A DNA stretch of 38,084 nucleotides, taken from positions 1 to 38,084 of the forward strand of contig JACOXP010000009.1 of NCBI GenBank assembly GCA_016182295.1. Direction: 5' to 3'. The DNA is from Candidatus Harrisonbacteria bacterium (GTDB taxonomy: Bacteria > Patescibacteriota > Minisyncoccia > UBA6257 > WO2-44-18). Of the stretch, positions 1 to 38,084 are shown one piece after another. Numbering within the stretch: position 1 is the stretch's first letter; every line of letters begins with the position of its first letter. Both the position numbers and the translations under genes were made by a program. The notes beneath the pieces were generated by a model that was not told where the DNA came from, ran no database searches, and worked only from the letters and a program-made list of their open reading frames with translations.

Positions 1-45
1 TCGCCACCTCGCTCGCACGGCATCGCTGCGGTCTTCGATTCCCGC

Positions 46-71
46 AATCAGGCAAATAAATTTGCCTGATT
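46..71 (-). terminator. Hairpin 3' of tRNA-Cys (possible terminator or processing signal)
   Basis: Perfect 12-bp inverted repeat AATCAGGCAAAT-AA-ATTTGCCTGATT, about 10 nt after the tRNA 3' end. No long U tail. Confidence 0.5.
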
Positions 72-81
72 AAAGCGCCGG

Positions 82-153
82 AGGCGCGGGCGGGAATCGA
101 ACCCGCGTATAGGAGTTTTGCAGACTCCCGCCTTACCACTTGGCTACCGCGCC
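82..153 (-). tRNA. tRNA-Cys(GCA)
   Basis: The reverse complement folds as a cloverleaf: GGCGCGG/CCGCGCC acceptor stem, anticodon arm GGAGT-CTGCAAA-ACTCC, T loop GTTCGATTC and U discriminator. It is followed by CCG, so CCA is not fully encoded. Confidence 0.95.
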
Positions 154-178
154 ATAATTCCAAAATTCCTAATTTAAA

Positions 179-523
179 TTATTGCTTTTTTGCTAAAATT
201 GCAAGCGCCAACGCGGAAAAGAAAATCGCCACATCGCGGAAGGTCACCAGAAAAACTCCAAGCGAGGAAAAAATAATCGCCAGCATAAAAAGCGCTGTGA
301 GAATCGCCGGCCAGAAAATTTTAATTCCGGAAAGAATCCAAAGACCTATCAGCAATTCACTTACCGAACCGAGAATTACCACGCTGTTAAAAAACGGCAA
401 AGCTTGAAGAAATTCCGGATAGAACCCAGTCCAAGCGCCGGGAACCACCATGGCTGAAATCGCCGCGTAGATCAAAACAAAACCAATCCCAATCCTCAAA
501 AAAACCGCCGCCAAGTTTTCCAT
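179..523 (-). CDS. DoxX-family membrane protein
   Basis: 114 aa with about 4 TM helices. N-terminal LRIGIG, central ELLIGLWILSG and C-terminal FRDVA are typical of DoxX/MauE-like proteins. Confidence 0.7.
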   Translation of the reverse strand: MENLAAVFLRIGIGFVLIYAAISAMVVPGAWTGFYPEFLQALPFFNSVVILGSVSELLIGLWILSGIKIFWPAILTALFMLAIIFSSLGVFLVTFRDVAIFFSALALAILAKKQ

Positions 524-594
524 AGTCTTAATTATAACATTCTCAACGCGCTGACTATGAAAAGGCGGTTTGGCTATTTAGATATAGCAAGATT

Positions 595-768
595 CCCCAG
601 AGAGACCTCTCGGAAATGTCCCTGAGGGAAAGTGACGGAGGCGAGCCAGCTTGGTCGCTATCCGATAGGATAGCGTGGCGAGCCGAGTCTCTAGTGCCAC
701 GCTCCGCCGCTGGAGCGGAGCGATGGCCGGTTCCCGAGGGGACTTTCCGAGAGGTCTGATACTGAGGG
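595..768. repeat. Highly structured ~174-nt palindromic intergenic element (ncRNA or MITE-like)
   Basis: AGACCTCTCGGAAA (603-616) pairs with TTTCCGAGAGGTCT (744-757), with further pairing at 618-630/731-743. Internal hairpins at 656-675 and 700-717. Confidence 0.6.
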
Positions 769-770
769 TG

Positions 771-1226
771 TTATAGGACTACGATTTCCGCCTGCCTAAT
801 GCCGAATTTCTTCGCTGATTCGCGGTCAGGCATCCAAATGTCTACCCGGTCGCTGAAACGTCGATGCATCCGGTCTTCGACTACGAAAACCTTTTCTCCG
901 AAAAGTTCCGGAATTTTAATCACGGCGCCAATCGGAAGAAAGTTAGCCGCCACAATACCGTCCCGAACATGCGCGCCGGAAGCCGTAATAAACGGCGTGT
1001 CATCGGTTTGATCAGGAGTTGAGGAATAAGCGGTAATGTGAACCGTCTTTCGGTCTCGGCCCTCCTCAAAAGGACTTCGAGCCAAAATGGCGGTTTCTTC
1101 GACGTTGGCCCCCAAAAGCATCGGGCCAGCCATTCCAAAGTAAAAGACATCAACCAGTGGACTGAAATTGGCAAGAAGAGCAAGGGCGATAAAACCATGG
1201 ACCATTTTGTAACCGTATTTATTCAT
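771..1226 (-). CDS. 3D (Asp-Asp-Asp) domain protein, lytic-transglycosylase-like
   Basis: Motifs TAYSS...TASG...VAAN...P-G...VEDRM...VDIW and an N-terminal hydrophobic segment. Start placed at the ATG of MNKYG (1226). Confidence 0.85.
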   Translation of the reverse strand: MNKYGYKMVHGFIALALLANFSPLVDVFYFGMAGPMLLGANVEETAILARSPFEEGRDRKTVHITAYSSTPDQTDDTPFITASGAHVRDGIVAANFLPIGAVIKIPELFGEKVFVVEDRMHRRFSDRVDIWMPDRESAKKFGIRQAEIVVL

Positions 1227-1418
1227 ATTTTTTGAAATAAAAACGCCCCTTTCGGGGTATTTATATTTCTGGCGTATTCTAGCATAGCGCCAAATAAAAG
1301 TCAATAGCGTATCTATACAGCCACGTTCGAACCTATTTTAGCAAAAACTTCTGATTCTGACGAACGCCTCCGCGCTGCCGCAAAGTGAAGTCATTAACGA
1401 CACGATGAATGCTTAACG

Positions 1419-2783
1419 TCATAGCATATAAGGAACATCCGATCCGCGTGTGGGAAAAGCATAGAGAACGCGTTTTAAATCATCTGCTGAAATACCAAAC
1501 CTTATCGCAACGGCAAAAACATTAATGAGTTCATCCGAGTGCGGACCGAAAAGATGGGCGCCTAAAACTTTTCCGCTCCCTTCTTCAATAATAACTTTAT
1601 GCCCAGAGTAAGCTTCGTTGCGCAAACGCGCGCTAAACCACTGAGAAGTGTCGGCGTAATTTAGGCGGTATTTCAATCCGTTTTTCTTCGCTTCGTCCTC
1701 TCCCATGCCAACGGATGAAAGCGGAGGAACGGTAAAAACAACGCTGGCAAGAGCGGTGTAATCCGGCTTTTCACGATTACCCTCTAGAATATTTTTTGCG
1801 ATTATTGTGCCGTCATATCCGGCGCGCGGCGTAAGGGGCGCGGCAAGATATGCCACCGCGTCTCCTCCGGCATATACCGAGGGATTGCTTACGCTCTGAA
1901 GAAATTCGTTAACTTTGACCCCGCGCTTGTCATATTCAATTCCGGCCGCTTCAAGGTTGAGATCGCTAATTGCCGGAATGCGTCCTGCGCCATGAACAGC
2001 AATATCTGCGTCAAATGTATATGTTTTCCCGTTGCGTTCTCCGTTCACTCGCACGCCCTGGCCGATTTTTTCTATCTTTGTTACCGAAATTTCTAATTCA
2101 ATTCCAATGCCTAAAGCCCGGCTTCGTTTGAGTAAAATGTCTGTTAATTCCGGCTCGAATTGTTCAAGGGGCCGCTCCCCTCTATGTAGAATAGTAACTT
2201 TCGCTCCGGCGAGTGCGGCAACATGTGAAAATTCAAATGAAATATATCCGCCGCCGATAAAGATAATTCGTTTAGGAAGTTCCTTCAACTCAAGAAAATT
2301 GTCGCTTATCGTCAAATGCTCAAAACCTTCTATGGGTAGCCGCGACGGTTCAGCACCCGTTGCTATAACGATGCGTTCAGCCTCAAGCACGTTACCATCT
2401 ACGACAATCGTATTCGGGCCTTCAAATCTCGCGTGACCATGATACATATCAATGCCTTTCTTGGCGTAGCCCTCCTCCGTTTTTTTAGGCGTTGCATCGG
2501 TGTCTATCCGCTTGAAGCGCATGAGTGCCGGCCAGTCAATGCCGTGCTTTGCCGCGGACAGGCCATTTCCTTTCATCCGCCGAATAGCATCAACTGCCTC
2601 TGCCGCGCTTACCAGAATTTTTTTTGGATGACAGCCGCGAAGGGCGCAGGTCCCGCCGAACGGACGGGAATCAATAACCGCAACTGATTTTCCCGCCTTC
2701 TTCGCTTGCGCAGTCGGAGCCCCGGATGCCGAACCCGTTCCAATAGCTATAAGGTCGTATTTTTTTGCGGTGTTTTTTATCAT
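1419..2783 (-). CDS. Pyridine nucleotide-disulfide oxidoreductase, glutathione reductase-like
   Basis: GGTCALRGCHPKK redox CxxxxC, GGGYISFEF NAD(P)H motif, dimerisation domain ending AFPT. No C-terminal CC. Confidence 0.88.
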   Translation of the reverse strand: MIKNTAKKYDLIAIGTGSASGAPTAQAKKAGKSVAVIDSRPFGGTCALRGCHPKKILVSAAEAVDAIRRMKGNGLSAAKHGIDWPALMRFKRIDTDATPKKTEEGYAKKGIDMYHGHARFEGPNTIVVDGNVLEAERIVIATGAEPSRLPIEGFEHLTISDNFLELKELPKRIIFIGGGYISFEFSHVAALAGAKVTILHRGERPLEQFEPELTDILLKRSRALGIGIELEISVTKIEKIGQGVRVNGERNGKTYTFDADIAVHGAGRIPAISDLNLEAAGIEYDKRGVKVNEFLQSVSNPSVYAGGDAVAYLAAPLTPRAGYDGTIIAKNILEGNREKPDYTALASVVFTVPPLSSVGMGEDEAKKNGLKYRLNYADTSQWFSARLRNEAYSGHKVIIEEGSGKVLGAHLFGPHSDELINVFAVAIRFGISADDLKRVLYAFPTRGSDVPYML

Positions 2784-2787
2784 ACTT

Positions 2788-5166
2788 TTATACTTTATGC
2801 CCGCCGAATACGGCGCGGAGCGATGAAAGAATTTTTCCGGTAAACGAAGGGTGCTTTTTTGAACGCACTCGAAAGAGATACGAATCTTTTATAACCGGCG
2901 CGGGAATGCCTAATTCTTTAGCGGTTTTCACCGTCCACTCCCCTTCGCCAGTATGCGCTACGATCCCCGATGCTTTTTTTAAATCTTCTCCGTATTCTCT
3001 AAAGCCCTCTTCGAGCCACCCCGTCAGGCGCGAGGTAATAATGCTGTTCTGATTGTACACATTGGCGACATCTTTCAGAGAAAATTTAAACGGAGAATTT
3101 TTGAGTATCGTAAATCCTTCGGCGAGCGACTGCATCATCCCATACTCAATGCCATTGTGAACCATTTTTGCAAAATGTCCGGCACCGGATTTTCCCAAAT
3201 ATCCAGAAGGTGTATCGGACATCGCGTCGAAAATCGGCCTGCTTTTATCATATATCTCTTTTTCACCACCGGCCATGATGGCAAATTTTCCGAGTTGAAT
3301 AGAAACCGGCCCGCCAGAAACACCGACATCAAGAAAATGAATACCTTTGACTTTTAACTTCTTTTCGCGTCGAATCGAATCTTTGTAGAAAGAATTTCCT
3401 CCGTCAACGACGACATCTCCTTTGTCTAAGATATGCGCAAGACCTCCTGCTCCAAAAATCACTTCATCCACGGGCTTACCGGCCGGAACCATAAGCCATA
3501 CGGTGCGTGGCGTATGAAGTTTGTCCACGAAATCTTTCAGAGAATATGTGCCGACAACGCCTTCTTTTTCAAGCTCTCTAGTGGCTTCGGGCGCTCTGTT
3601 GAGCCCAACAACCTGCCATTTTTTTGCGGCTAAACGTCGAGCAAGATTCCCGCCCATTTTCCCTAAGCCAATAATTCCAATTTTACCGGCGAGGGCACCG
3701 GTTTTTATGTCTTCGCTGTCCGGCCGTTTTTGCACAAAAGACGGACATGGTGTCGTATCCGGTTTGTATTCTGCCAGAGGAATAAGATGACGCTTCCATT
3801 CATCCACGATCGAATCCGTGAATTTCCATGCCGCTTCGATTTCGTTTTGGGAAACAAAAGATGTCTGTTCGCCCATTATTGTCGCGTACAGCACTTTCGC
3901 ATACTCCGCCACATATTGAATTTTCACCTCTTTTTCGTAAAGAAAGAATGAAAATACGCGTTCTTCCAAAATACGATCAAAGCCGGGTTTTTTTGTCCAG
4001 AAATGGATAATGATTTCATCATTCGGTTCGAGACGGAACACTATTTGGTTTGGCCGATGCGGCCCGACTTCGCACAAAAGGCATGCTTTGGGGTGCTTTA
4101 ATGTAACGACAATCTCTTTGCGCGCTTCGGCTAGGCGTTTTCCAGCCTCAATAACAATCGGCACGCCGTTCCAACGCGGGTCGTCAAGTTCGGTTTTCAG
4201 AGCAAAGTATGTTTCCGTAACTGAATGCTCGCGCACGCCGTCCACTTCAAGATAGCCCTTGTATTGGGCACGAAAAGTGTTTTTTTGAATTGAATCTTTG
4301 GTCCACGAAAGTAGGGCGGTTAAGACACGGGCGCGATTCTCGCGGATCGTTTCGGCATTGCTGAGAGCAGGATGTTCCATAAGCAAGGTTGCGAGCATGG
4401 CAAGCAGGTGATTTTGGCCGACATCGCGCAACGCGCCGACCGCATCATAAAAACCACCGCGCCCTTCGACTCCTATGGATTCAAGAAGTCGAATATCTAT
4501 GCGCTCAATGGTTGTGTTGTCCCAGGTGTTTTCAAAAAGATTATTAGAGAAACGAAAATTTTCTATTCCCTGAATAATCTCTTTAAATAAATAATGATCT
4601 ATGCGGTAAAGCTGTTCCTCCTTAAAGTATGCCAAGAGAAGGGACTGCAAGTTTTGCGCGCTCATTAAATCCGTACCGAAGGGTTTTTCAATAAGCAGGC
4701 GGCTCCAGCCAAGTTTACCGCCACACGGCAAATTCAGCTTCACTCCCGCCAAATTTTCAAAAATCGGTTTGTAGGTTGCTGGGGGCGCGGCAAGATAGAA
4801 AAGTTTGTTTGCGCAGACGCCCCATGATTTTTCTGACGCCTCAATGGACTTAGCCAGCACGCGGAAGGCCGCGGCATCTTCAAACTTGCCTGCATGATAC
4901 GAGAAGAGATCCGCAAAGCGGGAAAGTTTTTCATCACGTATTTCCGAATTGCTTTTATTGCGGACTGCGGATTCTATAGACGATTTGAATTTGTATTCAG
5001 ATATATCGCCGCGCGAGAATCCGATAACAGAAAAACGGTCTCCTAGGAGATTCTGATCAAAGAGTCGCCAGAGCGACGGAATAATCTTTCGCGTTGCCAA
5101 ATCGCCGTTGATGCCAAAAACGACAAGAATAGTCGGTGTATTATTTTTTTGCGGTTTATCTTTCAT
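2788..5166 (-). CDS. zwf: Fused glucose-6-phosphate dehydrogenase / 6-phosphogluconate dehydrogenase (short Gnd type)
   Basis: The N-terminal ~480 aa carry FGINGDLA, IEKPFG, RIDHYL, RDVGQNHLL and AGKRL (G6PD). The C-terminal ~300 aa carry GLGKMG, DGGNS, VSGG and KMVHNGIEYG (6PGDH). One uninterrupted ORF. Confidence 0.9.
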   Translation of the reverse strand: MKDKPQKNNTPTILVVFGINGDLATRKIIPSLWRLFDQNLLGDRFSVIGFSRGDISEYKFKSSIESAVRNKSNSEIRDEKLSRFADLFSYHAGKFEDAAAFRVLAKSIEASEKSWGVCANKLFYLAAPPATYKPIFENLAGVKLNLPCGGKLGWSRLLIEKPFGTDLMSAQNLQSLLLAYFKEEQLYRIDHYLFKEIIQGIENFRFSNNLFENTWDNTTIERIDIRLLESIGVEGRGGFYDAVGALRDVGQNHLLAMLATLLMEHPALSNAETIRENRARVLTALLSWTKDSIQKNTFRAQYKGYLEVDGVREHSVTETYFALKTELDDPRWNGVPIVIEAGKRLAEARKEIVVTLKHPKACLLCEVGPHRPNQIVFRLEPNDEIIIHFWTKKPGFDRILEERVFSFFLYEKEVKIQYVAEYAKVLYATIMGEQTSFVSQNEIEAAWKFTDSIVDEWKRHLIPLAEYKPDTTPCPSFVQKRPDSEDIKTGALAGKIGIIGLGKMGGNLARRLAAKKWQVVGLNRAPEATRELEKEGVVGTYSLKDFVDKLHTPRTVWLMVPAGKPVDEVIFGAGGLAHILDKGDVVVDGGNSFYKDSIRREKKLKVKGIHFLDVGVSGGPVSIQLGKFAIMAGGEKEIYDKSRPIFDAMSDTPSGYLGKSGAGHFAKMVHNGIEYGMMQSLAEGFTILKNSPFKFSLKDVANVYNQNSIITSRLTGWLEEGFREYGEDLKKASGIVAHTGEGEWTVKTAKELGIPAPVIKDSYLFRVRSKKHPSFTGKILSSLRAVFGGHKV

Positions 5167-5208
5167 ATCACCGTTGTTTAGACAGAAAAAACTTTACGAT
5201 TATCAGTT

Positions 5209-6669
5209 TTATATACAACAACTTAATTTAGAAATATCTTTTGTAAACGATAGCGCGACAATTTTTATCGCTTCTGAAAGCGTTGGGAACATCGGGAGCG
5301 AATTGACCACATCGTCAATCGTGTTTTTGTTTTTTACCAACATCATCGCCTCGGCGATCAGCTCTCCGGCGTTTGGCGCGAGAATATGCACGCCGAGAAT
5401 TTGTTTCGTTTTCGGATGAATCGCCATTTTTATCATTCCCTCGGTGCGGTGCATGATAATCGCTTTTGGCACATCCTCAAACGAAACTGTGCGGCAGGCG
5501 CACACTCCCATTTGCTTCATCTGCTCGTCTTCAGTAAAGCCGACACCCGCAAGCTGAGGGTCGGTAAAAATAGTGTAGGGCACGGCATTATAATCTATGC
5601 TTTTGAGCGCCTGCCCTTCCGAAGCTCCGGAGGAGCGAAGGAGGGCGTTTTCAGCGGCGAGCGTTCCTTCCCGTCCGGCGGTTGGTTCAAGCCGCAAGGG
5701 TCCGCTCGTAACATCACCCACCGCGAAAATATTTTTGTTGGAAGTTTGGAAATGCTGATTTACAACGACCGCCTGCCCTTTGTTCACCTCAACGCCGACA
5801 ACATCAAGACCAAGCCCTTGCGTGTTGGGTGTTTTGCCTGCCGCTAAAAGTATTTCATCGGCGGACACTTCTTCCTGCCCCTCGCCGATCTGGTACGAAA
5901 CAATTTTTTTATCGCCCTCTTTGCGCGCGTTTTTTACCTCAACATTGGTCTTGATAATAATTCCTTCTTTTGAAAGTATCTCGGTGAGCCGATCAGTAAG
6001 AGCTTTTTCAGAGTGCGGAAAAATTGAATCGCCGCGCTGTAAAATAGTTACTTTCGTGCCAAAACGGCTGAACATTTGGGCAAACTCCAAGCCGACAGGG
6101 CCTGCACCGATGACGACTAATTCTTTCGGTTGTTTTTCAAGGCGCAACGCTTCGATATGTGTAACAAATCCAATTTCGTGGATACCCTCAATCGGCGGCA
6201 CATTGGCGGTGGAGCCCGCGGCGATAATAAATTTTTCCGCACTCAATTTTTCCCTAGCTTGCCCTGAACTTGTCGAACCAGTCGAAGAGGTCACCTCTAC
6301 CTCATTTTGAGAAACAAATTTTGCCTTTCCCTCGATTGCTGTTACATGTTCTAAATTTTTCAAGACCTTTTCATATTTCTCTTGACGTAGTTTTCCCACA
6401 AGCGAAAGTTCGTCTTTCACAACTTTTTGAAAATCAAAATTTTTCACTTCAAGCTCTACGCCGGCAACGCCGTGATGTTTGGCGTGGTGTAAAATTTCTC
6501 CGGCGTAAAGAAGTGTCTTTGACGGCACACAACCAACATTGACACAAGTGCCGCCGAGCGGAAGTCCCGAATTCACGAGCGCAGTCTTTGCGCCGAGCTC
6601 ATTGGCGCGGATTGCCGCCGCAAACGCGCCCGCTCCACCGCCGATAATGATAAGGTCAAATTTTTGCAT
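5209..6669 (-). CDS. merA: Mercuric reductase (no NmerA domain)
   Basis: GGTCVNVGCVPSK redox motif, LRQEKY motif and C-terminal vicinal cysteines (LSCCI). Confidence 0.82.
   Translation of the reverse strand: MQKFDLIIIGGGAGAFAAAIRANELGAKTALVNSGLPLGGTCVNVGCVPSKTLLYAGEILHHAKHHGVAGVELEVKNFDFQKVVKDELSLVGKLRQEKYEKVLKNLEHVTAIEGKAKFVSQNEVEVTSSTGSTSSGQAREKLSAEKFIIAAGSTANVPPIEGIHEIGFVTHIEALRLEKQPKELVVIGAGPVGLEFAQMFSRFGTKVTILQRGDSIFPHSEKALTDRLTEILSKEGIIIKTNVEVKNARKEGDKKIVSYQIGEGQEEVSADEILLAAGKTPNTQGLGLDVVGVEVNKGQAVVVNQHFQTSNKNIFAVGDVTSGPLRLEPTAGREGTLAAENALLRSSGASEGQALKSIDYNAVPYTIFTDPQLAGVGFTEDEQMKQMGVCACRTVSFEDVPKAIIMHRTEGMIKMAIHPKTKQILGVHILAPNAGELIAEAMMLVKNKNTIDDVVNSLPMFPTLSEAIKIVALSFTKDISKLSCCI
5609..5647. 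repeat. In-frame palindromic repeat, family B (CCGAAGC-hairpin-GCGAAGG), in merA
   Basis: GCCTGCCCTTCCGAAGCTCCGGAGGAGCGAAGGAGGGCG encodes LLRSSGASEGQA. Related copies at 25914-25955 and 37105-37141. Confidence 0.6.
6257..6278. repeat. In-frame repeat, family A, in merA
   Basis: GCTTGCCCTGAACTTGTCGAAC is identical to 31316-31337 and encodes STSSGQA. Confidence 0.8.
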
Positions 6670-6985
6670 AGTGATTGATTCTATCTTTCATCACCTCAAC
6701 AACAGGTGATTTTTTAAGTTTGTAATACACTGTGCGGAACTCGCGGCGGCTTTCAACCATATCCGCTTTTTGTAGCTTGCGGAGGGTGTGTGAGACGGCA
6801 GAAATGGAAACCCCAATGATTTCGGCAATTTCACCTACTGAAATCTCTTTATGGCGGCATAGAAGATAACAGATTTTAAGGCGTGTTGGGTCGCCGACCA
6901 TGTTAAATTCTCGCGCGCAAGCGATAATCGCATCTTTATTCCCAAGCTCTTTTTTAAGGTCGCTCTTTTTCATACTTGAATACAT
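6656..6985 (-). CDS. ArsR/SmtB-family metalloregulator
   Basis: GDPTRLKI...SVGEIAE...SAVSHTLRKL...VESRREFRTVYY winged HTH. Start at 6985 or 6973; the longer upstream extension overlaps the tRNA. Confidence 0.9.
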   Translation of the reverse strand: MYSSMKKSDLKKELGNKDAIIACAREFNMVGDPTRLKICYLLCRHKEISVGEIAEIIGVSISAVSHTLRKLQKADMVESRREFRTVYYKLKKSPVVEVMKDRINHYAKI

Positions 6986-7020
6986 ATTCAAATGATAGCG
7001 GACAAAAAGAAAAAAGGCAA
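6976..7020 (-). promoter_or_regulatory. sigma70 promoter with ArsR-type operator
   Basis: TTGCCT (7020-7015), 17-nt spacer, TATCAT (6997-6992). A perfect 7-2-7 palindrome TTGAATA-CA-TATTCAA (6976-6991) covers the start site. Confidence 0.7.
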
Positions 7021-7048
7021 CGAGTAATTTATTCATAAGGAGTTCCTT

Positions 7049-7073
7049 AAACTTTTCCGCGCAGGAAAGTTTT
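7049..7073 (-). terminator. Hairpin 3' of tRNA-Leu(CAA)
   Basis: AAACTTTTCC-GCGCA-GGAAAGTTT imperfect inverted repeat. Confidence 0.4.
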
Positions 7074-7077
7074 GTCT

Positions 7078-7162
7078 TGGTGCCCGGGGGGAGAGTCGAA
7101 CTCCCATGCCTTTCGGCGCACGATTTTGAGTCGTGTACGTCTGCCAATTCCGTCACCCGGGC
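7078..7162 (-). tRNA. tRNA-Leu(CAA)
   Basis: GCCCGGG acceptor stem, anticodon arm CACGA-CTCAAAA-TCGTG, long variable arm GCCGAAAGGC, encoded CCA. Confidence 0.95.
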
Positions 7163-7203
7163 GCGGTTTTCCTATTTTAAACTAAGCAATTATAATAAAT
7201 AGC

Positions 7204-8076
7204 ATGGAGAATACTCCAATTCAAGGACCGGTATTTTTGATAGAAGTGGACAAAATCTCCCCCAACCCGCAGCAGCCGCGGCGGGATTTTAATAAAGAAG
7301 AATTAAGTGAATTGGCGGCATCTATAAGAGAATTTGGCCTGCTCCAACCGATAGTCGTAACCAAACTCGAAAAAGAGAGCGAGACCGGGACGGAAATCGC
7401 TTATCAATTGGTGGCCGGGGAACGCCGTTGGAGAGCGGCTCAAATGCTGGGCCTAGAGAGAATTCCAGCCATTATCCGAAACGTCGATCTGGAACGAGAG
7501 AGATTGGAGTTAGCCGTTTTGGAAAATGTCCAACGGGCAAACCTTAATCCGATTGAATCCGCTCGCGCTTACGCCCGCTTGCAAGATGAATTTAAACTAA
7601 CTCAACGGGAGATTGCCGCCAGAATCGGAAAGAGCCGCGAAGTAATCGCCAATACAATGCGCCTGCTTGGGTTGCCCACCGAAGTTCAGGAAGCAATAAG
7701 CAGGGGTGAAATCAGTGAAAGCCAGGGACGGTTATTGTTGACGGTTGACGACCAAATTCAGCAAAAAATGCTTTTCAGCGATCTTTTAAGAAGCAATTTG
7801 AGCGTTCGCGAGTTGCGCAACCGCATTCAAGCCCTAAAAATTTCCAAAACAACGCAAGACATTGCCCCGCCGACAGCATCCGTCGTCGACGCGGAAACCT
7901 CGGCCCTGCAAAAAGAACTGGAATCGGCGCTCGGCGCCAAAGTCCGAGTGGAGAAATCCGGAGAAACCGGAAAATTGATAATTAGTTTTTATTCTCCGGA
8001 AGAACTTCGGGGAATAGTCGAAAGATTGGCTAGACGAGACGATAATTTGCCTCCTTCACCTCCTTTAGCTTTTTGA
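7204..8076 (+). CDS. parB: ParB/Spo0J chromosome partitioning protein
   Basis: PNPQQPRR, GLLQPI, VAGERRWRAA, ENVQRANLNPIE and an HTH. Confidence 0.93.
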   Translation: MENTPIQGPVFLIEVDKISPNPQQPRRDFNKEELSELAASIREFGLLQPIVVTKLEKESETGTEIAYQLVAGERRWRAAQMLGLERIPAIIRNVDLERERLELAVLENVQRANLNPIESARAYARLQDEFKLTQREIAARIGKSREVIANTMRLLGLPTEVQEAISRGEISESQGRLLLTVDDQIQQKMLFSDLLRSNLSVRELRNRIQALKISKTTQDIAPPTASVVDAETSALQKELESALGAKVRVEKSGETGKLIISFYSPEELRGIVERLARRDDNLPPSPPLAF

Positions 8077-9703
8077 GTTTTTCCAAAAGTTTTTCCGTTT
8101 TCTCTTTAGGCGTCAAATTACAAGTGATTTTAATTATCGGCAAATTATTATTGACCGCCTGGATATTAAAATGAGAACGACGGATCATTTCGGAAATTTC
8201 ATTCAGCAATCCTGAACGATCTTGAACGACAAGTTTAATTTCAGTGGACTGCGGTTCTTTCTTGGCAAAGGTGGTCATCACGCGACGAAGCGCCGATTTA
8301 ATGTGATTTTTCGCGCTACCGGTACGGACGAAGTTCAGCCAGGATTCCGACGGATGTTTCGTTTTTTGAGTGATAATTTCTACGACATCTCCCGATTTCA
8401 ACGAATGACTGAGCGCGACGATTTTGCCGTTAACTTTAGCTCCCGAGCATTGATTGCCTATTTCGGTGTGAATTTGATAAGCGAAATCAACCGGTGTCGC
8501 GCCATCGGGCAAATCAATCACCTCCCCTTTCGGCGTAAGGGTTAAGATTCTGTCTTGGAAAAAATCTATCTTGAGCGAATTAAGAAAATCCTCCGGATTG
8601 GTAAAACTATTTTGCCATTGGCGAAGCTGTTGAATCCAGCCGAGTTCCTTTTTATCGGCAACGGCTGCCACCCGCTCCAAATATCCCTTGGTGTCTTTGG
8701 CTTGATGATAGGCGAAATGGGCGGCAATACCGTTTTCCGCTTCGTTGTGCATTACTTCCGTCTTGATCTGAATTTCGGTAATTTTGTTTTCCGGACCAAA
8801 AACGGTGGTGTGCAAACTGCGATAACCGTTGGCTTTCGGCAACGCGACATAATCTTTAAAGCGATGAGGCAACGGCGGCCACATTTTGTGAATAATTCCA
8901 AGCGCGGCGTAGCAATCTTCAACGCTGGGCACGATTATCCTTAACGCCACCAGATCATAAATGCTCTCGATATTCATATCGTAACGAAGCAGTTTTTTAT
9001 ACAAACTGGTGTAGCGCTTTGCCCGAGATTCGATTCTAGAAACGGTAATATCGTTTTTCTTGAATTCCGATTCAATCATCGGTTTAAGACGCTGGGCGTA
9101 TTTTTCACGCTCTTCAAATCTGACTTTAATATTTTCGATAAGCCATTTGTGCTCTTGCGGATAAAGATACGGAAAGGCAAGATCTTCCAACTCGCCGCTT
9201 AATTTCTGCATTCCCAACCGATAAGCGAGCGGCGCGTAAATTTCCATCGTTTCCAGCGCGATCCGTTTTTGTTTTTGGGAAGGCACGGCGTAAAGCGTCT
9301 TCATGTTGTGAAGACGATCGGCCAGTTTCACCAAAATCACGCGGACGTCCTGACTCAAATACAAAATAAATTTGCGAAGGTTTTCTACTTTTGCTTCGAT
9401 TCCTCGATAACGAACTTTGCTGATTTTGGTAACTCCATCGACAAGAAAGGTAACGTCTTCGCCGAATTGATTTTTTATTTCTTCCAAAGTATGGGGGGTG
9501 TCCTCGACAACATCATGAAGGAGGGCCGCGGCGATTGTCGCTTCATCCAGTCCCCACTCCGCCACTGATTCCGCGGCGGCGGCGCAATGGACGAAATAGG
9601 GATCTCCATTTTTCCTTTTCTGACCGACATGCGCCTGTTTGGAAAAATCATAGGCGCGTTGCACTAAATTGTTTTGTTTATAAATTTCTTGAAGTCTTGC
9701 CAT
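8030..9703 (-). CDS. Long RelA/SpoT homolog, bifunctional (p)ppGpp synthetase/hydrolase
   Basis: HD domain (ALLHDVVEDT, KLADRLHNM), synthetase domain (RAKR, DLVALRI, GYRSLHT, EIQI), TGS (TPVDFAY) and a short ACT-like tail. Start placed at the ATG of MARLQ. Confidence 0.93.
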   Translation of the reverse strand: MARLQEIYKQNNLVQRAYDFSKQAHVGQKRKNGDPYFVHCAAAAESVAEWGLDEATIAAALLHDVVEDTPHTLEEIKNQFGEDVTFLVDGVTKISKVRYRGIEAKVENLRKFILYLSQDVRVILVKLADRLHNMKTLYAVPSQKQKRIALETMEIYAPLAYRLGMQKLSGELEDLAFPYLYPQEHKWLIENIKVRFEEREKYAQRLKPMIESEFKKNDITVSRIESRAKRYTSLYKKLLRYDMNIESIYDLVALRIIVPSVEDCYAALGIIHKMWPPLPHRFKDYVALPKANGYRSLHTTVFGPENKITEIQIKTEVMHNEAENGIAAHFAYHQAKDTKGYLERVAAVADKKELGWIQQLRQWQNSFTNPEDFLNSLKIDFFQDRILTLTPKGEVIDLPDGATPVDFAYQIHTEIGNQCSGAKVNGKIVALSHSLKSGDVVEIITQKTKHPSESWLNFVRTGSAKNHIKSALRRVMTTFAKKEPQSTEIKLVVQDRSGLLNEISEMIRRSHFNIQAVNNNLPIIKITCNLTPKEKTEKLLEKLKKLKEVKEANYRLV

Positions 9704-9766
9704 TTTCCTACTCTCAACGTATATTAGACGTGGGTTCTTTTCAACTTTTTTAAACGGAGGCGACCA

Positions 9767-10237
9767 ATGGGTCAGAAACGATCGGTCGGTTTGGTAGTTG
9801 TAACTGATATCCCCAATATGGGGCGCGTGGCGGTACTTAATCGTCGCGGTGATTTTAACTACGAGACTATGAAGCCTGAATCTTATCCCGGCGGCTGTCA
9901 GGTCACAGTTCATGGAAAAGCTGAAGAGAATGAAGAGATTACCGAAGCGCTGAAGCGAGAGGAATTGGAGGAATTGGGCGAGCTTGGTTACGCCTTCGAT
10001 TCCAATAAGTTTATTGAACTTTCAAGACTGGAAAGTGAGGACAAGCTTATTGTCACGTACGGAATTTATGTCCCGCCGGAATCTTTTCCCCTCGTTTTTC
10101 TCTCCGCGAATCAGGTTGAGGGTATTCAAGATCTTAGAACCTTCGATAAGAAAGAGGGCGTGACTGATCGGCGAGTTGTTGCCATGTTTCTTGATGAGAA
10201 AGAGGCCATTCGTCTAGCCTTTGAAAAACTGCGATAA
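9767..10237 (+). CDS. Nudix hydrolase-like protein
   Basis: Nudix box G-x5-E-x7-RE-xx-EE-x-G (GKAEENEEITEALKREELEELG); SD GGAGG upstream. Confidence 0.7.
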   Translation: MGQKRSVGLVVVTDIPNMGRVAVLNRRGDFNYETMKPESYPGGCQVTVHGKAEENEEITEALKREELEELGELGYAFDSNKFIELSRLESEDKLIVTYGIYVPPESFPLVFLSANQVEGIQDLRTFDKKEGVTDRRVVAMFLDEKEAIRLAFEKLR

Positions 10238-10250
10238 CGTTGATGATCTT

Positions 10251-10280
10251 ATTCCAACTCTAATGGGTTGGAATTTTTTT
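10251..10280 (+). terminator. Rho-independent terminator
   Basis: ATTCCAACTC-TAAT-GGGTTGGAAT followed by a T run. Confidence 0.7.
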
Positions 10281-10308
10281 AATTTTCGGCTATGTTGTGA
10301 TTATTGAA

Positions 10309-10878
10309 ATGAACTTGACCACTAAAATTGAAAAAGCGATTAAGAAAGCGGCTGCGTTGCATACCGGACAGACACGACGATTTGATAATTTAACTCCCTA
10401 CATAACCCATCCCTTTTCCGTCGCGATTATCCTTTCAAAATACACCAACGATGAAAATATCGTCATCGCTGGCTTACTCCACGATACTTTGGAAGACACC
10501 AATTATAAACCGGAGGAAATGGCCGCGGATTTTGGCGCGGAGGTAAAAGATATCGTGCTTGGAGTCTCGGAGCCGCCGACAAAAGAAAAAGATAGCCGTA
10601 ACTGGGCAGAAAGAAAGGAAGCCTACCTAGATCAGTTAAGCAAAGCTCCGGAAGGAAGTTTGATGGTTTCAGCGGCGGATAAAATTCATAACCTCTCATC
10701 GTTGATTGAAGAATATGAAACTTATGGGCCAAAACTTTTAGAGAAATTTCATTCCTCTCCGGCTCAAAGACTGGGATTTGATAAAAAAGTTCTAAAAATT
10801 ATCCGGGAAAGATTAAACAATAAGATTGCGGAGGAATTGGCAACGGTTATTCAGAGGGCTGAGAATCTTTTTCTTTAG
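10309..10878 (+). CDS. HD-domain small alarmone hydrolase (Mesh1/SAH-like)
   Basis: H..Q.R....PYITHP, AGLLHDTLEDT, RK..Y and ADKIHNL; no synthetase domain. Confidence 0.85.
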   Translation: MNLTTKIEKAIKKAAALHTGQTRRFDNLTPYITHPFSVAIILSKYTNDENIVIAGLLHDTLEDTNYKPEEMAADFGAEVKDIVLGVSEPPTKEKDSRNWAERKEAYLDQLSKAPEGSLMVSAADKIHNLSSLIEEYETYGPKLLEKFHSSPAQRLGFDKKVLKIIRERLNNKIAEELATVIQRAENLFL

Positions 10879-12844
10879 ACGCTTCGGGCGCTGGATTGCG
10901 CGGGTCAGTCCACGACGCGTAATCGCATTTCGGATAACGGCCGCAGCCCCAGAAAATTTTTCCTTTGGCGCGGCCACGGGTAACGCGCCGCTCGACAATT
11001 TCCCCTTCTCCGCATTTTTCGCATTTTAGACCGATTGATTTAGGCGGTTCTTTGGGAAGTTGTTTGGTGGTTTTACATTCCGGAAAACCGGAGCAAGCCA
11101 TAAATTTTCCAAAGCGGCCATATTTGATCACCATCGGTTTGCCGCATTTTTCGCACTTTTCGTCGGTTGTTTCCTCCGGCAAAAGTTCTTTTTTGGAAAC
11201 TTCTCCGTATTTTTCTTCGAGATTCTTGGAAAATGGGACATAAAAATCGCCGATAACTTTTTGCCATTTTTCTTTTCCGGCGGCGACTTCATCCAGCTCT
11301 TCTTCCATTTTGGCGGTAAATTCTACGTCAACGATGGTCGGAAAGTGTTCCGTTAAAACTTTATTAACCAATTCCCCCATTGGTGTTGGCACAAATTTTC
11401 CGCCTTCTTTAATAACATAATTTCTGCTCTGTATAACCGAAATAATAGGAGCGTAGGTGGACGGGCGGCCGATACCGTATTCTTCCAAAATTTTAATCAA
11501 GCTCGCTTCGGAAAAGCGGGGCGGCGGTTCGGTAAAGTGCTGATCCGGCCGAATTACTTCCACTTCGGGAACATCTCCTTTTTCAACCGAAGGTAATTCC
11601 TTTGTGGAAAATTTTTGCGGCCAAATTTTAAGATAGCCGTCGAAAACTATTTCCTGGCCGCTTGCTCGCAAACCATATTTTCCCGCTTCAACTTCCAAAG
11701 CTGTCGTGGATATTTTTGCCGGCGGCATTTGAGAAGCAACGAATCTCTGCCAAATCAATTTATAAAGTTTCCGTTCCGCCTCTTCTTCAACTTTGATTCC
11801 TTCGGGAGCGGTGAAAACATTGGTGGGGCGAATGGCTTCGTGCGCTTCCTGAGCCAGCTTGGATTTTCCTTTAAAAACACGCGGAGCGGAAAGAGCGTAA
11901 TCGCTTCCCAATTCTTTAGTCAGCCAATCTTGCGCGGCGGCTACCGATTCTTTGGAAAGATTGACGGAATCGGTACGCATATAAGTGATGTGTCCGTTTT
12001 CATAAAGCCGCTGGGATAAAAACATTGTCTTTTTAGCGGAAAACCCCAAGCGCTTAGCCGCTTCCTGTTGAAGCGTGCTGGTTATAAACGGGGCAAGAGG
12101 ATTTCTTTGGACAATCTTTTTCTCAATCGAAGCGATTTGGAATTTTTCTTTTTCGAGCTCTTTGGTTATTTTTTTGGCGTCGTCTTCGGTCTTGATTTCA
12201 AATTTATCCAAAGTTTTCCCGTCAATACTGACAAGATTGGCCTCAAACGACATGCCGGACTTATTCAAAACGGCGGTGATGGTCCAGTATTCTTCGGGTT
12301 TGAAATTTCGGATTTCCTGCTCGCGCTCGACAATCAGTCGCAAAGCCACCGACTGCACGCGGCCGGCTGAAAGACCGCGGACAATTTTTTTCCACAAAAA
12401 CGGCGAAAGCTTATAGCCGACCAGCCGATCTAAAATGCGGCGGGCCTGCTGAGCGTCAACTAAATGCTCGTCAATCGTCCGAGGGTTTTTAAGGGCGTTT
12501 TCGATAGCCGATTGGGTAATCTCGTGAAAAACGATCCGTTTCGCCTTATCCAATCCTAAAAGCTCTTTTAAATGCCAAGCGATCGCTTCTCCTTCGCGGT
12601 CTTCATCTGTCGCCAGAATTACTGAATCGCTTTTTTGCGCGTCCGCTTTCAATTGCTTAACAACTTTTTTTGATTTGACCGGCACTATGTATTTGGGCTC
12701 GAAATTTTTTTCTACTTCTATGCCCAAAGTGCTTTTTGGCAAATCTCGAATATGCCCGTAAGAGGATTCGATTTTATATCCCTTGCCAAGAAATTTTGAA
12801 ATTGTTTTCGCCTTAGTCGGCGATTCCACGATAACTAACTGCAT
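10847..12844 (-). CDS. topA: DNA topoisomerase I
   Basis: IVESPTKAK, ATDEDREGE, SAGRVQ, ITYMRTDS, GIGRPST and two C4 zinc ribbons. Confidence 0.97.
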   Translation of the reverse strand: MQLVIVESPTKAKTISKFLGKGYKIESSYGHIRDLPKSTLGIEVEKNFEPKYIVPVKSKKVVKQLKADAQKSDSVILATDEDREGEAIAWHLKELLGLDKAKRIVFHEITQSAIENALKNPRTIDEHLVDAQQARRILDRLVGYKLSPFLWKKIVRGLSAGRVQSVALRLIVEREQEIRNFKPEEYWTITAVLNKSGMSFEANLVSIDGKTLDKFEIKTEDDAKKITKELEKEKFQIASIEKKIVQRNPLAPFITSTLQQEAAKRLGFSAKKTMFLSQRLYENGHITYMRTDSVNLSKESVAAAQDWLTKELGSDYALSAPRVFKGKSKLAQEAHEAIRPTNVFTAPEGIKVEEEAERKLYKLIWQRFVASQMPPAKISTTALEVEAGKYGLRASGQEIVFDGYLKIWPQKFSTKELPSVEKGDVPEVEVIRPDQHFTEPPPRFSEASLIKILEEYGIGRPSTYAPIISVIQSRNYVIKEGGKFVPTPMGELVNKVLTEHFPTIVDVEFTAKMEEELDEVAAGKEKWQKVIGDFYVPFSKNLEEKYGEVSKKELLPEETTDEKCEKCGKPMVIKYGRFGKFMACSGFPECKTTKQLPKEPPKSIGLKCEKCGEGEIVERRVTRGRAKGKIFWGCGRYPKCDYASWTDPRNPAPEASKEKDSQPSE

Positions 12845-12848
12845 TATA

Positions 12849-13877
12849 TTAAATAAAATATTTTCCGCCTTCTTCTTTTATTAAACCCTGAATCGCAAGA
12901 AAAGTCAGGCTGCGATTAATAACAGAAACTTCTATTTTGCTTAATTCGCAAATCTTGTCAATATCCACCGGCTCGCCGACCTCTTTGATCACGGCTAAAA
13001 TTTCATTTTGCTTGCCGTCGTTGGCAGATGAAAATTTGGACTGGCTGGCGACATTTTTAATCGGCAAATTAAGATCATCGAAAACGTTTTCTGGATCGGA
13101 AACCAAACGCGCGCCGGCGCGCAGAAGCTCATGCGAACCTCTATAATTTTCGTGGCTTATCGGGCCCGGCAACACGAACACTTCCCGATTTTGCTCCACG
13201 GCAAAGTTGGCAGTAGCCAGCGAACCGGAACCGATCGGCGCCTCGACAACCAAAGTGCCCAAAGAAAGACCGCTGATAATCCGATTTCTCTCTAAAAAAC
13301 GGTGCGGCCAGGATTCAGAACCGATCGGATACTCGCTGACCAACGCTCCGTCGTTATCTAAAATTTTTTCGGCAAGTTTCGCGTTTTGCCGAGGATAAAC
13401 CCAATCCAATCCGTTAGCTAACACCGCTATCGTCTTTCCGCCAACTTCCAGCGCTCCCTCATGGGCCGTTGTATCAACTCCAAGAGCAAGACCGCTTATG
13501 ACCGCCACCCCTTGATTGGCGAAAAATTTAGAAAAGCTTTTCGCGACTTCTCTGCCGGCTAGAGTAGCTTTCCTGGTGCCGACAACGGCAATTCTGGGAT
13601 TGTCGTCAAAAAGATTTCCTTTAAAATAAAGCGCTATCGGGCCTCCGGCTATTTCTTTTAAAAGTTTTGGGAAACGTTCTTCTTTGGCAAAAATAACTTC
13701 AACGCCGTTTTTCTCTAATTTTTCCCATTCTTTTTCAGCGTTGACCGAACTATAATCTTTGCTAAGCTCCCGCCAAGCCGCCCGCCAGGATGAAAAACGA
13801 TTGGCAATTTTCCGCATTTTCAGCGGATCACCATATTGCGCCACATTTAAAGCATTATAGGCAATGGCTTCGTCCAT
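12849..13877 (-). CDS. dprA: DNA-processing protein DprA
   Basis: AVVGTR, SGLALGVD, FLERNRIISGL, SGSLATA and a C-terminal winged helix. Start at MDEAI. Confidence 0.95.
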   Translation of the reverse strand: MDEAIAYNALNVAQYGDPLKMRKIANRFSSWRAAWRELSKDYSSVNAEKEWEKLEKNGVEVIFAKEERFPKLLKEIAGGPIALYFKGNLFDDNPRIAVVGTRKATLAGREVAKSFSKFFANQGVAVISGLALGVDTTAHEGALEVGGKTIAVLANGLDWVYPRQNAKLAEKILDNDGALVSEYPIGSESWPHRFLERNRIISGLSLGTLVVEAPIGSGSLATANFAVEQNREVFVLPGPISHENYRGSHELLRAGARLVSDPENVFDDLNLPIKNVASQSKFSSANDGKQNEILAVIKEVGEPVDIDKICELSKIEVSVINRSLTFLAIQGLIKEEGGKYFI

Positions 13878-13898
13878 ATATGTTACAATAGTATAGTA

Positions 13899-14423
13899 AT
13901 GACTACTTTTAAAAAGCAACTTTTGATACAATTGGTGATCGGCGTCGCCGTATTGCTGGTTGCGGTCATCGCGACTGAAATCGCCGCTTCCCAACTTGAA
14001 AAAAACTCAGAAAAAATAAGGGATCAGAAGCGGGAGCTTTCTCTGCGCACTTCGGCAACCGCCAATTTCGCCGAATTGAAAAGCAACTTTGATCTCGCTC
14101 AACCGGCGATCGCGATACTAGATCAATTCTTGCCGCCCAAAGACGATCTTATAAACTTCGGCAGAGATATGGTAAATCTTGGCAAACAGCATGGATTAAG
14201 CATCGGGTTCAATTTCGGCAACGAAACCTCAAGCAGCGCGAGCGGGGCGGGATCAATTATTTTTTCAATAAGCGGTTCGGGTAGTTTCAACGGATTTCAG
14301 CAATTTTTAAACGATATTGAAAAAAGCTCTTTGTTTATAAAAGTAACTTCTTTTGACGTAACTAGAAGCGCCCCAAATGATGAATATAATATTCTGATGA
14401 ACGGAGTGGTATTCTTTAAATAA
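13899..14423 (+). CDS. PilO-like type IV pilus assembly protein (putative)
   Basis: N-terminal TM, coiled coil, LP motif, then GSFNGFQQFLNDIEK...IKV, resembling the PilO ferredoxin-like fold. Confidence 0.55.
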   Translation: MTTFKKQLLIQLVIGVAVLLVAVIATEIAASQLEKNSEKIRDQKRELSLRTSATANFAELKSNFDLAQPAIAILDQFLPPKDDLINFGRDMVNLGKQHGLSIGFNFGNETSSSASGAGSIIFSISGSGSFNGFQQFLNDIEKSSLFIKVTSFDVTRSAPNDEYNILMNGVVFFK

Positions 14424-14425
14424 TT

Positions 14426-14617
14426 ATGAAAAAGATCTCTGCAATTTTTTACACGATTGGCGGCACGCTCGCGGTTCTGCTGACTGTATACATCGGTATT
14501 TTAATTGGGACATTGGTAAAAGGGATGTCGGTTATCACGCAAGCCGACTTGATAAAGCCGATTGAAGTTGCTAGTTTTAATTTAGAAAAATTCGAAAGTT
14601 TGAATATTGGCGAATAG
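14426..14617 (+). CDS. Small single-TM hypothetical protein
   Basis: 63 aa with a hydrophobic N-terminal half, 2 nt after the preceding gene. Confidence 0.6.
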   Translation: MKKISAIFYTIGGTLAVLLTVYIGILIGTLVKGMSVITQADLIKPIEVASFNLEKFESLNIGE

Positions 14618-14688
14618 CGCGTGTAGCTCAGTGGTAGAGCACAGTCCTGATAAGACTGGGGTCGAAGGTTCGATTCCTTCCACGCGCA
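14617..14688 (+). tRNA. tRNA-Ile(GAT)
   Basis: GCGCGTG/CACGCGC acceptor stem, CAGTC-CTGATAA-GACTG anticodon arm, GTTCGATTC T loop. Confidence 0.95.
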
Positions 14689-14694
14689 CCGAGC

Positions 14695-14769
14695 GCGCCC
14701 TTAGCTCAGTGGTAGAGCGTTCCCTTGACATGGGAAAGGCCAGAAGTTCGATCCTTCTAGGGCGCACCA
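14695..14769 (+). tRNA. tRNA-Val(GAC)
   Basis: GCGCCCT/AGGGCGC acceptor stem, TTCCC-TTGACAT-GGGAA anticodon arm, encoded CCA. Confidence 0.95.
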
Positions 14770-15465
14770 ATGCAACCAGAAATTTTATATCAAGACGCCG
14801 ACGTTGTGGTAATCAACAAACCGGCCGGACTTTTGGTGCATCCGGTAAAAATTTCGACGGAACCGACTTTAACCGCTTGGCTATTGGAAAAATTTCCGGA
14901 AATCCGCAATGTTGGTGACGATCCCGAAAATAGACCCGGAATAGTCCATCGTTTGGATAAAGCAACCTCCGGAGTAATGGTAATCCCCCGCACTCAAAAA
15001 GCGTTCGAGTTTATAAAAAATCAATTTCAAAAAAGGACGGTTAAAAAAACCTATATCGCTTTGGTTTGGGGCAAAGTCGCGCAAACATCAGGATTAATAG
15101 ACAAACCGCTGGCGATTAAAACCGGCTCCACTAAAAGGACTACTCGTATAATAGGCGGAAAAATGGTCAAAGAAGCGAAAACCGCTTATCGGGTCAAAAA
15201 ACTCATCGGCAATTTCACTTTATTAGAAGTAGAGCCGCTGACCGGCCGAACCCATCAAATTCGCGCCCATCTTGCTTCCATTGGCCATCCGGTAGTCGGC
15301 GATAAGATTTACGGAAAGAAATTGCCGCCGGAAGGATTGTCGAGAATGTTTCTGCACGCGGAATCGCTGGAATTCACCCTGCCGAGCGGCGGGAGATTTA
15401 AAGCGACGGCTGATCTGCCAACAGAGTTAAATTCAGCGTTAAGCGCGCTGGCAAAGTTTCTGTAG
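14770..15465 (+). CDS. RluA/RluD-family pseudouridine synthase (no S4 domain)
   Basis: INKPAGL, IVHRLDKATSG, TGRTHQIR, PVVGD and LHA motifs. Confidence 0.93.
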   Translation: MQPEILYQDADVVVINKPAGLLVHPVKISTEPTLTAWLLEKFPEIRNVGDDPENRPGIVHRLDKATSGVMVIPRTQKAFEFIKNQFQKRTVKKTYIALVWGKVAQTSGLIDKPLAIKTGSTKRTTRIIGGKMVKEAKTAYRVKKLIGNFTLLEVEPLTGRTHQIRAHLASIGHPVVGDKIYGKKLPPEGLSRMFLHAESLEFTLPSGGRFKATADLPTELNSALSALAKFL

Positions 15466-17362
15466 AATATCCAAAGACGCGAGATTTGCTTTCTTTCCAA
15501 ATATGCCCCTCCGGCGCTTCTAAGATAATTTCTAGGGCGCTTTCCACGCCAGATTGCTTTTCAAAAATAAATTGATAGGGCTGTTCGGCGGCAAGATTAA
15601 TCGGCCGCGCTCCCAAATAATCAACTTGAAGGGTTTTTGTCTCGCCGGCTTTCACGCTTAACCAAGAAGAAAAAACGGATTTACCGAAAACTAATTCGCT
15701 TGTTTCAATATTTTCTAAATCAGGATCAATTCGGTAATTAACCTCGGAGTAATCAATAATCGGGTAAACAATTTTTTTGGTGGCGCCGGTGATTTTTTCA
15801 AGCTCGGAACCAGGTGTCACGTAAATTTGCATAAAATCCTGATTGGTTTTCCGATACCACTGATCTTTTTCATCGGCGCCGTTGTGAGTTCGCGTGATGG
15901 AAACTTTATTTTTCACAAAACCTCGCCCATCGATCTTACTTTCAAATTTCACTGATTGCTTCATAAAAGCGTCGCTTTTCCCACCGGCGATATTAGCGTT
16001 GACAATCGCCAGATATTCCCCGATAAAATCATCCGACAACTTCGCCACCGCGCCGGAAACCCCCAAATCGCTAAGAAGATCATTCACCGCCGAATCGTCG
16101 AAATAAACCATAATATCTTTGGCTTCGATAAGTTTACCCAATTTTTCAGAAAGAATTTTTTTGTCGGATTCGTTAAGTTTAGAAAGTTTATCAAAAATTA
16201 TTGGCGCTAAAACTTTTAGGATGCGTTTGGGCTCGCCCTCCGCTTTGTCTTCTCCGGTTTCAACTTCCCGTTGAACTTCCGCAAGAAAATTATCCGAATC
16301 GATAGTGAGATCATATTCCAATAATTCAATCGGCCCCAAGGTTTCCAGGAGGTCTTCAATAACTCTCACGTTAAGACCGATTGCTCCGCTAAACTTAATT
16401 TCTTGTTCGCTGTAAATTTTGGATTCCTCAAGCAAAGAAATGGCTTTTTTGGCCGACTGAGGAAAGTCGAAGAACCAGTTGGAATCGCGGGCGCCCCAAC
16501 GGCCGGTAGTCCCTTGAAGTTGCTTTGGCGGAATAATTTTAGCTTCCAATTGACCGTCGGGATCGTAGATATCCCTGACGTTAATATCCAGTAAACTGCC
16601 CCGAAAAAACGTAATCATGGCGTAACTGCCGATAAATCCTCCTCCGGGCCTGATTTCCGATGGATTTTGAAAAAGCACCAACAAACGTTGTTTTTTTGGC
16701 TCTTCCATCCAACCGATCAGGGCTCCCAAAGCTTTTTCGATTCTGACAAGTCGGTTGCTGAAATCAAAAAATTCTTCGTCCAAAGTATAACCGATAGAAA
16801 TGGCTTGTTTTTTCAGCTTCTCGCTAAGAGACGATATTTCCGAAATTTTATCGCCGACTTTTTTGACCGAAGCTATCAATTCCGTACCCCGTTTATTCAC
16901 CGAAAGGGCGATGGCGTTATTTCTTAAATTTTCCAGTTCTTCGCTAATTCCCAGCGCGTTTTCGCTGATTTTAAACAAGTTCGCCAGAACCGCCGGCACC
17001 GTTTTGAGCGGACTTTGCGAATTAAGATCTCCTAATTCTCCAGCCACGTTTTCAAAAGAATTTTGAGCTTTTTCAAAATCAAATTCCAACAGAGCTTTGG
17101 CGCCCTCTTTAAAATTTTCATAAACTCCCGGGGCTAAGCTGACCGCTTTTCGTTCAAATCTCACAATATTAAATCCGAAAATTCCCAAAACCAACAAAAA
17201 CACTGTCAGCGTGGCGAACGCCGGAACTTTGAGATCGTTGGTTTTTTTAATCGGTTCCGATCTAGAAACCGGAATATAGGGAATTTCAAGCGGGATGCGC
17301 GTTTTGGCCGCGGATTTTCTTTTCGACACCGGAGGGCGAATATCAAAAATTCTTCTGGCCAT
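15398..17362 (-). CDS. DUF4012-domain membrane-anchored protein
   Basis: N-terminal TM and coiled coil, LFQNPSEIRPGGGFIGSY, RDSNWFFDFP and N..GGKSD. Confidence 0.8.
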   Translation of the reverse strand: MARRIFDIRPPVSKRKSAAKTRIPLEIPYIPVSRSEPIKKTNDLKVPAFATLTVFLLVLGIFGFNIVRFERKAVSLAPGVYENFKEGAKALLEFDFEKAQNSFENVAGELGDLNSQSPLKTVPAVLANLFKISENALGISEELENLRNNAIALSVNKRGTELIASVKKVGDKISEISSLSEKLKKQAISIGYTLDEEFFDFSNRLVRIEKALGALIGWMEEPKKQRLLVLFQNPSEIRPGGGFIGSYAMITFFRGSLLDINVRDIYDPDGQLEAKIIPPKQLQGTTGRWGARDSNWFFDFPQSAKKAISLLEESKIYSEQEIKFSGAIGLNVRVIEDLLETLGPIELLEYDLTIDSDNFLAEVQREVETGEDKAEGEPKRILKVLAPIIFDKLSKLNESDKKILSEKLGKLIEAKDIMVYFDDSAVNDLLSDLGVSGAVAKLSDDFIGEYLAIVNANIAGGKSDAFMKQSVKFESKIDGRGFVKNKVSITRTHNGADEKDQWYRKTNQDFMQIYVTPGSELEKITGATKKIVYPIIDYSEVNYRIDPDLENIETSELVFGKSVFSSWLSVKAGETKTLQVDYLGARPINLAAEQPYQFIFEKQSGVESALEIILEAPEGHIWKESKSRVFGYSTETLPARLTLNLTLLADQPSL

Positions 17363-18456
17363 TAGCGAAATTTATTGAAAATATCCAAGGTCTGAGCGGC
17401 TGTTTTTTCCCAACTAAACCGCGCCGCGTTTTTAAGACCCAATTCGACCATTTTATTCCTCATATTGTCATCGGAAAACAATTCAATTATCTCCGCCAGA
17501 TCAACCGGCTTCCAAGGATTAACTCGAAAAGCGCTATCCCCAACCACTTCCGGCAAGGAAGTCCGGTCAGCGACAATTGCCGGACAGCCGGACGCCTGCG
17601 CTTCAAGCGGAGGAAATCCAAAGCCCTCAAAAAAAGACGGGTAGGCGAAAACTCTTGCGGCGTTGTAAAGTTTTACTCTTTCCTCGCCGGCAACCGGACC
17701 TTTCAAAACTATATCTTTGGAAAATCGGGAATGCTTTATTTCCCGGAGAATGTCGCGGTAGAGCCAACCGGGGCGCCCGGCCAGCACCAACCGCCAATCG
17801 CGGAATTCCGGTTTTTGTTTGAGAAGATTAAACGCCTTAATAATTGTCGGCACGTTTTTTCTGGGTTCCAAAGTGCCGAGATATAAAATGTATGGATTGG
17901 TTGATGAGTTGGCTGATTTTCGATTCGGTTTGAATTCCTTAGAAATGCCGGAGTAAATCACGGAAATTTTTTTGGGATCAACGCCAAGCAACTCAACTAA
18001 ATCTCGTTTGGTTGCGTCAGAAACAGCTACTAAATGCGACGCCGCGTTCGCTTGCTTGCGGACGTCTTGAAGCCAGTGCCAAAATTTCTGCCGTCCGGAA
18101 AAAAATTGCGGGTGATGCAAAAAAGATAAATCGTGAAAAGTGATAATTCGGGGAGTGCGGCCAACGGACAAAATATTGAAGTGCGGGCTGAAAATCAAAT
18201 CGGTTCTTATCAATCGATCGACTTTCGGGAAAGAAAAAAGGCGCGCCGACAAATCCAGTATCTTGTTTGGCAAATGCCAATCGATGATGTTTGAAAATCT
18301 CGGCTCTGGGGATTTTTTGCGAAACCCGTTATAAAAAAACGAATAGCTGTTTATTTTATCAGCCGCCAATAATGACCGAGTAATATTGCGAGTGTATTCC
18401 TCTATTCCGGAAGCGCCCCCCCGGCCCAATAATCGTAGATCAACAAGGATTTGCAT
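17362..18456 (-). CDS. GT4 (group 1) glycosyltransferase
   Basis: TFHDL, GTLEPRKN, PSFFEGFGFPPLEA and FSWE motifs. Confidence 0.92.
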   Translation of the reverse strand: MQILVDLRLLGRGGASGIEEYTRNITRSLLAADKINSYSFFYNGFRKKSPEPRFSNIIDWHLPNKILDLSARLFSFPKVDRLIRTDLIFSPHFNILSVGRTPRIITFHDLSFLHHPQFFSGRQKFWHWLQDVRKQANAASHLVAVSDATKRDLVELLGVDPKKISVIYSGISKEFKPNRKSANSSTNPYILYLGTLEPRKNVPTIIKAFNLLKQKPEFRDWRLVLAGRPGWLYRDILREIKHSRFSKDIVLKGPVAGEERVKLYNAARVFAYPSFFEGFGFPPLEAQASGCPAIVADRTSLPEVVGDSAFRVNPWKPVDLAEIIELFSDDNMRNKMVELGLKNAARFSWEKTAAQTLDIFNKFR

Positions 18457-18486
18457 AATCTTCTTAATTATATTATATTTTCAAAC

Positions 18487-18828
18487 ATGATTTCAGCTGA
18501 AGTGTTAATAAAAATTAAACCCGGAGCGACGGTTCGGGTCTGGGAGAGGGTTAAAGACGGCGACAAATGGCGCCCGACTAAGTTTGAGGGACTTGTGCTC
18601 GCGCGCAAGCATGGCAGCGAGCAAGGAGCAACCTTCACCGTACGGAGCACGGTTGCCGGTATTGGGGTGGAGAAAATCTTCCCGATTTACTCGCCGCGCG
18701 TTGAAAAAGTGGATATTTTAAGCTCCCCCAAGAAAGTTAAGCGTGCTAAGCTTTATTACGTCCGGGGTCTTTCCAAGAAAGAAACTCGGCAAAAACTCGG
18801 CACTGAACAAGCAACCGCCGCAAAATAG
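18487..18828 (+). CDS. rplS: 50S ribosomal protein L19
   Basis: FEGLVLAR, TFTVR, GVEKIFP and RAKLYY motifs. Start placed at ATG 18487. Confidence 0.95.
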   Translation: MISAEVLIKIKPGATVRVWERVKDGDKWRPTKFEGLVLARKHGSEQGATFTVRSTVAGIGVEKIFPIYSPRVEKVDILSSPKKVKRAKLYYVRGLSKKETRQKLGTEQATAAK

Positions 18829-18893
18829 ACGACGGTTTTTGTTACCCCACATTGGCATACGCTATTACCTTGAGGTATAGTATAATAATCATT

Positions 18894-19553
18894 GTGGGAA
18901 AACCTCAACACAAGGTAAGGATCAAATGGTCTCCGGAGTTTTCCTATGCGATCGGACTTTTAACAACTGATGGCAATCTTTCGTCAGATGGCCGACATTT
19001 TGATTTTACTTCCCAAGACCCGGAGCAAATTAAAAATTTAATGCGCTGCCTCGGAATAAAAAACAAGATCGGTAAAAAAATCTCGGGCCAAACAAAGCGG
19101 CGAATCGCTAGAGTTCAATTTGGCGATGTCAATTTTTATCGTTTTTTATTGACTATTGGACTAATGCCAAATAAATCAAAAATTCTAACTTCTTTAGATA
19201 TACCCGATAAATATTTTTTTGATTTTCTCCGCGGACACTTCGACGGTGATGGAACTTTCTATTCCTACTGGGATCCGCGCTGGAAATCAAGTTTCATGTT
19301 TTATGTAGAATTTATTGGGTCTAGTAAAAAACATATAGAATGGTTGCGAGATAAAATAAATCAATTTCTAACTATAAAAGGTCATATTACAAAAGGTGCG
19401 GGTCACTCATGTTATCAATTAAAATATGCCAAATCCGAATCCTTAAAACTTTTGCCAAAACTCTATCACAAAGAAAGTTTTCCCAGATTGTCACGTAAAT
19501 ATTTGAAAATCAAAGAAACTTTGGCTATAATAGGCAAACGGGGCCTTATATGA
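18894..19553 (+). CDS. Free-standing two-motif LAGLIDADG homing-endonuclease-like protein
   Basis: YAIGLLTTDG and FLRGHFDGDG motifs, KS plus IP linker and C-terminal RK. Probable GTG start 7 nt after TATAAT. Confidence 0.85.
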   Translation: MGKPQHKVRIKWSPEFSYAIGLLTTDGNLSSDGRHFDFTSQDPEQIKNLMRCLGIKNKIGKKISGQTKRRIARVQFGDVNFYRFLLTIGLMPNKSKILTSLDIPDKYFFDFLRGHFDGDGTFYSYWDPRWKSSFMFYVEFIGSSKKHIEWLRDKINQFLTIKGHITKGAGHSCYQLKYAKSESLKLLPKLYHKESFPRLSRKYLKIKETLAIIGKRGLI

Positions 19554-19636
19554 GCGCAGGTGGCGTAACGGCAGCCGCGCAGCCTTGAGGTGGCTGTGCC
19601 CGCAAGGGCGTGGAGGTTCGATTCCTCTCCTGCGCA
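19554..19636 (+). tRNA. tRNA-Leu(GAG)
   Basis: GCGCAGG/CCTGCGC acceptor stem, CAGCC-TTGAGGT-GGCTG anticodon arm, variable arm GCCCGCAAGGGC. Confidence 0.93.
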
Positions 19637-19692
19637 CACTTCGACTCGCTTCGCTCGCTCAGTGTAAACACAAGAGCGAGCGAGGCGAAGTA
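19637..19692. repeat. Palindromic repeat 3' of tRNA-Leu(GAG), related to family A
   Basis: CACTTCGACTCGCTTCGCTCGCTCAGTGTAAAC, then GAGCGAGCGAGGCGA, which can pair back. Confidence 0.55.
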
Positions 19693-19703
19693 CTCTAAGT
19701 AGT

Positions 19704-20135
19704 ATGAGCTTGTTAAAGATTATGAATATAAGATATATCTCTATTTTGGCATTTGTCGCTTTCTTGTTACATATTATTTGGGAAAATGCTCAAGCGCCGT
19801 TTTATGCCGGCTATCAATCTTTCTTACAACACCTTCCAATATGTTCCATTGGTGTGTTTGGCGATATTCTTATAACTTTGTTGGTTCTGGCGTTTTTATG
19901 GCTGCTAAAGAAAAATTTGCCGAGCACGAAAACTGATTTTTTTGCGCTGGCAATTATTGGGTTTGTGATAGCGGTTGCGATTGAGCAAAACGCTCTGTTG
20001 CTTGGTAAATGGAGTTACGCGCCGACGATGCCGCTTATTCCATATTTGCAAGTCGGGCTTATGCCGATCTTGCAAATGACAATATTGCTTCCTCTTTCGT
20101 TTTACATAACCGGATTATTCAATAAAAAAGTATAA
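19704..20135 (+). CDS. Hypothetical membrane protein (~4 TM)
   Basis: 143 aa hydrophobic ORF with WE.AQ, GD, E...W.Y...MP and GL.PILQ patterns. Confidence 0.75.
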   Translation: MSLLKIMNIRYISILAFVAFLLHIIWENAQAPFYAGYQSFLQHLPICSIGVFGDILITLLVLAFLWLLKKNLPSTKTDFFALAIIGFVIAVAIEQNALLLGKWSYAPTMPLIPYLQVGLMPILQMTILLPLSFYITGLFNKKV

Positions 20136-20263
20136 ATAATCATCGGCGGCAATCCGCGCCAATAAGCTTGGCCCAACGGCTCTTGACAAATATAAGGGGT
20201 GTATGCTACCATGCTGGTGGTTCTTATGGTTGGGAAATGAGATCTTTTTGAAAGGAGACGGTT

Positions 20264-20569
20264 ATGCGCAAATTCGGGATGATGACAGTCGGGCTGACGA
20301 TTCTTCTGGGGGCGGGACTGCTGTTGAGCGCCGCGGCCGCTCCCGCGACGACCGACGATGGCGGCACGTATGTCACCCAAATCCGCATTTTCGCGGACTA
20401 CGACATCACGATCGGAAACACGGCAGAGCAGTCGGATCTCAAGCTTGAGAGAAACATCAATCGCTGGATTAAAGCTAACCCGGGATTCCAAATCCAGAAG
20501 ATTGATCAATGCCCAGGGCCATATAACAAATTTATGGTCCAATATCTGGAACGCCGCCAGACCGAGTGA
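20264..20569 (+). CDS. Hypothetical secreted protein
   Basis: Signal peptide (MRKF...SAAAA), SD AAGGAG, promoter TTGACA(20183)-18-TACCAT and its own terminator. Confidence 0.75.
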   Translation: MRKFGMMTVGLTILLGAGLLLSAAAAPATTDDGGTYVTQIRIFADYDITIGNTAEQSDLKLERNINRWIKANPGFQIQKIDQCPGPYNKFMVQYLERRQTE

Positions 20570-20583
20570 GTTCCCCGCTCGCC

Positions 20584-20619
20584 AAGCCCCGCGCCTGAAA
20601 AGGTGGCGGGGCTTTTTTT
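20584..20619 (+). terminator. Rho-independent terminator
   Basis: AAGCCCCGC...GCGGGGCTT followed by a T run. Confidence 0.8.
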
Positions 20620-20663
20620 ATTTATCCTAAGCTTGTCGAAGGATTTTTGCTATACTAAACAGT

Positions 20664-21690
<1,027 letters not shown>

Positions 21691-21710
<20 letters not shown>

Positions 21711-21828
21711 AAGTAAGCGAATTGGCAAAAAATTCCGCTTTATCGACAATTTCCGGAATGTGATTTAGAAGGGCGAAAACGGCGAAAACCGCGACTGAAA
21801 AGAAAAGTAACGGAAAGAAATATTGCAT
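21691..21828 (-). CDS. Small 45-aa membrane peptide (not in ORF track)
   Basis: MQYFFPLLFFSVAVFAVFALLNHIPEIVDKAEFFANSLTSIISFR, with extended -10 TGTTATAAT 6 nt before the ATG. Confidence 0.5.
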
Positions 21829-21846
21829 TTTAAGATTATAACATTT

Positions 21847-23655
21847 TTACTCAACGGTAACACTTTTGGCAAGATTGCGCGGTTTATCCACGTCGTAGCC
21901 GCGCAAAATTCCAGAATAGTAAGCGAAAAGCTGAAGCGGCACTATATTTAAAATCGGCTCCAGTTGCTCAATAGTTTTGGGAACGTAAAAAACATCATCG
22001 GCCAGTTTGGCCATTTTTTTGTCTCCGGCGGTGGCAATCGCCAAGATCGGACCGGAGCGCGCTTTTATCTCTTCAAGATTGGAAATCATTTTTTCGTAGA
22101 CCCGATTTTGGGTTGCCAGGGCAACGGTGGGGAAATTCTTGTCTATCAGCGCGATCGGCCCGTGTTTCATCTCCCCTCCGGCGTAACCTTCGGCATGGAC
22201 GTAGGAAATCTCTTTTATTTTCAAAGCTCCTTCAAGCGCCGCCGGATAATTGTAACCGCGGCCCAAATAGAGAAAATTGTCGTATTGAAGATATTTTTTG
22301 GCAAGCGTTTTTATCGCGCCGGAGTTTTTTATAACCGATTCTATCTTGAACGGCAGGATCCGCAATTCTTTGATTATTTCCTTATGCAGTTTTAATTTCT
22401 GGCGGGAGAGGTGGAGCGCCATCAGCGAAAGCACTCCCAATTGGGAAATAAACGCTTTGGTTGAAGCGACTCCGATCTCCGGACCGGCGTGATTATAAAC
22501 ACCGGCGACGGTCTCGCGAGCGATGCTCGAACCGACCGCGTTGACTATGCCAAGCGTAAGAAGGCCTTGATTATTGGCTTTGCGAAGCGCTGCCAGAGTA
22601 TCGGCTGTTTCCCCGGATTGAGAAACAAAAATCGCCGCTGATTGCGAACTAACGGGACGCTTAGCGTAACGATATTCGGAAGCGATGGCTATTTCGGTGG
22701 GGATATCAGCCAGCTCTTCGAATAAAAGTTTTCCGATGAGGGAAGCGTAATAAGAAGTGCCGCAGGCGAGAATTTCCAGCCGTTTGATTCTTTTCAACTG
22801 ATCGGTAACGCTTTCAAGTCCTCCCAATTTCACGGAATTTCTTCTGACCGACAACCTGCCCCTGATAGCCGATTCTAAAACTTCCGGGCCTTCGGCAATT
22901 TCTTTCATCATAAAATGTTTGTAATTCCCTCTCCTGGACTGCTCCGGATCAATTTCAAGCGGTTCCAAACGCGGCCGGGCCGGGCCAATTTTCATTCCCG
23001 AAAGGGAAAGCCAGCCCCGCTGGCCTTCTTTGAGATAAACTACTTTTTTTACCAAGCCGGCAAGAGCAGTCGGGTCGGAAGCGACATAATATTCTCCCCC
23101 GCCAACGCCGATCACTAACGGGCTTCCGAGGCGTGCCACAAAAATTTTCTCCGGTTCTTTTTTAAAAATAACAGCAAGGGCGTAAGCGCCGACGACTTTT
23201 TTAAGAGCGAGCTCCGGGCCAAATTCTTCAATGAGGTGCGCGAGAACTTCGGTATCGGTGTCGGAATAGAAATGATGGCCGTGTTTGGTTAGATCGGTTT
23301 TCAATTCCCGATAATTTTCTACGATGCCGTTGTGGACGAGGAAAATTTCTTTTTTGCAGTCCGTGTGAGGATGGGCGTTGGTTTCATTTGGAATTCCGTG
23401 CGTCGCCCAACGAGTGTGGGCAATCGCCGCGGTCGCCGCTTGTGATTTTGCGCCACGAATCGCTTTTTCCAAATTATCTAGTTTCCCAACCGCTTTTATT
23501 ACCTTCGGACCTAATACTTGATGCTTGATGCTTGAAACCGCATTAAAAAAGGCCACGCCCGCAGAATCGTAGCCCCTATACTCAAGTTTGCGAAGATTAT
23601 CAAAAACAATTGGTAGCCCTTCTTTTTTTCCTATGTAACCGGTGATGCCGCACAT
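21847..23655 (-). CDS. glmS: Glutamine-fructose-6-phosphate transaminase
   Basis: MCGI, LEYRGYDSAG, HTRWATHG, SQSGETADT and PRNLAKSVTVE motifs. Confidence 0.97.
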   Translation of the reverse strand: MCGITGYIGKKEGLPIVFDNLRKLEYRGYDSAGVAFFNAVSSIKHQVLGPKVIKAVGKLDNLEKAIRGAKSQAATAAIAHTRWATHGIPNETNAHPHTDCKKEIFLVHNGIVENYRELKTDLTKHGHHFYSDTDTEVLAHLIEEFGPELALKKVVGAYALAVIFKKEPEKIFVARLGSPLVIGVGGGEYYVASDPTALAGLVKKVVYLKEGQRGWLSLSGMKIGPARPRLEPLEIDPEQSRRGNYKHFMMKEIAEGPEVLESAIRGRLSVRRNSVKLGGLESVTDQLKRIKRLEILACGTSYYASLIGKLLFEELADIPTEIAIASEYRYAKRPVSSQSAAIFVSQSGETADTLAALRKANNQGLLTLGIVNAVGSSIARETVAGVYNHAGPEIGVASTKAFISQLGVLSLMALHLSRQKLKLHKEIIKELRILPFKIESVIKNSGAIKTLAKKYLQYDNFLYLGRGYNYPAALEGALKIKEISYVHAEGYAGGEMKHGPIALIDKNFPTVALATQNRVYEKMISNLEEIKARSGPILAIATAGDKKMAKLADDVFYVPKTIEQLEPILNIVPLQLFAYYSGILRGYDVDKPRNLAKSVTVE

Positions 23656-23671
23656 AGCCAGTACTCAAATA

Positions 23672-26029
23672 TTAGCTCTCAACTATGAAGTTAATCAACC
23701 GGTCTTTTACGAAAATTATCCGCTTGATTTTTGAAGGATCCAGCCACTTATTCATTCCGGGGGCGGTCATAGCCAATGCTTTAGCGTTGGTTTCATCTAT
23801 ACCGCGGTGAGCGGTGAGTTTGCCACGCGTCTTGCTGTTCACCTGGATTATCAACTCAAACGATTCTTCTTCCGCCAACCGCTCGTCCCATTCCGGCCAT
23901 TTTTCCTCGTCAAGAAGCGTTTTGTGGCCAAGTAAACTCCAAAGCTCCTGGGCAAGATGCGGCGCGAATGGAAAAAGCAGTTTGCAGTATGTCTTGTAAA
24001 AATCTTTGGAGAGAGTTTCTAATTTTTCCGCGTCATTAAGCGCGATCATCAAAGCGCTGACGGCGGTGTTGAAATGGAAATTTTTGATATCTTCCGTAAC
24101 TTTTTTGACGGTTTTATGAACCAAACGAACGGCGGCTTCATTTTCTCCAGTTTTTTTGTCTCTTCCAAAATTATAAATTCGCGCCAAAAAACGATGAGGG
24201 CCGATAATTCCCCGCGGATCCCAGGGTTTGACGTCCTCAAGCGGCCCCATAAACATTTCATAAAGCCGCAGTGAATCGGCGCCGAATTTCTCCACCATAT
24301 CATCGGGATTAACAACATTGCTTCGGGATTTGGACATTTTCTGCCCATCGGGTCCCAAAATAAGGCCTTGATTCACTAATTTCGCAAACGGCTCCTTGGT
24401 GGAAACAACACCGATATCGTAAAGGAATTTATGCCAAAATCTGGCGTAAAGAAGATGAAGGACCGCGTGCTCAACGCCGCCAACGTAAATATCCACGGGA
24501 AGCCAATGCTTAAAAACATTTTGATATTGGGAAATTGGAAATTGGAAATTGGAAACTTCCCGCATCAGATACGCGAGGTAATACCAACAGGAACCCGCCC
24601 ATTGAGGCATTGTATTGGTCTCCCGCTTGGCCGCGCCACCGCATTTTGGACATTTAACGTTAACCCATTTTTTAATTCCGGCCAGCGGGGATTCCACGCC
24701 ACCAGTCGGCTCATATTTTTTAACCTGTGGCAATTTCACCGGCAAATCTTCTTCCGGAACCGCAATATTTCCGCATTTCTCGCATTTAATTACGGGGATG
24801 GGCTCCCCCCAATATCGCTGGCGGGAAAATATCCAGTCCCGCAATTTGTAATTTATTGTTTTTTTAGCTCCTAGTTTTTCTATAACCTCTTCTTTGGGAA
24901 GCAGCGGTTCGTCAATTATCGGCAAATCAAACTTTTTTGCGAACTCGCGGTCGCGCTCATCATGTTGAGGTACCGCCATAACAGCGCCAGTGCCGTAATG
25001 GGCCAGGACATAATCGGCAATCCAAACCGGCACTTCTTTTTTATTCCAGGGATTGATCACGTAAACGCCATCAAGCGGCACTCCCGTTTTCTCTTTCCCT
25101 TCCTGCTGTCTTTCTTTTTCGCTCTTACTTTTAGCGGATTTGATATAAGCGGCGACTTTTTCCCAATTGCGGATTTTGGATTTTAATTTTTCGATTACCG
25201 GGTGTTCCGGCGCGATTACCATATAAGTGACTCCGGCGATGGTATCCGGACGGGTCGTAAAAACTTCAAGATCGCCGTAATAAATGCGGTCGCAACTGAA
25301 AGAAAACTTTATTAAAGCGCCTTCCGATCGGCCGATCCAATTTCGCTGCATTTCTTTGACTCGCTCCGGCCAGTCCAAGCTTTCCAAATCGGAAAGCAAA
25401 CGATCGGCGTAGGCGGTGATTTTCAAAATCCATTGCTTGAGATTCTTGCGTTCGGTTTTGCCGCCGCAACGTTCGCAAACCCCGTCGGCTACCTCTTCGT
25501 TGGAGAGCACTGTTTTGCAAGAAGAACACCAATTCACCGGCACTTCCGCTTCATAAGCAAGGCCCTTTTTAAAAAGCTGGAGGAAAATCCATTGTGTCCA
25601 TTTATAATATTCTGGATCGGTGGTGTTTATTTCTCTTTGCCAATCATAGCTAAAACCCAAACTATTGAGCTGATTTTTGAATCGTTTGATGTTGTTTTTT
25701 ACAACAATACTCGGGTGAATTTTCTTTTTGATGGCGTAATTTTCCGCCGGCAATCCGAAGGCGTCCCAGCCCATCGGATGCAAAACGTTGTGGCCGTTCA
25801 TCCGTAAAAACCGCGCCATAATATCGGAAGCGGTATAGCCCTCGACGTGGCCGACATGAAGCCCATCGCCGGAAGGATACGGAAACATATCCAAAACGTA
25901 GAACTTGCGGCGGCCTTGGCTCGCCGAAGCCCCGCGAAGCGGGGCGGAGGCAGCCCAAAGCTTATACTTATTTTTAGCCCAAATTTTCTGCCATTTTTTC
26001 TCAATTTTCTTAAAATCGTATTTTGGCAT
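23672..26029 (-). CDS. leuS: Leucine-tRNA ligase
   Basis: MFPYPSG.GLHVGH, editing domain FTTRPDT/YGTGAVM, SRQRYWGEPIP and KMSKS. Confidence 0.97.
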   Translation of the reverse strand: MPKYDFKKIEKKWQKIWAKNKYKLWAASAPLRGASASQGRRKFYVLDMFPYPSGDGLHVGHVEGYTASDIMARFLRMNGHNVLHPMGWDAFGLPAENYAIKKKIHPSIVVKNNIKRFKNQLNSLGFSYDWQREINTTDPEYYKWTQWIFLQLFKKGLAYEAEVPVNWCSSCKTVLSNEEVADGVCERCGGKTERKNLKQWILKITAYADRLLSDLESLDWPERVKEMQRNWIGRSEGALIKFSFSCDRIYYGDLEVFTTRPDTIAGVTYMVIAPEHPVIEKLKSKIRNWEKVAAYIKSAKSKSEKERQQEGKEKTGVPLDGVYVINPWNKKEVPVWIADYVLAHYGTGAVMAVPQHDERDREFAKKFDLPIIDEPLLPKEEVIEKLGAKKTINYKLRDWIFSRQRYWGEPIPVIKCEKCGNIAVPEEDLPVKLPQVKKYEPTGGVESPLAGIKKWVNVKCPKCGGAAKRETNTMPQWAGSCWYYLAYLMREVSNFQFPISQYQNVFKHWLPVDIYVGGVEHAVLHLLYARFWHKFLYDIGVVSTKEPFAKLVNQGLILGPDGQKMSKSRSNVVNPDDMVEKFGADSLRLYEMFMGPLEDVKPWDPRGIIGPHRFLARIYNFGRDKKTGENEAAVRLVHKTVKKVTEDIKNFHFNTAVSALMIALNDAEKLETLSKDFYKTYCKLLFPFAPHLAQELWSLLGHKTLLDEEKWPEWDERLAEEESFELIIQVNSKTRGKLTAHRGIDETNAKALAMTAPGMNKWLDPSKIKRIIFVKDRLINFIVES
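25914..25955. repeat. In-frame palindromic repeat, family B, in leuS
   Basis: CCTTGGCTCGCCGAAGCCCCGCGAAGCGGGGCGGAGGCAGCC encodes AASAPLRGASASQG. Confidence 0.6.
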
Positions 26030-26047
26030 ATACGCCTATTTTACAAT

Positions 26048-26073
26048 AAAAAAAGCCCGCGAAATAGCGGGCT
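26048..26073 (-). terminator. Rho-independent terminator
   Basis: Minus strand AGCCCGC-TATTTC-GCGGGCT followed by a T run, directly after the ORF 26366 stop. Confidence 0.75.
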
Positions 26074-26366
26074 CATCGGCCACTTTGTTTGTATCGCTCT
26101 TGTTGATCGTGAATCGCCAAGATTAGCGCATGAATTCCGTAAACTTGTTCGGGATTCGGCTCGCCAAAAGCTTCCTCAATCCAGTCATCGTTAATGGACA
26201 GACTGAGCCTTCCATCTTGCCGCCAATCCACGAAAATCAAATCATTGCCAAATTGACAACTGAAAGCATTGCCAATTATCACTCTCCACATAATCTCGTC
26301 GTTTTCCGTATATATTTTCAGGAGCGCGATTGTCCGACGGGCGACCTCGGGATCTAGATTCGACAT
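26073..26366 (-). CDS. Hypothetical protein (ORFan between tatD and leuS)
   Basis: 97 aa with strong SD GGAGGTG and its own terminator. Confidence 0.7.
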   Translation of the reverse strand: MSNLDPEVARRTIALLKIYTENDEIMWRVIIGNAFSCQFGNDLIFVDWRQDGRLSLSINDDWIEEAFGEPNPEQVYGIHALILAIHDQQERYKQSGR

Positions 26367-26392
26367 AACACCTCCAAAAAGAGCTTTTGAAA

Positions 26393-27226
26393 TTATATAG
26401 TTATTTTAAAAACTTGCAAGGCGTTTTTGGTTGTCTGCTCGGCGATTTTTTCGATTGATTCTCCGCGTAACTCCGCTAAATGTTTTGCGGTTTCGATGAT
26501 ATAAGCCGGTTCGTTACGTTTGCCACGATGCGGCTCCGGCGCGACATAGGGCGCGTCGGTTTCGAGCATAATACGGTCTAAAGGAATGTAATTTAAGATT
26601 GTGTCATAATCGCGGGAAAAGGTTATGACGCCGCCGAAGGTAAAATAAAACCCCGCCTCCAAAAGTTTCTTGGTAACCGTAAGAGAGCCGACATAAAAAT
26701 GATTAATTTTCGGCACAGAAATCGGATTTTCTCTAAGAATTTCGAGCGTATCTTCGTAAGCATCATCGCTGCCCGCCGATGGTCTGGTGTGCATCATTAG
26801 CGCCTTTCCTAGTGATTCGGCAAGCTTTATTTGCTCACTAAAGGCTTCTTTCTGATTCTTGACGTGGTCTTCGCGGCTAGCGTCCGTCAGCCGATAATAA
26901 TCAAGTCCGCACTCTCCTATAGCCACAACTTTTGAATCTTTGGCAAGCTCGCCAAGTTTTTTTACGTCAAATTTTTCCCTTACCGGCTCTTTTTGCTCCT
27001 TGCGATCGTGATACCAATTTTCGCTCAAATGATTCGGGTGAAAACCCACCGTTGCCCAAATGTCATTTGGGTATTTTTTAGCAAGTCCGATGGCTAACTT
27101 GGAAGTCGCGGCCTGCGTTCCAACGCAAATCATTTTTACCCCCACTTTTTGAGCGCGCTTGATTACATCGTCTCGGTCTTTATCGTAAAGAGGAAAATGG
27201 ACGTGGGTATGCGTGTCAAAAATCAT
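26393..27226 (-). CDS. tatD: TatD-family nuclease
   Basis: DTHTH, GFHP, AIGECGLDY, ETDAPY and RGKRNEP motifs. Confidence 0.95.
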   Translation of the reverse strand: MIFDTHTHVHFPLYDKDRDDVIKRAQKVGVKMICVGTQAATSKLAIGLAKKYPNDIWATVGFHPNHLSENWYHDRKEQKEPVREKFDVKKLGELAKDSKVVAIGECGLDYYRLTDASREDHVKNQKEAFSEQIKLAESLGKALMMHTRPSAGSDDAYEDTLEILRENPISVPKINHFYVGSLTVTKKLLEAGFYFTFGGVITFSRDYDTILNYIPLDRIMLETDAPYVAPEPHRGKRNEPAYIIETAKHLAELRGESIEKIAEQTTKNALQVFKITI

Positions 27227-28644
27227 AGCCGCGGAAACAAAACTCCAATTTTGGAAACTCGTAAAGTTTTTTTATCAGACCAGTGAATGGCTTTGGTGAT
27301 TTTACCGGACGTTTCCGGCAGAAACGGCACGAGTAAAACCGCCAAATTATCTAAAATAACAACGGCGTTCAAAATCTCATTTTTCTTTTCTCCCTCCCAA
27401 AGTTTTTTCTCGTTGACGTAAGCGTCTCCGCAGCCAATCAATTCCCAAATTGCCGAAAGAGCTTCGTGCAGTTTAAATTCGTTAACTTTCTTTTCAACCG
27501 TCTTTCTGGTCTGATCTATCGTCTTGCTAATTGCTCTTTCAACAACTTTTTTTAAATCGATATCAACTTCGCCCAGTTTTTCTCCAAGCGCCAAAACACG
27601 AGCGGCAAAATTGCCAAGACCATTCGCCAAATCTCCATTATATCGCTCTTTAAATTTTTCTTCGCTGTAATCGCCGTCTTCGCCTGACGAAATCTCTCGC
27701 AAGAGATAATAACGAACGGCATCCGAACCATACTTTTTAACCAACTCCTCCGGAGTAACCACATTACCAATCGTCTTGGACATCTTCTGGCCGTCAACGG
27801 TAATAAATCCATGAACAAAGATTTTTTTAGGCAATTTTAAACCGGCTGAAAGGAGCATTCCCGGCCAAATGGCGGCGTGGAAACGTAAAATATCCTTTCC
27901 GATAACGTGAATATCGGCCGGCCAGTATTTCTCCGGAAGAAGATAATTGGAAAGGGCGTCCGCCCAGACATACATCGTGCTGTCCGGATCACCAGGCACC
28001 GGCACTCCCCAGCTTAAATCTTTGTTGGGGCGGGAGAAGCTGACATCTTCTAAACCGTCGGAAATTAAGCTCAAAATCTCGTTTTTCCGGGATTCCGGCA
28101 GGATTTCTATACCTCCTTTCTTGATAGCTTTCTTAATTTTTTCGGAGTATTTGGAAAGTTTAAAAAACCAATTTTCTTCTTCAATAGTTTCCGGCTTAGT
28201 TTTGTGATCACGGCAAACTCCGTCTTCCAAATCTTTCTCGGTTATAAACGCCTCATGACCCACGCAATACCGACCGCGATAGATTTTTTTATAAAGGTCG
28301 CCGGATTTCTCAATCGCCTTCCAAATTTTTTGAGCGTTTGGCCAGTGACGCTTTTGATCCGAGGTACGAATAAAATCGTCCCAGGATAAATTCAAAACTT
28401 TTTTGAGATTTCGGAATTTTTCAGAAATTTCATCAGTAAATTTTTTCGGCGAACTACCAGCCGCCTCGGCGGCCCGGACGATTTTTGCCCCATGTTCATC
28501 GGCGCCGGTCAAAAAGAAAACATCAAAGTCCCGCTGGCGTCGCCAGCGAGCCAAAACATCCGCCTGTATTGATTCCAGAGCGAATCCAATATGCGGCGGG
28601 GCGTTAACATAAGCTATTGAGGTTGTTATATAAAACTTTTTCAT
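27223..28644 (-). CDS. metG: Methionine-tRNA ligase (short form)
   Basis: YVNAPPHIG, TGADEHG, YVWADAL, GKDILRFHA and KMSKT motifs. Confidence 0.97.
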   Translation of the reverse strand: MKKFYITTSIAYVNAPPHIGFALESIQADVLARWRRQRDFDVFFLTGADEHGAKIVRAAEAAGSSPKKFTDEISEKFRNLKKVLNLSWDDFIRTSDQKRHWPNAQKIWKAIEKSGDLYKKIYRGRYCVGHEAFITEKDLEDGVCRDHKTKPETIEEENWFFKLSKYSEKIKKAIKKGGIEILPESRKNEILSLISDGLEDVSFSRPNKDLSWGVPVPGDPDSTMYVWADALSNYLLPEKYWPADIHVIGKDILRFHAAIWPGMLLSAGLKLPKKIFVHGFITVDGQKMSKTIGNVVTPEELVKKYGSDAVRYYLLREISSGEDGDYSEEKFKERYNGDLANGLGNFAARVLALGEKLGEVDIDLKKVVERAISKTIDQTRKTVEKKVNEFKLHEALSAIWELIGCGDAYVNEKKLWEGEKKNEILNAVVILDNLAVLLVPFLPETSGKITKAIHWSDKKTLRVSKIGVLFPRL

Positions 28645-28646
28645 AT

Positions 28647-28676
28647 CTAGATACTAGATTCTAGTTTCTAGATTCT
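28647..28676. repeat. Degenerate heptamer tandem repeat (CTAGATW x4)
   Basis: CTAGATA CTAGATT CTAGTTT CTAGATT fills the spacer between the AI-2E gene and metG. Confidence 0.75.
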
Positions 28677-28678
28677 CG

Positions 28679-29698
28679 TCAAAGTCCCAGACCGCGACGG
28701 CGAGCTTTGGAAGCAGACCATTCTTCGGCGAATTCCTGGAAAAGCACCGCCGCCGGAACGGCTAGAATCAAACCGACAAAACCAAAAACTTGAGCCCCGA
28801 TTAGAAGCGCGATCAAAATAACCACCGGAGAAAGGTCGGTAGTGAGTTTAGAAACCAGCGGCACCAGGATATTGTTTTCGAGTTGCTGAATAATAATAAA
28901 CAAAATCAAAGCGTAAAAAGCGAGAGCGGTCGAAGTAGTCAACCCCACAAGAACCGCCAAACTGCCGCTGAAAATTGGACCAACGTAAGGCACTAATTCG
29001 AAAATTCCGGCAACAATACCGAGGAGCAAGCTGTATTTCACCCCCAGAACCCAAAGGCCCAAAAATACCAATAAACCGACGCCAAAGCTCAAGACTACCT
29101 GCCCCGCCAGCCAGCGGCCGATTTTTTGTTTGATTCGATAGTAAAGATCGATGGTTTTATTCTCGTAAGCGGACGGCAGAATGGTAATCAAAAACTTTTC
29201 AACCCCGTCTTTCCCGACAGTAAGATAGAAGGACAGGACAAACACTGAAAGCGCGGTTGTTAAACTTCCTAAAAACTTTGTGCCAATTTCCAATAGCGAG
29301 GTGCTGCCGCTTAAAAGAACGTTGGTAATTTGGCCGAGCGCTTTATTGACGGAGTCAATCAAGCCGGAAGTGTCAATAAAGTCAAAAAGCGTGCCGGAAT
29401 ATCTGTCTAAACTACTAAGAAAAGTGTTGAACTCGGCCAGCGCGATCGGAATAACCACGTAAGCGATTAACGCGATAAGGAAAATTAAAATTATGTAAAG
29501 AACAAGGGTGCTTAAAATTCTGGGGATTTTGCGTTTCTCAAGCCAACTAACAATCGGATCTAAAGCGGCGGAGATAATCAAGGCCAAAAAGAGCGCTATT
29601 AAAATATCGCGAGCAATAAAAAGTATTGCCGCTAAAGCAACCATAAACAAAATTCTCCAAAGAGAACTCCAACTAATTGCTATGCCTCTTCCGTCCAT
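28679..29698 (-). CDS. AI-2E family transporter
   Basis: Multi-TM protein with VPYVGP, QQLENNILVP and GFVGLILAVP motifs. Confidence 0.92.
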   Translation of the reverse strand: MDGRGIAISWSSLWRILFMVALAAILFIARDILIALFLALIISAALDPIVSWLEKRKIPRILSTLVLYIILIFLIALIAYVVIPIALAEFNTFLSSLDRYSGTLFDFIDTSGLIDSVNKALGQITNVLLSGSTSLLEIGTKFLGSLTTALSVFVLSFYLTVGKDGVEKFLITILPSAYENKTIDLYYRIKQKIGRWLAGQVVLSFGVGLLVFLGLWVLGVKYSLLLGIVAGIFELVPYVGPIFSGSLAVLVGLTTSTALAFYALILFIIIQQLENNILVPLVSKLTTDLSPVVILIALLIGAQVFGFVGLILAVPAAVLFQEFAEEWSASKARRRGLGL

Positions 29699-29711
29699 TA
29701 CCTTTATATAA

Positions 29712-30986
29712 CTACAAACTCAGCAATTTTTCAAATCGTTTCTTATCCTTATAGGGCCCGATGATCGCCAAATTAAGCTTGTCGTTACGGAAGATGTCCT
29801 TAGCCAGCTTAATTACTTCATTTCTACTTACTTTCCCAACCGCTTTCACGATTTCATCCGGAGTTTTCAATTTTTCCCCTAAAATTTCCTGGCCGCCGTA
29901 AAAATTAGCCATTGCGTCCGAACTTTCCAGCCCAAGCAAGAACCTTCCGGAGAGGTGATCCTTGGCTCGTTGTAAATCACCGGCACTCAAATCACCACCG
30001 GCTATTTTGGAAAGCTCGTCGAGGGTCGCTTTAATGGCAATATCCAGCTTTTCATGATTCACACCGGCCGAAACAGCGAAAAATCCGTGATCCGTGAAAA
30101 GGTCGGCATCGGCTCTGATGGAATAAGCCGCTCCTAATTCCCCTCGGACTTTTTGAAAAAGACGGGAGCTCATTCCACCGCCCAAAACATCGGCCAGGAC
30201 GTTCAACGCGTACCTACGTTTATCATAGGCATCGAAAGCCCGAACGCCCATCACTATATGGGCTTGATCGGATTCTTTGTGCCGCAGAAGAATAGCCGGT
30301 TTCTGCTGTGATTCTTTTGTCTTAAGTTTGCCCATTTTTTTACCAGTATTAATGCCGGTAAAATGCCGTTTAATGCTTTTGGCAATACCGCTTGGATCAA
30401 ATTTCCCGGCTACCACTATAATCGTAGCTTGAGCAACATATTGCGCCGCCCGATAGTCGGTTAATTTTTGACGAGTAAGTTTATTTACTATTTCTTTTGT
30501 GCCGCCAATATCCCAGCCGGCCGGTTGGTCGCCGTAGAGCAAATCCATAAAAAGATCTTGGACTTTGCGCGGAGGCGTATCTTCATACATATTTAATTCT
30601 TCAATAACAACGCCTTTTTCTTTCTCGATTTCTTTTTCGTCAAGCTTTTGGTTCAAATAAATGTCGGAAACGACGTCTAAAATTCTTTCAGTGTGCTTCG
30701 GCTGGGCTTTGGCAAAATAGCCGGTCCATTCTTGTGAAGTAAAAGCGTTGTATTCGGCGCCGATGCCATCCAATTCACTGGAAATATCAATGGCGTGCGG
30801 CCGGCGAGTAGTCCCCTTGAAACACATATGCTCCAAAAAATGAGAGATGCCATTGATATCTTTCGTTTCATATTTGGAACCGGTAGCAACTAAAACTAAA
30901 ACGGTGGTGGTCAAACTGTCCGCTTCCGGAACTAAAACGATCCGCAAACCGTTTGGCAAAGTTATTTTTTTAAATCCTAAGCTCAT
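29712..30986 (-). CDS. M16-family zinc peptidase (pitrilysin-like)
   Basis: HFLEHMCFKGT (HxxEH), NAFT and LGGGMSSRLF motifs. Confidence 0.94.
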   Translation of the reverse strand: MSLGFKKITLPNGLRIVLVPEADSLTTTVLVLVATGSKYETKDINGISHFLEHMCFKGTTRRPHAIDISSELDGIGAEYNAFTSQEWTGYFAKAQPKHTERILDVVSDIYLNQKLDEKEIEKEKGVVIEELNMYEDTPPRKVQDLFMDLLYGDQPAGWDIGGTKEIVNKLTRQKLTDYRAAQYVAQATIIVVAGKFDPSGIAKSIKRHFTGINTGKKMGKLKTKESQQKPAILLRHKESDQAHIVMGVRAFDAYDKRRYALNVLADVLGGGMSSRLFQKVRGELGAAYSIRADADLFTDHGFFAVSAGVNHEKLDIAIKATLDELSKIAGGDLSAGDLQRAKDHLSGRFLLGLESSDAMANFYGGQEILGEKLKTPDEIVKAVGKVSRNEVIKLAKDIFRNDKLNLAIIGPYKDKKRFEKLLSL

Positions 30987-32445
30987 TGATGAGATATTCT
31001 TCGAGTTTCGCTATTTTAATTCTTTTTTGCTTCATCGAATCGCGGTCGCGCACGGTAACATCTTTTTTCTTAGCCGAATCAAAATCAATGGTAACACAAA
31101 ACGGCGTTCCGATTTCGTCCTGCCGACGGTAGCGGCGGCCGATGCTTTGAGTTTCGTCATATTCGCAAACGAATTTTTCCGAAAGTTCATCAAAGATCTT
31201 TTTGGCCAGCTTGGAAAGCTCCGGTTTTTTAGAAAGCGGCAAGACGGCCACTTTCACCGGCGCCAGCCAGTGAGGAAATTTCATAACTACGCGGGTGGCG
31301 CTTTCGCCCTCTTCCGCTTGCCCTGAACTTGTCGAACGGGCAGTTGGGGCCTGTTCTTCTTCGTAGGCCTCGAGCATCGCTACCAAAACCGATCTGTCTA
31401 CTCCCCAAGTTGGTTCAATCACGTGGGGAATAAATTTTTTCTTGGGATCCTCCGGATCAGCGTAAGAAAGATCCTGACCGCTTGCCTGGGAGTGATTTTT
31501 GAGATCAAAATCGGTTCGATAAGCCAGGCCGTAAAGCTCTTCATTGCCAAACGGGTAGTCGTAATCCACATCCACGGTGCGCTTGGAATAATGAGCGCGG
31601 TCCTCGGCCGACACTTCCCGATAATGAATTTTCTTTTCGGAGACACCAAGGTGTTTCAGCCATTTTTTCATCTCGCCAAGCCAGTGATCAAACCATTTCT
31701 CCCAATCTTTTTCTTCGCAGAAATACTCAATTTCCATTTGCTCGAATTCTCGAGTGCGGAAAATGAAGTTGCCCGGCGTAATTTCATTGCGAAACGCCTT
31801 CCCGGCCTGGGCAATACCGAAAGGCAACCGCTTGCGCGTCGTGTCAATAATGTTTTTAAAATCGACAAACATCGCTTGGGCTGTTTCCGGGCGAAGATAA
31901 ACTTCGTTGGCCTTTTCTTCCGCCGGACCCATAAAGGTTTTGAACATTAAGTTGAATTGTTTAGGTATGGCGACTTTAATCCCCCCCCCACAAGTAGGGC
32001 AATCCCAATATGAATTTTCTCTTTCATATGGATATTTTTCAAAAGCTTCTTTTGGGTTCTTAAATAAAAGTTCGTGAAATTTTTCAGATCTTTCTATGCC
32101 TTTTTCATCGGGGGCAGTCCTTCCTTGAGATGGAAGAAATCTAAGCTGATCAGCTCTGAAACGATGATGGCACTTTTTGCATTCTATTAAGGGATCGGAG
32201 AAGTTTTTTAGATGACCGCTGGCTTCCCAAACTTTAGGATTCATCATCAAAGCGGCGTCCAGACCGACAATGTCGGCGCGCTGGCGGACAAAACGCTTCC
32301 ACCATTCATCTTTGATGTTTTTTTTGAGTTCCGCTCCAAGCGGTCCGTAATCCCAAGAATTGGCAAGACCGCCGTAGATTTCCGATCCCGGAAAAATAAA
32401 ACCGCGGCGTTTTGCTAAATTAACTATTTTTTCCATTAAATCCAT
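30970..32445 (-). CDS. glyQS: Glycine-tRNA ligase (alpha2 type)
   Basis: EIYGG, DYGPLG, YLRPETAQ, FRNEITP, HVIEP and anticodon domain SIGRRYRRQDEIGTP. Start at MDLMEK. Confidence 0.96.
   Translation of the reverse strand: MDLMEKIVNLAKRRGFIFPGSEIYGGLANSWDYGPLGAELKKNIKDEWWKRFVRQRADIVGLDAALMMNPKVWEASGHLKNFSDPLIECKKCHHRFRADQLRFLPSQGRTAPDEKGIERSEKFHELLFKNPKEAFEKYPYERENSYWDCPTCGGGIKVAIPKQFNLMFKTFMGPAEEKANEVYLRPETAQAMFVDFKNIIDTTRKRLPFGIAQAGKAFRNEITPGNFIFRTREFEQMEIEYFCEEKDWEKWFDHWLGEMKKWLKHLGVSEKKIHYREVSAEDRAHYSKRTVDVDYDYPFGNEELYGLAYRTDFDLKNHSQASGQDLSYADPEDPKKKFIPHVIEPTWGVDRSVLVAMLEAYEEEQAPTARSTSSGQAEEGESATRVVMKFPHWLAPVKVAVLPLSKKPELSKLAKKIFDELSEKFVCEYDETQSIGRRYRRQDEIGTPFCVTIDFDSAKKKDVTVRDRDSMKQKRIKIAKLEEYLINELRI
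31316..31337. repeat. In-frame repeat, family A, in glyQS
   Basis: Identical 22-mer to 6257-6278; encodes STSSGQA. Confidence 0.8.
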
Positions 32446-32458
32446 GGTGTGATTTATA

Positions 32459-34177
32459 TTATTGAACCAACCCCTGGTCGGAACTGACGGTTTTGTCATC
32501 CGGCAATAAGGTGGTTACTCCGAAGTCGGCATTGTTGAGTTGAAGACCGGTAAAATCATCAATGGCTTTGATCCGAGTATCTCTGATTAATTCCATATAT
32601 TTTCCAACATCCGCGCTGGAAGGAGTTACTTCAATTTGGAAAACCGCTTCCATCGGACTGGTTACCACGCCGGTAGTCGCCGGCACTCGACTGATATTCC
32701 AGACGATTTCCTGCGTTCTTTCATTATATATCGGTTCGCTCGATCCGCCGCTTTTAACGATTTTTACGAAACGGGCATTGCTGCCAAGAAAAGCCCTTAC
32801 TTCAACGTCTTTAATATCAGTGCTGTAGTTGGTTATAAGCCAGTGAATTGTGTATTGGGTTGAGTTGTTGACGCGAGGCGGCCAGGGGCCGGAATTGGCT
32901 ACGCCGGAAGCGGCATCTCGGAAAAACGCGCGGGTGTCTATTGCCACAGAACCGGAAACTTTGGTTTCCAAAGCGGCTATTCCAATGGTTTTGTCGGCGG
33001 TAACAAAGTGAGGAACCGTCGGCGATTCAATTGAGCCAGATGCCTTCAAAAGAAAATTCTTGTCGCTCAATCTCCTAATCGGGTAATTTTCTTTGGCTTT
33101 GATTGAAAAACGCACTGAACCGGATTCTCCCGGAAGCAAAGTGGCAAGTTCCGGAAGGTTGGAAGCGTTCCAGGTGAGAGTGTTGTCAGTGGATCGAAAA
33201 CTGCCCAGAGTATCTAACGTGGGGAAATCAAACATTTCTCCAATCAGCTGGGCGCTGATAACAACGTCCCGCAGACCGATATCGGTATTGTTGGAAAAAT
33301 TCAAAGAATAATTAAGAATATCGCCCGCTTTCACGATATATTCCGGATCCTCGTTGAGAAAAATGCGAAGCGAAAGAGGAGAGGTGGCGATAGATAAAGT
33401 GGCTGTCTTGACGCTGATCGGATAGGACTGGCCGAGAAAACTCGCTTCGACAGACGCCTTGATATCGAAAAAAGCGCCGTCGGGACCGATGATCCGACCG
33501 GTGATTTTAAATTGGTTTTCCGATCCTTTTCTAAGCCCGCCAAGCACCCAAGTATTGTTTCCCACGTCCGGAGGCAAAGCCGATTTAATAAACGTGTAGG
33601 TCAATGGGTATTCCAGTTTCAGTTTCAAGTCCTGAAAATCAATATCGGAAGAGTTTTTATAAGAAATTTCGGTTTCAAAACTTTCGCCGCTAAAAACTTT
33701 CTGGGGAGCGGCGATGTCTAAAACGATACCGTAACTGCCCACCGCCAGATCAAGTGTCTGGCGTTTTTCAAACCGAGAACTTAACGAACCGGAGAGGAAA
33801 TTGGCGGCCGCTTCAATCCGTTTAAAAGAATTTTCGCCGTCCAAAGCGATCAATTTAAAGATGGCTTGATTGACCCCTCCGGCGCTTAAAGTTTTAAATT
33901 CCCGCAAGTCAACATTCTTGGCCGGCGGCGATCCCAGAAAAGCGATGCCTTCCGGCAAAGACAGAGAAAGCCGGAGGTCTTCAAAGATATTTTGCGAGGT
34001 GTTGGAAACTTCCACGGTAATTTCAAAAGGCACGCCGATAGAAACTTTTTCCGGACCCTGGATGTCAATCTCCAGACCGCGGGAAAGACGCCCCTGATAA
34101 GCGGAGTAAATAAGCAGACCGCCTCCCAAAACAATTACTACGGCAAAAATTATTGTTACCTTAGCGCGAAGAGACAT
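32459..34177 (-). CDS. Large membrane-anchored beta-rich hypothetical protein (DUF11/Ig-like repeats)
   Basis: N-terminal TM, repeated G...Y.I.Y.N and L.PGE Ig-like strands, and a GP.PP motif. Confidence 0.7.
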   Translation of the reverse strand: MSLRAKVTIIFAVVIVLGGGLLIYSAYQGRLSRGLEIDIQGPEKVSIGVPFEITVEVSNTSQNIFEDLRLSLSLPEGIAFLGSPPAKNVDLREFKTLSAGGVNQAIFKLIALDGENSFKRIEAAANFLSGSLSSRFEKRQTLDLAVGSYGIVLDIAAPQKVFSGESFETEISYKNSSDIDFQDLKLKLEYPLTYTFIKSALPPDVGNNTWVLGGLRKGSENQFKITGRIIGPDGAFFDIKASVEASFLGQSYPISVKTATLSIATSPLSLRIFLNEDPEYIVKAGDILNYSLNFSNNTDIGLRDVVISAQLIGEMFDFPTLDTLGSFRSTDNTLTWNASNLPELATLLPGESGSVRFSIKAKENYPIRRLSDKNFLLKASGSIESPTVPHFVTADKTIGIAALETKVSGSVAIDTRAFFRDAASGVANSGPWPPRVNNSTQYTIHWLITNYSTDIKDVEVRAFLGSNARFVKIVKSGGSSEPIYNERTQEIVWNISRVPATTGVVTSPMEAVFQIEVTPSSADVGKYMELIRDTRIKAIDDFTGLQLNNADFGVTTLLPDDKTVSSDQGLVQ

Positions 34178-34187
34178 TGCAATATGT

Positions 34188-34694
34188 TTATTTTAGAACA
34201 AAACTCTTTGGACTGCCAGATTTAAAGAAACAGGCGGGGCAGGAATAGATTAAATCCCCTATTAAAAAGTGTTTGAGCGAGGCGGACCCGCAAATGCCGC
34301 AGGAAGCGAATTTCTTATCAAAACCCAGCACGCCAAGGATTTGTTCTCCGTCCGGATTCTTGCCGGCAAGAACCCCCCAAAGATCCAAGTCCGGCTCGCC
34401 TTCCGGAGCGAGCTCTTTCACTAAATTTAAAGCGGCGAGCGTTTCCCGATTTGTTGGCAAAGCGGCGATTTTTAAAGCGTCCACTATTTGAAAACGATTT
34501 TTCTGCACTATTTTTATATCTATCAAATTTAACGGCTCAAGATGAGCCGATAGTTTAGAAACGATTTTTCTGGCGCTTGTAGCCCGCCCGATAATTTTCC
34601 CAAAAGCTTCGGTGTACAGAAAAACCCGGGAGTCGGCTTCGCCGTCCGGCTCTTTATCGAGCACAACTGCTTTGGTGTAAAATTCCTCCGTCAT
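34188..34694 (-). CDS. recO: DNA repair protein RecO (compact)
   Basis: AVVL...GEAD..V.LYT..FGKI...A..ARK..SKL..HLEP N-terminal OB domain and a C-terminal CxxC...CxxC. Confidence 0.8.
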   Translation of the reverse strand: MTEEFYTKAVVLDKEPDGEADSRVFLYTEAFGKIIGRATSARKIVSKLSAHLEPLNLIDIKIVQKNRFQIVDALKIAALPTNRETLAALNLVKELAPEGEPDLDLWGVLAGKNPDGEQILGVLGFDKKFASCGICGSASLKHFLIGDLIYSCPACFFKSGSPKSFVLK

Positions 34695-34724
34695 TGGTCT
34701 ATATTACAATAGACTAAGTTTAAC

Positions 34725-34760
34725 AAAAAAACCCGCTCTTTTCCCCAAGGAAGCGGGTTT
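34725..34760 (-). terminator. Rho-independent terminator
   Basis: AACCCGC...GCGGGTT hairpin with a T run on the minus strand after the patatin stop. Confidence 0.7.
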
Positions 34761-35695
34761 TAAGATTCAAGCGTCGCCAAAATCTCTTCAGTGCGCTCGT
34801 AACCATGCTTAATCGATTTTAGAATATCGCCTTTTTCACCATATCCCAAACTCAAAGTATCGATATTCATAGATGAATCAGTCAGAACCAAACGCTTCTC
34901 CACTGGGCCGTCTTTGAATAGTTCCCAAATGCGGCGTAGAAACGGCGAATGATTTTCTTTCGCCCATTTTACGTCTTCTGGGAAAACTCGAAACTTACCG
35001 CCAAAATTCTCTTTTAAATTCGATTCAATTTGTCGGTCAGTCATGAAGGAATTTTTCTTTATAAGTCGCTGAACAGCGTTAAGTTTTGCGGGGTTTACGG
35101 TCTGTCTTGGCTGACCGGTTTCCACCAAAAAAATTGTATCCATATCAGACAGAGATCTCGCGGAAATGCCGCAGGGATCAGAATAAGTTTGGGCATGAAT
35201 CTCTTCGGGTGGGAAAATCCCAGAATAGCTGGCGGAGGCTTTAATAAACTGCCTCAATAATTTATGTTGGGCCGGATCATCTTTGAATTCATGATTGCCA
35301 ACTATCTCTATCTCCTCTGTGGTTTCGTTAAAAACAGCAATTTCAAGACTTATCGGAGAATTAATAATCTTGCTCATATTAAGATTATTAACCAACCGCC
35401 AAAGTCCCTTATCGCTACAAAACGCGTTATTTCCCCTGGCGGCGTGCCAAAGTTTTACAAAACCGCTGCCAGAAAAAACATATCTATAACCGATCTCGTC
35501 AATTTTCGACCAAAACATTTTCAAAGCATTGGATCCGGATTCGACGTAACCGGCTCCGTTGAACGCGCCGCCAGAGGCGCACAGAATTTTTTCGATTTTA
35601 ATGCCAACTTTGTCAATATATTCCAAAAAGCCCACTTGAATAGCGCATCTTAATCCTCCGCCCGGTAAAATCACGCCGACTCGACCGAGATTCAT
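34760..35695 (-). CDS. Patatin-like phospholipase family protein (divergent motifs)
   Basis: PGGGLRCAIQVG oxyanion motif, ASGG nucleophile elbow, ASAS..G.FPP and YSD. Confidence 0.75.
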   Translation of the reverse strand: MNLGRVGVILPGGGLRCAIQVGFLEYIDKVGIKIEKILCASGGAFNGAGYVESGSNALKMFWSKIDEIGYRYVFSGSGFVKLWHAARGNNAFCSDKGLWRLVNNLNMSKIINSPISLEIAVFNETTEEIEIVGNHEFKDDPAQHKLLRQFIKASASYSGIFPPEEIHAQTYSDPCGISARSLSDMDTIFLVETGQPRQTVNPAKLNAVQRLIKKNSFMTDRQIESNLKENFGGKFRVFPEDVKWAKENHSPFLRRIWELFKDGPVEKRLVLTDSSMNIDTLSLGYGEKGDILKSIKHGYERTEEILATLES

Positions 35696-35794
35696 TTGCC
35701 GACTCCTTTACATAATCTTATTTAAAAAATTTAAAACTGCCGAATCAATTATGGCATTTTTCCAACAAAGAGTCGATGGCGATCGTCAAGATAC

Positions 35795-35811
35795 AGAAAA
35801 TGTCATGGGAG
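35795..35811 (+). repeat. Cassette-boundary site A
   Basis: AGAAAATGTCATGGGAG, followed by promoter TTGACA(35821)-18-TACTCT. Confidence 0.7.
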
Positions 35812-35890
35812 TCAAAAAACTTGACAAGTAGCATACTGCTGTGCTACTCTGCAACCAGTTTCAATCAACTTATTTGAAAGGGGGTGTGGC

Positions 35891-36082
35891 GTGGAGTACG
35901 TTGAGGAATGCACCGTGACGTGTTGCGTCTGCGGCAAGCAGTTCACCGGCCAAAGGGTCGCCGACTCCAAGGAGGAGCTGGACAAGACCGGCTGGTACAA
36001 TGCCGTGGAGGAGACCCTACTTCTCGAGACGTGCCGTGAGTGTCTCGACAAGGAGAAGGCCAAGACCAGCGCAACGGCCTAG
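35891..36082 (+). CDS. Small CxxC...CxxC zinc-binding hypothetical protein
   Basis: 63 aa with CCVC and CREC, GC-rich codons, SD-like GGGGG and its own promoter. Confidence 0.7.
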   Translation: MEYVEECTVTCCVCGKQFTGQRVADSKEELDKTGWYNAVEETLLLETCRECLDKEKAKTSATA

Positions 36083-36088
36083 CCAAAC

Positions 36089-36523
36089 CTAGTGCTGAGC
36101 ATCACTCAAAACTGCTCTTTTTTCTTTGCCAAAATCCATTCTCATTCTTCTCTTCTTATACGAGCTGACTTCTTTTTTCAATTGTTGTCTTAGGCCGCTG
36201 AAACTTTTAGAGTTAGATAATAACTCAAGCGCTTGTTCGGCAGTTCGGATTGCTTCCAAATAATTTTTTTCTCCAGCTAAAGAAAATGATAAGTTAGACC
36301 AAGCTAAACCGAATCTCGGCTCCAACTTGATAGCCTTCTTATAATATCTAATCGCCTTTTGCTGATTACCCGCTGCTCGAAATACATTGCCAAGACTATT
36401 ATAGAGTTCTGGTTTATTTTTCGTACGTCTATAATATTTCTTAAAATATATCTCCGCGCTCTTAAAGTCTCCTTTGTGCAACATCTTTATCGCGGTTGAT
36501 TTGTAATTTTCGTTATTCCCCAT
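36089..36523 (-). CDS. Tetratricopeptide-repeat protein
   Basis: YNSLGNVF...A..YYKKAI.L.P....AWSNL TPR pattern; AT-rich. Start at 36523 or 36556. Confidence 0.8.
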   Translation of the reverse strand: MGNNENYKSTAIKMLHKGDFKSAEIYFKKYYRRTKNKPELYNSLGNVFRAAGNQQKAIRYYKKAIKLEPRFGLAWSNLSFSLAGEKNYLEAIRTAEQALELLSNSKSFSGLRQQLKKEVSSYKKRRMRMDFGKEKRAVLSDAQH

Positions 36524-36590
36524 GCTACCTATTACATTATAATAAAAAAATTTCATGCGGAACGAAAAATCAAAAATAATTTTTTCGCCA

Positions 36591-36621
36591 AGTCCGATTC
36601 TTGATGGGTCGGGCTTTTTTT
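36591..36621 (+). terminator. Rho-independent terminator preceding site B
   Basis: AGTCCGATTC-TTGAT-GGGTCGGGCT followed by a T run. Confidence 0.65.
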
Positions 36622-36644
36622 ATTCTCACCTCTCATAACACTTC
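36615..36644 (-). repeat. Cassette-boundary site B
   Basis: TTTTTTTATTCTCACCTCTCATAACACTTC, 28/30 identical to 37457-37486. Confidence 0.75.
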
Positions 36645-36842
36645 ATAAACCACTCGCCAGTCTCCAACGCGGAACTTAAAAAAGTTCTTCCACTTCCCGC
36701 GTAGAGGATCATGCTTAACTTGATCAAAGCTGTCTTTGAACCATTGAAGTTTTTCAAGAAGGCGGCTTTTGGCTGGTTCGCCGATGCGCTTCAAGTCCTG
36801 CTCTGCCACGTCAGTAACTTCGATTCGCCAATCTATCTCCAC
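36633..36842 (-). pseudogene. relE: RelE/ParE-family toxin, C-terminally truncated
   Basis: W.I..T..A..DL..I...L.G....FKFRVGDWRVVY pattern; it stops at 69 aa, inside site B. Confidence 0.75.
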
Positions 36843-36844
36843 AA

Positions 36845-37054
36845 TTAATGAACCTCGTATTGCTTCAAAACCTCGGTCAAACTTCTTGTTTTGTCAGCTT
36901 TTCTGGAGCGAATCGATTTGCGCAGTCGGGTTTCAAATTCGGGCCTTAATTCCAAACCAAAATCGGGGTCATTCAAAAATTCTCTTAAGACCTCAATGAC
37001 TTGCTTTTTGACCAAACTATTTAGCTTTGCTTCTTCTAAACTCGTCTTAGCCAT
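36845..37054 (-). CDS. Putative type II antitoxin
   Basis: 69 aa with DPDFGLELRPEF...L..S motif, 2 nt upstream of relE. Promoter TTGCAA-16-TATACT. Confidence 0.75.
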   Translation of the reverse strand: MAKTSLEEAKLNSLVKKQVIEVLREFLNDPDFGLELRPEFETRLRKSIRSRKADKTRSLTEVLKQYEVH

Positions 37055-37090
37055 GTTCTTAGTATATCACCTTGAAAAATTTTTGCAAAA

Positions 37091-37110
37091 TTATCTCCCG
37101 TGACCCCTCT
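37091..37110 (-). repeat. Cassette-boundary site C (degenerate)
   Basis: TTATCTCCCGTGACCCCTCT versus TTATCTCCCATGACACTTCT at 37930-37949 (17/20 identical). Confidence 0.6.
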
Positions 37111-37218
37111 TCGCTTTTCGAGCTTCGGACTGGCGCAGCGCTTCTACTACCTATTGACCGCGTCCTAAAGATTCTTTTAATCTTAACGTGGCACGTTGAA
37201 TTTCTTCAGAGGGAAGTC

Positions 37219-37449
37219 ATGAAAAAGTACAGAATTCTCAAGTCGGTAATACTAAGTTTTCTAACTCCGCAGGACCAAAGTGATGAAATCATCGAGCCGA
37301 AAGATGGAGTCATACTGGAAAGTGACGGCCGTACAATCTGGGCCATCAAAAATAGGAAACGGCACGAATCAATAACCGTAGCTCACGCTATCGAATATTG
37401 GCTTGATATCGGAGCAATTATAGAAATTTCATCGGAGGAAGGTCAATGA
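37219..37449 (+). CDS. Hypothetical protein
   Basis: 76 aa starting MKKYRI, SD-like GAGGGA, and a terminator overlapping the stop. Confidence 0.7.
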   Translation: MKKYRILKSVILSFLTPQDQSDEIIEPKDGVILESDGRTIWAIKNRKRHESITVAHAIEYWLDIGAIIEISSEEGQ

Positions 37450-37456
37450 GGCCTTC

Positions 37457-37487
37457 TTTTTTTATTCTCACCTCCCATGACACTTCT
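37457..37487 (-). repeat. Cassette-boundary site D
   Basis: TTTTTTTATTCTCACCTCCCATGACACTTCT, following the hairpin GAAGGTC-AATGA-GGCCTTC. Confidence 0.75.
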
Positions 37488-37570
37488 GTTTTTTTAATAA
37501 CCAATCGCAGGAATTCTCTTTATTTTAGGCCGTTTTTCAATCTACGATACTACCAGATTTGCCGAGACAT

Positions 37571-37587
37571 AGAAAATGTCATGGGGA
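37571..37587 (+). repeat. Cassette-boundary site E
   Basis: AGAAAATGTCATGGGGA; its upstream flank resembles that of site A. Confidence 0.7.
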
Positions 37588-37659
37588 CTTGTATTTTAAT
37601 TCCTTCTACTGTAATATTTCAATTAGTACGGTTCCTTTACTTTTCCGGGAGGTGTTTCA

Positions 37660-37878
37660 ATGATTAAACCCTTTGTTTTGTTATCTTTTTCTTGGCTTCT
37701 AACAAGTCTGGCGTTCATCGGTGTCGGCATTTATCGAACAATAGCGCTTGATACTTACGGATTCATAATATGGGGCCTTATCATGTTGGCCATGTATAAA
37801 GTATGGATCACACCAGATAATAAAAAATGGACTTACTGTGATTGTTGCACGTGCGAAAAGGATTGCTGTAAAAAGTAA
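37660..37878 (+). CDS. Small 2-TM protein with Cys-rich tail
   Basis: SD GGGAGGTG, two hydrophobic helices and C-terminus CDCCTCEKDCCKK. Confidence 0.75.
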   Translation: MIKPFVLLSFSWLLTSLAFIGVGIYRTIALDTYGFIIWGLIMLAMYKVWITPDNKKWTYCDCCTCEKDCCKK

Positions 37879-37902
37879 CCAATACCACCATTCTCCGCTA
37901 AC

Positions 37903-37924
37903 GGGCCGCCCTGCGGCCTTTTTC
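37903..37924 (+). terminator. Rho-independent terminator preceding site F
   Basis: GGCCGC-CCT-GCGGCC followed by TTTTT. Confidence 0.7.
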
Positions 37925-37929
37925 TTTAC

Positions 37930-37949
37930 TTATCTCCCATGACACTTCT
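37930..37949 (-). repeat. Cassette-boundary site F
   Basis: TTATCTCCCATGACACTTCT. Confidence 0.75.
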
Positions 37950-37972
37950 ATTACTTTTCCTATAAACTATTT

Positions 37973-38028
37973 TGTCAAGGAAATTTCATGGAAATTTCCT
38001 TGACATCTTCATCAATTTAGGCTATACT
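37973..38028 (+). promoter_or_regulatory. sigma70 promoter overlapped by a 15-bp perfect inverted repeat
   Basis: TGTCAAGGAAATTTC-ATG-GAAATTTCCTTGACA; TTGACA(38000)-17-TATACT(38023). Confidence 0.65.
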
Positions 38029-38062
38029 GTTCTCTAGAACATCGCTAGAAATGGAGGCTACT

Positions 38063-38084
38063 ATGGATCGTGCAGAAATGGGGG
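38063..38084 (+). CDS. Start of a CDS running off the window
   Basis: SD GGAGG, then ATG at 38063, downstream of a consensus promoter. Confidence 0.45.

Follow-up and report, generated by a model that had tools for sequence, protein, structure and literature searches.

In staphylococci, SCC elements (SCCmec and relatives) are located at the 3' end of rlmH/orfX, and in Streptococcus thermophilus the 3' end of fda is the place of CIME/ICE accretion. In integrons, the attC sites carry the core boxes R''/R' (RYYYAAC ... GTTRRRY), and in the Vibrio VCRs the sequence of the unit is highly similar within a lineage. Xer-dependent elements include IMEX at dif and the pdif modules of Acinetobacter plasmids; an Xer-type site is 28–31 bp long and has two inverted 11-bp arms around a 6–8 bp spacer. 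Here we describe an array of small gene cassettes whose joints point to another conserved gene, secA; the listings and abstract openings returned by our literature search made no mention of cassettes or of integration events at the end of secA.

The stretch of DNA that we analysed (the window, 38,084 nt) is an entire contig of a Candidatus Harrisonbacteria genome (G000, 632 kb), and the contig terminates within the array. Genomes of these bacteria are about 0.6 Mb in size and contain very few mobile elements or recombinases. The original prediction placed six repeated sites (A–F) in 2.2 kb and none elsewhere in the window, and this is what we found: all six are present (Table 1), and a profile built from 14 copies gives six matches in the window, all within 35774–37965. 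The core of each site is TGTCATGG. The exact 11-mer TGTCATGGGAG occurs three times in the window (35801+, 37472− and 37934−), and allowing up to 2 mismatches there are 13 matches, as compared to a mean of 4.63 in shuffled sequences (13 or more in 0 of 100 shuffles). The short core is uninformative by itself, since the count of a 12-mer with 1 mismatch in 60 relatives barely exceeds that of the reversed-pattern control. Genome-wide, all 14 profile matches with E < 0.01 fall in three contig-end stretches (copies beyond the window are found solely at the ends of contigs C11 and C17), so that the sites are clustered rather than scattered, as predicted; the dispersal over many unrelated intergenic regions expected of a REP-like repeat or a transcription-factor site was not observed. 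An Rfam search of 35600–38084 at a permissive E-value gave six weak matches, none of them near the gathering score. The identity of B and D at 28 of 30 positions was confirmed over the first 30 bases of a 40-nt register (counted by eye). Two details of the prediction did not hold: the proposed site length of ~17–30 bp is too short, as the actual extent is about 50–65 nt, and the proposed co-variation of the outer flanks (ACAGAA/TTCTGT and ATAGAA/TTCTAT) is seen in these two pairs only and follows no rule across the copies of relatives.

At their full extent the sites are decayed and diverged copies of the last ~50–65 bases of secA. The 3' end of secA encodes a SEC-C zinc-finger tail (..KKYKRCHG-stop), and the copied segment comprises this tail together with its stop codon and an A-rich, hairpin-containing stretch. 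In one relative (G262), the array opens with a site that is itself the coding end of an 852-aa SecA, and the DNA across the core encodes ..GSGKKYKRCHGA-stop; a ribosome-binding site and start codons are provided by the sequence past the core, and the cassettes that follow this fixed entry site are promoterless and share one orientation. Among 28 secA loci from relatives and metagenome contigs (those with at least 100 aa of secA), 22 have the C-terminus of SecA no more than 7 nt from a called core of like orientation; in the remaining six, 93 to 1155 nt separate it from the nearest core. Arrays of relatives thus begin at a core inside an intact secA tail, and the arrays of G000 contain decayed tails still reading GSGKKYKRCHGG-stop. 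We distinguished three kinds of left arm, all of which can be aligned to the secA tail, and, as in SCC and CIME elements, each joint of every site class repeats the target gene's 3' end. Because the site copies the 3' end of secA, we class the system with elements whose accretion point is a conserved gene's 3' end. The secA gene itself is missing from the G000 assembly; these repeats explain why assemblies break here and why secA and the middles of the arrays are missing from the bin. In viral contigs, the class 3 pattern gave 0 matches and the pattern of the SEC-C-tail coding sequence was found in 5 contigs; in the two of these five that we examined, the tails terminate real ORFs and no integrase lies beside them.

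Table 1. Features of the array in the window (positions of the window; cores of the sites are given with the feature).
Feature	Position	Strand	Evidence
Site A, secA-tail copy of 'class 3', core 35801–35811	35745..35840	+	Motif, profile, arm alignment
Outer end of site A, edge of the array beside the patatin promoter	~35745		Synteny with G010, G014 and G001
Zn-ribbon-like ORF, 63 aa, 60.4% G+C	35891..36082	+	Perfect −35 hexamer upstream, 35821–35826
TPR-repeat protein gene, 155 aa, 35.5% G+C	36089..36556	−	Pfam
Terminator-like end of the Zn-ribbon cassette	36091..36135	+	Run contigs, loose ends 36129–36141
Site B, core 36630–36640, plus ~80-nt hairpin segment	36546..36657	−	Motif, profile
Toxin–antitoxin pair	36633..37054	−	ORFs, Pfam; own promoter 37088–37061
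Site C, core 37095–37104	37071..37160	−	Motif, arm alignment
ORF, 76 aa, without family, followed by a terminator	37219..37449	+	
Composite D-E, D core 37472–37482 (−), E core 37577–37587 (+)	37460..37590	−	
ORF, 72 aa, hydrophobic segments and Cys-rich end, without family	37660..37878	+	
Site F, core 37934–37944, directly 3' of a terminator	37912..37965	−	Motif, profile, terminator scan
15-nt perfect palindrome overlapping a strong promoter (38000–38028), then a gene start	37973..38084	+	

The features in Table 1 support the predicted array of self-contained small cassettes joined by the repeated site. Sites B, D and F were predicted to follow terminators directly, and a consensus scan found a hairpin with a T run before each of them (36590–36616, 37434–37460 and 37903–37919, respectively). 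Of the sigma70 promoters predicted beside A, E and C, the one at C (minus strand) was the sole call of the consensus scan; the claim holds only partly for A and E, because the −35 hexamer after A is perfect while the −10 hexamer there matches at only 3 of 6 positions, and after E the −10 is good and the −35 weak. The distance from core to promoter varies (9 nt at A, 1–2 nt at E), and −35-like hexamers are seen within or beside several arms. As predicted, the cargo is mixed in composition, from the low G+C of the TPR gene to the high G+C of the Zn-ribbon ORF (45% for the window). Pfam backs the proposed identities of the TPR protein and of the toxin (36633–36842, ParE-type), and the other four small ORFs have no family, including the 69-aa ORF (36845–37054) upstream of the toxin. 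The match of the toxin spans positions 1–71 of the 89 of the profile, so the protein looks C-terminally truncated at site B, which overlaps the stop codon of the toxin gene. The ~80-nt hairpin segment at B recurs at C11:46940–47020, and site C is interrupted by a 36-nt insertion (37105–37140) just upstream of its core. E, the 72-aa ORF and F make up a unit with inverted tail copies at its two ends. At the contig end, a gene starting with the ATG at 38064 runs off the contig; the stretch containing this gene start also ends contig C11 and has a depth 4–5 times that of its neighbourhood, and the gene start did not turn up in 400 other genomes of the order.

Contigs from four runs of one study (the run evidence consists of contigs, and two of the four runs may be the source sample) branch at the cores. 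They place the Zn-ribbon cassette, whose depth is ~2x that of its surroundings, in a second context: one contig connects 36135 to 37467 (a joint that skips 1331 nt), and in others an inverted tail copy comes after the terminator-like end of this cassette. A further joint leads back from 37583 to 35814, and its sequence is unlike that of a fresh A-by-E recombinant. Neither a circular junction nor a read-level empty site was seen in this contig evidence.

Sites D and E form a unit of ~125 nt in which two secA-tail copies stand back to back with no cargo between them. This unit is kept as a whole, at 73–85% identity, in 9 other genomes from 7 families (401 genomes searched, E ≤ 1e-9), and a 26-nt degenerate pattern of its centre matches 68 metagenome contigs, which carry 162 sites. 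The original prediction considered D-E as an attC-sized imperfect hairpin lacking the integron core; the unit is indeed conserved and the core indeed missing, but a stable or covarying hairpin is not supported. As DNA, D-E folds with −8.9 kcal/mol (z = −0.71; 41 of 200 shuffles fold as well), the alignment folds with −1.55 kcal/mol and 2 of 18 pairs compensatory, and reliable pairing is limited to the outer ~9 bp. Among 81 pairs of neighbouring sites, 48 are direct and 33 inverted, counts that are biased because the metagenome loci were selected by the composite unit. The inverted pairs include, besides E-F, 18 named 'facing' pairs with cargo (258–1445 nt), and of 15 back-to-back pairs, 14 carry no cargo and show a constant spacing of about 103 nt. 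A switch of orientation within an array is always marked by such a back-to-back double tail, which might serve as a two-armed att site or as an insulator combining a terminator with an outward promoter.

Comparison with relatives shows the gain of whole arrays, one of the outcomes anticipated for a mobile system. Between hsp20 and the patatin gene, G000 carries an insertion of at least 4.4 kb, half of which is the array in the window; the two genes are adjacent (70–100 nt apart) in G010, G014 and G001. A second G000 array separates argS from the gene behind it, and the two lie close together in G014, G016 and G015. The array in the window thus differs in its location from those that start inside the intact target gene at the 22 secA loci mentioned above. 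We found no tail-like attB in the empty loci of relatives (three hsp20/patatin and five argS loci examined), so a pure attB-by-attP scheme fails to explain how the G000 arrays arrived. That these arrays lie behind hsp20 and argS, not secA, suggests that seeds can reach new intergenic sites by a further route.

The predicted coincidence of breakpoints with sites is supported by the ends of alignments between loci. In 61 inter-locus alignments, 43 of 198 internal ends lie within 10 nt of a core as compared to 0.5% for random points, although alignments tend to stop near sites anyway because the sites themselves are conserved; a set of 18 alignments at 78–97% identity has 65 ends, of which 29 are no more than 60 nt from a core. 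Left and right boundaries converge at about −10 to +10 of the core, at a breakpoint resolution of only about ±10–25 nt. At the joints, the left arm moves together with the cassette upstream, and the downstream cassette is accompanied by what follows the core. One cassette is 85% identical over 411 nt, from the core onward, between genomes of different families, and the secA sequence upstream of it does not align. As homology between loci breaks at cores, cassettes are exchangeable modules; they collect in arrays and pass horizontally between families of this small-genome order. Among 129 ORFs near sites, 13 encode NUDIX proteins, and HAD, GNAT and AbiEii are also present.

As predicted for the window, no recombinase was found in or beside the arrays. 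G000 has a single PF00589 gene (contig C1), which looks like XerC/D by its scores (242 bits to XerC and 121 bits to TIGR02249, the integron-integrase model with a cut-off of 265 bits). Array-bearing relatives have the same single Xer-like tyrosine recombinase gene, on contigs other than that of the array, and an IntI-type tyrosine integrase adjoining an array was found neither in G000 nor in these relatives. No recombinase or transposase family occurs in two or more of the 129 ORFs near sites. Serine recombinases are absent from G000, G003 and G262, and those of G360, G085 and G087 are on contigs other than that of the array. A phmmer search with Xer and IS30 proteins against 1960 ORF segments of the fetched loci returned only one IS30-family transposase, encoded in the G003 array next to a composite unit; its inverted repeats are unrelated to the site, and IS30 was rejected as the mover. 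Placement of the secA tail at dif or the replication terminus was ruled out by GC skew: values remain positive (0.03–0.27) across the 100 kb flanking the tail on either side in G022, and over the upstream 100 kb in G004. When the aligned sites were inspected, no 28–31 bp Xer-type layout with 11-bp arms and a 6–8 bp spacer was seen.

Our leading explanation, to which we give about an even chance, is that these are accretion arrays that arise by recombination between secA-tail copies at the core. Cassettes would be gained, lost and reshuffled through such recombination, with the crossover inside the core (about RTGTCATGG) and the enzyme supplied in trans instead of being encoded by the array. 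Candidates for this enzyme are the single Xer-like tyrosine recombinase of the genome and the recombinase of a helper element absent from these assemblies. Simple accretion with a directional recombinase does not predict the 33 inverted neighbours. More specifically, and only tentatively, a cassette-capture platform of its own kind may be widespread in small-genome bacteria of the candidate-phyla type, with the coding tail of secA as entry, the double tail as cassette site, seeding of new arrays behind other genes, and a recombinase outside the integron, SCC and IS families (Xer acting away from dif, or an unrecognised enzyme).

The original prediction also offered terminal inverted repeats of non-autonomous elements, a reading that fits E-F and the 18 other facing pairs and is at odds with the 48 direct pairs. 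Under this explanation, which we regard as unlikely, the cassettes, each with promoter, gene and terminator, would be bounded by inverted tail-like repeats and moved by a transposase encoded elsewhere, and the composite would be a junction of abutted ends of neighbouring or circularised elements, as its empty, fixed spacing might suggest. At A, the array edge falls on the outer end of the arm, both G000 arrays lie at loci that have no tail-like target in relatives, and an IS30-family transposase gene does sit inside the G003 array. Its inverted repeats are its own, however; G000 has merely a 40-aa remnant of an IS30-type transposase, no transposase family recurs near the sites, and no target-site duplication was noticed at array edges. 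At secA, cargo directly abuts the core in the intact gene and no element arm intervenes, and since most neighbouring pairs are direct as well, transposition cannot be the main route.

Recombination at the tails could also proceed with no dedicated enzyme, the tail copies serving as portable homology for RecA-type swaps after DNA uptake and unequal crossing-over resizing the arrays. Repeats of 50–130 nt that are 73–85% identical across families suffice for exchange between close copies, and the arrays without a linked recombinase, the limited resolution of the breakpoints and the non-core segments that arrays also have in common (the ~80-nt piece at B and in C11) agree with this. It leaves unexplained how tail copies were first gained on both sides of a cassette, how different left arms came to be joined to unrelated right sides exactly at the core, why the composite unit is fixed, and how arrays reached loci without any homology in relatives; we consider it decidedly unlikely.

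We disfavour, as very improbable, a static regulatory module, i.e. a duplicated terminator-promoter/operator or small RNA of an expanded gene cluster with no present mobility. The terminators directly before B, D and F, the −35-like hexamers in or beside several arms and the translation signals after the core in G262 would suit it, but cores lie at varying distances from promoters, the cargo genes have no relation to one another and are of mixed composition, cassettes are closer between families than the adjoining secA, the arrays are insertions relative to relatives, and no Rfam family reaches its gathering score while the support for structure is weak. A true integron, or an integrase-less attC cluster (CALIN) with divergent attC sites, is disfavoured most strongly and hardly credible: the array of small, mostly orphan and toxin–antitoxin cassettes, the attC-sized (~125 nt), imperfectly palindromic unit between them and the promoterless, co-oriented cassettes behind a fixed entry site in G262 recall it, but the sole tyrosine recombinase is far below the integron-integrase cut-off and XerC/D-like, array-bearing relatives carry the same single gene, the GTTRRRY/RYYYAAC boxes are missing at the ends of D-E and of nine aligned composites (read by eye), a stable or covarying hairpin is not supported, and many joints have a single tail copy.

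The arrays keep exchangeable accessory genes (NUDIX, HAD and GNAT enzymes, toxin–antitoxin pairs and orphans) that move between families. Should the recombination at the secA tail prove site-specific and independent of a linked integrase, this would add a new path of gene flow to a very large, little-understood part of bacterial diversity, and possibly offer a handle for genetic tools in organisms that have none.

Compared with known systems, the arrays resemble MITEs and other non-autonomous elements with terminal inverted repeats in that some cassettes (E-F) lie between inverted repeats and the copies break assemblies; unlike in MITEs, most neighbouring repeats are direct, the repeat comes from the end of a host gene, and neither a target-site duplication nor a cognate transposase was seen. 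With IMEX and pdif modules they share recombinase-less modules between short sites in alternating orientation and a host Xer as the only tyrosine recombinase present, whereas the secA tail is away from the terminus and inspection showed no 11-6-11 dif-like layout. Integrons, sedentary chromosomal integrons and CALINs likewise have small orphan or toxin–antitoxin cassettes, a fixed entry site and an attC-sized, imperfectly palindromic unit between cassettes that is similar within a lineage, but the secA-tail arrays are without IntI, attC core boxes or a supported hairpin, their entry site is inside the coding end of secA, and most cassettes in the window have their own promoter and terminator. 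As compared to SCC and CIME elements, the units are far smaller (0.3–1.4 kb), the repeats occur in both orientations, there is a fixed double-tail unit, arrays are also found away from the target gene, and no Ccr-type or integrase-bearing element was found in the 84 loci or the array-bearing genomes searched; what the arrays have in common with SCC and CIME elements is serial accretion at a conserved housekeeping gene's 3' end, the repetition of the end of that gene at every joint, and many units that have no recombinase of their own and would rely on one in trans.

The six repeat copies (sites A–F) were all located where the original prediction had placed them near the 3' end of the window, and 28 of 30 positions agree between B and D. 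The window spans all 38,084 bases of contig C15 in the Candidatus Harrisonbacteria assembly (G000; 632 kb, 19 contigs, estimated 91% complete). The exact 11-mer of the core, i.e., the short conserved motif of each site, occurs three times in the window, all within 35801–37944; allowing up to two mismatches gives 13 matches as compared to 4.63 expected, a number reached by 0 of 100 shuffles. Using a profile built from 14 copies, all 14 matches in G000 with E < 0.01 are confined to three contig-end stretches rather than scattered (see table), and a weak additional copy is found in the first 170 bases of contig C11. The 3' end of C15 is the reverse complement of the 5' end of C11, and the 3' end of C11 that of the 5' end of C17; since the contigs end in shared array sequence, the arrays are the cause of the assembly breaks. 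Terminator-like hairpins were called by scan before B, D and F, as had been proposed, while among the promoters proposed beside A, E and C only the one at C was called (A has a perfect -35 and a weak -10, E a weak -35 and a good -10).

Searched by BLAST in 401 genomes of the order, the stretch from D to E has matches in nine genomes of seven families (E <= 1e-9; 73–85% identity over 66–137 nt), and further profile matches at these loci form arrays. In genome G262, the first of six array sites is the end of an 852-aa SecA, and the sequence spanning the core codes for the final residues of its SEC-C zinc-finger tail (..GSGKKYKRCHGA-stop). Alignment of all copies gives three kinds of left arm (the stretch before the core): a true or decayed secA tail, an arm resembling the tail minus six bases, and an arm found in opposite orientation only (sites A and E in the window), in which K-Y-R-K-C-H-G can still be read. 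3' of the core, most copies retain a further codon and then a stop codon in a constant position, followed by an A-rich run and a hairpin. Because all three arm kinds align to the tail and these features are kept after the core, the repeat is a copy, 50–65 nt long, of the secA 3' end.

In many genomes, the secA stop codon is where an array begins. Of 84 stretches examined (12 from relatives, 68 metagenome contigs and four from G000, some loci being the same contig twice), 28 cover 100 aa of secA or more. In 22 of these, a called core of matching orientation is no more than 7 nt from the SecA C-terminus; for the other six, the distance to the nearest core is 93–1155 nt. Although secA is essential, tblastn found no copy in the 19 G000 contigs, so a piece of this genome is missing; its secA is probably carried by a contig left out of the bin and flanked by another array. 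In another genome (G085), a gene for an NAD-dependent epimerase has an in-frame SEC-C motif at its end (Pfam E = 5e-8), a tail copy that now forms the C-terminus of an unrelated protein.

Coordinates of features in G000 contigs, sequencing-run contigs and loci of relatives
Feature	Sequence	Position	Remark
Site cluster 1	C15	last 2.3 kb	profile matches
Site cluster 2	C11	last 1.7 kb	profile matches
Site cluster 3	C17	first 1.2 kb	profile matches
ParE-type toxin	C15	36633-36842	ends where site B begins
Shared end stretch	C15	37973-38084	recurs at C11 1-124
Gene running off contig	C15	starts 38064	
36-nt insertion, site C	C15	37105-37140	just upstream of core
Near-identical insertion	C11	~46010-46045	same point of a site
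Near-identical insertion	L038 (G008)	~1300-1345	same point of a site
Related piece, inverted	L037 (G003)	9071-9107, 10642-10680	centre of two composite units
hsp20	C11	45126-45605	
Patatin gene	C15	35695-34760	
Right edge of hsp20/patatin insertion	C15	~35745	outer end of site A's arm
Gene near argS in relatives	C11	~500-1200	
Epimerase gene with SEC-C end	L036 (G085)	2244-3185	
IS30-family remnant	C5	3081-3200	40 aa
Loose ends of run contigs	C15	37472/37473, 37487, 37583, 37947, 36643, 37089	branch at sites
Skipping joint	X2 contig	36135 to 37467	1331 bases skipped
Back-joint	X1 and X2 contigs	37583 to 35814	

Gene order in relatives shows the G000 arrays to be insertions at two loci other than secA. 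In three genomes of the same family (G010, G014 and G001), hsp20 is followed after 70–100 nt by a patatin gene and then by recO; given this adjacency, the C11 3' array and the window array are two halves of one insertion (at least 4.4 kb, not counting the unassembled middle), and the recO-side comparison gives a gain of the array in G000. The second array separates argS (on C17) from a C11 gene that lies within ~1 kb of it in G014, G016 and G015. The argS–hsp20 distance in G001 is ~45 kb on one contig, in agreement with the 47.7-kb C11, and this synteny suggests the order reverse(C17), array 2, C11, array 1, reverse(C15), in which both arrays would share the unassembled middle in the same orientation. 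No tail-like sequence was found by profile at the empty sites (three hsp20/patatin loci and five argS loci); a short tail stub directly 3' of the argS stop is found in G000 only. Besides its array at secA, G003 has a second one behind an nrnA-like gene.

According to Pfam, the window array carries a TPR protein, a ParE-type toxin together with the gene product encoded upstream as its partner, and three ORFs that match no family, and the cargo is compositionally mixed as predicted (G+C from 35.5% to 60.4% across the array's ORFs). The toxin matches profile positions 1–71 of 89 and may have been truncated by recombination at site B. Its stop codon is inside site B, and the C11 array holds a full-length relative (83 aa). 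Both array ends carry the shared end stretch, and in the sequencing runs the depth over the final 70 window bases is 4–5 times the local value. In this stretch, a 15-nt perfect palindrome overlaps a strong promoter upstream of the gene running off the contig; a search of 400 other genomes of the order did not recover the start of this gene, whose product could bear on the mechanism. Site C is split by a hairpin-prone 36-nt insertion, which resembles a very small mobile insert in its own right.

In an all-against-all BLASTN comparison of the loci (61 alignments, each 150 nt or longer with 80% identity or more; 198 internal ends), cassettes are common to different families, with breaks at the core. 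Internal ends fall within 10 nt of a core in 43 of 198 cases (22%, as compared to 0.5% of random points) and within 50 nt in 83 (42% vs 9.6%), figures that, like those below, overstate the precision somewhat as conserved sites themselves tend to end alignments. In a subset of 18 alignments (78–97% identity, at least 200 nt), 29 of 65 ends are within 60 nt of a core; downstream-running ones mostly start at -23 to -5 and upstream-running ones mostly stop at -8 to +10, so the switch lies inside the core zone, at a resolution coarser than one nucleotide. G075 and G087 (different families) share one cassette immediately 3' of secA with 85% identity over 411 nt, and this alignment begins at the core without continuing into secA; a second shared cassette aligns over 646 nt (82.5%), beginning 23 nt ahead of one core and ending 3 nt past the following one. 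We infer that cassettes are gained, lost and reshuffled by recombination within the core between tail copies, which would be catalysed in trans.

The composite unit, i.e., two tail copies back to back with cores outermost as in D–E, aligns over ~125 nt in nine copies from eight genomes (74% mean column identity). A 26-nt degenerate pattern from its centre matches 68 metagenome contigs, on which the profile finds 162 sites. As the attC-sized hairpin proposed for D–E, the unit is unconvincing: the window copy folds as DNA at -8.9 kcal/mol (z = -0.71), the alignment folds at -1.55 kcal/mol with compensatory change in 2 of 18 pairs, and no Rfam family reaches threshold. Among neighbouring pairs at most 2.5 kb apart (60 non-duplicate loci after dropping 16 duplicates; 141 sites with E <= 0.05), 48 are direct (median spacing 483 nt), 18 are facing, always with cargo (258–1445 nt), and 15 are back to back, 14 of these being the cargo-less unit of ~103 nt, a share inflated by the choice of metagenome loci via this unit. 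A switch of array direction in one sense is always the fixed composite, and in the other always holds a gene, as in E–F. An accretion scheme does not account for copies in inverted orientation, for the fixed double tail or for arrays at places that lack a target; these features keep a transposon-like route in play, although we consider it unlikely.

No recombinase was found to be linked to the arrays, as the original prediction had it for the window. G000 encodes one tyrosine recombinase, on contig C1, which is XerC/D-like (242 bits vs XerC; 121 bits vs the integron-integrase model, cut-off 265), and no serine recombinase. A PF00589 match is found in 378 of 401 genomes of the order, nearly all with exactly one; the ten array-bearing relatives have one such gene each (two fragments in G262), on contigs other than the arrays where checked. 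Serine recombinases are absent from G003 and G262, and those in G360, G085 and G087 are on contigs other than the arrays. In the metagenome loci, 129 ORFs (150 aa or longer, no more than 4 kb from a site) match 142 families, and the 25 commonest of these include no recombinase or transposase family with two or more ORFs. phmmer searches of all loci (1960 ORF segments) with the Xer and IS30 proteins as queries found one IS30 only, in the G003 array; it has its own, unrelated inverted repeats and was rejected as the mover. The remnant on C5 is 85% identical to the C-terminus of this transposase. Genes for NUDIX hydrolases make up the largest share of the cargo (13 of the 129 ORFs, L057–L124; 3 of 56 ORFs in the first locus set), and in G262 the start codon of one is the ATG inside the core itself. 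Two narrow-pattern viral scans found no tail copies beside integrases. The secA tail was also rejected as dif, as GC skew keeps its sign 100 kb either side in G022 and 100 kb upstream in G004.

The window array is contained in four DNA runs from a single groundwater study, two of them possibly the source of the assembly, and was compared with these at the contig level. The Zn-ribbon cassette has ~2x the depth of its surroundings, the skipping contig has a depth of 8.4 vs ~47, and the run contigs describe a second copy of this cassette set between composite-type sites. The back-joint gives no evidence for an excised circle: its letters differ from those of a fresh A-by-E product, so it is a paralogous or strain-level arrangement. 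Plain homologous exchange between copies we regard as improbable.

Two kinds of known systems compare with these arrays. An integron array looks alike, but secA-tail arrays show no IntI, no attC boxes and no supported hairpin. The proposed scheme works in the manner of SCC and CIME elements, which accrete where a conserved gene ends (3'), but no Ccr or integrase was found. In the texts that a full-text literature search could reach, no description of the secA-tail phenomenon was found. New here are the conserved double-tail unit with its orientation rule, two non-secA insertions with empty sites in relatives, an order-wide recombinase count, the exclusion of dif and the lack of support for a hairpin.
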